A stretch of 64,000 bases of DNA from Escherichia phage P1: the sequence record MH445380.1; one strand, 5' to 3'. How positions within the stretch are numbered: position 1 is the stretch's first letter; each line of letters starts with the position of its first letter. Under the pieces are notes generated by a model, which saw only the letters and a list, made by a program, of their open reading frames with translations, was not told the DNA's origin and made no database searches. A program made the translations under genes and the position numbers. This document shows, piece by piece, positions 1 to 64,000 of the stretch.

Positions 1-19138: not shown

Positions 19139-19954
19139 TTAGCCAAGGCGCTTACGGCGCAGTTTCATTGACTTTTTGCGGGCAAGTTTTGCCGCGCCGG
19201 TCTGGGCTTTTCGACGCGCTTTTTTCAGCGCCGATTTTTGAGCCGCAGTCAGACGTTTTTTACGCAGGCGTTTACGGATGAGTTTGATCTCACCGTTACG
19301 AACAACCTTCTTAAATGCTTCAGTCAGCATTTCATCAGAAGTGCCAGCAACAACAAACGCCGCTTCCAGTTCGTCGCGGTCGTCGCTATCTAAACCAGCG
19401 ATAGAGGCACCAACATCAGCAGCTGCGTCGTCGTCTTCATCGTCAGCCAGTGCTTCGATCAGGTCATCATCTACACCGCATGCTGCGAGGAAGTCAGCAA
19501 CATTTGCCCATGCTTCGTTATAGGCATCGTCCTGTTCTTCTGTAACTTCGGAGTCGTCGTCATCAGAGATACCAGCGATAGCCTGAACGAAACCATCAAG
19601 GGAGTCGAAAGTCAGATCACCGCTATCAGCCCAGGCGAAAACGGCGTCGGCCGCATCACTCAACGCATTTTGCATAGCACTTCGATTTGCAGCTTCCAGA
19701 ATCATCTGGTGCGCCTGTTCGACGGTCCATTCTTTACCGTCTTTCCCTTCCAGGATTTGCTCAGGAGCCGGGGCAGATGGAACGTTATCGTTAGTCTGTG
19801 CCGCCGGTTCCGGATTATTATTAATAACCGGATCTGTTGGCGGTTCGGCGCTTGCTCGGGCAGACTCCATCAGCTGCACAGGATCAGAGTTCAAAGCGAA
19901 ACGAGACAGTCCATTCCCCAAAAATGCCCCGGATTGAAAAAAGTTTTTGCTCAT
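19139..19954 (-). CDS. Acidic protein with a basic C-terminal tail (scaffold-like or internal virion protein)
   Basis: 271-aa ORF; central D/E-rich region and a K/R-rich C-terminus. Confidence 0.5.
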   Translation of the reverse strand: MSKNFFQSGAFLGNGLSRFALNSDPVQLMESARASAEPPTDPVINNNPEPAAQTNDNVPSAPAPEQILEGKDGKEWTVEQAHQMILEAANRSAMQNALSDAADAVFAWADSGDLTFDSLDGFVQAIAGISDDDDSEVTEEQDDAYNEAWANVADFLAACGVDDDLIEALADDEDDDAAADVGASIAGLDSDDRDELEAAFVVAGTSDEMLTEAFKKVVRNGEIKLIRKRLRKKRLTAAQKSALKKARRKAQTGAAKLARKKSMKLRRKRLG

Positions 19955-19963
19955 TGTATTCCC

Positions 19964-21553
19964 TTACTTAATAAGCAGCGGTACGCCCTGGATACGACGG
20001 GCTACGCCAGTCGGGCAGCAGGCCCAGACTACTTCCCATTTATCGAATTCCGCCTGCGTAACTTTCAGCACATACGGTTCTGTACCGTCAGCATCAGGAT
20101 CACGAGGAGCCACCAGAGCGCCGGAGGCGACAAAGCGATCTAAAAGTTTGGTCATCCCTTTAGTCAGGCCAGCCGCAGTAATACCGTCCGGGCTATGCTT
20201 CATCTGTCGGGCTAACTGGACAAAGAAACGGCTGATTGCATTCATCAGGGATGGGACGTGCTGGAAGTGCAGATAGTTATCCTGCGTGCAGCAAGTTAAA
20301 GCATCGTCGATGATCATCTGGCCAGAGGTGCCAACAGATACTTTATTGAGACGGCCCTTGACCATTGCTTCTTCGTCCGGGGTATCTTCCGGATACAGCG
20401 GTTGAATTGACGCACGAGCAATGACGGCACGTTCTTCACCAGCCGGTGAGTAATGCCAACCGCCGACATCAGAGTTTTTCTTGACGCCACGAGCTTTCGC
20501 CGCATACGCCACGCCAGACAGACCAAAGACCACACGGGATTGGGTCCATTTGTCTTTGCAGGAGAACGGGTAGTGATAGACAGCACAGCTTACATAATCG
20601 GTACCAAGTAAACCGGTATCTTCAACAGCAGAGATCGCTTCCGTGTACGTCAATGTCGGTTTGACATCAAAGAAGCCATCAATCAGGCGATCTGCACAGA
20701 TTTTACCTAATGCGGTGATAGCCGCATTGTCATAGCAGCCCAAGCCAAGAACAGCGGTGTACATGTACGGCGCATTATTCAGCACTTTAACCGCACGCAG
20801 GTACGCAGCGGTTGAGATTTTCGACTGATCGCCGTTGGTACCGCCAGTGAACGCCAACGATTTTTTGTTTGTTACTTTCGCTGTCGAAATCAGCTCTTCA
20901 TTAACAACCGCGCGCAGATATTTAGAACGGGCTTCCAGAGCCGTAGGCAGATAACACAAGCGGCCCATGTCATCTTTCGCTTCTTCCGCCAAAGACACAG
21001 TGTGTGTCTCCAGGGTCGTTACCACGCCGAGCGAAGTCGTCTGGGTCAGTTTTAAGAGGAAGCGTTCATTACCCGCGCTGTCCGCTGTTGCCGTTTCGAT
21101 GGTTAACTCACGGGTAGGTGAAATACACGGATCACCATCATCAACGTAGATAGCAAAGGCTTCGCCACTATCAAGTTCAATTTCAGAACCGTATGGCAAC
21201 GCACTGTAAGCCGGTTCGCCTGATTCATCGAACATAATAATCGGGAACTTCGCATCATCCGGAACAGCGCGAACAACATAACCAGACGTTTGCTGAATAG
21301 CTTCGTATACATGGCGAATTGGTTCGAACTGTGAGCCGGAAGACGGCTTCAGCGGTTCGCCGAGAACATCTTCGTAATTGGACTCAGTAACCGCAAGAAC
21401 AGTAAACGGCTTGCCACGCGCAAATACGCCAATACCAGCCCACAAGCTGCTATTTAATGCAACACCGGTAGATAACGTCGCATCGGCATTGATCGGGCTA
21501 ACCGCGACGCCGGATGCATTACCTAATGACTGTTGAATTGAATATTGAGACAT
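19964..21553 (-). CDS. Putative tail sheath protein
   Basis: 529-aa ORF; assignment by size and by position next to the putative head gene and upstream of parS, as in P1 genes 22/23. No motif-level support. Confidence 0.45.
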   Translation of the reverse strand: MSQYSIQQSLGNASGVAVSPINADATLSTGVALNSSLWAGIGVFARGKPFTVLAVTESNYEDVLGEPLKPSSGSQFEPIRHVYEAIQQTSGYVVRAVPDDAKFPIIMFDESGEPAYSALPYGSEIELDSGEAFAIYVDDGDPCISPTRELTIETATADSAGNERFLLKLTQTTSLGVVTTLETHTVSLAEEAKDDMGRLCYLPTALEARSKYLRAVVNEELISTAKVTNKKSLAFTGGTNGDQSKISTAAYLRAVKVLNNAPYMYTAVLGLGCYDNAAITALGKICADRLIDGFFDVKPTLTYTEAISAVEDTGLLGTDYVSCAVYHYPFSCKDKWTQSRVVFGLSGVAYAAKARGVKKNSDVGGWHYSPAGEERAVIARASIQPLYPEDTPDEEAMVKGRLNKVSVGTSGQMIIDDALTCCTQDNYLHFQHVPSLMNAISRFFVQLARQMKHSPDGITAAGLTKGMTKLLDRFVASGALVAPRDPDADGTEPYVLKVTQAEFDKWEVVWACCPTGVARRIQGVPLLIK

Positions 21554-21613
21554 AACTTTCCCTGTTATGCGCCCCGCACGGGGGCGCTATGTTAAACGGA
21601 GAACTTCCCCTGA

Positions 21614-23341
21614 TTACTCAGAGTCACCGGCATCAATCGTGTCGCCGCTAATGAAGTTAAGCCCGCCTTTTTTGGCCATTGTCAGCGTTACACGAGTGAA
21701 GTAATCAGCGCCGTTGCGTGGGTGCATATCGTTGATAGCCGAACCCCACAGTGTGGTACGGTTGACCAGCGCCGGAGTGGTCGGATGCTGGAACGGGATA
21801 GCCGGGACAGCATCACCAGTCACGAAGCCTGCTTTACCCGGATTTTCATCACGGACGTAGCACAGCACATCCATCGAGCTGAACTGAATGTTCTCTGTCG
21901 TTAAGTTCTTACAAATACCAGCAGGTACTTCGTACACTTTCACGTTACCGAACAGGGTACCGATGTAGTGAACATACGGAGTCTGGATATAGTCTTCGGC
22001 TGGCTGGAAGAAATCCTTCGGCAACTGTTTGAAGAAAGATGCTGCATCAGCACCAGCAAACATCCCCATCGCACCAGAAGATTTAACGCGCTCAATAATG
22101 TCGCGATATACAGTCTGGAATTTGCCACGAATGATGGTTGCCCATACATCAAAGGACTGGTTAACCGGCAGAGCGATGTCAAAGGTGTCGGTCGCAAGAG
22201 TACGCCAGATCATGATGCGAAGACGCAGCATATCCTGTTCATGAGACAGGTATTCCTTCAGGGTGCGGAACTGTAGGGAACCCAGGTCCAGACCAAATTC
22301 ACGCTGTGCTTCATACGCCGCCTGTACCGTGTGCTCAGCCGCGATAACGAACTGGCTTGGGAACAGGGTGTATTTCTTCATTTCGTGGTTGATCAGCGGG
22401 ATCAGCTCAGGAGCGGCTTCAATATTGATTTCCGTCTCAATTGCGATCTCAGTGCCTTTATCCGGCGCTTTGGAGAACGACAGGGCAATCTGACCAATGT
22501 TGTAGTTCAGAGAGCAGGTAACAGTGATTTGCTCACCAGCAGCATTAGTAAACGAGTGAAGTAGGCTGCCGGAACCGTTATCAACAACAGACTTAATACG
22601 GTTAACGTAGATGTTAGTGCGACCTTTTCGGATTGGTACATTCTGGCCTTCGAAGTCTTCCATCTTGAAGGTTGCGGTTTTGCTGGTGCCATCGGAGCTT
22701 GCCACCAGCACATAGCGGCGACGTAATTGGCTGTACACACCGACGGATTGCATGTCCAGAACATCACCAGCAGCATAAGAACCAAAAGAGGAACCTGCCA
22801 CGTTAAAGACTTCATAGATGTCGGACTGGTCACGCGTAACCGGAATGAAGGTACACGCATCAGCGGTAGCTGCCCCCAACTGAACAGGCAGGATCATCGC
22901 GAGGAATAAAGGCAGACGCATAACACCGTCAGAAACGCTCATCATCTCTGCTGCGACGGATTCCAGCATCGCTTTATTAGTGGCATCCATGCTATTGCGG
23001 GTGGACTCAATCAGGCAGTTTTCCAGCGTCTGGTGGCAGGAGGCCAGAATTTCCGGACGCGGCATAGATTTATGTGCTGCGGCGTAGTCAGCCAGTGCAC
23101 TTGCCCACGCTGTAGCGATTTGAGCGGTGGCATTATCAGAGATACCCGCAAAAACCGGGTCTTTACGTGCAGCTTCAAGGATAGATGCGGCACGCGCGGC
23201 ATCATCTTTAATGAATTGGTTATCAGTACCGAACTGCGCAGTGCTTGCCCAGCCAAGCACAGCTTTAGAGCGTTTTGCGATATCTGCAATACGATTCTGG
23301 TATTCGCGTAAGTTACTCAATTTACTCTTCCTTAAACACAA
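21614..23341 (-). CDS. Putative major head (capsid) protein
   Basis: 575-aa ORF adjacent to parS; assignment by synteny and size only. Confidence 0.45.
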   Translation of the reverse strand: MCLRKSKLSNLREYQNRIADIAKRSKAVLGWASTAQFGTDNQFIKDDAARAASILEAARKDPVFAGISDNATAQIATAWASALADYAAAHKSMPRPEILASCHQTLENCLIESTRNSMDATNKAMLESVAAEMMSVSDGVMRLPLFLAMILPVQLGAATADACTFIPVTRDQSDIYEVFNVAGSSFGSYAAGDVLDMQSVGVYSQLRRRYVLVASSDGTSKTATFKMEDFEGQNVPIRKGRTNIYVNRIKSVVDNGSGSLLHSFTNAAGEQITVTCSLNYNIGQIALSFSKAPDKGTEIAIETEINIEAAPELIPLINHEMKKYTLFPSQFVIAAEHTVQAAYEAQREFGLDLGSLQFRTLKEYLSHEQDMLRLRIMIWRTLATDTFDIALPVNQSFDVWATIIRGKFQTVYRDIIERVKSSGAMGMFAGADAASFFKQLPKDFFQPAEDYIQTPYVHYIGTLFGNVKVYEVPAGICKNLTTENIQFSSMDVLCYVRDENPGKAGFVTGDAVPAIPFQHPTTPALVNRTTLWGSAINDMHPRNGADYFTRVTLTMAKKGGLNFISGDTIDAGDSE

Positions 23342-23454
23342 GGCACTTGTGTGAATCCCTTTTCGGAAGAGATTTTATTGAAAGTCACTTGTTGACTTTC
23401 TCGTGACAAGCAATTTTTTTATTTTTTTCGGGAGTAGGGGAGGAAGGTAAAATC

Positions 23455-23545
23455 CAAGGTGAAATCGTGGCGATTTCACCTTGAAATTTTAGATGGATTT
23501 ACTTTAAAAACAGTTGGTTAATAGTGAAATTTGAATGGCGAAAAT
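23455..23545. other. parS partition site (centromere)
   Basis: Immediately downstream of parB: heptamers ATTTCAC/GTGAAAT and hexamers TGGCGA/TCGCCA flank an AT-rich bendable core (..GGTGAAATCGTGGCGATTTCACC..TAGTGAAATTTGAATGGCGAAAA..), the box A/box B layout of P1 parS. Confidence 0.65.
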
Positions 23546-24547
23546 TTAAGGCTTCGGCTTTTTATCGAGGCTCTTTCTAAGGATATGCCCAATCATCCTG
23601 TCGAGTTCTTCCTGTAGCTCTTTTGAAAGTCGATTAAACTCATAAGAAAATGCACGGCCTTTCACGCGCTTCCTTGCAAAGCGATCCTTGTCCTCAAATT
23701 TCCATAATTCAGTAACTACGGACTTATCTTTAGAACCTTTATCCGTGAGTAGTGAGGCTTCCTTTGTTATCAAGCGCAGGATTTTATTTTTAACTTCATC
23801 TTCGGCCATTTCTTCAATGGATAAGATGTCGTTTATTTCCGGGGATATGTTTTGAATAAGCTGATCAAACTCTAAATTCTTGTTCCCCATTTCGTCGCCA
23901 ACAGCACAAAGCGTTTTGTAGTCCGAAAAGGTTAATTCCGACTGAACAGGGAAAAGGGCGACTAATTCTTCCGGAGCACTCGCTGCCTGGAGAGCACGCG
24001 TGACCTTCGCCTGAGACAGCCCTTCTTTGGCTGCAATATCCTTCTGACTCATCCCATCATTTTTCATTCGCATCAAACGCAGACCTATTTCTCGAATGCT
24101 GTGCTGCAATGCTGTCTGAACGTCTTTCGCTAAATTTTGCGCTTCCTGAACGCTGATCTCCTGGTCCGTGACTAAAACCCGCAACCCTACGTTCTCTAAG
24201 ATGGCAGAAGCTCGACGCCGGGAACCATCCAAAATTTCAATTTTCCCTGTAGCCCGTCTAACACCTATTGCAGGGTAAAATTGCTGATGCTTAATAGTGC
24301 TTCGGATACTTTTTAATGATTTTGGCGTAAGAGATGCCTGGTCACGCCCGTTGTTATGCTGATCAACAAAGGTATCGCTTTCTACCTGGTTCGGAGGTAT
24401 TACCTCTTCAATAAATGTGGCCTGGCGACCAGTTGATAACTTGAATACCTGCTCGACTCGATCGCCAGAGGCTGAAGAACTATCAAATCCGCTTAATATT
24501 GAAGGATTAAGGGTTCGCCCAATTGTTGGTCTGTTTTTCTTTGACAT
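23546..24547 (-). CDS. parB: Partition protein ParB
   Basis: 333-aa ORF downstream of parA and followed by parS; ParB-type HTH region. Confidence 0.9.
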   Translation of the reverse strand: MSKKNRPTIGRTLNPSILSGFDSSSASGDRVEQVFKLSTGRQATFIEEVIPPNQVESDTFVDQHNNGRDQASLTPKSLKSIRSTIKHQQFYPAIGVRRATGKIEILDGSRRRASAILENVGLRVLVTDQEISVQEAQNLAKDVQTALQHSIREIGLRLMRMKNDGMSQKDIAAKEGLSQAKVTRALQAASAPEELVALFPVQSELTFSDYKTLCAVGDEMGNKNLEFDQLIQNISPEINDILSIEEMAEDEVKNKILRLITKEASLLTDKGSKDKSVVTELWKFEDKDRFARKRVKGRAFSYEFNRLSKELQEELDRMIGHILRKSLDKKPKP

Positions 24548-24563
24548 GGGGGTTTCTTACTCC

Positions 24564-25760
24564 TCAGTTAGATCTGATAAATTCAATACGGTCAAAAACT
24601 GCTTTAGCAAAATCTTCCGCGGCAATTCGCGCGTTCTTCAATGCATCAGCACTACCAACATACGTTGCCGGGTTAGCTGAAATAACAGTGTCAAAAGACT
24701 CGCCGCAGCGTTCAAAACCGTCAAGGCGAGGGAGGACAACATCAAGCATATCCCCACCGAACACTTCTTTAGCCAGGCTATGGCAATACTTATGGTCTGC
24801 CTTGTTACTCAACTTGGACATAAAACCAATGTTAGTTGCAAGCTGACACTCGCAGCCTTCATCCGAAATGAGTTTCACCAACTCAGGAAGGCGGGCAACG
24901 TATTTAAGCGATGAGTGGAAATCAACCGTTGCAGGCGGCAGAGGTGTAAACAGTATATTGGCCGAGGCCAAAGCATTTTTCAGGAAGGCGTCAAGGTGAG
25001 GACCACTATCAACGAGGATAAAGTCATAATCGCTCTTCAGCTTATCAATCACATTTTCTTTCAGGACTGCATGGATGTTCTGACCCGGTAGATGCTCATT
25101 GCACAGCTCTCTCCAATCGGATGCAATAAAGGCATCGTCAATCGACGCAGGCATAACGTCAACCCCAGGTACAACAGAAGGAACAATAAACTCCTCTAAC
25201 AGCTCTTCACGGCTTACATTCTGCAACATAGCCTGTGCAGATGTTGCGTTTACGATACCAATAGAGTGTTTATGGCTTAAAAACATCGTTGCTGAAGATT
25301 GCGGATCAAGGTCAATAACCAGAATCCTTAAATCTTCCATCAGAAGATGAGGATGAGCACGCATTGCATGCGCCAGAGAAACCGTCGATACAGTTTTTGA
25401 CACACCGCCTTTAAGATTGGAGATGAAAATCACATACGCTTCGCTGTAGCGATCCCGGTATTTTGGCACTCCGCGATGTTCATATATGTCAATGATGTTC
25501 TGAATTGACATCGCATATTTCATTGAAGAGCCAGCAGGGCGTTTATCGAAAACATAACCCTTTTCTTCCATTTCACTTACGGCATAGTCAACGTTCGCAC
25601 GAGTCAGTAGAGGCAATTTTGCCAGTGCCGCTTTCGCATAGACCTGGTAAAACTCGTTCGCGTGTAGCTCATCCTTTTGCAACTGTACTTGTTCAGTCAG
25701 AACATTGAGCATTCTATTTGCTCTTTGAGCAACCTTGTGAAGCTGGCTGGAATCACTCAT
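24564..25760 (-). CDS. parA: Partition ATPase ParA (type Ia, with N-terminal DNA-binding extension)
   Basis: 398-aa ORF with a deviant Walker A (KGGVSKT) and a ~100-aa N-terminal extension. Confidence 0.9.
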   Translation of the reverse strand: MSDSSQLHKVAQRANRMLNVLTEQVQLQKDELHANEFYQVYAKAALAKLPLLTRANVDYAVSEMEEKGYVFDKRPAGSSMKYAMSIQNIIDIYEHRGVPKYRDRYSEAYVIFISNLKGGVSKTVSTVSLAHAMRAHPHLLMEDLRILVIDLDPQSSATMFLSHKHSIGIVNATSAQAMLQNVSREELLEEFIVPSVVPGVDVMPASIDDAFIASDWRELCNEHLPGQNIHAVLKENVIDKLKSDYDFILVDSGPHLDAFLKNALASANILFTPLPPATVDFHSSLKYVARLPELVKLISDEGCECQLATNIGFMSKLSNKADHKYCHSLAKEVFGGDMLDVVLPRLDGFERCGESFDTVISANPATYVGSADALKNARIAAEDFAKAVFDRIEFIRSN

Positions 25761-25895
25761 CGAAAGTCATCCTTTATGCTGTATTTTTGAATTTAATTAA
25801 AAATGCTGCATAAAATAATAATGTATGCGTAGATGCTTGTACATAGCATTCTCTGCATGTTTGGTTCATTTTGCACGATTGAGAGTTACAAGGAG

Positions 25896-25920
25896 GGCAC
25901 AAAAAAGCCCCGTTCAGGGG
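25896..25920 (-). terminator. Rho-independent terminator after the T5orf172-like gene
   Basis: Read on the minus strand: GCCCCTGAACGGGGC followed by a T-run, 10 bp downstream of the stop at 25929. Confidence 0.5.
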
Positions 25921-25928
25921 CATCAGTG

Positions 25929-26738
25929 TTATTTGCTAAGAGCAGCGAATAATCGTTCGAAATCGATAGTATCTATAGCACGCGTAAGCGCCGGAAGTTC
26001 AGCCTCAAAGTACCCGTGTCGATCGTAAAAGAAGGGACCGAAGAGCGAGGCATGTTGGATTCTACTTCGCCCCAGCCCGGACACACAGTTAAGCCCATTA
26101 CCGGCTAAAAGGCTAAAAAACTTCTCTGGATTATCGTGGTAAAGCTGGGAATCAATGGTGGCGGTTAACTCTTCCATAGGGAAGCACACCCGCCCTGTAT
26201 CCCAGGGATATTTAGTCCGAAGCATAAACATTGCTTTCAGCAATTCACATTGAGCGCGGATCGCGTCCGGTTCATAGCCAGATATGGAGACATAAGCCAC
26301 GTCCCTCATTCCTGCGTCATCTTTGAAAGTCACGATAGAAGTAACATCCAGCTCTTTTTCGAAAGAGCAAGCAGCATCTACTGGACGCTGAAGTAAATCA
26401 TTCGACTTAATGCGCTCGAGAATCCCTCCCCACATATCATTTAGATATTCGATATGAGCCAAAACCTTATCAAGACACTCTCGTGTAAACCATTCAGTAT
26501 GCCCGCCACCGACGCTTTTCTCCCACGGCGCATTCCAGGGGAAAAAGGTTGCGTGTAAAGCCCGCTCAAGATTAACCATTGCCAAACGCGTACCACGATA
26601 GACCCGTGAAAGCGCAAAATCGGGACTCACTTGTAGCCCTTTAAACCGTGCCAATGGACCACATGAAATGCCGATTTTAAAAGTATCTCCGTTCTCTGGC
26701 ACCAGAACGTAGAGGTAGTGTTGTTTCTCTTCTTGCAT
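25929..26738 (-). CDS. T5orf172 / GIY-YIG-like domain protein
   Basis: 269-aa ORF. N-terminus HYLYVLVPENGDTFKIGIS...GGHTEWF matches the GIY-YIG-like T5orf172 pattern. Sits between the replicon iterons and the parA promoter with its own terminator. Confidence 0.6.
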   Translation of the reverse strand: MQEEKQHYLYVLVPENGDTFKIGISCGPLARFKGLQVSPDFALSRVYRGTRLAMVNLERALHATFFPWNAPWEKSVGGGHTEWFTRECLDKVLAHIEYLNDMWGGILERIKSNDLLQRPVDAACSFEKELDVTSIVTFKDDAGMRDVAYVSISGYEPDAIRAQCELLKAMFMLRTKYPWDTGRVCFPMEELTATIDSQLYHDNPEKFFSLLAGNGLNCVSGLGRSRIQHASLFGPFFYDRHGYFEAELPALTRAIDTIDFERLFAALSK

Positions 26739-26759
26739 ATCAATACCACTGCTTGATGA

Positions 26760-27025
26760 GAACCGCGCAAATGTTGACTATGCGCGAAGGTTAATGTGAA
26801 TAGTTGACTATGCGCGATGTGACTACAGTCAAAAGTTGACTGTAGTCGATTTAACTCCACCAAAGATCGACTATGTAAGATATTGTCGGGAGAAACGTTG
26901 ACTATACGCGATGAAATGCCCCTAAAAGCCATCTCAATAGCGACTTGCAGAATATTCGCCAGCAAAAATCCACCAGCGTCAACGAATGTCGCCTATAGTC
27001 AACTTCTCGCTATCGCATATAGTCA
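26760..27025. repeat. Iteron array downstream of repA (incA-like)
   Basis: At least six copies of a ~14-bp core GTTGACTAT(G/A)CGCGA, in both orientations. Confidence 0.7.
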
Positions 27026-27028
27026 ATA

Positions 27029-27913
27029 TTATGGATTGCGCTTATGGATCTGGAAGCCGATTTTCCTGCCGTTTTTTATCTCTGAAAATTTAAGATATTC
27101 AATAGCTTCCAAATCTTTCATGGCTTTTCTGATAACGCTATTTTGCACGCTAACGGATGATTTGAGATTAAGCCTCGCTCTAAGGCGCTCAATGCTGACA
27201 GGTGCCGGGTTGGCGGGTAGAGCCTCAAAGAATGTATACAGTACCTTGGCCGTCTCTTTGCGCCCTAGTTTATCCAGCATCTTCAGCTTCAGGATTCGCT
27301 TATAGTCAACATAGTAAAGTTCAGATAGCTGTTTCTGCGGCTGGATCTCGATAACATCAAGCTCGGTATTCAGGCTGCTATATGCCAACAAGTTGACGTT
27401 AATGTTATTGAGATGACCTTTTGCCGCCGGGAAGCGGAATTTGACAACTGTCTGCTGAATGCGTGTCAGAGAGTCATCAATACTTTTACGGAACGCCTTT
27501 GAAAGGCGCTTACGTGGATAGCCGCATCGATCGGCAAACTCGGAGAATGGCAGGGTGATTATGCCGTCATCATCAGGTGCGTAGTCAAACAACGCGGAGG
27601 TTATGCCCACCCACACCTTAAAATCAGTATCCATATCCAGGCGTGGACCATGAATTTCAATTCCCTCATAGCCTTCCTGCTCAACAATTTTGAGGCTTGA
27701 TAGTTCTTCAGTTGCGTTCGTTGTGTTTGTTGTAACTGACGATCCGCGACGTAGCGCCACATTGGTAGATTTTAAGGTTGGCACAAACACACCTAAGCGC
27801 AACAAAGCGATGGGTTGTATAGTGCTGTTGTTATTGGGCTTCAGGCTGTGGATTTCTCCTGTATTTCCTGCAACTTCTTCAACGCTAAGGAAGCCTTTAC
27901 TTTCTTCCGGCAT
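27029..27913 (-). CDS. repA: Plasmid replication initiator RepA (iteron-binding)
   Basis: ORF flanked on both sides by iterons. In-frame ATG at 27913 has a good Shine-Dalgarno (GGAGAAA); the track start at 27949 is a TTG. Confidence 0.8.
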   Translation of the reverse strand: MPEESKGFLSVEEVAGNTGEIHSLKPNNNSTIQPIALLRLGVFVPTLKSTNVALRRGSSVTTNTTNATEELSSLKIVEQEGYEGIEIHGPRLDMDTDFKVWVGITSALFDYAPDDDGIITLPFSEFADRCGYPRKRLSKAFRKSIDDSLTRIQQTVVKFRFPAAKGHLNNINVNLLAYSSLNTELDVIEIQPQKQLSELYYVDYKRILKLKMLDKLGRKETAKVLYTFFEALPANPAPVSIERLRARLNLKSSVSVQNSVIRKAMKDLEAIEYLKFSEIKNGRKIGFQIHKRNP

Positions 27914-27989
27914 CACGGTTTCTCCATGTGTGGCGCGGCCTGACGTCAATTTGGATGGCTGTTATCAACAGCTGTGAATATTCAGACTC

Positions 27990-28100
27990 TAAAATCGCTT
28001 ACAGTCAATGTTTCTGTCGCGTATAGTCAACAATAAATCGCGTGCAGTCAACAATAAATCGTGCACAGTCAACATAAAATCGCGTATAGTCAATGTTGAT
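27990..28100. repeat. Direct iteron array upstream of repA (origin / incC-like)
   Basis: Four to five direct repeats with 22-bp period: (AATAAAT)CGCGT(A/G)(T/C)AGTCAAC, the reverse complement of the downstream iteron core. Confidence 0.7.
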
Positions 28101-28248
28101 CCCATTTCAGGCCAGTAATGACGCGGCTTACAGCGATCCGGGATCTTCTTTGGATCTTCCTAGGTTCTCTTTAGGATCTGTTTATTGGATCTATGCTGTG
28201 GATAAGTTGAATAAACCGGCCAACAAAGCCGGTTGGAAGGAAGTCATA

Positions 28249-28641
28249 TTATTCTACGCTTTCGATAAGAAGACCATGTTCATAACATTTAAGCTCATCG
28301 CCTTCATACAGGAATTGGTATCCAACACCACCATCTTCATGGACATTAGGGAATAACTCATAACTCACTGAAGAGCAAATCACACCAATGCAGCGATCAA
28401 CTCCTTCTCGTTCTTCAGTGCTGAAAAAATCCTCTTCGGTAAGAACATGAGTACATTGCTCATCAGCATAGGTCGGAAATACATGCTCGATACAATCCGG
28501 ATGTTTTAAACCAAGTTGATCGGCAAGTTCGAAAGCATGACGGTATTGTTCAGATCCTGGCTTGCCAACAGTGATGTGCTCAATTTTGTAGATTGAAGTC
28601 GCTTTGTTGATAGTTTGCTTTACTGTTACTTTATCAGACAT
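28249..28641 (-). CDS. Hypothetical protein
   Basis: 130-aa ORF. Confidence 0.5.
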   Translation of the reverse strand: MSDKVTVKQTINKATSIYKIEHITVGKPGSEQYRHAFELADQLGLKHPDCIEHVFPTYADEQCTHVLTEEDFFSTEEREGVDRCIGVICSSVSYELFPNVHEDGGVGYQFLYEGDELKCYEHGLLIESVE

Positions 28642-28652
28642 AAAAATCCCTT

Positions 28653-28904
28653 TTAGTTACCGCTGATAGCGCGGTTGTAATCATTAACGTTGCGATTCTT
28701 CCTGTTAATCCCCATCAGCATCGTTTCTGTATCGAGGATATACGCTGGCAGATCATCAAAATATTCACTGCTAAACTCTGGCATCCTGCACATAAATGCA
28801 CTTTTTGGGGCAGGGTGGTTAACCTTTGTCGGCGTCGGCGTTAAATTCGCTGATCGACTCCCGGAGCAACCGCTGAGTGTCAGCAGGAATACGCTGGCGA
28901 ACAT
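28653..28904 (-). CDS. Small lipoprotein, o-spanin (Rz1)-like, overlapping the upstream gene
   Basis: Starting at the internal Met (MFASVFLLTLSGCSG..): signal peptide plus lipobox, then a proline-containing mature part; starts inside the 3' end of 28819-29268 in another frame. Confidence 0.45.
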   Translation of the reverse strand: MFASVFLLTLSGCSGSRSANLTPTPTKVNHPAPKSAFMCRMPEFSSEYFDDLPAYILDTETMLMGINRKNRNVNDYNRAISGN

Positions 28905-51084: not shown

Positions 51085-51721
51085 CCGTTTTTACATGATG
51101 TGCTTGCGTGAAACTGTGGGTAATAACGCCTCATTCCATTGCCATAACGGCAATGGTTACAGTTCTGATATCGATCGCGCTCATGTTTACACGCTGGAAG
51201 AAGCCCAAAAAGCCTGGAATTGTGGTCGAGATATCGATCAGCCTGTTTGCGCTGATAGCGTGGATGCAATGGCTGTGTGGCACGTTGATTGCCAGTACAT
51301 CCCTACAGAAAGCCTGATTGAGTCAGATTGCACTGCGTATGTGGCCTACAAAAAAGGTAGCTGGAACGGCAACGATGTTTACTGGCTTCAACACGGTGGA
51401 TTGCCAACAGATGACTTCAGTAAAGCGACCATCTTTAGCGTCGCCAACAAAAACGAACCAGGAATAGTTTGGTTGCCATTTTCCATTGCTGATGCAGCAA
51501 AGCGCCGGACGTTCAATATCAATAACTTTAACCGCAGAACAATGGTTCAGGGCGCAGGTTTGGTCATGCCTGACTGGTTGAAAAAGCAAAACAGAAGAAA
51601 GAAGTCGCGAAGCGGGAAGGTGCGTTGGAATTGTCCGCATTGCGGAAAAATAACCTGGCAGTACAGCCCATATGATTTTGAAGGCTGTAGTGATTACAAC
51701 TGTGAAGGATGGCGAGAATGA
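51077..51721 (+). CDS. Hypothetical Cys-rich protein with C-terminal zinc ribbon
   Basis: 214-aa ORF ending ..WNCPHCGKITW..CSDYNCEGW. Confidence 0.5.
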   Translation: MSNRFYMMCLRETVGNNASFHCHNGNGYSSDIDRAHVYTLEEAQKAWNCGRDIDQPVCADSVDAMAVWHVDCQYIPTESLIESDCTAYVAYKKGSWNGNDVYWLQHGGLPTDDFSKATIFSVANKNEPGIVWLPFSIADAAKRRTFNINNFNRRTMVQGAGLVMPDWLKKQNRRKKSRSGKVRWNCPHCGKITWQYSPYDFEGCSDYNCEGWRE

Positions 51722-52302
51722 CAATTGACTATCAGGTACTGCGTGAGGCGGCGGAACAGGCAACGCAAGATGAATGGGTAGCATATATTTTGCCGGGTCA
51801 TAACGGCATTTATCCTGCGCGCACGTCTGAGGGTAGGCATTGCGGATACTTTATTGACTGGCCTGGCGTCTGTCAGGGGCGGGAGAGCATCAGCATCAGA
51901 ACCTACGCAGTGAATTGCAATGACGCATGGCTAAACACCGAAGGTGATGACATCTCCGGCTCATACGTTAAGTACAAAGACCATCAGGAAGTGGTTGCCG
52001 CTCTTGAGGCCAAGTGCGCGGCGCTGGCAGTGGAGAATGCGGCGCTTAAACAGTCGGAGAAGGAATTTAATAACTTCTGTCGTCAGGAGTACTACGGTTG
52101 GGAGGACAACTTCACGGAAACCCCAGCTACCGACGCTCTCCTGGCTGAAGTACGTGCGCAGGGGGTGGATATGGCTCGTAACGCGATGATTGATTTTGTT
52201 GATGGTGAAGTTGGGCCAAACAAGAACGTTCCGGGGCTGATTAGAGGCGCAGAGATATGCGTAAGTATTGCTGAACAGCTTCGCAAAGGAGGCAACCAGT
52301 GA
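51709..52302 (+). CDS. Ead/Ea22-like protein (paralog 1)
   Basis: N-terminus TIDYQVLREAAEQAT is the typical Ead/Ea22 start of lambdoid accessory genes. Confidence 0.5.
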   Translation: MARMTIDYQVLREAAEQATQDEWVAYILPGHNGIYPARTSEGRHCGYFIDWPGVCQGRESISIRTYAVNCNDAWLNTEGDDISGSYVKYKDHQEVVAALEAKCAALAVENAALKQSEKEFNNFCRQEYYGWEDNFTETPATDALLAEVRAQGVDMARNAMIDFVDGEVGPNKNVPGLIRGAEICVSIAEQLRKGGNQ

Positions 52303-52745
52303 GCAAGATTGATTATCAAAAGCTTCGTGAAATCGCTGAAAAAACAAAAATTGCTGGTGAAGCACCTGTAATGCCCTTCGATCAGCGAATTAATGCGCTT
52401 AACGATTTTATGAAGCACTTTTCGCCAGATATCGCGCTGGCACTGCTGGATGAACTGGAAAGAAACCAGCAATACATCAAATCCCGCGACCAGGAGAACG
52501 AGGATATTGCGCTAACGGTAGGGAAGTTGCGCGTTGAGCTTGAGGCAGAAAAACAGCGGGCAAAGGATCTGTTTATGGAAAATGCTCGGCTTAAGTCAGG
52601 TATAGCCGGTCTGATACACCTCGGTATTCGATATGCAGATGTTGATGTCATGAAAATTGCTGGAGATGCCCAGCTTTCTACCCCATGCACTGACAGCATC
52701 ATAAACAGCATTGCAACAGGCATTCGCATCAACGGAGGTGAGTAG
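52299..52745 (+). CDS. Ead/Ea22-like protein (paralog 2)
   Basis: N-terminus MSKIDYQKLREIAEKT followed by a coiled coil; coupled to paralog 1. Confidence 0.5.
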   Translation: MSKIDYQKLREIAEKTKIAGEAPVMPFDQRINALNDFMKHFSPDIALALLDELERNQQYIKSRDQENEDIALTVGKLRVELEAEKQRAKDLFMENARLKSGIAGLIHLGIRYADVDVMKIAGDAQLSTPCTDSIINSIATGIRINGGE

Positions 52746-52917
52746 TGCGTGTGGCATGTATTGGCTTGTTACCGTACCCGACTCGTTTTTGGGCTTCTGC
52801 GCTAATTGCAAAGCCACAGGTCCTGATGGCTGACAACATCACCCCAGCACCAAAGCGCCGCCATACCGGTATTGCAGCGGCACGACGAGCAGCAAAGAGA
52901 CGCAGGAGAGCAAAGCG

Positions 52918-53092
52918 ATGAAAAACCGTAAGGCAAAACGACTTTTTTTACAGCGACCTGTGCGTGTGGTGGAGCTGGTTATTAGCAACCATAAGATAGC
53001 GGTACTCCATCCATTTGGTCAGGTGGCTTTTGCCGCAAAGCGTAAGCCTACTGCGTCACAGAACAGGCGGAAGAAAGGGTACGCAGTAAGAT
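52918..53092 (+). CDS. Small basic protein (58 aa; below ORF-track threshold), tandem paralog 1
   Basis: Hand translation MKNRKAKRLFLQRPVRVVELV...; its stop overlaps the next ATG (ATGA). Confidence 0.35.
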
Positions 53093-53279
53093 GAAAAACC
53101 GTAAAGCAAAGATTCTGTTAGTTCGTAGAAACGCTCCTGGCGTCTGGCAGTGGGTGAGACTCAGCAACCGACGGATGGGGTTGATGAAATATTACGGGAT
53201 GATGGATTGTGGTTTTTGCAAAAAGCCCAGCGCGGCGCAAAACCGCTGGAAAAACCATTTGCGCACTAAAGGAGAGTGA
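53091..53279 (+). CDS. Small basic protein, tandem paralog 2
   Basis: 62-aa ORF starting MKNRKAKILLVRR, sharing its first codons with the preceding ORF. Confidence 0.4.
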   Translation: MKNRKAKILLVRRNAPGVWQWVRLSNRRMGLMKYYGMMDCGFCKKPSAAQNRWKNHLRTKGE

Positions 53280-53280
53280 T

Positions 53281-53796
53281 ATGGCGTTAACACACCGCGA
53301 ACTCTGTCAGATTGCGTACAAGTTCCTTAAGCGCAACGGGTTCAAGGTTTGTTTTCATGACCGCTTTATAGCTGTAACCAGTACCGGAGAACAGCCAGAT
53401 GCTATGGGGTTCAGAAATTCAGCATCATGCCTGATAGAGGCGAAGTGTTCTCGTGCTGATTTGTTGGCAGATAGAAAAAAGCGTTTTCGTAAAAATCCGT
53501 CTCTTGGAATGGGCGACTGGCGATTCTTTATTAGTGAGCCGGGAATTATTTCAATTGAGGATTTACCACCTGGCTGGGGATTACTTCACGTTGTTAACGG
53601 AAGAGTACGGAAAGTACATGGGTGGCCCAAGGGTAATTGCTGTTGGGGTAACCCTGAAGATAAACCTTTTATTGGGAATAAGCAGGTTGAATGCGATTAC
53701 ATGTTATCTGCATTAAGGCGCATGGAGTTGAGAGGGCACCTTAATGAAATATATGACGGTGTAATTGTTAATAAGAAAGAAGGAAACGCGGCATGA
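53281..53796 (+). CDS. PD-(D/E)xK nuclease-like protein (MmcB-like)
   Basis: From ATG 53281 with an AAGGAG Shine-Dalgarno; ..EQPDAMGF...LIEAKCS.. fits a PD-(D/E)xK core. Confidence 0.5.
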   Translation: MALTHRELCQIAYKFLKRNGFKVCFHDRFIAVTSTGEQPDAMGFRNSASCLIEAKCSRADLLADRKKRFRKNPSLGMGDWRFFISEPGIISIEDLPPGWGLLHVVNGRVRKVHGWPKGNCCWGNPEDKPFIGNKQVECDYMLSALRRMELRGHLNEIYDGVIVNKKEGNAA

Positions 53797-54650
53797 TCAC
53801 TATTACCAAAGAGCGACTGCTGACAATCAAGCAGTGGCGCGAAACATACGGACCTGATAGCAACGTTGTACTGCCAGCAGAAGAAGCGGAAGAACTGGCG
53901 CGTATCGTGCTGGCATCGCTGGAAGCAGAGCCTGTTCTGTATCAGTCCTGCACTCGCCCCACCTGGAATAGCGGTGTTCCGTGGACGGAATGGAAAGAAC
54001 GTAGTCGTGAGTGCTACGAAGACGATTTGCGTTTTACAGACACGCCTGACCATGCCGGTTGGATATACAAATGTCGAAAACTATATACCACTCCGCCAGC
54101 GCCGATAGCGTTAGAGGCCATTGAAAACGCAATTGAATACATTCGTAGTATCGCTTTTCACATCGATGAAGACGATTACCACGGCAAACATATTGCGTAT
54201 TTCATGCGACAAGCATTGGCCTGGCTGGAAGGGCATTCATGCAGCGACGACAGACTGGGTAAAGCCGACAATCAACCAGTACGCGGCAACCAGGCTGCCG
54301 AATCCAATCGCGGTAATGAGTGGACCGGCAATCCTGATATTGATAACGCAATCATCATGCTCGACCGCATAGATACGGCGGAAAGTTACGATGATGACCG
54401 TATTGAGGCTGTTAAGGCTGTTTTGCGTAGACTGGCAGGCAACTCTCCGGTAACTCCGGATGGTTGGATAAGCTGTAGTGAGCGAATGCCCCCTCAAGAT
54501 GATTGGATTTTAATTTATTCAAAGCACGGCGAGTATATGGCAGGACAGGTACAAGGGGAATACGTGGAGTTGAGCGACGGCACTTTATCGTGGTTAGGGA
54601 ACGCCTTGTTCTGGATGCCGCTACCAGAACCGCCGCAGGAGGCGAAATGA
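53793..54650 (+). CDS. Hypothetical protein with DUF551-like C-terminus
   Basis: 285-aa ORF; C-terminal WISCSERMPPQDDWIL pattern. Confidence 0.5.
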   Translation: MITITKERLLTIKQWRETYGPDSNVVLPAEEAEELARIVLASLEAEPVLYQSCTRPTWNSGVPWTEWKERSRECYEDDLRFTDTPDHAGWIYKCRKLYTTPPAPIALEAIENAIEYIRSIAFHIDEDDYHGKHIAYFMRQALAWLEGHSCSDDRLGKADNQPVRGNQAAESNRGNEWTGNPDIDNAIIMLDRIDTAESYDDDRIEAVKAVLRRLAGNSPVTPDGWISCSERMPPQDDWILIYSKHGEYMAGQVQGEYVELSDGTLSWLGNALFWMPLPEPPQEAK

Positions 54651-54907
54651 TGGATGTAAAAGAGAAGGTTTTGCAGGTGATGCGTTCCCGGGCTGCCCTG
54701 CAAGATAAAGCTCTCGGCGGGGAATATCCATTCAGGATGGCAACCTGGAATCTGCGGTTGGCAATGGAGAAGGAATTTCCTGATGAAGAATGGCGTTCGG
54801 CAGATTTGCGCAAAATTCTTATGGAGCTGGCTAAAGACGGAACAGTATCCAAAGATACCCATGCCAGCCGGATTGGTCAGGCGGTATGGAGACTGGAGGT
54901 GAGGTAA
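54647..54907 (+). CDS. Small hypothetical protein
   Basis: ATGATG start overlapping the preceding stop; ~86 aa. Confidence 0.4.
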   Translation: MMDVKEKVLQVMRSRAALQDKALGGEYPFRMATWNLRLAMEKEFPDEEWRSADLRKILMELAKDGTVSKDTHASRIGQAVWRLEVR

Positions 54908-55188
54908 TGGCTAACCTGCAACTTGCCGTTAAAGGTGAATACTTCGATGCCATGATTCGCGGGGAGAAAACGGAAGAGTATCGCCTGTGTAATGACTACT
55001 GGAATAAGCGCCTCGTTAACCGTAAGTATTACCGCCTGATTATCACAAAGGGATATCCGAAGCGCGAAGACTTCAGTCGCAGAATTGACGTCCCGTATAA
55101 CGGATATGAAATAAAAACAATCACACATCCACACTTCGGTGATAAACCGGTAAAGGTGTTCGCGATAAAAGTGAAGATTAATAGCTAA
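54907..55188 (+). CDS. ASCH-like small protein
   Basis: Start ATG overlaps the preceding stop (TAATG); LAVKGEYFDAMIRGEKTEEYR motif. Confidence 0.4.
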   Translation: MANLQLAVKGEYFDAMIRGEKTEEYRLCNDYWNKRLVNRKYYRLIITKGYPKREDFSRRIDVPYNGYEIKTITHPHFGDKPVKVFAIKVKINS

Positions 55189-55211
55189 ATTTCAATTAAC
55201 ACGGAGTAATT

Positions 55212-55505
55212 ATGTGGCGCGGTAATAATCATGGCGGAAGTCAGATGATACTTACCGAATATACGTTCGACCACAAAACCAATAAATCACGTTCAGTATA
55301 TTTGCTTCGGCACAATAGCCGCGTAAGAAATACCGTTCTGGAGCAAAATCTGACCGTTGAAATGGATAATTTGGGAAACTTCAAGCCAACAATATCGCTT
55401 GATGATTTTCCGTGTGGTTTAAGCGAAAGAGAAGCAATGCTGAAATTAGCAGAATGGCTACAAAGATTAAGCATTGCTATTGAAGATAACTGGTCTGAAC
55501 CTTAA
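55212..55505 (+). CDS. Hypothetical protein
   Basis: 97-aa ORF. Confidence 0.4.
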   Translation: MWRGNNHGGSQMILTEYTFDHKTNKSRSVYLLRHNSRVRNTVLEQNLTVEMDNLGNFKPTISLDDFPCGLSEREAMLKLAEWLQRLSIAIEDNWSEP

Positions 55506-55511
55506 ATTAAT

Positions 55512-55886
55512 ATGATGACACTAAAACATTTTCTTGACCGCCCATTATGGGCGGCAGCCGCAGGCTATGACTTTAATTATATGGATTGCATGTCTTATAC
55601 TGCCAATGCATACGACCATTCGTTCAGCCTGCTGTTTAATTCTTTAAGAATATTGCCGGAAACAGAAGTTGGAGAGCTTCATTTATGGATATTGGGCTTT
55701 ATCGCGGCTGGAGTTGGTATTGCCGTATGGCCTTTTATTTTCTGGCTGGTGGCTGTTGTAGTGTGGTTTAAGTGCAAGACGTACCGGAAAAAGTATTTCT
55801 TAGGTGATGGAATGACTGATATTGCCAAAATGAACATTGAAAAATGGACTAAGGAATGTGAAAAGAAATGGCGCAAAAAGAAATGA
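55512..55886 (+). CDS. Small membrane protein
   Basis: 124-aa ORF with a central hydrophobic pair of helices and a lysine-rich tail. Confidence 0.45.
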   Translation: MMTLKHFLDRPLWAAAAGYDFNYMDCMSYTANAYDHSFSLLFNSLRILPETEVGELHLWILGFIAAGVGIAVWPFIFWLVAVVVWFKCKTYRKKYFLGDGMTDIAKMNIEKWTKECEKKWRKKK

Positions 55887-56542
55887 CTACTCTAACGACA
55901 GCATACTTACAGCAATTGGTATTTTTTGCAGGCGAGGCTACTTGTCATCCTGACGCAAACTATTTATTGGAATTTGAGAGGTTAGCGTCACCCGGTATCG
56001 TTCTGGAACTGGCCCAACAGGTGCTGGCCTTGAGACAAAAAGAGCAACATGAAAGTAATACGTGTAGATTGAATTTTGAGCAGTGGCTGGAACAGCAACG
56101 CGGGAAAATCGATGTGGACTGTGGTTGTGTGTCCACTGAAACATTCATGCACTGGCTGCGGGTAGCTTACGAGGCTGGCAACTATCCGGATATTCCGGAT
56201 AGTTCGGTGCCAGCGCCAGGAAAGGGCGTCACCGGTGAACGTATCCGCATTAAGCCGCATGTTTATCGCGAACTGGTTAACCGTCTCCACGATACAGCGA
56301 TCAAGTGTGCTGGCACTCAGCAATTACGAGAAAGAATTAGCCGTGTTTTGGGCGACGTTATTACGCCATATCATCATAAACAAGCCGAGAAAAGCGGTCT
56401 GGAAAGGTGTCATCTTGAGGCAGCATTAAACATTAAGCCGGGGCATACGCTAGGCATTATTGATGCACTGTTGGTTCATAAGATGGCCAGGGCTTTATTG
56501 TCGTTGGTGGACGCTGGTGATACAAGCGAGGGTGAAGTATGA
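55868..56542 (+). CDS. Hypothetical protein
   Basis: 224-aa ORF. Confidence 0.5.
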   Translation: MAQKEMTTLTTAYLQQLVFFAGEATCHPDANYLLEFERLASPGIVLELAQQVLALRQKEQHESNTCRLNFEQWLEQQRGKIDVDCGCVSTETFMHWLRVAYEAGNYPDIPDSSVPAPGKGVTGERIRIKPHVYRELVNRLHDTAIKCAGTQQLRERISRVLGDVITPYHHKQAEKSGLERCHLEAALNIKPGHTLGIIDALLVHKMARALLSLVDAGDTSEGEV

Positions 56543-56901
56543 GAGTTGCAGATCACATCAAACACCTTGAAAGAATTATCGAAAACGGTGAACTCTTAAG
56601 AGATCAGATGAGACGCACGGCAGAAGCCAGGGAGGCGATAATCCGCAGTCAGGCTGGTAAATTAAAGCAATTGTCAGAGATTAACACGCTATACAAGAAC
56701 AGACGTAACCGGGCGGTGATGCGGCTTCAGAAAGCACGTAATGAAATTAAATTGGTGGAGGCAAAACTGAAAAAACAGATCCAGCGTTACGATCAGCAAG
56801 ATGCTTTTTATGCCGCCATCAAGGCGGCTGCTAATGAAATAGGCATCTGGAAGTTGCTGGTGGAGAAAGCAAAGACGAAGTTAAATGCCAACGAAAGCTG
56901 A
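56539..56901 (+). CDS. Hypothetical coiled-coil protein
   Basis: 120-aa ORF, last gene of the plus-strand accessory block. Confidence 0.5.
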   Translation: MRVADHIKHLERIIENGELLRDQMRRTAEAREAIIRSQAGKLKQLSEINTLYKNRRNRAVMRLQKARNEIKLVEAKLKKQIQRYDQQDAFYAAIKAAANEIGIWKLLVEKAKTKLNANES

Positions 56902-56976
56902 ACTACAGGTGCCCACCAGCACATACAGAAAATGATTGTTTCCACATCAAGGAGATTTTAATGTTTCACTGAAACA

Positions 56977-57114
56977 TTAAGTAAGCCAGTGCATAATTCC
57001 ATTTTTTACTGACCTTAAAAGCAAAATCAAAACGATGATGAGGATAATAGCCAGAATCTGGCTAATAATAGGCGCATCTAAAAATGCACTCAGGAACTGA
57101 AAAAAAGCGTTCAT
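56977..57114 (-). CDS. Small hydrophobic peptide (45 aa), candidate membrane toxin
   Basis: Hand translation MNAFFQFLSAFLDAPIISQILAIILIIVLILLLRSVKNGIMHWLT; AGGA Shine-Dalgarno 9 nt upstream; its stop lies inside an inverted repeat (56958-56980). Below the ORF-track threshold. Confidence 0.3.
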   Translation of the reverse strand: MNAFFQFLSAFLDAPIISQILAIILIIVLILLLRSVKNGIMHWLT

Positions 57115-57976
57115 TCAGGTGGTTCCTTGTCAAATGTAAAGGTGCACTTGCTCACGTTGACGTAGAAACCCAACCCCTATATAGTTGGATTCGGTGAATG
57201 AAAGTCGTTAACGTGAGCTTACGGCACATGTTTTCGGAAAAACATCAGGGAACGGCTAATTCCTTGATGCGGGTGGGGTCTGTAATGCAGACCCTATCTA
57301 TTAACGTCATGATTGCATCTCAAATTTTCTCCTTATCTTCAATTAATCTACATTCATTTCATCTGTTAGCCACCACAATATGTAGAAAATGGCCCTCTTG
57401 CAAGTGCATAACTTTGTGGATAACTCAGGAAGGAAAAAGTGGCTTTCGCGCACCTTCGGTCAGACAAGGTGTCCGGGAAAGTCAACGCAAAGAAAAAAAT
57501 TGTTAAAAATAACGTTTGTTGGAATTGTATATTTTTATCCCCTTCAATGGTTAGCATTCTATTAACATCTTTTTTTAGAGACAGAAAAACATATCGTAAC
57601 AACATATATACAGTGTTAAGCGGCGAGTATTATCCTGCGGTGGGAATTCTGGGCGCTGTTAGATTCGACTTTCTCAGCAGGATTACATCGTCAACTTGCG
57701 ACGTTGCCGTATGACTTTCGTGTAATAGGTGACAATGATGCGGCTAGTGAGTTACTTGTGAAGTTTTTCGGAAAAGGTTTTGTGGCCTCGGATCTTGATG
57801 AGCTACAGCAACATGAAGTGTCTAATTTGATTTTTAGCCATAGCCAATAAGCCTCCCTCCTCCATCAAGGCCACAATTTGTGACCTTAAACAATTTGTTT
57901 TCTGCTTTTTCTTATTTGAGAAAATAACGTTGTTGACAGCTAATAGGCTCGTTGTTGTTATACATGCCTGTATAGA

Positions 57977-58333
57977 TTATGACCGTAAATTATTAGCGGA
58001 TTTTAAGCCATATTCACCGTTGTAGAAATTACTCATGTTCCATTCATTAGGAAGTTCTTTTCTGTCCAATGTATAGTGGCGCACGATATAACGATCTTCA
58101 TCTTCTTCGATGGACAGGCGGACATAGCCAATGTGAATCACCGATACGGGCGGTGTTCGTATTGCATAGATGTCGCGGAGATATACCGGCAGCTCGACAA
58201 ATGCATCAGGTGCATCTGTGATGCTCGTTTTTTCACAGTATTCATATAACGCATCGTTGATATCGTTAAGAGATTCATGATCGTATATTTCCAGGTAATT
58301 ACCGCGATCGCGATGGTACTCGATTTTAGCCAT
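57977..58333 (-). CDS. Hypothetical protein (second gene of an unassigned two-gene operon)
   Basis: 118-aa ORF starting immediately after the stop of the upstream gene; no recognisable motif. Confidence 0.55.
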   Translation of the reverse strand: MAKIEYHRDRGNYLEIYDHESLNDINDALYEYCEKTSITDAPDAFVELPVYLRDIYAIRTPPVSVIHIGYVRLSIEEDEDRYIVRHYTLDRKELPNEWNMSNFYNGEYGLKSANNLRS

Positions 58334-58918
58334 TCAAAATCCCCTGTTATCGTTTTGCATTTCTCTAATCCGGTTCAGAACTACTTCATGCTGGACTTGG
58401 ATAGCGGCTTTTTCGTTTTCAAGCCGGGCAATAGACATCTCTAATTCTTTGCTGTACCAGGCGAGCTGGGCCAGGTTCATCCGGTTGTGGTCGAGAGTTG
58501 GAGACACTTCGACGCGATCCCTTTCTTCCTGCTTTAATGAGAAGAGATTTATCTCATCCCTTGAGGAAAATTCAGCAACAATTTCTTGTTGATGATCCGG
58601 TCGCTGCGGCATCCTCGCCAGTATAAATGGCGGTTCTTTTGAAAACATGAATGTCGGTTCAGACCGTGTTTTTACCCAGCTTGCCTGCTGTCTTTCGGCA
58701 AGTTCACAGGCTTCATCATAGTTATCTGCCAAACAAAGCACGGATGGACGGTCCCACGCCCCACCATTCAGACAATAAACTACAATTTTCCCGTCAGGTT
58801 GTGTAACCCCATATGGATGGTCCCACCAGGCGTCCAGCTGAGCTTTAGAGCGTTTCTCGTTAGGAGTGCAGTCAAAATTTTTGGGCAATACAGGATCGAG
58901 AGGAATGCGGGCAGGCAT
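58334..58918 (-). CDS. Hypothetical protein (first gene of an unassigned two-gene operon)
   Basis: 194-aa ORF transcribed divergently from humD; C-terminal third is coiled-coil-like; no recognisable catalytic motif. Confidence 0.55.
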   Translation of the reverse strand: MPARIPLDPVLPKNFDCTPNEKRSKAQLDAWWDHPYGVTQPDGKIVVYCLNGGAWDRPSVLCLADNYDEACELAERQQASWVKTRSEPTFMFSKEPPFILARMPQRPDHQQEIVAEFSSRDEINLFSLKQEERDRVEVSPTLDHNRMNLAQLAWYSKELEMSIARLENEKAAIQVQHEVVLNRIREMQNDNRGF

Positions 58919-59055
58919 AGCTAATTCCTTATTAACTGATTGGCAACGAGGTTACGCTGATCCGTTGGTGATGAATAGTAGCAAAGAGCACAAAATCATC
59001 AGCGGTGGTTGATGTACGTAACGCGTTTGCACCAAAGGTGTCTCTTTAATGTATA

Positions 59056-59071
59056 CTGTATAAATGAACAG
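59056..59071. promoter_or_regulatory. LexA (SOS) box
   Basis: CTGTATAAATGAACAG fits CTG-N10-CAG with an AT-rich centre; 22 bp upstream of humD. Confidence 0.65.
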
Positions 59072-59092
59072 TATTATTGAGGTGAAAACGCT

Positions 59093-59482
59093 ATGGGCTT
59101 CCCTTCTCCTGCGGCGGATTATGTTGAAAGCCGAATTTCTCTTGATCAGCAACTAATCAGGCATCCATCAGCAACCTACTTCATGCGGGCAGCTGATAGC
59201 CATCACCGTGAGGGAATATTGCAGGGTGCTTTGCTGGTGGTTGATTCCTCGCTTACTCCGGTTGATGGTTCTCTGCTTGTGTGCGCTATGGAGGGTGAAT
59301 ATCGCATAAAGAGATACAGGAAGTATCCGCGCCAGCACCTGGAGGATTTAAGCACCGGGAAGAAAGAGGCGTTACCAGTAGATGACGATGGATACACGGG
59401 CAGTAATGCTGTTTTTGGTGTGATCACTCATGTCATCAATGATGCCAGAAGTGGGGAGTTTGATGATTGTCCGGTTATTTAA
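59093..59482 (+). CDS. humD: UmuD'-like SOS mutagenesis protein (S24 peptidase family)
   Basis: 129-aa ORF with the LexA/UmuD C-terminal domain pattern, preceded by a LexA box. Confidence 0.85.
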   Translation: MGFPSPAADYVESRISLDQQLIRHPSATYFMRAADSHHREGILQGALLVVDSSLTPVDGSLLVCAMEGEYRIKRYRKYPRQHLEDLSTGKKEALPVDDDGYTGSNAVFGVITHVINDARSGEFDDCPVI

Positions 59483-59554
59483 GCTGCAAAGGGCTGGTGC
59501 TTTATGCCTGTGAAGTTTATAATTGTGTACACATAACGAGTACACGAGGTGTTT

Positions 59555-59776
59555 ATGCAATCCATTAACTTCCGTACCGCGCGTGGCAACCTTTCTGAAG
59601 TGCTCAACAATGTTGAAGCCGGGGAAGAGGTTGAAATCACCCGCAGAGGCCGTGAGCCAGCAGTAATTGTCAGCAAGGCTACTTTCGAAGCCTACAAAAA
59701 AGCGGCGCTGGATGCTGAATTTGCATCCCTGTTTGACACCCTGGACTCCACCAACAAGGAACTGGTTAACCGATAA
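59555..59776 (+). CDS. phd: Phd antitoxin
   Basis: 73 aa from ATG 59555: [73 protein letters not shown], recognised as P1 Phd; the track ORF starts 2 codons upstream at a GTG. Confidence 0.9.
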
Positions 59777-60156
59777 TGAGGCATATATCACCGGAAGAAC
59801 TTATTGCGCTTCATGATGCGAATATAAGCCGCTACGGCGGCCTGCCGGGAATGTCTGATCCGGGTAGGGCAGAGGCCATTATCGGGAGAGTTCAGGCCAG
59901 AGTTGCCTACGAAGAGATCACCGACCTTTTCGAAGTCTCTGCCACCTACCTGGTGGCTACAGCGAGAGGGCATATATTCAATGATGCCAATAAGCGTACC
60001 GCGCTAAACAGTGCGCTGCTATTTCTACGCCGTAACGGGGTGCAGGTATTTGATTCACCTGAACTGGCAGACCTTACCGTAGGCGCTGCGACTGGCGAGA
60101 TATCTGTATCTTCTGTCGCCGACACGTTACGTAGATTGTATGGTTCTGCGGAGTAG
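59776..60156 (+). CDS. doc: Doc toxin (Fic-fold kinase)
   Basis: 126-aa ORF whose ATG overlaps the phd stop (TAATG); sequence recognised as P1 Doc. Confidence 0.9.
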
Positions 60157-60340
60157 ATTAATGGCACGCAAATACAACAAGTTGTCCCGTGAAGCGTTAA
60201 AGATGCTTCTTGATGGCGTGAGTCGCCGCAAGGTAAAGCAATACCTGGTTGGTAAGCAAATTGGTGCCAGGACAGCTATTGCTGTGTTATGCCGTCAGGA
60301 AATGGTTGTGCTTAAACAGAGAATGCCGGGCAGCAGATAA
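60140..60340 (+). CDS. Small basic protein downstream of doc
   Basis: 66-aa ORF overlapping the doc end. Confidence 0.35.
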
Positions 60341-60367
60341 AGCCCAATCAGTGATTAAAGGTGTGAT

Positions 60368-61411
60368 GTGAAAGCCGTAATTACTCCATTTGTACAGAAA
60401 GAGCTTGGCCTCGCCACGTTCAAAGTGGATCAGGAGGTCAGAAAGCTGGTGGAGGCTGGCCGTAAATTTATTATGGAGCCGGTGCCGCGTGAGTTAATCG
60501 AGCACATGGAAGACGGCCTCGTTGTTACCGAGCAAACCATGGCAACAAATGAGGCGTTGCAGCCGTTTTTTAACAGCGATGAACTGTTTCGCCGTATTGG
60601 TGGAATTGACGCGCTGGTGGCGTGGTTGCGTAGGAAAGAGGGTCAATGCCAGGCCGCAGATCGTAGTTGGTGTGACAACCATATTGTCCACGCTGAACGA
60701 GACAATAGCGCGGTGTTGTTGTGCTGGCATCACGATAACCATTACCGGATGCGTGGTTTTAATGAGCTGAAAGAAACGCTGCACAATAATCGCGTTAACT
60801 GGATACTGGATGTCGCCCGTCAGGAAATGGGCCTTTCAAATAGCCATGATTTAAGTATTCAGGAGCTGTGCTGGTGGGCTTTCATGCGCAACATGATGCA
60901 CCTGATGCCGGAAGAAGTCTGCCGCATATCAATAAATAAGATGAAGGCTACTCCGCAGGATAGCGGACCTCTGAAAGAGGCGGATATTCGCCCGTATGAC
61001 GATCGCGCTACAGCATATGTTCAGATGATGGAAGAACGCGCCGCGCCGATGCGTGCAAAAGTATGCCCTGTGGATGTTGACTCCGACCCTGGCATGGCGC
61101 ATTTCAAAATACCAAAACTGCAATCGCTAAAATTACCTGAGTACATGGACTTTGTTGCTTCCCGTCCATGCTGTGGGTGTGGAGCTGCGGGAGCTGGCGC
61201 TCACATTACGCCTTATATCGTTCGTCATAGTCGATTATGCGCGCATGACATTTACGCAATTCCTCTGTGCCAGTCATGCCAGCGTGATATTGAGCGTGAC
61301 CGCGATAATTGGGAGAAGACGCACGGTAGGTTGGCGATGCATCAACGATTGTTCTTTGATTACGCGCTTGGAGTGGGCGTTATCACAAGTCATTCGTCGA
61401 GTGTTAGATAA
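60368..61411 (+). CDS. Hypothetical Cys/His-rich protein downstream of doc
   Basis: 347-aa ORF; C-terminal [27 protein letters not shown]...CQSCQ cluster suggests a zinc-binding (possibly HNH-like) module. Confidence 0.5.
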
Positions 61412-61412
61412 A

Positions 61413-61429
61413 ATTGCTCTAATGTATTG
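61413..61429 (+). promoter_or_regulatory. C1 operator-like site upstream of lpa
   Basis: ATTGCTCTAATGTATTG: the left 11 bp match consensus; a second partial copy ATTGCTATTTC follows. Confidence 0.5.
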
Positions 61430-61499
61430 CTATTTCTTTAATCGAGGGTATTATATTCCACGTTGATTAGTTGACATGGGCTAATCAGTAGGTGACAGG

Positions 61500-61952
61500 A
61501 TGTTACTTAACTGGCAGGGACGCCACTTCATGGAAATAAATCACTCACGAATAACATCGTACGAGATTGCGGATTACATGATCCGCACTAAATCTCTTCT
61601 ATCAGCGAAAGAACTCGCAGCAATTCTTGAAAAGGAATACCCGCATCTGGATGTCGATAAGCGCGATGTTTATCTGCGCTTAAAGGCTATCGCTGTGTCT
61701 AAGTATTCGTCTGTTTTGATAGATGACAGTACACGCCCACGTAGATTTCAGATCCACTCTCTGAATCCTGAATTCTTTCGCCGTAGCCGCGCTCCGCGCC
61801 GGTTTGATGAAAAACTCCAGAACGAACTCTATATGACGCAGGACGAAAAGGAACGCCGGGAGCACCAGCCTTGGGTAATGGCGCGTCAACTTTTCAATAA
61901 GGTGGCCCGTCAGCACCGTCATTACGGTAATGCCACATCCGCACGTATCTGA
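61500..61952 (+). CDS. lpa: Late promoter activator (Lpa-like)
   Basis: 150-aa ORF directly upstream of pacA and preceded by a C1 operator-like site, as for P1 lpa; assignment by position. Confidence 0.55.
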   Translation: MLLNWQGRHFMEINHSRITSYEIADYMIRTKSLLSAKELAAILEKEYPHLDVDKRDVYLRLKAIAVSKYSSVLIDDSTRPRRFQIHSLNPEFFRRSRAPRRFDEKLQNELYMTQDEKERREHQPWVMARQLFNKVARQHRHYGNATSARI

Positions 61953-62037
61953 TTGATTGCTTGCCCGTTCCGGGCCTTTTGACATGTGACTTTCGTTACC
62001 CTCGCGTCAAAAAGAGTTTTTACGAAAGGAAGCATAA

Positions 62038-63231
62038 GTGACCTGGGACGATCACAAGAAGAATTTTGCTCGCCTGGCGCGAGATGGTGGTTACACCATC
62101 GCACAGTATGCCGCCGAGTTTAATCTTAACCCTAATACCGCACGTCGTTATCTCCGTGCCTTCAAAGAAGACACCAGGACTACGGACAGCCGCAAGCCAA
62201 ATAAGCCAGTCAGGAAGCCACTAAAAAGCATGATCATTGATCACTCTAATGATCAACATGCAGGTGATCACATTTCGGCTGAAATAGCGGAAAAACAAAG
62301 AGTTAATGCCGTTGTCAGTGCCGCAGTCGAGAATGCGAAGCGCCAAAATAAGCGCATAAATGATCGTTCAGATGATCATGACGTGATCACCCGCGCCCAC
62401 CGGACCTTACGTGATCGCCTGGAACGCGACACCCTGGATGATGATGGTGAACGCTTTGAATTCGAAGCTGGCGATTACCTGATAGATAACGTTGAAGCGC
62501 GGAAGGCCGCGCGCGCTATGTTGCGTCGGTCCGGGGCCGATGTTCTGGAAACCACTCTTCTGGAAAAGTCTCTTTCTCATCTCCTTATGCTGGAGAACGC
62601 CAGGGATACGTGTATTCGCCTAGTGCAGGAAATGCGCGATCAGCAAAAAGACGATGATGAAGGTACTCCGCCTGAATACCGTATCGCGAGCATGCTAAAC
62701 AGCTGTTCCGCGCAGATAAGCAGCCTGATCAACACCATTTACAGCATCCGGAATAACTATCGAAAAGAAAGCCGGGAGGCGGAAAAGCACGCTTTATCTA
62801 TGGGGCAAGCTGGCATTGTTAAGCTGGCATACGAACGAAAGCGTGAAAATAACTGGTCAGTGCTGGAAGCGGCTGAATTCATCGAGGCGCATGGAGGAAA
62901 AGTGCCTCCCCTGATGCTGGAGCAAATCAAAGCCGATCTGCGTGCTCCTAAGACCAATACCGATGATGAGGAAAACCAAACAGCATCTGGCGCTCCATCA
63001 CTTGAAGATCTGGATAAAATCGCGCGAGAACGGGCCGCCAGCCGCCGCGCTGATGCCGCATTGTGGATTGAGCATCGTAGAGAAGAAATTGCCGATATCG
63101 TCGATACAGGTGGTTATGGTGATGTCGATGCGGAAGGCATATCAAACGAAGCATGGCTTGAACAGGATCTGGACGAAGACGAGGAGGAAGACGAAGAAGT
63201 TACCCGCAAACTGTACGGGGATGATGATTAA
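62038..63231 (+). CDS. pacA: Terminase small subunit / pac-site recognition protein PacA
   Basis: 397-aa ORF (GTG start); N-terminal HTH-like region; the pac site lies inside the gene; acidic C-terminus. Confidence 0.9.
62231..62389. other. pac packaging site (hexanucleotide TGATCA/G clusters containing Dam GATC sites)
   Basis: Four TGATCA elements at 62231-62270 and three TGATC(A/G) at 62361-62389 flank a ~90-bp spacer, the 4+3 arrangement of the P1 pac site. Confidence 0.7.
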
Positions 63232-64000
63232 TGGCCAGAAGTTGCGTAACGGACCCACGTTGGCGCGAGCTTGTGGCGCTATATCGTTATGACTGGATTG
63301 CGGCCGCTGATGTGTTGTTTGGGAAGACACCAACCTGGCAGCAGGATGAGATCATTGAGTCCACGCAGCAGGACGGCAGTTGGACAAGTGTGACCTCCGG
63401 CCATGGTACTGGTAAATCGGATATGACGAGTATCATTGCAATACTCTTCATCATGTTTTTCCCCGGCGCTCGCGTCATTCTGGTCGCTAACAAAAGACAG
63501 CAAGTCCTTGATGGTATTTTCAAATACATAAAGAGCAATTGGGCTACTGCTGTTAGCAGATTCCCGTGGTTGTCAAAGTATTTCATTCTTACAGAAACGT
63601 CTTTTTTTGAGGTGACTGGCAAGGGTGTTTGGACAATATTGATAAAGTCCTGTCGCCCCGGGAATGAGGAGGCGTTGGCTGGTGAACACGCCGATCATCT
63701 CTTGTATATCATCGACGAAGCGTCGGGTGTGAGTGATAAAGCATTCAGTGTGATAACAGGTGCGCTGACCGGTAAGGATAACCGTATTCTGCTTCTTTCC
63801 CAGCCTACGCGACCTTCAGGCTATTTCTACGATTCACACCACAGACTAGCTATTCGCCCGGGAAATCCTGATGGATTGTTTACTGCGATAATACTGAATA
63901 GTGAAGAATCTCCGCTTGTAGATGCAAAATTTATACGAGCAAAACTTGCGGAGTATGGCGGTCGTGATAACCCCATGTACATGATCAAAGTACGTGGTGA
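63231..64000 (+). CDS. pacB: Terminase large subunit PacB (5' part; continues beyond window end)
   Basis: ATG at 63231 overlaps the pacA stop (TAATG); frame stays open to the window end, so it is absent from the ORF track. Translation begins [22 protein letters not shown]. Confidence 0.8.

Follow-up and report, generated by a model that had tools for sequence, protein, structure and literature searches.

The Seg genes of phage T4 are free-standing intergenic genes that cause the preferential inheritance of flanking markers, and the Seg proteins, like I-TevI, combine a GIY-YIG superfamily core with a DNA-binding part in a modular architecture. The T5orf172 homing genes of ICP1, T5-like and other phages (Barth, Dunham & Seed 2023, PMC10448857) encode a catalytic domain together with a separate targeting domain. 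They are small stand-alone genes between conserved essential genes, display presence/absence polymorphism, mark the boundaries of exchanged blocks and are most commonly reported from the interval between the small and the large terminase gene. Odn (Gp88) of ICP1, an experimentally active nuclease of the same kind, carries a RepA_N-like domain besides its T5orf172 domain and cuts the iterons of PLEs, which escape it by swapping replicon modules (PMC8263062).

The locus described here lies in a window of 64,000 nucleotides from Escherichia phage P1 (sequence record MH445380.1), to which all positions refer. ESBL and mcr resistance genes often travel on P1-like phage-plasmids, for which typing distinguishes two replicons, IncY and p0111, on a common backbone. 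The order and orientation of iterons, repA, control iterons and par operon in canonical P1 and P7 (oriR/incC-repA-incA-parA-parB-parS) are retained in the window, where Ppar, parA and parB show 99-100% identity to their P1 counterparts and the half of oriR with the GATC sites and the DnaA box is common to both. The window differs in its RepA (41% identical to that of P1), in the iteron sequence, in the number of downstream iterons (6 vs 9) and in an extra nuclease gene with a terminator between the iterons and Ppar.

This nuclease gene (25929-26738, minus strand) is the single real gene of the repA-parA interval. It starts with ATG and encodes a protein of 269 aa with the N-terminus HYLYVLVPENGDTFKIGIS...GGHTEWF. 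On its repA side, an iteron search located an incA-like array of six copies between the repA stop codon and the nuclease ATG (26773-27027), with the copies at 26773, 26803, 26835 and 26897 in one orientation and those at 26989 and 27013 in the opposite one; 34 bp separate the end of the last iteron from the ATG. The iteron GTTGACTATRSGCGA, with up to 3 mismatches allowed, occurs 15 times in the window vs 4.0 expected, a number reached in 0/100 shuffles. Farther upstream follow repA, which is of the p0111 type and the Rep3 family (27029-27913, minus strand; 294 aa from the ATG at 27913), five origin (incC-like) iterons with 21-bp spacing, which form the cassette-specific part of oriR (27995-28094), and the GATC cluster with the DnaA box TGTGGATAA, the part of oriR that is common to P1 (28098-28205). 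On the parA side, an intrinsic terminator (GCCCCTGAACGGGGC plus T6; 25897-25921, minus strand) starts eight bases past the nuclease stop codon; its hairpin GCCCC-TGAAC-GGGGC, followed by T6, folds with -11.9 kcal/mol (z -2.8 vs shuffles). An equivalent terminator likewise stands behind the homologue in L053. Ppar lies at 25815-25843 on the minus strand (-10 at 25815-25820, -35 at 25838-25843), as placed by the P1 annotation through a 99.2% alignment and by a promoter scan (TGTACA-17-TATTAT), and is identical to the annotated Ppar of P1. The downstream neighbour parA (24564-25760, minus strand; 398 aa, HTH_54 + AAA_31) encodes a protein 99.7% identical to P1 ParA. The initial annotation had placed the open reading frame, with a terminator of its own, between the iteron array and the parA promoter, and both statements are confirmed.

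The T5orf172-like N-terminus that had been proposed for the protein is likewise borne out by a match to Pfam PF10544 at aa 8-85 (E 6.9e-6; 26.9 bits, cut-off 20) and by an intact catalytic motif; against the related family MUG113 the protein scores below threshold. In PHROGs it falls into a family of its own with no assigned function, phrog_2876, with a weak match to an "endonuclease" family, and NCBIfam gave no match. We regard the gene as really coding because it has full-length homologues (25-44% identity) and a pN/pS of 0.31, below 1. The protein divides into an N-terminal nuclease domain (aa 1-103; 26430-26738, minus strand) and a C-terminal domain (aa 104-269; 25932-26429, minus strand). 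Residues Y10, K21, G23, R31, D40, S44, E58, L61, H62, E82, W83 and F84 are invariant across 17 aligned homologues; as aligned, the Tyr, Arg and Glu that characterise GIY-YIG nucleases are among them. The segment (F20)K21-I-G23 represents the "YIG"-type strand of this protein, and E82-W83-F84 includes the candidate for the metal-binding Glu. By the logic of the alignment, E82 would be the equivalent of Odn E180, a glutamate shown by experiment to be needed for cleavage (PMC8263062). No polymorphism among 38 natural alleles touches the conserved catalytic motif. The predicted N-domain has the GIY-YIG alpha/beta fold and resembles SLX1 in the structure model. Taken together, these alignments and profile matches show a member of the T5orf172/GIY-YIG family with an intact catalytic motif. 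With I-TevI and the T4 Seg proteins it has the superfamily core and, putatively, the modular plan in common; it differs from them in belonging to the T5orf172 subfamily and not to PF01541, in its unrelated putative DNA-binding module and in its location in a plasmid replicon.

Canonical P1 and P7 lack the gene. The protein found no match in either by tblastn, only ~190 bp lie between Ppar and incA in P1, and in P7 the distance from the parA ATG to incA iteron 1 is 109 bp. The adjacency of repA, iterons and parA that the initial annotation had given for P1-type plasmid prophages is found in these two genomes, and the orthologue at this position that it had named as a possible refutation is not present there. 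Searches in 5.8 + 1.84 billion proteins yielded only three other full-length relatives: P0004 (44% identity), P0010 from Salmonella enterica (27%) and P0011 from a faecal metagenome (25-28%). Their hosts are diverged P1-like elements, and their genes occupy the same slot, past repA and its downstream iterons and ahead of parA-parB-gene 23. The comparison of the repA-parA interval across P1-like genomes that had been called for therefore places the gene in four lineages, and in 4/4 of them the nuclease ATG follows ~25-35 bp after the last iteron.

These four lineages represent three RepA/iteron types. L005 has a p0111-type RepA, 84% identical to that of the window, and shares its iterons; L052 combines an IncY-like RepA (83% identical to P1 RepA) with P1-like iterons; L053 represents the third type. 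As far as these lineages go, each cassette type is paired with its own, strongly diverged nuclease allele, and the slot, flanked by conserved essential genes, is polymorphic for the presence or absence of the gene. Since the IncY type also exists with a nuclease gene, P1 and P7 look like the gene-less state. A loose tblastn search of the P1 Ppar-incA spacer with the four alleles returned only noise (best E 0.38), and this lack of a remnant gives no evidence for a recent deletion of the gene from P1. A scan of representative genomes found one locus with the same allele, and scans of IMG/VR and metagenomes found the same allele only, plus one distant match to the N-domain. The P0010 allele was not found in metagenome contigs, and neither it nor the P0011 allele occurs in PLSDB or in phage records.

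The gene is part of a larger unit. Identity to canonical P1 is 99.2% up to position 25862 and 95.5% again from 28111, and the 2,248 bp in between (25863-28110, minus strand) stand, as a single block, in place of the 1,491-bp P1 IncY cassette. The block contains, in this order, the origin iterons, repA, the incA-like iterons, the nuclease gene and the terminator, so that the nuclease gene forms the parA-proximal end. One breakpoint falls within oriR, between the iterons and the GATC/DnaA-box half, which thus lies just outside the cassette boundary. The other falls 19 bp upstream of the Ppar -35, 66 bp beyond the nuclease stop codon, with the terminator 35-60 bp inside the boundary and parA outside the swapped cassette. 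The replacement is evident in the proteins as well: RepA is 41% identical to its P1 counterpart vs 99.7-100% for ParA and ParB. The cassette is the "p0111" replicon of phage-plasmids of the SJ46, RCS47 and JL22 types. It matches 413 PLSDB records, 391 of them over >=80% of its length; nearly all of the remaining records are truncated at the record start or by an IS (IS91 in the exceptions listed), and a gene-less copy of this cassette was not seen among the 413 matches. In comparison, 375 PLSDB records are matched by the P1 IncY cassette, in which the nuclease gene is missing.

The same exchange has apparently taken place elsewhere. L005 and L052 have backbones with 96-99% nucleotide identity and differ by a swapped block that has the same boundaries as in the window/P1 pair and again stops just past the nuclease gene. 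The parA of P1 is nested within the parA diversity of plasmids with the p0111 cassette, which indicates that cassettes have been exchanged on a common backbone. These comparisons show recurrent cassette swaps with identical boundaries beside the nuclease gene, and co-inheritance of that gene with the replicon cassette in four lineages. The suggestion that the gene rides with the replicon thus holds, in the stricter sense that it is part of the 25863-28110 cassette. Two open reading frames between repA and parA had been mentioned in the literature as inserted (PMC6906374), and the initial annotation had likewise considered an insertion into the P1-type repA-incA-parA arrangement. The replacement of the whole block and the occupied slot in three other lineages speak against this view. 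Composition agrees: the GC content of the gene (0.474) equals the window mean, and in both GC and GC3 it resembles the neighbouring genes and the window, by which we reject a recent foreign origin. On this evidence the gene is an old resident of the cassette and not a recent insertion.

The gene evolves differently from its neighbours. Between-lineage synonymous sites are saturated, so that dN/dS is not computable, and polymorphism within the allele was used instead. Among close copies, pN/pS is 0.31 for the nuclease gene, 0.02 for repA and ~0.01 for parA. Between the window and L005, dN is 0.51 for the nuclease gene, 0.12 for repA and 0.07 for parA, with the nuclease value composed of 0.28 in the N-domain and 0.70 in the C-domain; its rate of evolution thus exceeds that of RepA and ParA 4-7 times. 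Disruptions are found in 11 of the 71 assessable copies (~15%) and go back to at least 6 independent events, namely Q228* (including phage SJ46), W68*, S112*, a 1-bp deletion, an IS91 insertion and one insertion/deletion. Since repA and parA are intact in the disrupted copies, we consider the gene dispensable for maintenance and often lost; it is not part of the core P1-type maintenance functions, being absent from P1 and P7 besides. At the same time it is clearly constrained, as evident from a pN/pS well below 1, from intact open reading frames in four lineages and from a motif that is never polymorphic. By these measures the gene evolves in the manner of accessory or conflict genes.

We interpret the protein as a two-domain, site-specific endonuclease of the free-standing homing kind, whose gene travels with the P1-family replicon cassette as a dispensable passenger, and give this reading about an even chance of being correct. 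It agrees with the way in which homing genes are recognised, as a stand-alone nuclease gene between conserved genes that is present in some close relatives and absent from others: the gene occurs in ~400 p0111-type P1-like plasmids and in three other lineages, and is absent from P1, P7 and the 375 records with the IncY cassette. The reading is further supported by the position of the gene beside a recurrent exchange boundary, which lies 66 bp from its stop codon in the window/P1 pair and just past the gene in the L005/L052 pair, by the evidence from parA that cassettes move on a common backbone, and by the conflict-type values of pN/pS, dN and disrupted copies given above. The distant N-domain relatives P0029 and P0078, one in a Lysobacter prophage and one on a metagenomic contig, point in the same direction, since each lies between the small and the large terminase gene, the classic position of free-standing homing endonucleases. 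The experimental activity of Odn, a T5orf172 nuclease of the same kind, is consistent with it too.

The phage homing genes resemble this gene in their two-part protein, in the small stand-alone gene between conserved essential genes, in the boundary of an exchanged block, in presence/absence polymorphism and, through the relatives between terS and terL, in neighbourhood. They differ in other respects. In the present protein the nuclease domain is N-terminal, and the C-domain is none of the CapR, DUF723 and DUF4397 Zn fingers typical of T5orf172 homing endonucleases (PMC10448857), which counts against the homing reading. The gene resides in the plasmid-maintenance replicon of a phage-plasmid and not among lytic-cycle genes, and it seems to be inherited stably along with a single replicon type instead of being patchy within a type. 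As no gene-less copy was seen among the 413 matches, they give no direct indication that homing continues within one type of cassette. The P1 spacer without a detectable remnant and the want of a convincing promoter belonging to the gene itself count against the reading too. The retention of intact genes in four lineages also runs counter to a purely selfish cycle and points to a selected function. Of the selfish homing-type insertion first proposed, a homing-type or exclusion role is therefore retained as the best reading and the insertion is given up.

A possible course of events would be the following. Expression of the nuclease gene would be low and would probably result from read-through from the RepA-autoregulated repA promoter. 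Such read-through is probable because a scan between the iterons and the ATG found no sigma-70-like site, the nearest minus-strand site being inside the open reading frame. The terminator would insulate the par operon from this transcription. The protein, with its N-terminal T5orf172 catalytic domain and a putative C-terminal DNA-targeting domain of predicted winged-helix type, would cut co-resident P1-like plasmids that have another cassette or lack the nuclease gene, within their repA-parA interval. Repair would use the flanks in common, Ppar and parA on one side and the DnaA-box half of oriR with upfA on the other, and would copy the nuclease gene together with the whole replicon; otherwise the rival plasmid would be lost. 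That the protein cuts DNA, what it cuts, and whether homing or exclusion results are matters of inference.

The C-domain bears on a second explanation. The sequence relatives of these C-terminal 166 residues are confined to the four orthologues, among which conserved patches are retained, and the domain matched neither a Pfam family (E up to 10) nor a PDB sequence, and hence no known DNA-binding family at the sequence level. Modelled alone, the domain reaches a pLDDT of 74.9 and a pTM of 0.70. The best structural matches of this model in the PDB are WH1-type domains of iteron-plasmid replication initiators, with modest scores, and in BFVD, which collects structure predictions for viral proteins, only a COG5527 plasmid-replication initiator comes near significance (E 4e-3). 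Given a moderately confident model and modest scores, we take a winged-helix, Rep-WH1-like fold as a lead and not as a result. With such a fold the protein might mimic a replication initiator, be guided to the iterons or origins of rival replicons, be they other P1-type cassettes, other plasmids or satellites, and destroy competitors, as a nuclease like Odn, although we hold this rather improbable. Odn itself, which unites T5orf172 with a RepA_N-like domain that targets iterons (PMC8263062), is the precedent. The likeness would consist of a T5orf172 nuclease joined to an initiator-type DNA-binding domain (here a weak predicted fold) and of initiator-plus-iteron modules that are swapped between otherwise similar elements. 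The pairing of each RepA/iteron type with its own nuclease allele and the constant short distance from the last iteron to the gene are in agreement.

Several differences weigh against the comparison with Odn. The RepA_N similarity of Odn is visible in its sequence; the present C-domain shows only a weak fold resemblance to the Rep_3-type WH1, which belongs to a different initiator family, and its kinship with RepA at the sequence level is rejected, as neither its own RepA nor other RepA (hhalign probability 0.2) nor Pfam or PDB sequences produced a relationship. The order of the domains is reversed, and the gene lies inside the replicon with which it travels. Furthermore, the window and L005 have iterons in common and RepA proteins 84% identical, yet their C-domains are only 33% identical. 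That the protein is the plasmid counterpart of Odn, anchored at iterons and either driving its own cassette or destroying rivals of another type, accordingly has a low probability in our view. We would assign a similarly small chance to the corollary that the diversification into IncY, p0111 and third-type cassettes is an escape response to the nuclease. If true, the long-noted IncY/p0111 replicon dimorphism of P1-like phage-plasmids would have resulted from an arms race over replication origins, with nucleases as the driving force.

The remaining explanations are less likely. The protein could be a domesticated T5orf172 regulator or replication accessory that binds near the incA iterons or Ppar, or contacts RepA by way of the WH1-like domain, and CapR, a relative of such endonucleases that acts as a regulator, sets a precedent for domestication (PMC10448857). 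This would fit the location of the gene, which in each lineage adjoins the iterons and lies upstream of Ppar, the probable co-transcription with repA and the co-variation of the nuclease allele with the RepA type. However, the catalytic residues that are invariant in the 17 homologues would be unneeded in a pure binder, P1 and P7 replicate and partition without the gene, the disrupted copies coexist with intact repA and parA, and the substitution rate is far above that of RepA and ParA. We therefore consider a regulatory role quite improbable, and equally so its extension to a tuning of copy number or a coupling of replication to partition.

A decaying remnant, in which a one-time homing endonuclease gene became fixed in the cassette and now drifts, appears improbable to a like degree. 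The initial annotation had mentioned an inactive remnant as a refutation of its own proposal. This description fits only the ~15% of copies with disruptions, among them that of phage SJ46. A pN/pS 15-30 times that of the neighbouring genes would agree with drift. Its value of 0.31 is well below 1, however, full-length open reading frames are intact in four lineages despite saturated synonymous sites, the catalytic positions never vary and the C-domain retains its conserved patches. A single-gene nuclease effector in anti-phage or anti-plasmid defence, for the benefit of host or lysogen, is very improbable and, although also proposed initially, has no direct support: the nuclease domain, the fast evolution and an often-lost accessory gene on a prophage would suit it, but neither the protein nor P0004 matched any of the 5,027 models of PADLOC-DB 2.0 (E up to 1), membership in a known defence system finds no match in NCBIfam either, partner genes are absent, and the full-length family occurs in a single slot of P1-like replicons and not in defence islands.

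Returning to the homing-type reading, a nuclease gene at the exchange boundary that is a constant passenger of the cassette provides a hypothesis for the exchange of replicon modules or the exclusion of rivals, and would carry the concept of homing endonucleases and Odn beyond lytic phages and satellites, into plasmid maintenance modules. A truly Rep-like C-domain would make the protein a second, independent T5orf172 nuclease that has borrowed an initiator-type DNA-binding fold. The assignment of the gene to the replicon cassette in place of an insertion appears to be new, as do the conservation of the slot in four lineages that comprise three replicon types, together with its allele-to-replicon pairing, the recurrent exchange of cassettes with identical boundaries beside the gene, and its conflict-type, frequently inactivated evolution; the possible Rep-WH1-like fold of the C-domain may be new as well. 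Should the protein be inactive, the finding reduces to the correct annotation of an accessory open reading frame, which two earlier papers noted without a function and which previous reports list only as "unknown gp57" or as part of the "2 orfs between repA and parA". RefSeq already holds the gene under the label "GIY-YIG nuclease family protein".

The pronounced difference in divergence between the two partition proteins, and the joining of P7-type par regions to IncY cassettes, indicate that the par module is a second unit, exchanged independently and located next to the replicon cassette. Between the window (at 23546-24547) and two diverged P1-like lineages with a nuclease homologue in the same slot (L005 and L052), ParB (67%) is far more diverged than ParA (89%). 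In many plasmids a P7-type par region is joined to an IncY cassette, and the match starts only at incA iteron 1.

Another E. coli phage-plasmid (L003, CP042620.1, 88462-89603) contains a repA with iterons that shows 75-76% identity to the window cassette. This repA adjoins a tail-protein gene, has no parA beside it and lacks a nuclease gene, which suggests a further relative of the cassette replicon in a different genomic context. Within the repA coding sequence of the window we note a perfect iteron-like 15-mer, GTTGACTATAAGCGA (27296-27310), which may represent an internal RepA-binding site. An identical copy is present in the L005 repA at about 7613-7627, embedded in DNA only about 71% identical to that of the window. 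In the mechanical ORF list, repA (306 aa) and gene 23 (575 aa) begin at TTG codons, which adds 27914-27949 and 23321-23341, respectively, to the genes as annotated from ATG in RCS47 and P1. The homologues agree with the shorter versions (repA ATG at 27913).

In the plasmid NZ_CP080123.1 the nuclease gene is split by an IS91-family transposase copy near nucleotide 366-371 of 810; several such copies surround repA, another one being located on its origin side. An E. coli plasmid encodes a chimeric ORF of 197 aa (P0005), in which residues 105-223, from the nuclease C-domain, follow an unrelated N-terminus of 78 aa. This fusion indicates a rearrangement by which the catalytic domain was lost in at least one plasmid. 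In the record of phage phi456 (OR339795.1, 39982-40788) the identical nuclease gene bears the label "terminase small subunit", apparently an annotation error.

In prophages (L054 and L055), distant relatives of the nuclease do adjoin terminase small-subunit genes. In particular, the T5orf172 relative of the Lysobacter prophage L054 is located between terS and terL, and a further small gene, this one of the classical GIY-YIG kind (PF01541; 13567-13938), is found between the portal-region and capsid genes, so that this prophage possesses at least two genes for putative homing-type nucleases.

Follow-up and report, generated by a model that had tools for sequence, protein, structure and literature searches.

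What is the pair of small genes that is transcribed away from humD in the AT-rich DNA at 56902-59092 of this 64-kb stretch (the window)? The initial annotation treated the pair as an unassigned, undescribed operon and suggested that it might be an acquired defence, exclusion or abortive-infection cassette under SOS control. We compared the locus with P1, P7 and other deposited genomes, traced the relatives of both proteins, and weighed the possible functions of the pair.

Layout of the locus

The two minus-strand open reading frames lie exactly where they had been placed. The upstream gene (58334-58918) codes for a protein of 194 aa and has an AAGGA Shine-Dalgarno motif 8 nt ahead of its ATG. 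The downstream gene (57977-58333) codes for a protein of 118 aa with a pI of 4.8. The tight coupling described at the outset takes the form of an abutting stop and start (TGAATG), with a GGGGA Shine-Dalgarno motif 7 nt before the second start codon. This junction and motif make translational coupling from the first gene to the second plausible. The divergent neighbor is humD (59093-59482, plus strand), which codes for a UmuD'-like S24 peptidase (Pfam PF00717, E = 5.7e-9), and the phd-doc genes adjoin the locus in the window. The description of an AT-rich island also holds. The G+C content is 40.3% over 57115-57976 and 42.0% over 56902-59092, compared to 47.5% for the 64-kb window, which places these segments within the lowest 2.1% and the lowest 0.6% of equal-sized windows, respectively. 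The upstream gene itself has a G+C content of 47.7%, which is average for the window.

The pair belongs to the P7-type allele of a variable region already described

Both genes have counterparts in deposited genomes. The 194-aa protein is identical to P1 Lxr at 175 of 189 residues (93%, E = 1e-136). P1 Lxr (P1_gp102, annotated as "LexA regulated function") is an orthologue: its gene has the same place and direction and, as here, faces away from humD with the LexA box in between. The P7 record names the two ORFs upf94.2 (194 aa) and upf93.6 (118 aa, AAQ07573), and the P1-like genome MH422554 labels the 194-aa ORF "LexA regulated function". In the PHROGs database, phrog_6164 covers residues 1-194 of 194 in the first protein (E = 6.6e-135) and phrog_5797 covers residues 1-118 of 118 in the second (E = 3.8e-77). 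At the DNA level, positions 56500-59500 are 100% identical to MH422554 and to a second P1-like genome, MH445381; the identity is 99.6% with Salmonella phage SJ46 and 99.2% with phage P7, which has upf93.6 in the same place. Judged by sequence, the 194-aa ORF is lxr, the 118-aa ORF is upf93.6 of P7, and the locus shows the pmgV-humD variable region of a P1-like phage-plasmid in its P7-type allelic form.

The feature is therefore already known, and the view that it was unassigned or undescribed has to be given up: lxr (upf94.2) and upf93.6 are annotated in the P1 and P7 records, and the region has been published. As a sequence feature the locus is ordinary: both the variable region and this allele of it have been catalogued, and deposited genomes contain the identical sequence. 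We found no paper on upf93.6 or upf94.2. The annotations and papers that we consulted give no function for lxr, whose name rests only on its position beside the LexA box.

Relative to reference P1 (NC_005856), the locus carries a replacement. Homology in blastn alignments ends at 57522 and restarts at 58351, and the 828-bp P7-type segment between these points (57523-58350) stands in place of 306 bp of P1. The replaced 306 bp carry the -10 element of the late promoter LPhot together with hot. Because the right junction falls within the last codons of lxr, the C-terminus of Lxr differs from that of the P1 protein over the last ~5 codons. In reference P1 the corresponding place downstream of lxr is taken by hot, which is convergent with lxr; here it is taken by upf93.6. 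Hot and upf93.6 lie on opposite strands and their products have no sequence relation. A tblastn search with P1 Hot (PF06440 family) identified no hot (theta) homologue in the whole 64-kb window (best E = 1.1). Thus, the early impression that both hot and lxr were missing was right for hot and wrong for lxr.

The question of insertion or replacement had been left to alignment with reference genomes: the segment replaces P1 DNA, and the same content is present in P7. One difference from P7 is an IS903 element, which P7 carries 250 bp downstream of upf93.6 at a point corresponding to window positions 57714-57722. IS903 is missing here, and the 9-bp site duplicated around it in P7 (57714-57722) is uninterrupted; the window-P7 blastn pieces overlap by 9 bp at the annotated element.

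lxr and upf93.6 are exchanged as a block

The pap-lxr or hot-lxr interval has been described as a variable, low-G+C hot spot of P1-like elements (PMC6906374, PMC9603915). We distinguished at least five arrangements of this region. Reference P1 has one, and P7 and the window share another. Plasmid pRHB27-C04_2 has hot, upf93.6 and lxr together, so hot is not a strict alternative to upf93.6. In pAVS0968-B, from the phage-plasmid lineage rep_cluster_488, an intact 174-aa toprim-domain gene comes first and is followed by upf93.6 and lxr; positions 57639-59481 of the window are 91.6% identical to this lineage. In its sister plasmid pEC00678_4, humD comes directly after the toprim gene, and lxr and upf93.6 are missing.

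The last of these arrangements defines the edges of the pair. Homology to locus L030 is unbroken over 57639-59481, whereas homology to pEC00678_4 (L031) covers 57639-57931 and then resumes at 59043-59481. This jump indicates that lxr and upf93.6 act as one block of ~1.1 kb (57932-59042, with the right edge uncertain by ~40 bp), which is either wholly present or wholly missing in comparison with pEC00678_4. The proposal of an accessory, exchanged unit divergent from humD is borne out by this comparison.

We counted the plasmid records in PLSDB that matched each segment at 80% or more of query coverage. The P7-type segment (57523-58350) was found in 95 records and the P1 hot segment in 203. There were 193 records for lxr versus 674 for humD, and ~70% of humD-carrying plasmids are without lxr. 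These results support the view that lxr-upf93.6 is a coupled, accessory unit that is exchanged horizontally within an AT-rich variable region.

The AT-rich stretch downstream of the pair is recombination debris

The stretch at 57115-57976 had been read as holding no credible ORF. We found that this seemingly empty DNA is recombination debris, consisting of what is left of a toprim-domain gene together with non-coding sequence homologous to P1. Positions 57650-57850 (plus strand) match the last 66 codons and the stop codon of the toprim-domain gene (tblastn, 58/66 identical, 88% at the amino acid level, E = 5e-37). The intact 174-aa gene is annotated in pAVS0968-B and pEC00678_4; only codons 109-174 survive here, and this part of the supposedly ORF-free stretch is thus a 5'-truncated pseudogene. 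A hairpin, AAGGCCAC-AATTT-GTGACCTT, lies 3' of the remnant at 57867-57887 (plus strand) and is conserved in relatives, as seen in alignments to L030 and L031. It is likely to be the old terminator of the toprim gene.

A second conserved element lies at 57156-57335 (plus strand). This non-coding block is 88-97% identical to its counterpart in L032, compared to 57-80% for its flanks, and is a candidate structured RNA (fold z = -3.38, with one compensatory U-A to C-G change). It opens with a near-consensus promoter-like sequence, TTGACG-17-TATAGT, at 57157-57185, which P1 annotates as "PupfN". An Rfam scan of 56500-59300 returned no match. Further along, a perfect DnaA box (TTATCCACA, 57415-57423, minus strand) lies where P1 has annotated DnaA boxes at the homologous place. 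Just outside the stretch, a hydrophobic ORF of 45 aa (56977-57114, minus strand) is conserved in alignments and unannotated in reference P1; it is 95.6% identical in P1 and is kept with conservative changes at ~79% DNA identity. P7 annotates four small upf ORFs within 57115-57976. The statement that no credible ORF is present needs to be qualified by the toprim remnant.

The LexA box probably belongs to humD

The LexA box lies where the initial annotation had put it and is annotated in both P1 and P7. The 20-mer TACTGTATAAATGAACAGTA (59054-59073) has a core at 59056-59071 that is a perfect CTGT-N8-ACAG, one of only two such matches in the 64-kb window. The box precedes humD by 21 bp, and the start of lxr is 138 bp away from it. 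A consensus scan points to a probable humD promoter, TTGCAC-N19-TATACT (59027-59057, plus strand), with a -10 hexamer that overlaps the LexA box. The same kind of scan showed no minus-strand sigma-70-like promoter at or around the box that would read toward lxr. Both humD promoter hexamers and the LexA box are retained in pEC00678_4, which lacks lxr.

We looked for LexA boxes upstream of 12 Lxr relatives that are not associated with humD. L033 was the only one with a box; this box is perfect, yet it lies 23 bp from a divergent gene. No box was present upstream of the relatives in L034, L036, L041 and L043, nor in any of the short-form contexts examined. We conclude that the LexA box at our locus is probably built for humD. 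LexA control of lxr is possible, and the argument for it is positional, since the box overlaps the humD -10, persists without lxr and is missing at most relatives. The SOS control first proposed for the pair thus reduces to the location of the box. As judged from upstream motifs, LexA control is not a family trait of the Lxr N-domain.

Lxr carries the N-domain of a large plasmid family

The initial annotation could assign no domain to either protein, and our searches agree. Neither Lxr nor Upf93.6 matched an entry in Pfam, NCBIfam, PADLOC or solved structures, and their PHROGs families have no assigned function; anything else in these scans was noise below threshold. The AF2 model of Lxr (pLDDT 87) has a conserved N-domain (approximately residues 1-125) and a C-terminal extension that forms a long helix or coiled coil, modeled as one long helix at residues 149-192. 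In alignments the extension is found only in P1-type Lxr proteins, and the N-domain occurs alone on hundreds of plasmids and phage-plasmids. Close relatives number 105. Searching 1.84 billion cluster representatives with a profile gave 474 N-domain matches (clusters at 50% identity), and tblastn placed the domain on 890 PLSDB plasmids, 564 of them conjugative and most from Klebsiella, E. coli and Citrobacter. These searches show that the Lxr N-domain forms a large family on plasmids and phage-plasmids. Its alignment has 21 invariant positions (WWDHP...CLNGG.WDR...QRPD), and the median pI over 31 relatives is 5.0. Among the long Lxr-domain proteins found in that search of 1.8 billion proteins, ten were scanned for fusions to other domains, and none was informative.

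The genes around the N-domain vary among elements. In a Klebsiella phage-plasmid, the short form sits beside a HEPN-Toprim gene and among genes for RecA, gp32, an exonuclease and pol III alpha. Alphaproteobacterial conjugative plasmids carry the domain after traG and an SNase-like gene, near ArdC. A Salmonella copy lies less than 5 kb from umuC and a Tus-like gene, and other copies are near Fic genes and an Eco57I-like methylase, or near Fic, RepA and a resolvase. Plasmids from Pseudomonas, Agrobacterium and Xanthomonas have a three-gene operon that encodes a small protein, the Lxr domain and a serine resolvase. An "LGGGY" motif is common to two small proteins neighboring Lxr and spans only 17 residues.

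Upf93.6 belongs to a narrow family

The Upf93.6 family comprises 18 clusters and 186 plasmid records. Its members have pI values of 4.5-5.4, and the predicted structure of Upf93.6 is poor (pLDDT 61). The pair is kept at 63% (Lxr) and 54% (Upf93.6) identity in a DUF5417-type element, L033, and occurs again in L043, a Citrobacter phage-plasmid similar to L033. Each gene is also found alone: lxr without upf93.6 in P1, L034, L036 and L039, and upf93.6 relatives without lxr in L009 and L042. Upf93.6 relatives without Lxr are found near ccdAB on Salmonella plasmids, and a 38%-identical relative adjoins ssb, a TrfB-like gene and ccgAII in IncN plasmids. The protein is small and acidic, and IncN and F-like plasmids carry relatives. 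We also considered whether its other upstream partner, a 320-aa "YdeA"-type protein, was Lxr-like and found no resemblance.

Possible functions of the pair

We think it probable that the P7-type lxr-upf93.6 pair is a dispensable accessory module whose two products would each act by binding another protein, not DNA. Dispensability is indicated by the CRISPRi screen in which lxr scored as non-essential for P1 lytic growth (PMC10695390) and by the smaller number of lxr than humD plasmid records. The suggestion of protein binding draws on the acidic pI of the proteins, the lack of DNA-binding domain matches in Pfam and NCBIfam, and the long C-terminal helix in the Lxr model. More tentatively, the pair may help the element to become established or to counter defences, much as plasmid leading-region genes do, a guess to which we give rather less than even credence. 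It comes from neighborhoods that contain traG, ArdC, Fic, RepA, resolvase, HEPN-Toprim, ssb and ccgAII genes. Such associations are weak evidence because plasmid neighborhoods are crowded with genes of these kinds, and the Klebsiella copy among replication genes counts against the guess. Leading-region and establishment genes (ssb, psiB, ardA/ardC type) also encode small acidic accessory proteins of mobile elements, a likeness in possible mode of action and not in family: neither Lxr nor Upf93.6 resembles a characterized member in sequence or fold. Unlike leading-region genes, the P1 locus is not in a transfer leading region.

Several other functions were weighed against this module of protein-binding factors. 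The neighbors of lxr in P1, hot and humD, point equally to replication or repair, and the pair could be an accessory that works with HumD and Hot, for example by modulating pol V, RecA filaments or the pol III core. In P1-type elements lxr is fixed beside humD with a shared LexA box, its alternative or joint neighbors are hot and upf93.6, and both the Klebsiella and the Salmonella copies lie close to replication or repair genes. We nevertheless consider this role rather unlikely, as most humD plasmids do without lxr, many Lxr relatives have no repair gene nearby, and upstream LexA boxes are not conserved. The acquired, SOS-controlled defence, exclusion or abortive-infection cassette is improbable. 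The unit is accessory, mobile and AT-rich and adjoins phd-doc, the N-domain is found next to HEPN-Toprim, Fic and Eco57I-like methylase genes, a type I restriction-modification system lies ~1.1 kb upstream of hot in pRHB27-C04_2, and the lxr homologue in L033 has an independent perfect LexA box. However, no PADLOC-DB 2.0 family matched Lxr, Upf93.6, the 45-aa ORF or PmgV at E <= 1. Neither of the two small, acidic proteins has a predicted effector, and no domain of the nuclease, NTPase, TIR, Sir2 or membrane effector type is present. The two genes also occur separately, and the LexA box is missing in most contexts. Beyond its neighborhood, then, the defence reading is unsupported.

NCBI PGAP names Lxr relatives "DNA-binding protein". 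On this reading Lxr would be a sequence-specific regulator, with Upf93.6 as its target gene or co-factor. The operon shared with a serine resolvase fits such a role, as does a weak local resemblance in Foldseek to the beta-beta-beta-alpha AP2/ERF DNA-binding fold (1gcc, probability 0.63). No HTH, RHH, AP2 or other DNA-binding profile in Pfam or NCBIfam matches Lxr, however, and its family is uniformly acidic. Since both families are acidic, protein binding fits better than DNA binding despite the PGAP name, and we regard a DNA-binding regulator as quite improbable. A toxin-antitoxin or addiction module is extremely improbable. Two small coupled genes next to phd-doc, with Upf93.6 relatives near ccdAB, have the appearance of one, but neither protein has a known toxin or antitoxin domain in Pfam, NCBIfam or PADLOC. 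This reading fails because lxr and upf93.6 are not obligate partners, as P1 with lxr and no upf93.6 illustrates.

Returning to the accessory module, the Lxr N-domain may represent an uncharacterized, fold-orphan family of mobile-element proteins that acts on the machinery of the host or of rival elements, whether in anti-defence, SOS modulation or establishment. Upf93.6, which is also found among leading-region genes of IncN plasmids, would be a second factor of this kind, coupled to Lxr in P1/P7-type elements. We offer this only as a tentative model, which also leaves room for an enzyme: the 21 invariant residues, which are polar and aromatic, might belong to a catalytic site and not to a binding surface. 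If a function were shown for the domain, hundreds of clinical plasmids from Klebsiella, Citrobacter and E. coli could be annotated in one step, a payoff that belongs to the Lxr N-domain family, not to the window itself.

A conserved non-coding block and its surroundings

We identified a conserved non-coding block at 57156-57335 (plus strand) with the arrangement TTGACG-17-TATAGT at its start. The block is 88-97% identical to its counterpart in pRHB27-C04_2, a plasmid that carries hot, upf93.6 and lxr together, and its flanks are 57-80% identical. The predicted fold of the plus strand at 57190-57345 contains three hairpins (z = -3.38), and one hairpin of the block carries a compensatory U-A to C-G change. 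An Rfam scan of the block returned no match. The block was found in 216 of 5426 complete E. coli genomes, in three sequence variants only, and with one exception among these genomes the copies are plasmid-borne. We consider the block to be a candidate small RNA.

A perfect DnaA box, TTATCCACA, lies at 57415-57423 on the minus strand, where P1 has annotated predicted DnaA boxes. Matches to a loose DnaA consensus number seven across the window, which is approximately the level expected by chance.

The minus strand also contains a 45-aa ORF (56977-57114) that codes for a strongly hydrophobic product, MNAFFQFLSAFLDAPIISQILAIILIIVLILLLRSVKNGIMHWLT. Its counterpart in reference P1 is 95.6% identical and is not annotated there. 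In a plasmid with only ~79% DNA identity, the 45-aa length is retained and the substitutions are conservative. A small membrane protein is one possibility for the product, and any role resembling that of a type I toxin is speculative.

Lxr homologs and neighboring genes on other elements

Many distant members of the Lxr family have an N-terminal extension of ~60 residues. On Pseudomonas, Agrobacterium and Xanthomonas plasmids (L014-L018, 5001-6040; CP039914.1), a gene for the Lxr N-domain is flanked by a ~66-aa gene on one side and by an overlapping gene for a serine resolvase on the other, and in L015 a mer transposon is located directly upstream. Two small Lxr-adjoining proteins from unrelated elements, L023 (4409-4705) and the DUF5417-type element L033 (2518-2772), share an A-x-x-LGGGY-x-L motif; BLASTP aligned this pair with E = 0.002 over a match of only 17 residues.

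Upstream of the Salmonella Lxr homolog in L034/L035, we observed an inverted repeat, TTGTTTGTCAACACAAACAA, at ~3350-3400. Its position corresponds to that of the LexA box in P1, and some other repressor may use it as an operator.

Downstream of humD, the rep_cluster_488 phage-plasmids pAVS0968-B (L030) and pEC00678_4 (L031) contain host-like apbC and metG at the position occupied by phd-doc in P1. A metagenomic P1-like contig (L040) carries a Tad2-like gene (anti-Thoeris family) and a dUTPase gene, at 68-745, just past doc and the small gene that follows it.

Follow-up and report, generated by a model that had tools for sequence, protein, structure and literature searches.

In the window, which is the whole stretch of 64,000 nucleotides that was analysed, a reading frame of 45 codons (ORF45) lies on the minus strand in the gap between a pmgV homologue (56539-56901, plus strand) and the next genes. 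An earlier note on this DNA had described the frame as encoding an almost entirely hydrophobic peptide, preceded by an AGGA ribosome-binding site and with its stop codon inside an 11-bp inverted repeat. All of this is present: the peptide is almost wholly hydrophobic with a GRAVY of 1.56, the AGGA lies 9 nt before the ATG, and the arms of the repeat are perfect. By sequence comparison, the conserved module around ORF45 consists of an nrdA-like promoter, a constrained leader, the hydrophobic ORF and a predicted antisense promoter. Its features are as follows.

57385-57525, minus strand: homologue of the nrdAB upstream region, oriented as in nrdA, 97-99% identical to the E. coli site (the upstream limit, about 57525, was read by eye)
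57415-57423, minus strand: DnaA box 1, TTATCCACA, a consensus 9-mer
57403-57411, minus strand: DnaA box 2, TTATGCACT, abutting the -35
57375-57403, minus strand: promoter core, with -35 TTGCAA (57398-57403), a 17-nt spacer and -10 TATTGT (57375-57380); the predicted sense start near 57367 is placed from the position of this promoter
57307-57334, minus strand: Shine-Dalgarno (SD) sequence AAGGAG (57329-57334), then a mini-ORF, ATG CAA TCA TGA (57307-57318)
57245-57310, minus strand: 21-codon uORF, whose ATG overlaps the mini-ORF stop (ATGA) and which spans HP1 and HP2
57276-57294, minus strand: hairpin HP1, GGGUCUG-CAUUA-CAGACCC
57238-57269, minus strand: hairpin HP2, CAUCAAGGAA-UUAGCCG-UUCCCUGAUG, then UUUUU; a possible attenuator, at which transcription would terminate
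57150-57218, minus strand: long-range stem (57206-57218 with 57150-57162) around an inner hairpin (57166-57192), -22.6 to -29.8 kcal/mol
57157-57185, plus strand: sigma-70 promoter TTGACG-17-TATAGT, predicted in the P1 reference as 'PupfN'
57192-57305, plus strand: predicted antisense RNA of about 110 nt with presumed ends, complementary to the leader core and with two strong stem-loops
57124-57127, minus strand: SD sequence of ORF45, AGGA
56977-57114, minus strand: ORF45, 45 aa, MNAFFQFLSAFLDAPIISQILAIILIIVLILLLRSVKNGIMHWLT, hydrophobic, single-pass, with a basic C-terminal tail
56958-56980, minus strand: 3' stem-loop containing the stop codon, perfect 11-bp arms (56958-56968 and 56970-56980) with a 1-nt gap
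56948-56955, minus strand: tail UCUCCUUG, complementary to the 5' AAGGAGA, a possible fold-back

Spread and boundaries of the module

Phage records of P1 type are 100% identical to positions 56400-57900 and phage P7 is 99.7% identical; the same interval is also matched by hundreds of P1-type plasmids from E. coli, Salmonella and Shigella. Judged by its sequence, the window is a P1 phage-plasmid of P7 type. Plasmids and phages were searched with a 520-bp region, which yielded 235 plasmid and 12 phage records that fall into three clades, with identities of about 100%, 96% and 78% (the last is called the 78% clade below). Carriers make up about half of the related plasmids found (235 of 447 records). 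The window holds a single copy, phage D6 is without the module, and the module is still present where hot is absent. In the 78% clade the left-hand flank is unrelated to that of the window, with a restriction-modification gene there in one plasmid, and the stretch that can be aligned between this clade and the window runs from near 56960 to near 57440. The unrelated flanks and these limits of alignability therefore mark out a self-contained unit of roughly 480 bp (about 56950-57440). No further clades were found in IMG/VR, the JGI metagenomes or the GTDB genomes, and blastn and tblastn searches of plasmids and phages with queries from both deep clades returned only the same three.

The curated P1 reference carries here only upfM, upfN and upfO, all small and on the plus strand, together with predicted promoters, and ORF45 is without annotation both in that reference and in P7. 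NCBI PGAP calls ORF45 in many plasmids (WP_000123562.1, 45 aa; WP_162883679.1, a 49-aa variant). We considered upfM and upfN as genes and rejected them, as neither is conserved: the 78% clade has no upfM start, and an indel breaks the upfN frame. The P1upfM promoter was also rejected, its -10 being destroyed in the same clade. Across the clades compared, at least two of the three small plus-strand ORFs of the reference annotation are not conserved. In the literature searched, no mention was found of the peptide, its accession or the P1 nrdA-like promoter. The region was dispensable for lytic growth in CRISPRi and deletion surveys, the CRISPRi set being without upfM (PMC10695390); this is compatible with all of the readings discussed below.

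Promoters and constraint in the leader

The first 76 nt of the module on the minus strand are 97-99% identical to a chromosomal site in 5426 of 5426 complete E. coli genomes. This site lies directly upstream of nrdA (ypaB/nrdA), in the same orientation as that gene, and in the P7-type window the nrd similarity runs about 100 nt further upstream. A position-by-position alignment with E. coli nrdAB showed that the two DnaA 9-mers, the abutting TTGCAA -35 and the 17-nt spacer are shared, and that the -10 varies, being TATCTT in E. coli nrdAB, TATTGT in the window and TACTGT in the 78% clade. The DnaA boxes and the -35 are invariant across the clades; the flanks of box 1 diverge, and the sequence upstream of these elements has diverged in the 78% clade. 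By our own reading, the promoter hexamers match the consensus at 8 of 12 positions. An 'nrdA-like promoter' and a dnaA box were annotated on the same strand and at the equivalent position in GenBank M95666 (1993). Because of this record and the nrdA alignment, the sense direction is drawn from homology to a characterised promoter as well as from a consensus scan.

The 9-mers in the nrd promoter region are bound by DnaA, and in a proposed model DnaA-ATP represses nrdAB (PMC2500167). The functional NrdR boxes 1 and 2 lie downstream of the nrdAB promoter (PMC12176259); when such a box pair was looked for in the leader, no 16-mer scored above 10 of 16 against the box consensus. We also rejected nrd homology within the leader, where local alignments to the nrdA 5' UTR were not significant (P 0.04-0.07, uncorrected). 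The host homology stops just before the -10.

We compared the P1 reference with the 78% clade and found the following divergence.

hot, synonymous sites: 37%
humD, synonymous sites: 50%
hot and humD, non-synonymous sites: 4-6%
first 50 nt or so of the predicted transcript: about 50% (47-49% identity between clades)
leader core, 188 nt, 57150-57337: 9%
ORF45, synonymous sites: 40%
ORF45, non-synonymous sites: 20%

The core starts exactly at the invariant AAGGAG and ends with the 3' arm of the long-range stem, and the 10-nt linker right after it is just 20-30% identical. This fine-scale alternation of conserved and variable sequence argues for selection and against a single recombination breakpoint. 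On the divergence values above, the leader core is under strong purifying selection, far above the level at neutral sites, and the leader is the most constrained part of the module. A conserved and structured leader, as is characteristic of type I toxin mRNAs, was thus found, with 9% against 37-50% divergence and a fold z-score of -4.1 for the full predicted sense transcript. Even if ORF45 should prove harmless, a non-coding core of 190 nt that is constrained like protein-changing sites would represent a functional RNA element.

Within the core, the mini-ORF is reduced to a bare start-stop (ATG TAA) in the 78% clade. The uORF is open at equal length in the three clades and ends within the 3' arm of HP2; its peptide is not conserved, with differences at 6 of 21 residues. 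In HP1 one U-A pair is replaced by C-G in the 78% clade, a compensatory change; folded as RNA of the minus strand the hairpin has an energy of -11.8 to -13.9 kcal/mol, and as RNA of the plus strand one of -16 to -17.5 kcal/mol. The stem of HP2 (57243-57269) is invariant save for its closing pair, which is changed in the 78% clade, and 3 of the 7 loop bases differ; the run that follows it reads UUGUU in sequences of the P1 type, and the 78% clade has UUUUUAUA there. Replacement of A-C mismatches by G-U pairs makes both hairpins more stable on the plus strand. From their arrangement, the mini-ORF, the uORF, HP2 and the U-rich run could form a translation-dependent attenuator, which would fit a toxin as well as a harmless membrane protein.

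Further downstream lies the long-range inverted repeat of the earlier note, which exists (GCTCACGTTGACG / CGTTAACGTGAGC, complementary at 12 of 13 positions and 43 nt apart) but is found at 57150-57162 and 57206-57218, some 10-20 nt to the left of the stated position of about 57160-57240. Because the window contains 14 such hits, the weight of the repeat lies in its conservation and not in its existence. Only three positions of the 69-nt domain differ between the 78% clade and the window, namely a one-sided C-to-U change that pairs as G-U and two unpaired bases. The idea that this repeat gates the SD sequence of ORF45 did not hold up: the repeat does not sequester the SD, which is also not consistently sequestered in the predicted folds, and it encloses a promoter of the opposite strand. 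The consensus structure contains a single truly compensatory pair, that in HP1, and covariation is thin because only three clades exist. Shuffle and slide controls on the consensus structure were uninformative, and the structure does not settle the strand because the alifold energies are similar on both strands.

The opposite-strand promoter matches the sigma-70 consensus at 10 of 12 positions, closer than the sense promoter, and both of its hexamers are invariant in 16 of 16 variants. The 3' arm of the long-range stem contains its -35, and its -10 falls within the loop of the inner hairpin. The RNA predicted to start from it, folded as 119 nt, gave a z-score of -5.1. Most of the interval between the two predicted starts (57192-57367) falls within the highly conserved block (57150-57337). 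We looked for a canonical intrinsic terminator for either RNA and found none, the predicted antisense RNA being without a canonical U-tail. A search for a conserved plus-strand ORF across the clades was also negative. In P1 and in the 78% clade hot lies downstream of this promoter, and the promoter could simply serve that gene, which would count against a type I system.

These observations bear on the view that ORF45 encodes a harmless small accessory protein of the inner membrane, a lysogenic 'moron', expressed from the nrdA-like promoter behind a translated, attenuating leader. Translation of the mini-ORF and the uORF would let transcription read through HP2 and the U-run, and the plus-strand promoter would serve hot and other genes. 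The invariant SD and start codon that open the conserved core, a uORF whose frame and stop are kept though its peptide is not, the U-rich run after HP2 and the position of hot beyond the plus-strand promoter would all be expected on this view, as would the conservation of ORF45 with its own SD and the dispensability of the region for lytic growth (PMC10695390). However, the plus-strand promoter is unchanged in the P7-type window although no plus-strand gene follows it there, a G interrupts the U-run in the P1 type (UUGUU), and a simple attenuator leaves the constraint on the 69-nt domain downstream of HP2 unexplained. We consider a harmless membrane protein unlikely, at something like one chance in a few.

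ORF45 and the 3' end

Type I toxins are hydrophobic proteins of less than about 60 aa with a transmembrane helix, and ORF45 has these properties: residues 14-33 have a GRAVY of 3.0, and the hydrophobic core and the basic tail are kept in the 78% clade. The earlier note had staked its reading on a frame that is conserved in related elements, and ORF45 is indeed open in all three clades with its SD and ATG kept, and in every full-length variant. The AGG and the ATG are invariant, although the 19 nt around them have taken up 5 substitutions and 1 indel. Of the six frames, ORF45 alone is open in both deep clades, 33 substitutions notwithstanding, and the replacements in residues 4-36 are conservative (I/V, L/F, R/K and D/N, with one L to W). 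When equal numbers of substitutions were simulated, the frame stayed open with a frequency of 0.42 and the replacements were equally conservative with a frequency of 0.11, for a joint P of about 0.05; such conservative replacements are not rare by chance because NUN codons are robust to mutation. The dN/dS of ORF45 is 0.41, a value that does not set its frame apart from the others. The substitution pattern thus weakly supports coding, and with the conserved SD and start codon ORF45 is likely to be translated. Several rare alleles have a C-terminus altered after residues 31-37, which could mean either a dispensable tail or inactivation.

At the 3' end, the TAA stop (56977-56979) lies inside one arm of the palindrome. 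Perfect palindromes of this size gave 13 hits in the window and none in each of 10 Markov resamples, the 13 hits corresponding to about 10 distinct sites because nested registers were counted separately. In the 78% clade 8 bp of the stem are kept, with one U-A pair replaced by C-G and one G-C pair by G-U, and the stem-loop there folds only as minus-strand RNA (-5.6 vs -2.0 kcal/mol). That the hairpin is kept specifically as minus-strand RNA implies a sense transcript that runs through ORF45. We rejected the palindrome as a terminator or a protein site, given that it has no U-tail and that one arm is shortened by a 1-nt deletion in the commonest allele of the P1 type. The fold-back of the tail onto the 5' end has a pairing probability of 0.65-1.0 in the P7 and P1 types. 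A fold-back of the hok kind was also rejected: it is predicted by RNAalifold, and the pairing survives the substitutions of the 78% clade, yet it is absent from that clade's own fold. Controls on the fold-back were uninformative because the structure was derived from the same alignment.

One could suppose that RNA is the only product, either a sense sRNA of about 130 nt ending at HP2 and the U-run, a plus-strand sRNA of about 110 nt, or both, acting on other targets, with ORF45 an untranslated open frame in a T-rich tail. This would agree with the overall divergence of ORF45 (24%, against 9% for the leader core), with coding statistics that are not significant singly and with the folding of both strands, which is much better than that of shuffled sequences. 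On the other hand, ORF45 has an invariant AGG and ATG within variable sequence and its frame is open in every full-length variant, the 3' hairpin beyond it is conserved as minus-strand RNA, with the transcript through the ORF that this implies, and neither strand has an Rfam family match. RNA as the sole product therefore seems rather improbable to us.

A second possibility is that the module acts as DNA, its DnaA boxes and palindromes being protein sites for DnaA titration or for the control of hot, or that it is a functionless host remnant. The invariance of the DnaA boxes, the perfect stop-codon palindrome of the window and the clear homology to the host nrd region would agree with this. 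However, that homology ends before the -10, and nothing in the host corresponds to the conserved 190-nt core; the deletion in the commonest allele and the compensatory changes in the 78% clade make the palindrome RNA-like and not a site for a dimer; and the module persists where hot is absent. We regard an element of this kind as very unlikely. The RNA-only and DNA-level explanations are less well supported than a toxin or a harmless protein.

Searches with ORF45 returned no known family. In Pfam there was no match at E-values up to 10, with the Hok/Gef, Ldr_toxin and Fst_toxin models included; positive controls scored 86-94 bits for LdrD and LdrA, and Fst was sub-threshold (22.8 bits against a 36-bit cut-off). 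NCBIfam and PHROGs, searched with ORF45 only, gave weak matches that were not significant, and neither ORF45 nor the adjacent ORFs scanned had a hit in PADLOC or Pfam. Nothing beyond the peptide's own family came out when 5.8 billion proteins were searched by word index, when HMMER was run exhaustively on 1.84 billion representatives, or when all plasmids were searched by tblastn. Rfam had no match in 56500-58000 and identified sok, C4 RNA and tRNAs elsewhere in the window. Membership in Ldr or Fst (PF13940, PF13955) was rejected: a local Ldr HMM scored at most 5.4 bits, within the background of 1435 six-frame ORFs of the window, and BLASTP against Ldr covered 15 residues, 7 of them identical, in the stretch 'AP[IV]I..ILA'. 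By these searches, ORF45 is an orphan peptide that belongs to neither Hok, Ldr nor Fst.

A type I-like reading and known systems

Taken together, these data suggest that the module may be a type I toxin-antitoxin-like locus of a new family, a reading to which we give a probability of about 40%. The type I toxin reading of the earlier note is supported in part. The kept SD and ATG, the constraint on the leader, and the opposing and the facing promoter favour it; the negative family searches and the weak coding statistics speak against it.

In this type I-like locus, the weak nrdAB-derived promoter with its two DnaA boxes would transcribe the minus strand from about 57367. The product would be an mRNA of roughly 420 nt with a leader of about 250 nt at its front, the core structure of which is partly supported. 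From inside the long-range domain, the stronger, invariant promoter is predicted to make an opposing structured RNA of about 110 nt, which would be fully complementary to the leader core. Either this antisense RNA or a collision between the two transcriptions might prevent translation of ORF45, in a manner analogous to the action of Sok on the mok leader of hok. If this control failed, the 45-aa peptide would enter the inner membrane and arrest or kill the cell. Because the sense promoter is of nrdAB type, expression is probably tied to DnaA and to replication status, and such a link would agree with the presence of hot, humD and LexA-controlled genes nearby.

If the type I reading is true, P1 would have a maintenance or stress module that is missing from its reference annotation, with a toxin and an RNA each of a new family, and to our knowledge it would be the first type I toxin under DnaA/nrd-type control. 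One may go further and suppose that the P1 family captured the nrdAB/DnaA control region of its host to drive an orphan type I membrane toxin, a proposal that we hold to be doubtful. If it were right, the toxin would report replication-initiation or dNTP status and not the SOS response. The module would then be a DnaA-gated counterpart of tisB/dinQ in the cluster of hot, humD and lxr, with a fully complementary antisense RNA arising from inside the leader.

Compared with the E. coli nrdAB promoter region, the module is nearly identical in the DnaA boxes, the -35, most of the spacer and about 100 nt upstream. It differs in that the homology ends before the -10, the NrdR boxes are missing and the downstream content is unrelated to ribonucleotide reductase.

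The hok/sok (mok) system of plasmid R1 and its relatives shares the overall plan: a hydrophobic peptide of about 50 aa that ends an mRNA of about 400 nt with a long structured leader, a reading frame within that leader, a possible 5'-3' fold-back (predicted for the module in 2 of 3 clades) and a plasmid-type replicon as host. In hok/sok a strong antitoxin promoter is paired with a weak toxin promoter, and the module likewise has a near-consensus opposite-strand promoter in the leader and a poorer-matching sense promoter. A hok locus is itself present in the window, as the earlier note had indicated, with Rfam sok at 17560-17734 and a 51-aa Hok ORF at 17729-17884. In contrast to hok/sok, however, ORF45 is not a Hok/Gef protein and the module RNA is not sok, the uORF ends more than 100 nt before ORF45 with no overlap, no fold-back is predicted for the 78% clade, and the sense promoter is derived from nrdAB.

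In Ldr/Rdl of E. coli, of the Fst/Ldr superfamily, the antisense RNA lies opposite the 5' leader and not the ORF, and the leader contains a small ORF. The module, with its predicted antisense RNA and its uORF, would resemble it in both respects, but is without nucleotide similarity and without the long direct repeat. The tisB/istR-1 and dinQ/agrB systems encode LexA-controlled membrane toxins with long leaders that need remodelling. If the type I reading is right, the module would share with them a membrane toxin on a promoter responsive to replication or damage and a long leader. Their sRNAs are divergent and partly complementary, whereas the predicted antisense RNA of the module is fully complementary, and the module has a promoter of the DnaA-box/nrdAB type and no sequence similarity to either.

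Alleles of the hydrophobic ORF and the strand opposite

We examined the rare alleles of ORF45, the 45-aa hydrophobic peptide ORF that is a candidate type I toxin. In these alleles (proteins P0001-P0004; locus L003, 1551-1700), the C-termini were changed after residues 31-37, and the hydrophobic core was retained in every one. A 1-nt insertion was found among them; one allele looks like a frameshift in an A-run, and one looks like a fusion or an insertion.

Both the P1 and the P7 reference list small curated ORFs on the strand opposite the module, the approximately 480-bp unit of nrdA-like promoter, structured leader and ORF45:

57084-57197 and 57198-57506, plus strand: small ORFs, named upfM, upfN and upfO in P1

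Conservation of these plus-strand ORFs was absent in the most divergent of the module clades (78% identity), in which the ATG of upfM is gone, the frame of upfN is disrupted by an indel, and the predicted P1upfM -10 (56992-56997) is likewise destroyed. upfM, upfN and upfO are probably not genes.

Known RNA and toxin loci and palindromes in the window

The window holds a canonical hok/mok/sok locus (17560-17884), and other known RNAs were matched by Rfam:

17560-17734: sok, Rfam match of 114.9 bits
17671-17877: mok-like ORF of 68 aa, overlapping the Hok ORF
17729-17884: Hok ORF of 51 aa
13898-14103, 34403-34553 and 36361-36433: C4 antisense RNA with its a1/b1 targets (immI region) and three tRNA genes (Rfam)

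Besides the stop-codon palindrome, the window has perfect palindromes at nine further sites (15422, 15801, 23455, 26821, 31849, 39106, 47605, 49162 and 56180), each with a short loop and arms of 11 bp or more, against 0 expected from Markov resampling of the window.

The P7-type neighbourhood

In phage P7, an IS903 element is inserted roughly 300 bp past the nrdA-like promoter region (L002, the phage P7 sequence, 3324-4380). The window is without this insertion and is otherwise 99.7% identical to P7. Two ORFs stand in place of the hot-lxr segment of P1:

57977-58918, minus strand: ORFs of 118 and 194 aa, which are P7 upf93.6 and upf94.2

Pfam and PADLOC gave no match for either ORF, and PGAP names the 194-aa one 'DNA-binding protein'. 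Beyond the upf93.6/upf94.2-type ORFs, P7 has a LexA site that humD shares.

Homology to the region upstream of E. coli nrdA (57385-57525) extends to about 57525 in the P7-type element of this window, whereas in the P1 reference it reaches only about 57453, indicating that, on the upstream side of the DnaA boxes, the P7 type has kept a longer part of the host control region than P1.
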